A stretch of 63,049 bases of DNA, counting the filler, from Collodictyon triciliatum (taxonomy: Eukaryota), in NCBI GenBank assembly GCA_043381765.1. It is 15 parts of 15 records of this genome, joined end to end, with 100 filler letters (N's around TTAATTAATTAA, not from the genome) between each part and the next. Parts side by side here need not be neighbours in the genome. Positions count along the whole stretch, not along the records: positions 42,134 to 46,240 come from JBHJMP010006495.1; 14 more parts are not named here. One strand, 5' to 3'. Numbering within the stretch: the first letter of the stretch is position 1; each line of letters begins with the position of its first letter. This document shows positions 1 through 63,049 of this stretch, piece after piece. The translations under genes and the position numbers were made by a program. The notes below the pieces were generated by a model. The model saw only the letters and a program-made list of their open reading frames with translations. It had not been told where the DNA came from and searched no databases.

Positions 1-75
<75 letters not shown>

Positions 76-616
76 AAAAAACAATAAACAAAAAACAAAA
101 AACAAAAACAAAAAAGCAACAAAAAAAACAAAAAAGCAACAAAAGAAACAAAAAACAATAAAAAGCAGCAAAAAACAAAACTAGAAAAACAAGAAAAACA
201 AAAAAGCAACAAAAAAAAACAAGAAAAACAAAAACAAAAACAAAAAACGAAAAAACAGAAAAAGCAACAAAAAAAACTAGAAAAACTAGAAAAACAAGAA
301 AAAAATGGGTAGGTCTCGGACACAGCAGTTTTCTGGAGTTGCAGCCTGAAACACATCACGTAAACATTATTTTATAATAATTTTTTTATTATTGTTTAAA
401 AGAAGTTATCGACGCAGGTGTTTGGTGGACTGTGTCACGGCCACAGCTTCCACAGCAGTTCCGAGGTACACGAAGCATAATTTAAGGTCTGCTCTCGGTG
501 GTGTTATGAGGGCCCGAGACATAGAATCTCTTCGATGGGTCAGTCCTGGGGGTTTGGATGAGGCTTTTCCGACCTGTGGTGGCAACAGAGTCTTTAGAGA
601 GAATGCACGATGATAT

Positions 617-3600
617 CTAACATGTAACAAAGTGTAGATCTTTCAATGCAGCGCAATAAGGAGCATTGCTCTCTGGCAAGGTTTGGAATGGCTCAAGCAA
701 AGGAATCTTACCGTAACAGAAGAACTCAACCAAGTTTCCTCGGATTCCTTTGTCATACGGGTTTATTATTTTCCCAGCTTCATTTGACATAAAGTATCGA
801 TTCTTATTGATATCCTCATTGGTGGTAAAGTTAATAGCAGCCAGTTTCAAGTGGTAAAGAAAGAGATAACCCAGCCAGACCGATATAATACCTGCGTCAT
901 TTAAAATATCCAATATGACAGTTACAGACGATATATTGCAGTTTTCGATCAAAGAAACCTCGTTCCGTGCGATTGTATGATAGATAAATGAAAGTGGGCG
1001 ATGTTTCCACAAAGGAAGGGCCACACATATCTCAACATGTTTATCGGTTTTAAAAATATTCTGATGATTCAGAATAGCCATTTTATCCCCTTATTCGATT
1101 CAAAAAACATAAAATTGTTACCAATATAGACACAACTCCAGAATGCCACAGGATTTTGAATAACCACATTCCGAAAGTTTTCGTCTGGACTATATTCATC
1201 AAGAATGGATTTCTGCATACCTTTGTAAATGTAGGAATAAATTAGAATACATCGACCGAATAGGACTCATCGCCATTTGTAAAGGGTGATTTTTAAAAGT
1301 ATGACATATTCATATGTAGAACTGTATGGTTTTTTAAAAGGTAGTCGAGTATGCATTTAAAAGTGAGCTTCAAAAAATATTTAGTTTAAGGCATAAGTTC
1401 AGACTGTGATATCCCATAATGCACCATAAGACTCCAGTGCTGAGGTGGGCCCACAGGAACAGGACGAAGTATAAATGATTGTCTTGACCCACATCAGAAT
1501 TTATCCATATACCTAATAAAAAAAATAGTCATAAAAATACATCTCCTGGATGCTCACTGGATTATTAATTAACTGTTTTTTTTTTTTAAAAAAAAAATTC
1601 TTCTATGAAGCACATAAATAATGAATGTATTTACAGTGGTGATCGAAGCGAGAGACACAAACATTACAGATACTACAATGTTTCGACCTTTTCGGTTTTT
1701 CAATCTAATATAATAATTATTATTGTGATAAGCGTTCAGTTGTAACTATAAAAACTTTACGATTCCTTTTCTTGTGAGAGATGATGGGATTATATTGTGT
1801 TATGCAAATGTTCAACGTTTAGCTCTTTAAATCATGATTCGTTACCATGCATGTATGGCAAAATTTGTCGTCTGGTATGATACCCTTCGCCGCCAAGGCC
1901 AGCAAGGGCTAGGAATAGCAAAGTCATTGTTCGTCTCGAAGTATTAACACATACACCTTATTAGGGGTAAGAAGCTGAATAAATGTTGATAATATGGATT
2001 ATTTTCGAACATTTTCTGAAGATTCAGCTTTCTTGAGATGGCCACTTCCAGCAGATAACGTTTGGTACCAAAAATAAAGGGTGGAGAAGATCAATGTGCC
2101 AAGAGTATACGTTGTCCACGGCAGTTCAAGGACACCGGCTTAATATTCAGCAGTGGTTTTTTCTCATTATCACATGCGGTTGTAAAAAAAAAAAAAAGAT
2201 TTCTTGAACAAGATGCCGAATAGTCTGATTTTCTAGAGGTCTTACCTGGGGCAATTAACGTCACAAACATCCATACGAAAGCAAAGACAGATCCGGCCCA
2301 GAATGAGACAAAGGCATGACCATCCATCATTTGGCTTCCGCCAGACGACATCAATTTTCCATGAATTGAGTTGCTCTGCTGGAGTGCGACTTCTCGACGG
2401 CAAAAAACTTGCATGCTGACAGAATATAATGCGATGAAGATAACGAACATAATACCGGGTAAAATCGATGATGCCATAAAAAACAGTGCAGGTGAAAGGA
2501 ACGCCACGAAGGTGAGACGACTAAAGGCAGGGATAAGACTCTAGAATTTCAAATTTTATTGTCTCATTAAGTCAAACGATCATTGGTATCAGATAGTAAA
2601 AATAGTGGCAAGAATCAAAGTAAATAATTACCGATCCGCTATCGTTTGTGCCCTGAAATTGGTTTATGTAGTCATGCAGCTCTATGTTGTTGTTCGCCTT
2701 TGCTACATGGGCGGCTGTAAGACCTTCCTCATCAGTCAAGTGCTTGTTTACGCCATGCTCCAGAAGGAATTTGCAAACTTGCGGATGATTTTGTTTTGCG
2801 GCCTGTATTTACAGATATCGTTTAATGCTTCTTTGCAAAATAATGCTTTTAAAGGAAGTAAAAACTCTCCGTGATTGTAATTCAAAAAATCGGTAAAAAC
2901 TAACCCAATGAAGCGCCGTCCTCTTTTGTCTATCTGTTGCATCAATATCATATATTCCTTTATCTTGAAGATATTCACATATGCGCAAATGGCCTTTGTA
3001 AGCCGCCCAGTGTAAGCAATTGTGCTCTGCTCCATCAAGAGCCTGAGAGAAAGAGTACTATTAGATCACAATTTCTCGGTGGTGAGGGCGTTTGCAAGTC
3101 GTGATGCCTAAATTATGGGAAAATGGTTCATGAAGAAAGGATTTTAAAATTGGTGAATGAGCAAGTACTTTGGGATCAGCACCATTTTCTATAAGAAAGT
3201 GGGATATCCAAAGATGGCCTCCTTGTACAGCATTGATGAGTACAGAATTTTGAAGATGGTCAGCAGCGTTTATATTGGCTCCTTTGGCAAGAAGGTAACG
3301 AAGAGCAATCATGTGTCCGGATGATGAAGCCCACATCAATGGCGTTTGCCCATTCTTATTACGGCGATCAATCTGAATTAAGAAACAAGAGTGTGTCGAT
3401 TAGGGTACTCATGTGATAAGCTGGACATATTAGAGTAAGCAAAAGATACCGGCATATATAATTCGGTCTATCTTGGATATTCGTCCAAATGAAAGAACAA
3501 GTCTTTTTTTTTTTAATTAAGCAAAGTACATATAAGATACCATGCATGGATTTGTACCTCGGAACCGGCGTTCAGGAGAAAGGAAATAACCTCGACGTTA

Positions 3601-4003
3601 TCGTGGAGACTGGCGTAATGAAGAGGGGTATTTCCATCGTGGTCAGGTTCTCCGAGTCCACCAAAGACAGCATACGCACCGATTACGCTTGGGAATGAGT
3701 TCATCATGATTGCGTGTTGCAGTGAGGCAACTGCGGATAAATAAATTAATTACAATCTACAAAAAACAAAGAAACAAAGATTACAAACAATAAAGCTTGT
3801 CATGAAGTATCAGAAATGTATGCCATGATGTGTTTATCACAAGCGCGCTTACTTCCGTTGTAGAATGGGAGGCGGACAGGGGGATGTAAGGCCGGCCGTG
3901 ATATGAGCTCGTGTCGTGTTTTGAGAACAATCGCTTCCAGTGAATCGCCACTAGAAGAATATTCGGCCGCGCGAGGTTCCATCAGGAAAGACACTTGCTC
4001 CAT
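617..4003 (-). CDS. Ankyrin-repeat DHHC palmitoyltransferase (Akr1/ZDHHC13/17-like), multi-exon
   Basis: Ankyrin exons [30 protein letters not shown] and [13 protein letters not shown] exon ~2091-2507. DHHC-CRD split over exons: KFCHTCM / [22 protein letters not shown] (~1635-1705). Last exon has TTNE and NPYDKG..GN motifs; stop at 617. The start codon is uncertain. Confidence 0.92.
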
Positions 4004-4026
4004 GAAAGGCGCTGGGTTTTATTATT

Positions 4027-4118
<92 letters not shown>

Positions 4119-4218
4119 NNNNNNNNNNNNNNNNNNNNNNNNNNNNNNNNNNNNNNNNNNNNTTAATTAATTAANNNNNNNNNNNNNNNNNNNNNNNNNN
4201 NNNNNNNNNNNNNNNNNN
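4119..4218. other. Artificial contig linker (N44-TTAATTAATTAA-N44), repeated about every 4.2 kb (also at 8336, 12555, 16768, 20980, 25192, 29404, 33614, 37824, 42034, 46241, 50444, 54645, 58849)
   Basis: Identical 100-bp spacer with stops in all six frames. Contig lengths fall from ~4118 to ~4101 bp, consistent with size-sorted concatenation. Confidence 0.97.
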
Positions 4219-5819
4219 GTGCGATGGAAAAGCGTTTTGTTTCGTGTCCAGAGTCTTGAGCTTTGTCAATGCTCGCAAATCAGGCAAAGTGGATATCTGT
4301 TAATTGAAGGGAGGGTTTTTGTTCCTTAATATCGACAGCTGGTGCATGAAACTCCAAGCAAATCAATGGCATGTAGTTTGTGGTTTATGAATCAGTCATA
4401 AATCATTCTGTCTGAATCAAGCACTAATATTCGTACCTTGTTGTTGCTGATGATGAGATTTGTGAGATTCATCAAGTTCGATATGTTTGCTGGCAGTGTG
4501 GATATCTATTTATTTATTAATTAAACAAGGCTTGATTGCAATCAAATGACTAATCAAATGTATCAATGAAGTATAGGAATGTTTTTTTTTAAAAAAAAAA
4601 AGGTTTAATCACTTGGTTGGTTGATATATCGAGTGATGCAACGAGCGTCAATGTGCATATGGCTGCAGACAATGTGTCGAACTTTGGTGTGAGTATTTGT
4701 CAGAACACTTTCTTTATGATAGACTGGGATGTATGTTTATATACTCTTGTTTTTTTTTTTCCTTTATTCGATTGTTTATATACTCTTGTTAATTCAAGTA
4801 TTCGTACCCTGTTGTTGCTGATGCTGAGATTTGTGAGATTCGTCAAGTTCGATATGTTTGCTGGCAGTGTGGATATCTATTTATTTATTAATTAAAGAGG
4901 GATTAATTACAATCAAATTACTAATAAAATGAATTAACCATTATATGAGTGATGCAAAATTAACCTATCGTTGGAAGTATCGATTATCGCCACGCGGCCG
5001 CCATGCAGAATGGTAATTAGTGCCAAATCATAAGGAATTTGTTGTTTATCAATTATTGAGATTTATGCTTTTTACAGCGATTGATTCACATACCTTGTTC
5101 TGGCTGACGTCGATGGACCTCAGATTCACCAGGAGGGAGATGTTGGCTGGAAGCACGGAGATGTTTCTTCCCGTGAAATTCAGCGAGTGGAGCTGGATAT
5201 ATGCCTCGCTTGGTGTCCACCCCAGCTTTAGAATTTCGTCTTCCTGTTTTTGTTTTATGTTTTAGGATACTTTTCTTTGTTATTTTTTTTTTATCTTTAT
5301 GTGTTTACGGGGTCGTAGAGCTGCAGCGCGCGGATGTGTTCGTAGTTCGCGTTTGATGTGTTGTTCCACACTGGAAGGGCTGTGATGCCACGCGGCGCTC
5401 TCTTTATGGTCTTTGTGCCCATATGTTTGATCCAGAGCTCCTTCAGATTTGTGAGCGCTGTAAATTGTGGTGGAAGCTCCTCCATCTGCATGTTTCGTTG
5501 TCAGCCACTTTATCTTTTCAGCATAAATAAAGATAGTAATAATAAATGAATAAAAACATACCGGGTTGTTCCAAATACCAAGAAATGTGAGACCAGTCAA
5601 ACACGATATTTGTGCAGGTAGTGATAACAACTTGTTGTTACTAAGGTCCAAGCCTTCCAGACCAGTCAACAAGAAAACGCCACGCGGAACGGAAGTTAAG
5701 CTTTTCCATCCTAAAGCTAGACTCTGGGATCTTTTTAAAGAGGCGATGTCGTATTTCCCGGCGATCTTTCGGACCTCTTCTAAAAGGGCGGCATCCTCAG
5801 CAGACAAAGTGCTTCCCAT
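4219..5819 (-). CDS. Leucine-rich repeat protein with putative N-myristoylation, 3' end truncated by contig end
   Basis: MGSTLS start. LRRs LTGLEGLDLSNNKLLSLP and LVNLRSIDVSQNK. Phase-0 GT-AG exons at 5243-5094, 4876-4808, 4681-4613, 4505-4437 and 4296-gap. Confidence 0.9.
4752..4772 (-). mobile_element. Ultra-truncated retroposed copy (3' end plus A-tail) of the ~120-bp SINE-like family
   Basis: 21-bp insert T9-CCTTTATTCGAT flanked by a perfect 18-bp direct repeat TGTTTATATACTCTTGTT (4734-4751 and 4773-4790). The insert matches the end of the element at 34813-34939. Confidence 0.7.
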
Positions 5820-6595
5820 GAGTCTGGACGGATTCTGGTGGCTGTGTAGATGAGTGGACTGGGTTGTGTTAGTGCACAGCGGTGTTTATTTGTTTTGCGA
5901 CTGCACTTGACAGGTCACACAGACTGACGTTGCTCGAGTGGGAGCAGTGCGGTTGTGCACACAGAGAATATAACGCGCATTGCGAATGAGTGGTGTGATA
6001 AGGCGGCGAGAAAGAAAGAGCGCAGGGCAGCAGCGATTTCGACGGGACGTAGGTTAAACGTCCCACTATGGCCATCATATTTTCCATCTGAATAAATATG
6101 CGGCCATCTCAATATATAGTGGGCGGATTGGGCTGTGTGTCGCTCGTGTGCGGTATGTGGCTCGTGTCGTGATTGGGAAGGCAGAACATTCTCGAATGCT
6201 CCAGGTGAGATATCACCCGATGATGCACGATGTGTATTCCTGCTGCAAAAATTCGGAAAATTTATGACACAGTATTCGACATGCACCACAAAATTCGTAT
6301 ATGCTGTAAATTCCACAGATTGAAAAATGTATGGTGATAATTATACGGAGTGTAAATTACCTCCTTCCCTTTTTGGATGCTAAATTTGCTCCTTCATGCC
6401 ATTAATGTCCATGTTTATTTCTGTTTTTTTTTCATGCTGTGAGGGTGTTACGAGGCTTGTATAAGTGAGTGAGTGAACCTTTCATCTTTGCCGCAGCGAG
6501 TTCGTATTCTTCCTTGTGGACATGTGTGAAGCAGACTTGGTCGTATTCCGGCATAGTGGAGAGCCTTTGCGGGTTCTTTTGCGTGTGAAGCAGAC

Positions 6596-7660
6596 TTTTT
6601 TTTATTCTTCCTTTCAATTTTGTGTAGGATAGTTGAGATGTTGGCTTTTGTTCGCTAGTCCTATTTTGCATGGACGCTAATTGATGGCCGAATGGCGGAG
6701 AAGTAGTCAGTAATCAGGAATTGCATCCTGCGGTTTGGCCTGTAGCCTGGGTCTTGTGCTTGCATGAGAGATACAAGGCGAGGTTGAATATCTCTTTCTC
6801 AGCCTCCTTCCACATGTCTCTTCTCACAGGGTCTGAGTAGTAGAGAACGTGCAGGTGGCGAAGGAAGCTGTTGAGGAAAGAGATTTGTATGATATCATCC
6901 AGCATGTTATCAGGAACGGGTGGCTGGTTGTTGAGTCTTGCTTTTCGTGAGTATATGCGCGCTATCCACATAGTCCATAGCAAATGGCCTCGCGTCACTG
7001 CCCAGAATGTTTTTGCATCTGGACGAAGCTGTTGCAGAGGCCCAAATATCGCCTGGATTGGGCCAACAGCTGCAGCCGTCTTGAGTGTCAGCCGAAGAAT
7101 CTCACCGGCTGCTTCGCGCAGGTTTTGAGCGAAGGGACATTGCACAAATGTGTGCTCAATGGATTCATCACGGTTGGTGTCAAGTGTACATTGTTGGGAG
7201 ACTTTGCCAGCTTTTGCCGCACGTGTGTGCCTATCCATAGCTCACTATTGGTGATATTAAGCATTGGAGAGCGGTGATTTGGAAGGGCTTGTGGGGTTCG
7301 TGCTTGTCTCCAGCTCGCGGTGAGCGGGGTGTGGACGATGCCCAGTGTTTCTCCCCACCGTTGATGTTTTGACTTTTTGTAGGGTGGCGGCGGCGATATT
7401 TTGTATCGATTTTTTCACTCCACAGACACAACCCCAGCTTCATTCGCCCCGAACAACAAAGGGGAATGGCACTCACGTTATATTACATCACACAGAGCTC
7501 CGTTTTTTTGTTTCGTTTCGATTGAACAACCAAATCCTGTCAGACACACTTGACCCTCCGCAATTCTCGATGGCCAAGACTTGATCAAATGGCTCTTCAG
7601 CACACAAGCAATATTTAAACCAGTGGAGTCGCCTACCTGACCAGCTCGCTATCACTGACT
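6596..7660 (-). mobile_element. 5'-truncated non-LTR retrotransposon (L1/Tx1-like) 3' part, family A copy 1
   Basis: zf-RVT-like CTLDTNRDESIEHTFVQCPFA, followed by LLWTMWIAR. Frameshifted upstream part. 3' UTR ends in an A-tract at ~6596-6603. The 5' limit is approximate. Confidence 0.85.
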
Positions 7661-8435
7661 TCTTTCGGTCTGTGGCATCTTAATAACAATTTCTTTTACC
7701 TGCATCTGTTTTCTATGACACACTCTTTTCTCATTATTTTAATGAATGAATCTTGTGAAGTATGCGATGAATAAAAATAAAAATATGTGTATGCAACAGA
7801 ATATTGAAATTATAGTTTAACTCTTTAACGATGTATTTGTAATCTACATTCACGTCCTATTAATCATAAATATATCTTGCCCATTATCTGTCATTCATAC
7901 TCTACAATCCATAACTCTTCGATACCAGGTAAGACAGAAGGTGCCACCAGCTTAGCTTGCCCTTAAACTATTCATTTCACTTCTTACTTCATTATAATGT
8001 AAACCTATAATCTGACACAGTACAAAACGAACTGTCGAAAATGACATATCAAGCCAGCTTAGATGTAGAGATATAGAAGGAATAAAACTACTTCTAAGAT
8101 GCAAACCGTCTAAATTTTTTTGAGTAGACCATATTTTTAATTTCAACTGATAATGATTAAATGCATAAGACCCTCTTTCACTGAAACAAACATAGCTTAA
8201 ACATTTCAAGTAAGACTTCGCTATTTAGAAAATATTGCAAAGTTCAAGATTGTTTATTGTCAGTAGACTCACATTTCCTTGAAGACCGTTTAGTTAAGTC
8301 CAGAGCGAGAGGTTAAAACACTTTGAATCACATCGNNNNNNNNNNNNNNNNNNNNNNNNNNNNNNNNNNNNNNNNNNNNTTAATTAATTAANNNNNNNNN
8401 NNNNNNNNNNNNNNNNNNNNNNNNNNNNNNNNNNN

Positions 8436-8882
8436 CTCTTTCCACATGTCTCTTCTCACAGGGTCTGAGTAGTAGAGAACGTGCAGGTGGCGAAGAAAGC
8501 TATTGAGGAAAGAGATTTGTATGATGTCATTCAGCCTGTTATCAGGAATGGGTGGTTGGTTGTTTAGTCTTGCTTTGTGTGAGTATATGCGTGCTATCCA
8601 CATAGTCCATAGCAAATAGCCTCGCGTCACTGCCCAGAATGTTTTTGCATCTGGACGCAGCTGTTGTAGAGGCCAAATATCGCCTGGATTGGGCCAACAG
8701 CCGCAGCCGTCTTGAGTGTCAGTCGAAGAATCTCACCGGCTGTTTCGTGCAGGTTTTGAGCGAAGGGACATTGCACAAATGTGTGCTCAATGTATTCATC
8801 ACCGTTGCTGCAAAAGTGTGCATTGTTGGGAGACATTGACAGCTTTTGCCGCACGTGTGCCTATCCATAGCTCCCTATTAAT
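8436..8882 (-). mobile_element. Non-LTR family A copy 2 (frameshifted, cut by contig end)
   Basis: Highly similar to 6810-7250: EHTFVQCPFAQNL and SFLRHLHVLYYSDPVRRDMWKE. Confidence 0.88.
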
Positions 8883-9922
8883 GAGATGACATAAAGCAGC
8901 CGAAAACACTGCCAAAACAAAATAAATACAAACCATACCATAACTAAAAAAAAAAAGCAAATGATTCACTCTGTGTGATATCGACCATATAATATTTTGT
9001 TTTCTCTTATGACTGCGGCATGTGATAAAAAAAATGAACGAGTATGGGTCGTATGTTATGCCATCTCGCCTAGTAGTTTATATCCAAAACAACATTATGT
9101 CTTATGGTATATGTCCGGTGATAGGTAGCATTCAGGGGCGTCCATTCAGTCGCATGCTCCATCAAGATAGATTGAACACAGTTATGTTATATTCATAAAT
9201 CTAAAGCTTCTGGAAACACATACCATTTTTTTTACTTCCTAATTCTTTGCATTATAAATCTTTGTGTGCAAAGCGACTGGGCAAATAAAAATAAAACAAA
9301 AAATAAGAATATTTGACTCTGCTTTTGCTTTACTCCCCCCAAAAACACGTCTGATATGCTTCGCTTCTTCGCTAATCACTTGTATTTCTTTTTTACTCTT
9401 GTTTTTAGGTCATAGAGCTCATATTTGTTTGACGCTATAATCCGCCCATTTGTCTACCAATATATATTAATACACGATTTCATTTGGTGTTTTTCTACAG
9501 TATTATATCGAGAAAGTAAATCCGTAGAGACCGTTTTTACTTGCGGGCGCATAACCTTACACAGGCTAATTTTGAAGGATTTCATTATGTTTTTATTTTG
9601 ATTTATGCAGATGTTTCAGTTTATAATGACGAATAGCTTAATAACTAAATATTGTTTTCAATATGTATAGACACAGTCACATGAAAATTTTTAATAGACA
9701 GCCAACTGATATGACTTTTTGGAGGGTGCTTACTGTATGGATAGGTTGGTTTCTTCGTATCGAGGATTTTATAGATGTATAATCTGATTTACCTTTTTAA
9801 TACCCATTCGGACTTGAATACTGTATATAAGCAACATGTTACAACCAACATATCGATATACTTTTTCATGACAAAAATTAATCAAGTACAATCAAGAATT
9901 AAAAAATTCTCGTAATAAATCA
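8436..9922. repeat. ~1.5-kb segment duplicated (as reverse complement) at 12655-14148
   Basis: 9880-9922 is the reverse complement of 12655-12700. Similarity continues with scattered substitutions and indels through the LINE fragment. Confidence 0.9.
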
Positions 9923-12900
9923 ATTTGAACAGGATACTGCCAATACTGTCGGTAACTCTTTTATAATTATGAAATAAATATTTGATTGGTTTCATTAGCA
10001 TGCATACGATAAAGAATGCAAACAGTGCAAGACTATCTTACATCTATGAGATATTAGTTGTAAATTGATCATTCAGGTTATGGAGCAAGATTAATACATT
10101 ATGAAACAAATAAAACAGCATACAATTTTAATATATTCATACAAAATATTTTTAATTATATGCCATGGCTAGTGTATTGTTGGCTTTTTTTATGTAATCA
10201 TCATACGCTGAATTATCAGAATACAGTCCCTATAAGACTGGAATATCGATTCTGTTGTTCACTTAAAAATTATTAATAAATCAATAATTCACGAGGCACG
10301 CTAACTGTGACGTTGACCACGAAGTCCAGACCACAGCGTAAAGGCTTGACTTTGTAAATTATTATTTTCTCTCTTTTTAAATTTGTGTAACACTCGATTG
10401 TTTGACCTGACATAGTAATGTATTTTTTAAATGCATTAAATAATCATACACATAATCGATATGATTATTGTGATGCCAGAAAACTGATATAAAAGCAAAA
10501 GAACATTGGTAGTTATGAGACCATGAAGAGAAACAAAGTCGACATAAAAACCCAAGAGAGCTGTGTTACTGTCATATGATATTTCTTGGGACACGAATAT
10601 TACAAATAAATCGAAGAAATCAAAAGCATATGAAACCCATCTCATAAAGTACAAGCGTATATATATAAATAGAATGATAAAACTTTAGATATAGTTATCC
10701 TAACAAATAACAACTGTAAAAAAAACAAATAAAAAATGGGAATTCACCAAAACATCATCGCAAATGAAATACCTTGCACACGACAAAAAACCATAAACAA
10801 ATTACTTCTTAAACTTCCAGAATATCTTTCTGGTATAATTGCTAATAATTGTAAGATTGTACCAACCACAACATAACCAAATATAAGAAAAATCCCTGTG
10901 TTTTTTTTGTTTTACCTTTCAATCCCTTGCTCAACCGCACCACTTATTGTTGTTATATATCATAGTCTTTATTTAAATGACACTCGCGTTGAAGAATATA
11001 ATAACCGTCTGACATATACAGGTAATAAAAATCCTTGAAATCGTTTTTAAGGTAACTGTTTTGTGAGTACTTTTATCAACCTGACAATATCATCCGCCCT
11101 TCTGTCAGTCTCGAACACAATATGAACCCGTGTTGGATTTTTTTATTCATGACAGAATAAGATGTTGGCGCCCGTGCCTAAAATCTTAAAAACGTGTTTG
11201 ATTTTACCCACTTCAGGAAGAAAAGTCTGTGTGTAAAAACACTTAGCTATCTTCCTATTTCACCACCCAGTTTATCTTTTCTTACATTCATATTCACCTC
11301 TTTCTATCTATCTTTTATTTTTTATAAACAAAAAATCCAACATCATAAAATTCAAGTTTTCCACTTTCTCATCCGTATCTCGTTTTTGTCCTAGAGGTGA
11401 AGGCAGCACCTCGACTTTGTTTTCTATTAGTAAATAGTTGAAATGAAACCAAGGAAAAATAAAAAAACTTCTACCTTGAATCAATTAAAAGCAACATAAC
11501 TCATATATACAAAAACACAAAAACATCGTCATCTAAATTTTTGTATCTATTATAAAATATGTTTGGCAAATTATAAAAAACCTTCAACGGATCACCACAA
11601 GCTTATCGATTTGCTTGCACATTTGTAAGGAATATATCGAAAACACTTGCTATTTTTCGCTGAAATATCTCAAAAATTGTTTTTATAAGGGAGCAGAGAG
11701 CAATTACTGATGTTCACAATATTGCCACCTTTCTTGAGTGTGTATTTCTGTTTCTTAAAAACAAAGAACCTGAAACTGTTCCTTTCAATGCCTTTCTTAT
11801 TCGAATATTTGTTTTGATAAAATTATTCTTTAAATTATTCTTGTTTGATACCACCATAAATACTTTTCTTGACCAGTTTTACTTCTCTTCGTGTTTATGC
11901 AAATCCAGTAAGTTTAAGTCAGTTTTAAATTTTCACTTTTTTATTATTTGTGCATATATGATTTTTTACATATTTTTTTGTTTGTTTTCGCTTCAGTAGC
12001 TAACAAGTATGTGAACAGATGGAAGAGCCGCATGTGGAGTCGCATCACTCACAAATGTGCTAGTGATGTGTATAACTAGAGACCTCATAAGCAGAATAAG
12101 GACAGTGTCATGCGAAATTACTCAACATTATCTACTGCAACAACAGGTATAAATATCGCCTATGCTTACACGCTCTGAAGCTTTATGAACACGTTTGCTA
12201 AAAATCTTTCAATACATTCATATAAAAACAACTTAATATTATACAAAAAAAATATTACATTAATAGTTGAACAACACTGCCGGTGCCTTACAAGCTCAAA
12301 GAAAGTTGTAAAGTTCAACAAGGCCACGAAAAGCCTGCATCTTGAAGAAATTACAATAAAATATATTTCATAAAAAAGTATATAGATTATCATATTGAGA
12401 GCAAGTGGCACACGCGCAAGAGTAGAATACTGTCCACACAGGTTGTGTAAATTATGATTTCTTACATATAATTTAATAATAAAAATAGCAAAATCTTCCA
12501 GGAACACAATATATGCAAACAAAATCAACAAACCTTACAATATTTTTGCATAGGNNNNNNNNNNNNNNNNNNNNNNNNNNNNNNNNNNNNNNNNNNNNTT
12601 AATTAATTAANNNNNNNNNNNNNNNNNNNNNNNNNNNNNNNNNNNNNNNNNNNNTGATTTATTACGAGAATTTTTTTAATTTTTTGATTGTATTTGATTA
12701 ATTTTTGTCATTAAAAGGTATATCGATATGTTGATTGTAACATGTTGCTTATATACAGTATTCAAGTCCGAATGGGTATTGAAAAGGTAAATCAGATTAT
12801 ACATCTATAAAATCCTCGATACGAAGAAACCAACCTATCCATACAGTAAGCACCCTCCAAAAAGTCATATAAGTTGGCTGCCTATTAAAAATTTTCATGT

Positions 12901-13702
12901 GACTGTGTCTATACATATTGAACACAATATTTAGTTATTAAACTATTCGTCATTATAAACTGAAGCATCTGCATTAATCAAAATAAAAACTAAAAAAAAT
13001 CCTTCAAAATTTGCCTGTGTTAAGTTATGCGCCCGCAGGTAAAAACGTTTTCCACGGATTTGCTTTCACGACATAACACTGTAGAAAAAAACACCAAATA
13101 AAATCGCGCGTTAATATATATTGGTAGACAAAAGGGCATATTATAGCGTCAAAAAAGTATGAGCTCTATGACCTAAAAACAAGAGTAAAAAAGAAATACA
13201 AGTGATTAGCGAAGAAGCGAAGCATATCAGACGTGTTTTTTTGTTGGATTGTAAAGCAAAAGCAGAGTCAATTTCTTATTTTTTGCTTTATTGTTATTTG
13301 CCCAGTCGCGTTACTTACAAAGATTTATGAAACAAAAAAGTAGAAAGTAAAAAAATGGTATGTGTTTCCAGAAGCTTTAGATTTATGAAAATAACAGAAC
13401 TGTGTTCAATCCGTCTTGATGGAGCACACGACTGAATGGACGCCACTGAATGCTATCTATCACTGGACACAAAACATAAGACATATTGTTGTTTTGGATA
13501 TACACTACTAGGCGAGATGGCATAACATACGACCCATGCTCGTTCATTATTTTTTTTCACATGCCGCAGTCAAACGATAACACAAAATATTTTATGGTCG
13601 ATATCATACAGAGTGAATTATTTTCTTTCTTTTATTTTTTATTATCATATGGTTTGCATTAATTTTGTTTTGGCAGTGTTTTTGGCTGCTTTATGCCATC
13701 TC

Positions 13703-38465: not shown

Positions 38466-40711
38466 ATGAGAAACATGTTCACCCGAGAAGAGCTAGAGAT
38501 CCTTTCCCGCAGAGAGCTCCAGAAGCTTGCCAAAGATAATCAGATCCGCGCCAACGAAAAGGTGAGAAATCTTCTTCTCCCCTGCAGTCTTCTGCTCTGT
38601 GCTCTTCTAACGAAGGGAACAGAATCCTCCGAGCACTCTTCAGACTGGGAGTTGACTCTTTGCAACCCTCCAATTGGATGTCTACCCTTAGAGTCTGTTT
38701 GCAAACCCGACACGCAAAGTGTTGCTCATCTTCTGCCTTATCTTGCTTATTGGTCAACCGACGGCTAGAGGCTAAAATACCATCCCGCTACACTCCTTAG
38801 AGCTCTACCATCATCGACGGACTGCTTGCTATACAAGCGACGCACCAAACTGAGGGTTCCGAGCCTGTCGATTCGGCAATAATCAGCCAGGTATCATGAA
38901 ATCAATCACACCGTTCCCACTCAAGACTTAGCGAGAAAATAAAGTCAAACAAAGCAGTGTATAACACATGATCCTGAGGCACAAAACCTACGACCTCCTT
39001 CTGGACTATTAATCACGGTTGCAACCGCTCTCTCTTCTTTCATATTTTTTCATAGTCTTCCACTATGACCCCAGGCAGTTGTGAAACTCTTCAGACCCCG
39101 GTGGCCGAAGTGCCCAGGTAATTATATGTTCCTTGACGAACACAATCCGTGTGTTTTTCTTTCCTCGCAGATATAACTCCTAAAGCACGCTATTTTACTT
39201 CATGAGACTTATGATTTCATGACATTAAGTTTGTAGAATGCACGAACGCCCATTGTTCTGGATTCAAGGAAGACTAATAGCAACTCATATTTGTGTATTT
39301 TTCTTTATAACTATTCTCTCGGGGTTATCAGTGAGTCTGTTGCTGAGGCCATGAACTCTCCGTTGGTAGAGTCCTGCATTCAAGGAATGCAATCAATGAA
39401 CCTGGAAGTGGACGAGCCAAACTCGCTTATTGTACGTGCAATATCTATGCTCAAATAACCCACTGATTCCCAGTCCACATATCCGAAAGAAAAAAAGATG
39501 GTTGTCTCATAATATCGTTTCAACTAGCCGCACACTGTTTGTTGAATAATATCACTCATTCTTATCGCTGTTTGGTGCCATAACATATAAGCGCTCTTGA
39601 AGCACCACATGACATAATTGCAACATCATTTATCAAAGTCATCGTTTTCACGGCCATAGATCTGCCAAAATCTCAGCAGGGACTCCCACGTAGCTGCTGA
39701 TTTGTCCATGAAGGAGAAACTGTAAGTCCACAACCTTTCAATGACAAGCAACATACAGTCGTTTAATTATGAAATACCGGATGTTTTCAACGGGAGAATA
39801 CTGTGATGCACACCTATACTATTCAATTTCTCTACAAAGTAAATAGCTTTGAGATATGTGTAATTGATTGGGGTGGTTGATGGTCTTAATAAATCGTCAA
39901 TTTACTGAAGGTCCGCCTTGCCAACTCTGATATCTTCCGATGAGGGAGCGGACTTGAATGGAGACCAGGCTTTGCACAGCGCTGTTGAGAACGGCTCGGG
40001 GAATGAAGAGGCACCAGCAGCCAAAGAGGTCGTAGTGGCCGAGTATCGCCATCGCAATCTCTCTAAGGTACCCCTTCAAGTTTTGCCTTCATTTGAATCC
40101 TCATAATACTACCGGCATTCCCGGTCTCTGAAGGTCTTGTCATATACAATTGGATACGAAGTATTCTGTTCATCTTCACAGGGCCTTAATTTTACTTTCT
40201 CACCATCTCACCTTTCTTACAAATAGGAATCTGCCCAAAAAGTTCGGGAATTCTTCCGATTGAAGAACGACATCAGGAGGGGCGTGTACCGACCAAAGCC
40301 ACGAGGTTTTATACATCCTATCCGTTCTTTGCGGATTGCCTGAATTTTATGCGATAGGGACATTTTTTTTTTGACGCATACCTTGCCTAACCGGTCCTCA
40401 ACAGACCCTGATTTCGTCCCGCACGCCGCACCAAGGTCAAAAGCCCACACACCCGCAGTGTTGGACTCAAAAGAGAATTACGGTGGGCACCTTAGTTTCA
40501 TAGCACACAAGCTTCTGATAGTTTCGACCACCTTACAAGCATCTTATATCCGTTTCCAGTTGCACACTTGTCGTAATTATAACCCGATGCACTTTACTAT
40601 CCCCAGGTCACAACGAATCCAACCCCGCCACACTGGAAGCGTAAAAAGGGAATAGAAGCTGGTGCGGGTGTCTCAACCCGAAGTTCTCTAAGCCATCTTA
40701 AACCCACCATG
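38466..40711 (+). CDS. Multi-exon protein with an N-terminal SAP/HeH-like motif (NuSAP-like N-terminus); 3' end uncertain
   Basis: FTREELEILSRRELQKLAKDNQIRANEK|SSTIIDGLL spans a GT-AG intron, followed by short low-complexity exons. Confidence 0.55.
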
Positions 40712-41861
40712 GTATGTATGTGGACCTGTTTGATAGCCATCATACTATATACTCGCATATTCCGTTTGGAGAAGGGGTTAAATCACGGTTTCTCCCATAC
40801 AGCAAATCTTTCTGTGGCAAACTACTCTTGCTCATGCCTCTACCACCACAGAACGCACACGTACCATCGCAGTTCAAAAACGCGCCACCTCTCTTTCTCT
40901 TTCTCTACTCTTTCACTTTCTTTTCTTGCCGAGCCGTGCGGCGACACTCATTCCTCTTCTCAACCAACACATCACCCCACGTCGCGTAGCACTTGTAGAG
41001 ATGATTTGTGCCCGAGATGTCCGTTGTTTTCTTTCTCCTCGATACACCAATCTGTTCCATAAACACACAAACCTTCTTGGCTGGCATTACGACTTCAGGA
41101 AAGGTATTCACGAGCGTGAAAAAGGCCGGAGACGAAACATCTCGTTCTGTTATTGTGCGTGGGAAGAACATCGCAACGAGCTCAGCGCAACAGCCGCAAC
41201 AGAATCGCGTGTAACAAACTATATTTTCCACATTATCGAAGCAAATCTGGAATATACCGAATCGAAAGCAGACAACACTTTTTTCACGATGGATCAGGCT
41301 TGCCATCGTCCCATGTTTCGGCTGGAAGATGCCCGAGTTGCGGCGAACTCGAGGGGCTGTGTCAACCAGCACACAGAGAGGAGGAAAGAGTCAAAGAAAA
41401 AGAAGAACAAGAAGAAGAAGAAAAAAGAAAATCCTACAAAAATACGAGAAAGAGGGTTTTGTGAGGCACGCTTTTAAACATATCCCATTACGCAAACATT
41501 TTGGAGTCTGTCGAGAGGTTTACTTACTCGCGTGCGAATCTTCGTCTGCAGGCGTAGCACGACATGTTCCTTAGGCCCTTCCAAAGGTTTGTGACCACAG
41601 ATCATCCATGTTCCAGGCAGAACTAGTGCTCTCTTTTTTCCATTTCTTCCTTTTAGGAATGAAATGCCGTGGAGCAATTACTCGTGTCATTGTGGCTGCT
41701 GTGGAAAAGCTGACTTTATTTTTTCCCTGTCTTTACTGCAGTCAACTGCATCAATTTTAGCTTTTTTAAACTGCTATGATTATGCATAGACTCCTTCAGA
41801 CTGGAGCCACTGCTGTAAATACTGTTGCAAGCAACTCATCGCTGCTGGTTGGGAATTAAAA

Positions 41862-41952
<91 letters not shown>

Positions 41953-43862
41953 ATACATCAATAAATCAATAAATCAATAAATCAATAAATCAATAAATCA
42001 ATAAATCAATAAATCAATAAATCAATAAATCAANNNNNNNNNNNNNNNNNNNNNNNNNNNNNNNNNNNNNNNNNNNNTTAATTAATTAANNNNNNNNNNN
42101 NNNNNNNNNNNNNNNNNNNNNNNNNNNNNNNNNCATTTATTAAAACTCAAAGAGAAGCGAATAAAACTGGGGTTTAAAAAAGAAAAATTAACACAAATCC
42201 TTTGGACATAGTTTGCGGATTTTGTTTTTTTTTTTTTCTTGTTTTTGTTTTCACCAATCCGGAAAAGAGACCGAAGAATACTACTTGTCCATATCATAAT
42301 TGGTATCATTACATTGAAACTTAAATTGGATATAGTCCCCGTCTTAATTGTACGGTATTTTTATGTGGAACACATATATATTTTTGCAATACACTTAAAC
42401 AGATAATGATGAATTTACAGACTATTTGAATGCTTAATTGTTTGGTCGTTGTACAGCGCGATAATATTCTAACCCCTACCCAGAAATTTTTGATCTATTA
42501 TTTTCCACACGATGCGAACAAACGGTGATCACACTGACAGAGAGACAAGGTTGAGAGGGGCAATAAGAAAAAACACAATTAATAAGAAAAAAAGTCCCCT
42601 TTGCTGAGAAACAAGCATGCTAGGAGAGAAAAAGGAGAATTGTGTGGAAAATAATATAATATTTCACTGGGGTTCTTTCCAACTTCTTCAAACCCGCCGC
42701 ATTCCGAAGCCCGAAAAAAACAAAAAGCAAGCGATCGGAATGAGGGATCCCGAGAAGGACGAGACCGCCTACCAGGAGACCGACGCCATGGAATGCCTAC
42801 TGATCGTACGCAAACCTGGAAGGCCAACGCAGCCAATGCAGAGAGCTAAAAGGTTACTTTACCACATCTCTTTACCACACAGGGCATGCACCGAGACGCA
42901 CCGACGATCAGGACGCCAGCTGGCTCTGACCCGTGAGTACAACAACCTATTAATGAGACAGGGCGAGCTCTTTGAAACAAATAATAAAAGGGGGAAAAAA
43001 AAAAAAGCCGATCGAGCTCTAGCCATCGATCCACGGGCAGCAAGGTAAGTATGAATGTATTGTTCAGCATTAGTTGCTCTGATTAATTCATCCGTTTCTT
43101 TTTTCTTCCTTTTTTCTTTCTCTTTTCTATTTCCTTTTCTTCGGTCTCATTCAGCCTGTAAATGGATAAACTTCATCACAAAGGTTGTGACGAACTTGGT
43201 TTTATCCCTTTCAATCCACAACACTTTTTACACATCAAAAGTGTACCCACGTGCATATAGCAGTTTATTGCACAGACAACCATCAAATTAAATCTGGATT
43301 GACGAAAGCATGAGCTTTGATGAATCCAAGAAAAAACCTGAATAATATAGTAGTATAATAAATATGTATAATAAGATTAAAAATACTTAATTATCTCAAT
43401 TCTATTCCTGTAATCAGCTTATATTTTATTTTCCATTATGCAATATTATATTCAGAAAGTTCAAAAATTACAAACAAGTCCTTGCCTTGGCCCAGACAGA
43501 ATCCACCCTATAAACCTGCCACCAAACATGCATTTCAAAAAAGCATACTATCCACACTTGCGGTGGTAACCATGTTGTTTAGGGCCGATATGTAGACTTT
43601 CAGTCACAATGGCTATACGACCGTCCTTTCGAACTCGCCGAATCGGCCCTCAGCGTTTTGTCTAAATCACTTATGAAAAAACTTTGTGTGTTTGTTTGCC
43701 ACAATGTGCACATTTTGAAAGTCTCAGTAAATGCTTAATTTTACATAAATTGATTTTGTACAGCTTTTTTTTTTAATTTAAATTGACTGATTGACTAAAA
43801 ATTTTATTAAAATTGAAAACTCGGTAGTTTTCTAAAGGAAATAGTAAAACAAAGACTTTCAG

Positions 43863-45740
43863 GTGAAGAAAATATACCGTCTTGAGTCTGAGAATTCAGA
43901 GTCTGTAAAACCAGACAATTGAAATTTGAAAACATATCTAATGTCGATTGTAAAGAATGCGGATGACTTTTACAAAACCAACGATATGGTTGTATTGTGT
44001 CATAATTTGGTTACCGACACTTATCTGTTTGCAAGATGTTACATATTGAAAACACAACAAGTCACAACAATCGATGAAAAAAAATTTTTGGACGCTTTGA
44101 AGACAATCGGAATAGTTTTGCAAGATAGACCCGCAAGATTAAACCATCCAGAAATGAGAGATGACATGATGACTTTTTATCTCGATGATTTTCGATTCCT
44201 TCTGTCCCGAGAAGATCGCTTTCCGTTGGTTGGACTTTCTCTTGCTCTGCCGTACTTGGCGAAGCAAATGTTTACAGCTTAACACAATAACACTAAGGAA
44301 CATTTTGTAAAGAGGTACTGCGCTTCATAAATCAAAATTTCCTAAAGATGAGAGGATATTGCGGAAGCTATTAAAAAGGCAGAGTTACGAAAGTTAAAAA
44401 AAGCCATCTCCAAGAAACTCGAAATACCAGACTTATATAGTGAATGGGCTAGAACGCATTTGCATCGTATCATTCCCAGCGATATTGTAAATGGTATCGA
44501 ATATGACGCCAAAGTCAACCCAAATAAGTACATCCCGTGTCTGATTTACATGAATCGCATTTTTGAGGACATTGGACACAAGCTGCTTCAACCAATTTCT
44601 ATAAGAACTTACAATATACCATGTCATATTTCTCTAGATACTGCATATTTGGTAGGTATATTAGTAGTATCATCTGGAAAAACATTATTACTGAAGAATA
44701 TATCAGAGTGCTAAGGTAGACTATGGGATAAGTTCTTTGAAATGAAGAAGAGGGTCTTTCATCAAAGAGACTACAATTTTAAATACATGATACAAACAGA
44801 CGGCTTGGCGGTGTCATTATTGTTTGAAAAGGTATTTCAAATTCAAAATTCAAAATGTAATATAAAAAACCCCAAAAATGTTTATATGGATGAAGTTTCC
44901 GAAGAGCAGTTATCTTTATTAGCGGCAAAAAAATAGTAGTTTGAGAGAATGTTGGCAAGTTTAATATGGTTTAGATGGTGGATGAGACAGGTAAGAAATT
45001 ATGTTACACGGCATACCGAAGAAGACATGATAGCAAATCTCTTAAAAATCACAAAGTAATCTTGCGCGAGAGATAAAAAGTACATTGCTTCAGGGATATG
45101 TATGGCAACAGGTTTACAAAGTGCTATTTCTTTTGGTCACAGGACTTTTGAAGAGAATCAGCAGCTTGAGACATCAAGAATATCTTTAATCGATTTAGAG
45201 ACAGAATTGAGTAAACATAATTCATGCACGGTCGATTATGAAAAATTTCGAGAATATGTATCTATGAAATCAAGATACCAGATAGAATTACCCAGATTTT
45301 ATGTACAAGGAACTTTTCGAAAGATGAGGTGTGACAGTATGTTAATAAAAAAAAAAGTGGAGAATTGTTTATGGACCGAATCGAAAAGACATTTGGCAAG
45401 GATGTTGTACTGGCCTATAGATACTGGAGCAGAAAATCTCCGATGAGACATTTTATGCCAACAATTGGAAGAGGATTACGAAAAATACTATCCAAACGTT
45501 TTGAAACAGTTATTGTGAATGAATTTAGAACCTTCAAGATGTACTGTATCTGCGAAAAAGAACTGGAATATATGACACTGAAAGGAAATACAAAATAGGT
45601 GTATAGAGTCTCATATGTAAAGAATGCAATCGCTCAGAAAGCAAAAAAAAAAGTGTATTCTTGACAAGGGACTTTAACAGCGCCAATAATATACTCAAGA
45701 AAGTTCGTTTAATCATTCAAAAAATGCACACACCTTCCTC
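43863..45740 (+). pseudogene. Fanzor1 (eukaryotic TnpB-derived RuvC RNA-guided endonuclease), near full length, with multiple stops and frameshifts and no introns
   Basis: Ordered motifs: KTYLMSI; YLAKQMFTA*HNNTKEHF; YDAKVNPNKY..YMN; IPCHISLDT; IQTDGLAVSLLF (~44790); decayed RuvC-I IVV*ENVGKFNMV; LSKHNSCTVDYEKF..FY..FRK; YWS..MPTIGRGLR..VNEFRT (RuvC-II, ~45520); Zn-finger remnants YCIC/CKEC; RDFNSANNI (RuvC-III, ~45667). Confidence 0.9.
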
Positions 45741-45749
45741 TAAAAAACA

Positions 45750-45875
45750 GGCTGTCGGGTCTCACCCTGGCAACCTTCACCACTACACAATCTTTGTGAA
45801 AAAAGTGGCGAGACCTTGGATACTAGCGCACCAGGTTTACCAAACTTTCGATGGTGTACCCCTTTTAGTACTGAA
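45750..45875 (+). ncRNA. Candidate Fanzor omega-RNA scaffold
   Basis: Lies just 3' of RuvC-III. Stems TTCACCACT/AGTGGCGAG enclosing CACAA/TTGTG, alternative GGTCTCACC/GGCGAGACC, and TACTA..GCACCA/TGGTGT..TAGTA. Identity is inferred from position. Confidence 0.45.
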
Positions 45876-46551
45876 TGAAATTTGCATGCCCTTTGTGAAT
45901 AAGAAGGATCAAGCCAAAGGGGAGACATTTTGGGGAGGCGCGACAACAAAACTTGTGTGTGGATACCCTGTTATAAGCGCAATGGCTGTGGAGGTTCCGG
46001 CTCGTTGGAGCAGCCCAAGCAGACTGCAGTGTGACAGTTTCTGTTTTGCGGAGAACTTTGCCGGTCCGATACCCCGTTGCTTTTTACATGTTTTATGGTA
46101 TTTTTTGGTTTTTATTTTATTTTGTTTTATTTTGTTTTGTTTTATTTTGTTTTATTTTATTTTGTTTTATTTTATTTTGTTTTATTTTATTTTGTTTTAT
46201 TTTATTTTGTTTTATTTTATTTTGTTTTATTTTATTTTGTNNNNNNNNNNNNNNNNNNNNNNNNNNNNNNNNNNNNNNNNNNNNTTAATTAATTAANNNN
46301 NNNNNNNNNNNNNNNNNNNNNNNNNNNNNNNNNNNNNNNNTTTTGTCTTTTTTTTTGTCTTTTTTCTTTGTCTTTTTTTTCTTTGTCTTTTTTTTCTTTG
46401 TCTTTTTTCTTCGCCATTGAATTTTGCACACGACAGATCCAGTGCCGAGAAATGGATATCAAATATGGCATTCAAAAAAATATAATTAACTAATATAATT
46501 GACCACCACAGATGGCTTGAAAATCAGTCAAAAAATCAAAGAAAATTAGAA

Positions 46552-47830
46552 ATGTTTGCTGACATCATTGGTGATTCTGCAAAAAAGCCTGGTAGTAATA
46601 ATAATTGCGAAAGTAATAGCAATACCGTCATCATGAATCCATTTAAATCACCTTATGAAAACTTTATCAAATTTACTGTTTTGATTGGTGATTGCAGATA
46701 CCAAGAAACCTGCTCCTAGGTTGACAAAGAAGAGCGTTCCATTGCTGGTAAGCATGCATTTCCATCTATTTGTAGTTGTTTGTTGTTGCATTTGATAATT
46801 ATAATGAAATGAAGTGGTAATCTTCAGTAAAGTCTATATGGTCCTTCTGTCAAACAAATTAGTTTCGGAAGATATTCGGATATTTTATCATCTTTTTTTT
46901 TTTATCGAGAACTCCTCCACCCTGGAAGAAATAAATGAAAACAATTTCGCAGAGAGCGAACGAACGAAGGGGGATATATACAAATGAAAGAGAAATAGAA
47001 AGGAAATATATTTAGTCACAACCTACAAATTTTCCAGATTGTTTGTTGTGATAAAAAGAAGAAAACTGTGTGCGTGGGCATGTAGTTCCTAACTGATAAA
47101 ATAACCATATATATCTAATGTCCTCGTTCTTTTTTCTTTACTTTTCCCTCCCCCGAATCAAGGGAGAAGGCATGAGGGACAGCGACAGTGAAAAGTCCGA
47201 GACTCCGATGGACGAAAACACCTTTGTAAGCACACCCGAATACCATAGCCACATACTGATAAGTGCATTGGAAAGACTTTGTGGGACAATACAAACTCGA
47301 CAATGTCTTGCGATTTCAGCAAAGGGAAAGAGCGATAACCAAGCATCCACGATTATTCATTTGACAGATGGCCCGCAACGAAATCGACGATGTCTTTCGG
47401 AAGAGGCCCGCTCAGGGAAGCACCGTACGCACGCACATCAAATCACATCAAATCACATCAAATCACATCAAATCACATCAAATCACATCAAATCACATGA
47501 GCCTCATAAATCAACACGCACCGACCCCAGAGGGAGACCAAGCCCCCACCCAAAACCCCTGCCGCCACCAGCACTGACGTCCCGGCGGCCGAGCCGACTG
47601 CAGAGGGCAAAAAGAAGAAAAAAGAGAAAGCGTCCAAGGCCCCGAAGCCAAACGCAGCCGACTCATCACTAGCGACCATCATGGATGCCATCGCCGGAGG
47701 CAAGAAGAAGAAATCTGCCGGGGCGTCCGACAACAAGCCCCACGTCGCAGCAGGCAGCGCAAAGAGGCCATCCTCGAGCATCGGAGAGGCGCCGAAAAAG
47801 AAGCCCCGCAAAGTCTTCTCGATGCTATAA
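46552..47830 (+). CDS. Hypothetical Lys-rich multi-exon protein (possibly 5' partial)
   Basis: Spliced exons ..KKPAPRLTKKSVPLL and MARNEIDDVFRKRP, and a last exon AEGKKKKKEK..APKKKPRKVFSML with a stop at 47830. Confidence 0.5.
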
Positions 47831-47928
47831 ACGCAGCCCCGCTCGCCGCAGCAGCGATGGCAAACACAGACATGAGGCTCAAGCGCAGCGGGACACAAGA
47901 GACTTTGCCCAGACTCGTGCGGGAGCGT

Positions 47929-48698
47929 TTAGAGGGAAAGGCCGAGGTTCTTTGCGGCAAACTCCCAGTTGACGAGAGACCACCAGGCGTTGAGGTAGTT
48001 GGCGCGGGCATTGCGGTAGTCGATGTAGTAGGCGTGTTCCCAGACATCAACGACAATCGCGGGGACGGCGCCGTCGCGCAGGGGGCACCCGGCATCGTGG
48101 CTCGAGACAACCTCCAGTTTGCCGGCGGCGTTGCGCACAAGCCAGGCCCAGCCCGAGCCGAAGTGTGTGGTGGCGGCGGCAGAGAACTTGTCCTTGAAGG
48201 CCTCGTAGCTGCCAAAGTCGGCGACAATTGCGTCCAGAAGAGCCCCGGTCGGCTGGGACGCAAGGAGAGAGGAGAGAGAAAGAGAGAAGGAGAGTTAGAG
48301 TCCTAACGCACAACAGGCTCAAGAAAGACAGTTTTGCAGGGTGCGGAATCGAACGCTGGAAGGCTTTGGCTTCAGAAAGGGCGAGGGAAAAGAAAAAAGC
48401 GAGTCGCGTGGGAGGAGATCGACGCACGCACCAGGCCGCCGCCGTTGGGCTTGAGCGAGTTCCAGTAGAAGGTGTGGTTCCAGATCTGGGCAGCGTTGTT
48501 GAAGACGGGACCCGGGGCCTGGGTGGCGATCAGCTCCTCAAGGGTCTTGCCCTCCAGATCGGAGCCGGCAACGAGCTTGTTGAGGTTGGTCACGTATGTC
48601 TGGTGGTGCTTGCCGTAGTGGAAGTCCAGAGTCTCGGCGGAGATGTGGGGCGCAAGGGCGTCCTTGGCGTAGGGCAGGGCGGGGAGTTCGTGGACCAT
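47929..48698 (-). CDS. sodB: Iron superoxide dismutase; exons 48698-48432 and 48252-47929
   Basis: [46 protein letters not shown] (Fe-type AAQ), FGSGWAWL and [11 protein letters not shown]. One GT-AG intron. Confidence 0.96.
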
Positions 48699-50333
48699 TG
48701 CGGGTGTCTGGTGGGGCGGCTTGTCGTGAGTGTTTGGAAGGGATCTCCCAGTTGCAAATAATTCAAATCTGTATGTAATATTCTGCCGTTCACTGGTTTC
48801 GTGGTGAGTAATTCGTTTCTTTCGTCCCTCTTCCTTTTCTTTTTCTTTTTTTTTTTTTTTGCTTTTTTTCCTGCTTTTTTCTTTTTTTTTTTTTTTTTTT
48901 TGGAATTCTTTTCCTTTGGTTCGTTGGTTGATGATTTACATCTGTTTTATCTATTCGTTTTTCATGCTATAAAGTGAGCAGTGCGAGTCGGTGTTAGTAT
49001 TGCACTTGTGAGCGGATTCGTTTCCTTGTGTCCCACGCGCTAGACAATCGGCACCTTCTTGGGGTTCTCGCGGAGGCGGTGTGCGGTTCGTGGGCAAGCA
49101 GGAGAGACGCACTTCTCATGATCCGATCGATCTGTTCCACGGCCAGACAAAGCTATATGAAAGGGCGTTGGGAATGTGATTTTATCCTCGTGCTAGTAAT
49201 GGATATGTTCTGCAATCAGTTGATTACGACCTAATATGTGAATATTAGCGCGGCTTAGCTACAATTAGGTGATATAGAACTAAATAGTGAATGTTAGCCC
49301 CGAGCGGCAGGCATGTCTCTATCTAATCCGAGCCTAGCGGCGACTGTGTGAAAGAAGCCACGTTCTAGAAGGCGGCTTCTCTACACACGATATATGGGAT
49401 ATTAATAAATTATAATTATTATATATGCAATGTGTTTTGGTGGTTTCAGAAGCAAAAATAGTATAAATATAATATATTAATATAAATTCCAAAAATATTC
49501 CAAGCTTCATTTAGGGCGCTGGACTATACTAGGCGGCCGCTTTGATAAACTTACACCAAGCCCCAGGAGCATACAAATCGAACCGATATGTTGCAAGAAG
49601 CTGAAAGTTAGAATAAAAATTGAATCTAGAGAGGACCACTAACCATCTTAGGTCCTATCTCATGTCATTATTTGTTATCCCAATCACAGCTGACATCTTA
49701 ATGGAGCGCTGAAACAAAAGTATTTGTTTCCTTTGATCTTTTCTTTTTCAAAGATAGCCCTCCTTGATGAGATTCCGAAAATCTAGGAAAGAAGAGAATG
49801 GACTAAAGAAAGGAAAAAAAGGGGGATAATTCAATTGAAATACGAAATCCTTTTTGATTGTGGGCGTATAGATAGATGACGTGGTGGGCTAGTAGAGAGA
49901 AAACAAGCAGCCGATTTCTAACCCCCATGAGTGTGTCCGATTTACCCTCTAGTGTCGCTTTGTGGATGGGTTTATAATGATTGCTCCCTGGATTATCGGC
50001 CAGATTGTGATGACCTTCCTCAACATCTGTCGTTTGCGTGCTGAGGTACCTCCGAGCCGCATCCTTTACTACATGAGAATATGGGTGTATATACCATCCC
50101 TCGAGACCTTGAGATTCCGAAGCAAGTCTGCCTGTCCGCAAACTGACCATTCGCACCAATGGCGGCTGAATCTCGAGCCGTCGGGTAGAGTTTGGTAACT
50201 AAATGAAAGTGTTATGTGTTCGACCCTGTAACACCCTCTATTTGAATTTGGAAAAAAAGATATAATATATATTTATAGATATATATAAAATAATATCCAT
50301 AACATAGTATTAAATAATATTAATTATTTTAAT

Positions 50334-50375
50334 TGATATCAATATATACTTAATATTAAGTATATATTGATATCA
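50334..50375. repeat. Perfect 42-bp palindrome
   Basis: TGATATCAATATATACTTAATATTAAGTATATATTGATATCA equals its own reverse complement. Confidence 0.95.
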
Positions 50376-50758
50376 CTTTAACCCTGCAATCTCGAAATTT
50401 CTCCCGGAAACCGTTCGCTGATACTATATTTGGTATGTATCGGNNNNNNNNNNNNNNNNNNNNNNNNNNNNNNNNNNNNNNNNNNNNTTAATTAATTAAN
50501 NNNNNNNNNNNNNNNNNNNNNNNNNNNNNNNNNNNNNNNNNNNATGAGAATGAGAATGAGAATGAGAATGAGAATGAGAATGAGAATGAGAATGAGAATG
50601 AGAATGAGAATGAGAATGAGAATGAGAATGAGAATGAGAATGAGAAATAATGAAGTAGGCAGGTACTGCTTTGTTTAAAGTTCTTCATACAGTCACCTTT
50701 CGCATCTACAATATAGTCTTTTAATATTTATCGCTTTCATGCAATATATAGAGATTCG

Positions 50759-63049: not shown

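What the first reader, a model, noticed from the sequence alone, without database searches (positions are those of the whole stretch)
43863..45740. Decayed, near full-length Fanzor1 RNA-guided nuclease in a protist contig
Seen in sequence: five short ORFs and the frames between them join into one ~600-codon intronless protein with TDG, RuvC-I/II/III and Zn-finger motifs in TnpB/Fanzor order. The RuvC-I DPG position reads ENVG, so this copy is inactive. Established knowledge: Fanzors are omega-RNA-guided eukaryotic relatives of TnpB/Cas12, carried by transposons and giant viruses. Inference: this lineage hosts or hosted a Fanzor family, and intact copies or a consensus could give a new programmable nuclease.
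Basis: partly seen in the sequence, partly recalled or inferred. Interest (0 to 1): 0.85.

Follow-up and report, generated by a model that had tools for sequence, protein, structure and literature searches.

The report
Dead Fanzor1 transposon nuclease gene copy
This stretch is a broken, non-functional copy of a Fanzor1 gene (a jumping-gene-borne RNA-guided DNA cutter of eukaryotes and giant viruses) from a family present in many decayed copies, so it is real but an ordinary molecular fossil.

Summary
Window 43863-45759 (+) is collinear with residues 1-633 of an intact 648-aa metagenomic protein, P0001 (tblastn E 5e-137; 364 of 639 aligned positions identical). A profile of that family matches solved Fanzor1 structures over its full length (SpuFz1 8GKH E 2e-73). 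The window's own pieces hit only Fanzor1 chains.

The copy is dead. GTG replaces the start codon. There are 6 frameshifts and 6-7 premature stops. The first catalytic Asp reads Asn, and a zinc-finger Cys and the GDWS glycine are lost.

It belongs to a repeat family. Two public runs hold 570 and 541 contig pieces at 80-100% likeness over about 42.4-45.86 kb. All 9 sister contigs covering the catalytic codon read Asp. Eight short sister protein fragments exist, and three of them show their own frame breaks.

No inverted ends, transposase, omega-RNA or intact sister copy could be shown. The host is a eukaryote, but "protist" is unverified. The wider family is very large (8230 cluster representatives) and its nearest named clusters are mostly from giant viruses.

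Verdict: a new member of a known kind, of low interest.

The parts
43863..45759 (+). Fanzor1 pseudogene body, collinear with residues 1-633 of the intact relative P0001, with no introns
   Evidence: tblastn; frameshift-aware alignment with 364 of 639 identical, 6 frame breaks and 6-7 stops; 65 of 76 invariant and 58 of 74 near-invariant family columns kept
43863..43865 (+). GTG where relatives have the ATG start codon
   Evidence: M1 to V
44796..44804 (+). TDG motif (MIQTDGLAVSLLF), intact
   Evidence: T312, D313 and G314 are invariant in the family
44939..44959 (+). RuvC-I motif remnant in frame 2: V, stop (TGA), E, N, V, G, K. The catalytic Asp codon reads AAT (Asn) at 44948-50
   Evidence: It maps to SpuFz1 D383 through the alignment and PMC10432273. 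All 4 (X1) and 5 (X3) sister contigs covering 44948 read G, giving Asp (table 3)
45416..45430 (+). YGDWS motif decayed to YRYWS (G521R, D522Y)
45521..45535 (+). EFRTS motif reading EFRTF. The catalytic Glu is kept (GAA 45521-23; it maps to SpuFz1 E541); S559 reads F
45542..45627 (+). TNB zinc finger. The first ligand Cys reads Tyr (45542-44) and C565, C587 and C590 are kept. It is interrupted by TAG 45596-98 and a 1-nt loss in a Cys codon at about 45608
   Evidence: Sister contigs carry an extra T behind 45607 (X1 164.3 of 191.4 depth, X3 165.1 of 185.9, table 4). P0196 reads KKVYRCLICKEC in one frame
45667..45672 (+). RuvC-III Arg-Asp (TRDFNSANN), intact; it maps to SpuFz1 D606
42722..43862 (.). 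Non-coding 5' arm that is repeated together with the gene in sister copies. Its left limit is uncertain (42400-42725)
   Evidence: depth in X1 and X3 is as high as over the gene. Records 4, 18 and 19 run from this arm into or up to the ORF start, and record 16 joins 42722-42978 to 43276-43557. There were no Pfam hits in six frames, no Tc1-type transposase and no Rfam match
45760..45860 (+). 3' tail of the repeat unit. This is the expected place of the last ~15 codons, the omega-RNA scaffold and the right end (inferred, not shown)
   Evidence: Repeat depth falls between bins 45725-45857 and 45858-45990 (table 2). The fold z-score is -1.42, not significant. The P0001 clade ends 13-15 codons after KKQAVG
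45861..46240 (.). Low-copy flank (45861-46100), then a (TTTTA/TTTTG)n microsatellite running to the contig end
   Evidence: Only one X1 contig (record 7, 45747-46096, 11 differences) covers it. Repeat families D1-D3

Best explanation
Window 43863-45759 is a dead copy of a Fanzor1 gene. Fanzor1 is the eukaryotic and giant-virus relative of TnpB, an omega-RNA-guided RuvC nuclease carried by mobile elements. The gene lies inside a repeat unit of at least about 3.1 kb (roughly 42.7-45.86 kb) that occurs in many diverged copies in this organism's relatives. By homology, the ancestral protein would have bound an omega-RNA transcribed from the element's 3' end. It would have recognised a transposon-adjacent motif (TAM) and cut DNA with a D/E/D RuvC triad (P0001 D364, E555, D604) split by a zinc-finger TNB domain. 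This copy cannot do that. It has no ATG, 6 frame breaks and 6-7 premature stops. The first catalytic Asp is Asn, one zinc ligand is lost and the GDWS glycine is lost. Most of these lesions are private to this copy. At least one frame break (about 45074) is shared with an independently sampled sister fragment, so copying continued after the gene was already broken, or the two copies arose by duplication of a dead copy. Shown here: homology, lesions, multi-copy status. Inferred: the omega-RNA, the TAM, the mode of mobility and the host lineage.
For: Collinearity with intact P0001: E 5e-137, and no other hit in the window. The frameshift-aware alignment gives 57% identity. The family profile (A1, 11 sequences) matched 5 PDB sequences at E up to 1. 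The top three are Fanzor1: SpuFz1 8GKH E 2e-73 over profile positions 2-605, Parasitella Fz1 E 1.3e-70 and Guillardia Fz1 E 1.1e-52. The window's own read-through pieces hit only Fanzor1 chains: GtFz1 E 1.3e-7 and SpuFz1 E 0.24, PpFz1 E 5.1e-6. The catalytic residues were mapped through the alignment (chain offset 394) onto SpuFz1 D383, E541 and D606, as named in PMC10432273 and PMC11423790. In the window they read Asn, Glu and Asp. Multi-copy status: 570 (X1), 541 (X3), 192 (X2) and 13 (X4) contig pieces were laid at 80-100% likeness, and X1 splits 55/133/182/200 across the bands 99+, 95-99, 90-95 and under 90. Sister contigs restore Tyr at 44282 (11 of 11 X1 contigs) and at 44974, Asp at 44948, and the missing bases at 45330 and 45607. 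Eight short sister protein fragments are 67-92% identical. P0039, P0040 and P0196 each show their own frame breaks, and P0039 shares the window's frame relation across about 45074.
Against: Pfam found nothing in the six separate pieces. No terminal inverted repeats were found. No transposase remnant was found. No omega-RNA was found: the fold z-score is -1.42, Rfam gave nothing and the covariance model of the viral right end had a best E of 0.3. Mobility is therefore inferred from copy number alone. The whole genome is not held, so copies in the same assembly could not be counted. The laid runs are contigs, which give no true copy number, and X1 and X3 carry other coded organism names than the only run with exact pieces (X4).
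Confidence: 0.93

Rival explanations
1. The gene is a relic of an integrated giant-virus genome (an endogenous viral element), not a copy of a host-resident mobile element.
For: The nearest ESM Atlas clusters to P0001 are 92-100% viral, commonest Nucleocytoviricota, and carry PF26935 DUF8286. Five relatives lie on 18-175 kb IMG/VR contigs, including a GVMAG.
Against: Hundreds of diverged pieces, including the non-coding 5' arm, were laid in the runs. The 4.1-kb contig has no other viral gene and no long ORF. The window's clade (P0001, P0002, P0006) was not found in viral contigs with clade-specific patterns, which returned only the 36%-identical loci. The giant-virus mariner-type end motif is absent.
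Confidence: 0.05
2. The gene is intact, and the apparent breaks come from a non-standard genetic code or from assembly errors.
For: Five of the seven stops are TAA or TAG. The break at about 44934 lies in a run of seven A.
Against: All three stop codons occur. They stand opposite R, Y, R/E, G, Y and K of P0001, so no single reassignment fits. The breaks at about 45330 and 45608 are not in homopolymers. Invariant residues D364, P365, G521, S559 and C562 are substituted. Two 151-nt X4 contigs match 44592-44742 and 44785-44935 with 0 differences, including TAA 44712, although X4 may be the source sample.
Confidence: 0.01
3. The 5' arm (42.4-43.86 kb) is not part of the Fanzor element. It is one or more unrelated repeats that happen to lie upstream, so the element is only about 2 kb, like Spu-1.
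For: Depth varies several-fold between upstream bins (X1: 112 to 663). Many joints and loose ends fall in 42722-43480 (tables 2, 5, 7), as in a mosaic of repeats.
Against: Sister contigs run continuously from 43480-43616 into or up to the ORF start (X1 records 2 and 4, X3 records 18 and 19). One contig links 42722-42978 to 43276-43557 (table 8).
Confidence: 0.3

Closest known systems
SpuFz1 / Spu-1 elements of Spizellomyces punctatus (PDB 8GKH; Saito et al. 2023, PMC10432273: passages and section 7 read)
   Same: Full-length collinear homology of the family profile (E 2e-73). Same D/E/D triad positions and TNB zinc finger. Single intronless ORF. Multi-copy family with full and partial copies.
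   Different: Spu-1 is about 2.1 kb with 30-nt inverted repeats and a 75-nt omega-RNA scaffold after the stop codon. Here no inverted repeats or omega-RNA could be shown, and the repeat unit seems to carry an extra 5' arm of at least 1.1 kb. The sequences are distant: the window's N-terminal read-through piece hits SpuFz1 only at E 0.24. This copy is dead.
CMe-1A of Cyanidioschyzon merolae (Bao and Jurka 2013, PMC3627910: abstract and sections 6, 7, 12 read)
   Same: A Fanzor1-only element of about 3 kb with no TIRs and no transposase, in many copies about 80% identical to their consensus, with ends hard to define.
   Different: It is a different organism and sequence. The window is about 36% GC here, and a look-up of earlier findings by sequence found no look-alike. 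The likeness is one of architecture only.
Mariner/Tc1-type Fanzor1 elements of giant viruses and protists (PGv-1, PUl-1; PMC3627910 section 7)
   Same: Same Fanzor1 protein family. The viral relatives fetched here (L001, L003, L006 and 15 more) end 46-142 nt after the ORF in a conserved right-end motif that also occurs as inverted pairs 0.1-5.2 kb apart. L004 has a Tc1-like transposase next to it.
   Different: The window has no such motif. The best match is 15 or 16 of 25 bases, as in shuffles, and the covariance model's best E is 0.3. There is no Tc1-like transposase remnant. The proteins are only about 36% identical to the window's clade.
P0001 / P0012 (648 aa) and the fragments P0194, P0195: unnamed intact metagenomic relatives
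   Same: The closest intact proteins: 57% identical over the whole length, all catalytic and zinc-finger residues present.
   Different: A different subfamily. The true sister copies are 67-92% identical but are known only as fragments. Origin unknown, and their DNA could not be fetched.

Membership tests
Fanzor1 (by descent) | Full-length collinear similarity to experimentally characterised Fanzor1 proteins | tested here: met
   The profile of relatives matches SpuFz1 at E 2e-73, PpFz1 at 1.3e-70 and GtFz1 at 1.1e-52. The window's pieces hit only Fanzor1 chains.
Fanzor1 (by descent) | Motif order D ... [TS][TS]-x-x-C4 zinc finger ... RD (Bao and Jurka 2013) | tested here: met
   Order and spacing are preserved. 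All these positions are invariant in relatives. In this copy three of them are mutated; see the next row.
Fanzor1 (functional nuclease) | Open reading frame with an intact RuvC triad and C4 zinc finger | tested here: not met
   No ATG, 6 frame breaks, 6-7 stops, D364N, S559F, C562Y and G521R. It is therefore filed as a Fanzor1-derived pseudogene, not a working member.
Fanzor1 (functional nuclease) | Fanzor1-specific conserved Gly and Glu (G500 and E536 in Bao and Jurka's numbering) | tested here: inconclusive
   I equate them with the invariant G521 and E555 of the family (an inference from the motifs GDWS and NEFRTS). The window keeps the Glu and has Arg for the Gly.
Fanzor1 system | Omega-RNA encoded at the 3' end of the ORF and the right end of the element | tested here: inconclusive
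   Fold of 45700-45880: z -1.42. No Rfam family. Model of the viral right end: best E 0.3. No sister DNA was available for covariation, and no RNA holder was listed.
Fanzor1 system | Residence in a mobile element (multi-copy; ends, TIR or TSD) | tested here: inconclusive
   Multi-copy status is met. Ends, TIRs and TSDs were not found.
Fanzor1 system | RNA-guided DNA cleavage | not testable with these tools
   Needs biochemistry on an intact relative.
TnpB (IS200/IS605) / Cas12f | Match to TnpB or Cas12f profiles at family thresholds | tested here: not met
   In NCBIfam, guided_TnpB matched only P0010 of 4 relatives, at 19.1 bits against a cut-off of 100. In Pfam, Cas12f1-like_TNB was weak in 6 of 6 relatives and reached the cut-off only in P0010. 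In PDB, the only non-Fanzor nuclease-like row had E 0.69.
Giant-virus mariner-type Fanzor1 element (PGv-1-like) | Conserved terminal inverted repeat and Tc1/mariner transposase | tested here: not met

The most novel reading that the evidence does not exclude
The window's family may be a cellular offshoot of the otherwise giant-virus-dominated DUF8286 Fanzor1 clade. On this reading it rides a transposase-less, TIR-less element of at least 3.1 kb with a conserved non-coding 5' arm of at least 1.1 kb. It reached dozens or more copies and kept being copied after the nuclease ORF broke. Some sister copies, which read Asp at the RuvC-I site, might still encode an active nuclease with its own omega-RNA and TAM.
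Probability: 0.2. Interest if true: 0.45.

Novelty: new member of a known kind. Interest (0 to 1): 0.22.

Why it matters
As it stands it matters little. Fanzor1 genes and their decayed copies are known from fungi, protists, algae, arthropods and giant viruses (PMC3627910, PMC10432273). The profile of this subfamily alone finds 8230 cluster representatives. Modest value lies in two points. First, it marks an unnamed eukaryote lineage, seen mainly in freshwater metagenome runs, with a large and mostly decayed Fanzor1 repeat family whose closest named relatives are viral. This is one more data point for virus-host exchange of these elements. Second, the element seems to lack both a transposase and inverted ends, which touches the open question of how Fanzor-only elements spread. 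As a tool source the intact relative P0001 is a more realistic starting point than this fossil, but nothing suggests it would be better than existing Fanzors.

Tried and rejected
- Pfam on the six separate ORF pieces found 0 families at E up to 10. The pieces are too short and diverged, and PF26935 is not in the local Pfam copy.
- The whole genome is not held, so the proposed assembly-wide tBLASTn for sister copies could not be done.
- Inverted and direct repeats within the contig, and blastn of the 3' flank against the 5' flank, found only T-rich low-complexity matches and a 22-nt, 82% pair (42869/45883), which I judge to be chance.
- The Tc1/mariner transposase from viral locus L004, run against the window, gave a best E of 1.3.
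- Six-frame read-through of 42134-43862 against Pfam gave 0 families.
- Rfam at gathering level over the whole window gave 0 matches. At E-value level on the contig it gave only SNORD52 at E 0.45. There were no tRNAs.
- The fold of 45700-45880 had z -1.42, not significant.
- The viral right-end motif matched 15 of 25 bases at 45834-45858, just where repeat depth falls. Shuffled contigs reach 15-16 as a rule, so I rejected it. The covariance model R1 of that end had a best E of 0.3 in a T-run.
- Fetching DNA of the closest clade failed. The metagenome scan gave one locus at 21% identity. The viral scan with clade patterns gave only the known 36% loci. The genome-contig scan gave none.
- No RNA holder was listed for the stretch. 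Parts without cover in the laid runs are not evidence.
- Host lineage: the Atlas search on a TMEM185-like ORF of another contig gave Eukaryota with mixed phyla. The 772-aa ORF at 35339-37657 has no Pfam or PDB match.
- Earlier findings of this scan: none for this genome or for look-alike sequence.
- RIP-like decay was considered and rejected. The stops arise from R, Y, G and K codons, mostly by transversions.

Full report
**What the window is.** The 63,049-base window is not one contig. It holds 30 runs of N, and 28 of them form 14 evenly spaced pairs of 44 N around the linker TTAATTAATTAA. It is therefore a chain of about 15 short contigs of roughly 4.1 kb each. The finding lies in the contig 42134-46240. 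No whole genome is held for it.

**Checking the observation.** A read-through of frame 0, with X at stops, found ten relatives of 258-823 aa. The best is P0001, 648 aa, at E 3e-134. tblastn of P0001 against the whole window gives three HSPs, all at this locus and collinear: frame 0 at 43863-45362 (E 5e-137), frame 2 at 44918-45658 (E 9e-43) and frame 1 at 45610-45759 (E 2e-12).

My own frameshift-aware dynamic-programming alignment aligns all 648 residues of P0001 without any intron-sized gap. Similarity is recognisable over residues 1-633 (window 43863-45759); the last ~15 residues align without similarity out to 45796. 364 of 639 aligned positions are identical (57%).
- Frame breaks: six, at about 44316, 44351, 44934, 45074, 45333 and 45608.
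- In-frame stops: six, at 43920 TGA, 44280 TAA, 44712 TAA, 44942 TGA, 44972 TAG and 45596 TAG, plus TGA 45332 at a break.
- Start codon: GTG stands where P0001 has its ATG.

**What family it is.** Pfam found nothing in the six separate pieces. In six intact relatives it found only weak Cas12f1-like_TNB matches, and only P0010 reached the cut-off. The decisive test was a profile of 11 relatives (A1) searched against PDB sequences. It matched five sequences at E up to 1.
- Spizellomyces punctatus Fanzor1: 8GKH, E 2e-73, profile positions 2-605.
- Parasitella parasitica Fanzor1: E 1.3e-70.
- Guillardia theta Fanzor1: E 1.1e-52.
- The other two were noise, at E 0.04 and 0.69.

The window's own read-through pieces hit only Fanzor1 chains: GtFz1 at E 1.3e-7 and SpuFz1 at E 0.24 for the N-terminal 489 residues, and PpFz1 at E 5.1e-6 for the 87-residue RuvC-II/TNB piece. 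NCBIfam TnpB and Cas12f models are far below threshold. This is Fanzor1, not TnpB, Cas12f or Fanzor2.

**Catalytic residues.** Saito et al. (PMC10432273, passages read) and the Cell 2024 structural paper (PMC11423790, passages read) name D383, E541 and D606 as the SpuFz1 triad. The PDB chain is offset from SpuFz1 numbering by 394 residues. With that offset, the alignment places these on the invariant family columns D364, E555 and D604 of P0001.
- The window has Asn (AAT 44948-50), Glu (45521-23) and Asp (45670-72).
- Overall it keeps 65 of 76 invariant and 58 of 74 near-invariant columns.
- Among the losses are P365V, G521R and D522Y (GDWS now reads RYWS), S559F and the first zinc ligand C562Y.

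One nuance: an Asn at the third triad position is tolerated in Fanzor1 (GtFz1; SpuFz1 D606N). The window's Asn is at the first position, for which I saw no such data. In any case the frame breaks and stops kill the gene.

**Not a code or assembly artefact.** All three stop codons occur. They stand opposite R, Y, R/E, G, Y and K of P0001, so no single reassignment explains them. Two frame breaks (about 45330 and 45608) are single-base losses inside TGG and Cys codons, not in homopolymers. Two 151-nt contigs of run X4 match 44592-44742 and 44785-44935 without a difference, including TAA 44712, though X4 may be the source sample.

**Sister copies.** A search of public runs listed 19 holders with small word shares, mostly freshwater metagenomes from 14 studies. 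Four runs were laid on 42134-46100 at 80% likeness or more. This gave 570 (X1), 541 (X3), 192 (X2) and 13 (X4) contig pieces. X1 splits into 55, 133, 182 and 200 pieces in the bands 99+, 95-99, 90-95 and under 90%. These are contigs, so they give no copy number. From piece lengths of 150-630 nt I estimate tens of element-equivalents.

The sister contigs show that most of the window's lesions are private:
- 44282 A>T (TAA to Tyr): all 11 X1 contigs.
- 44974 G>C (TAG to Tyr): 215.8 of 221.2 depth in X1.
- 44948 A>G (Asn to Asp): all 4 X1 and 5 X3 contigs.
- An extra G behind 45330.
- An extra T behind 45607: 164.3 of 191.4 depth in X1.

A contig insert printed in table 5c reads, in my translation, G-V-D-A-G-K at RuvC-I.

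The protein database holds eight short sister fragments at 67-92% identity from contigs of 569-740 nt. P0037, P0038 and P0040 read straight through the window's TAA 44280 and its paired frame breaks at 44316 and 44351. P0039, P0040 and P0196 begin or continue in off-frames, so they are broken too. P0039 keeps Asp at RuvC-I. It then runs in the same off-frame as the window's frame 0 and joins the downstream part in the same way. The two copies therefore share the frame break at about 45074, and that lesion predates their split. No sister ORF of 258 aa or more above 57% identity was found, so no intact copy of this particular family is known from these data.

**The element.** Depth in X1 and X3 is as high upstream of the ORF (42666-43862) as over it. 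It falls between the bins 45725-45857 and 45858-45990. Only one X1 contig, with 11 differences, covers the flank 45747-46096. Sister contigs run from 43480-43616 into or up to the ORF start, and one links 42722-42978 with 43276-43557.

The repeat unit therefore seems to span about 42.7 to 45.8-45.86 kb, with a non-coding 5' arm of at least 1.1 kb. A mosaic of separate repeats remains possible (I put this at 0.3). In that arm I found no Pfam domain in six frames, no Tc1-type transposase and no RNA family. No inverted repeat matches the 3' end.

[quoted passage not shown] This could not be shown: the fold z-score is -1.42.

**Relatives in giant viruses.** Five relatives (29-36% identity in the best segment) lie on IMG/VR contigs of 18-175 kb. 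The nearest Atlas clusters are 92-100% viral, commonest Nucleocytoviricota, and carry PF26935 DUF8286. Three such loci share a conserved right-end motif. That motif occurs in at least 120 stretches of viral contigs, often as inverted pairs 0.1-5.2 kb apart. In 18 of 148 motif occurrences a Fanzor C-terminus ends 46-142 nt upstream. This is the known mariner-type Fanzor1 element (PMC3627910 section 7).

The window lacks it. The best motif match is 15-16 of 25 bases, as in shuffles, and a covariance model of that end scores a best E of 0.3. Clade-specific scans did not find the window's clade in viral or prokaryotic genome collections. The window's family is therefore probably a cellular lineage on a different carrier. 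In architecture it is most like CMe-1A of Cyanidioschyzon (about 3 kb, no TIRs, about 150 copies at about 80% identity; PMC3627910 section 12), without being related to it in sequence.

**Host.** Other contigs of the window carry a TMEM185-like exon and an LRR ORF. The Atlas places the former among eukaryotes of mixed phyla. 'Protist' is neither supported nor refuted. The only run with exact pieces is labelled a fungus metagenome and the others freshwater, which I note without drawing a conclusion.

**How it works.** By homology, the ancestor was an omega-RNA-guided RuvC nuclease whose guide is read from the DNA just outside the element's right end. In bacteria, TnpB helps its transposon persist by cutting empty sites; this is recalled, not read here. 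This copy is inert DNA.

**Novelty and score.** The profile finds 8230 cluster representatives at E up to 0.001, and 1611 at E up to 1e-30. Decayed Fanzor1 copies are described in print (PMC3627910, PMC10432273). This is a new member of a known kind, with interest about 0.2. I ran no literature search for this particular lineage, because its organism is unknown, and I make no claim that it is unpublished.

Noticed in passing
window 1-63049: The window is a chain of about 15 contigs of roughly 4.1 kb each, joined by 44 N + TTAATTAATTAA + 44 N linkers. Contig lengths fall slowly along it, as if sorted by size. Two further N runs (34697-34733, 52155-52780) look like scaffold gaps.
   Followed up: partly
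window 27770-28528 (+): A 252-aa open frame matches Pfam Tmemb_185A (E 3.6e-10). The nearest Atlas clusters are eukaryotic with mixed phyla. This was the only lineage hint for the assembly.
   Followed up: partly
window 35339-37657 (-): The longest open frame of the window (772 aa, many hydrophobic stretches) has no Pfam family at E up to 0.01 and no PDB sequence match.
   Followed up: partly
window 55186-56580 and 47100-48935: Long overlapping open frames run on both strands in G+C-rich stretches. One has a weak Mucin-like match (E 0.0011). They look like low-complexity repeats rather than genes.
   Followed up: no
window 46101-46240: A (TTTTA/TTTTG)n microsatellite runs to the contig end just downstream of the element. 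It may be the reason the assembly broke here.
   Followed up: no
L001 6881-6905, L003 7017-7041, L006 4189-4213 and at least 120 further viral stretches (L007-L126): A 25-nt right-end motif is conserved among giant-virus Fanzor1 elements whose proteins are only distantly related. It often occurs as inverted pairs 0.1-5.2 kb apart, so it is the inverted end of mariner-type Fanzor1 elements. Only 18 of 148 occurrences have a Fanzor C-terminus just upstream, so many may be Fanzor-less (ghost or left-end) copies.
   Followed up: partly
window 44960-45076 compared with protein P0039: The window and the sister fragment P0039 share the frame break at about 45074. Each also has a different second break upstream (at about 44934 in the window; after G-K-F in P0039) that brings the downstream part back into frame. 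Whether that is chance or a trace of selection for an open frame was not examined.
   Followed up: partly
window 45742-45759: The peptide KKQAVG near the C-terminus is kept in the window and in the 57%-identical P0001 clade, although the residues on both sides differ. This could reflect a constraint at the RNA level (omega-RNA overlap). Untested.
   Followed up: no
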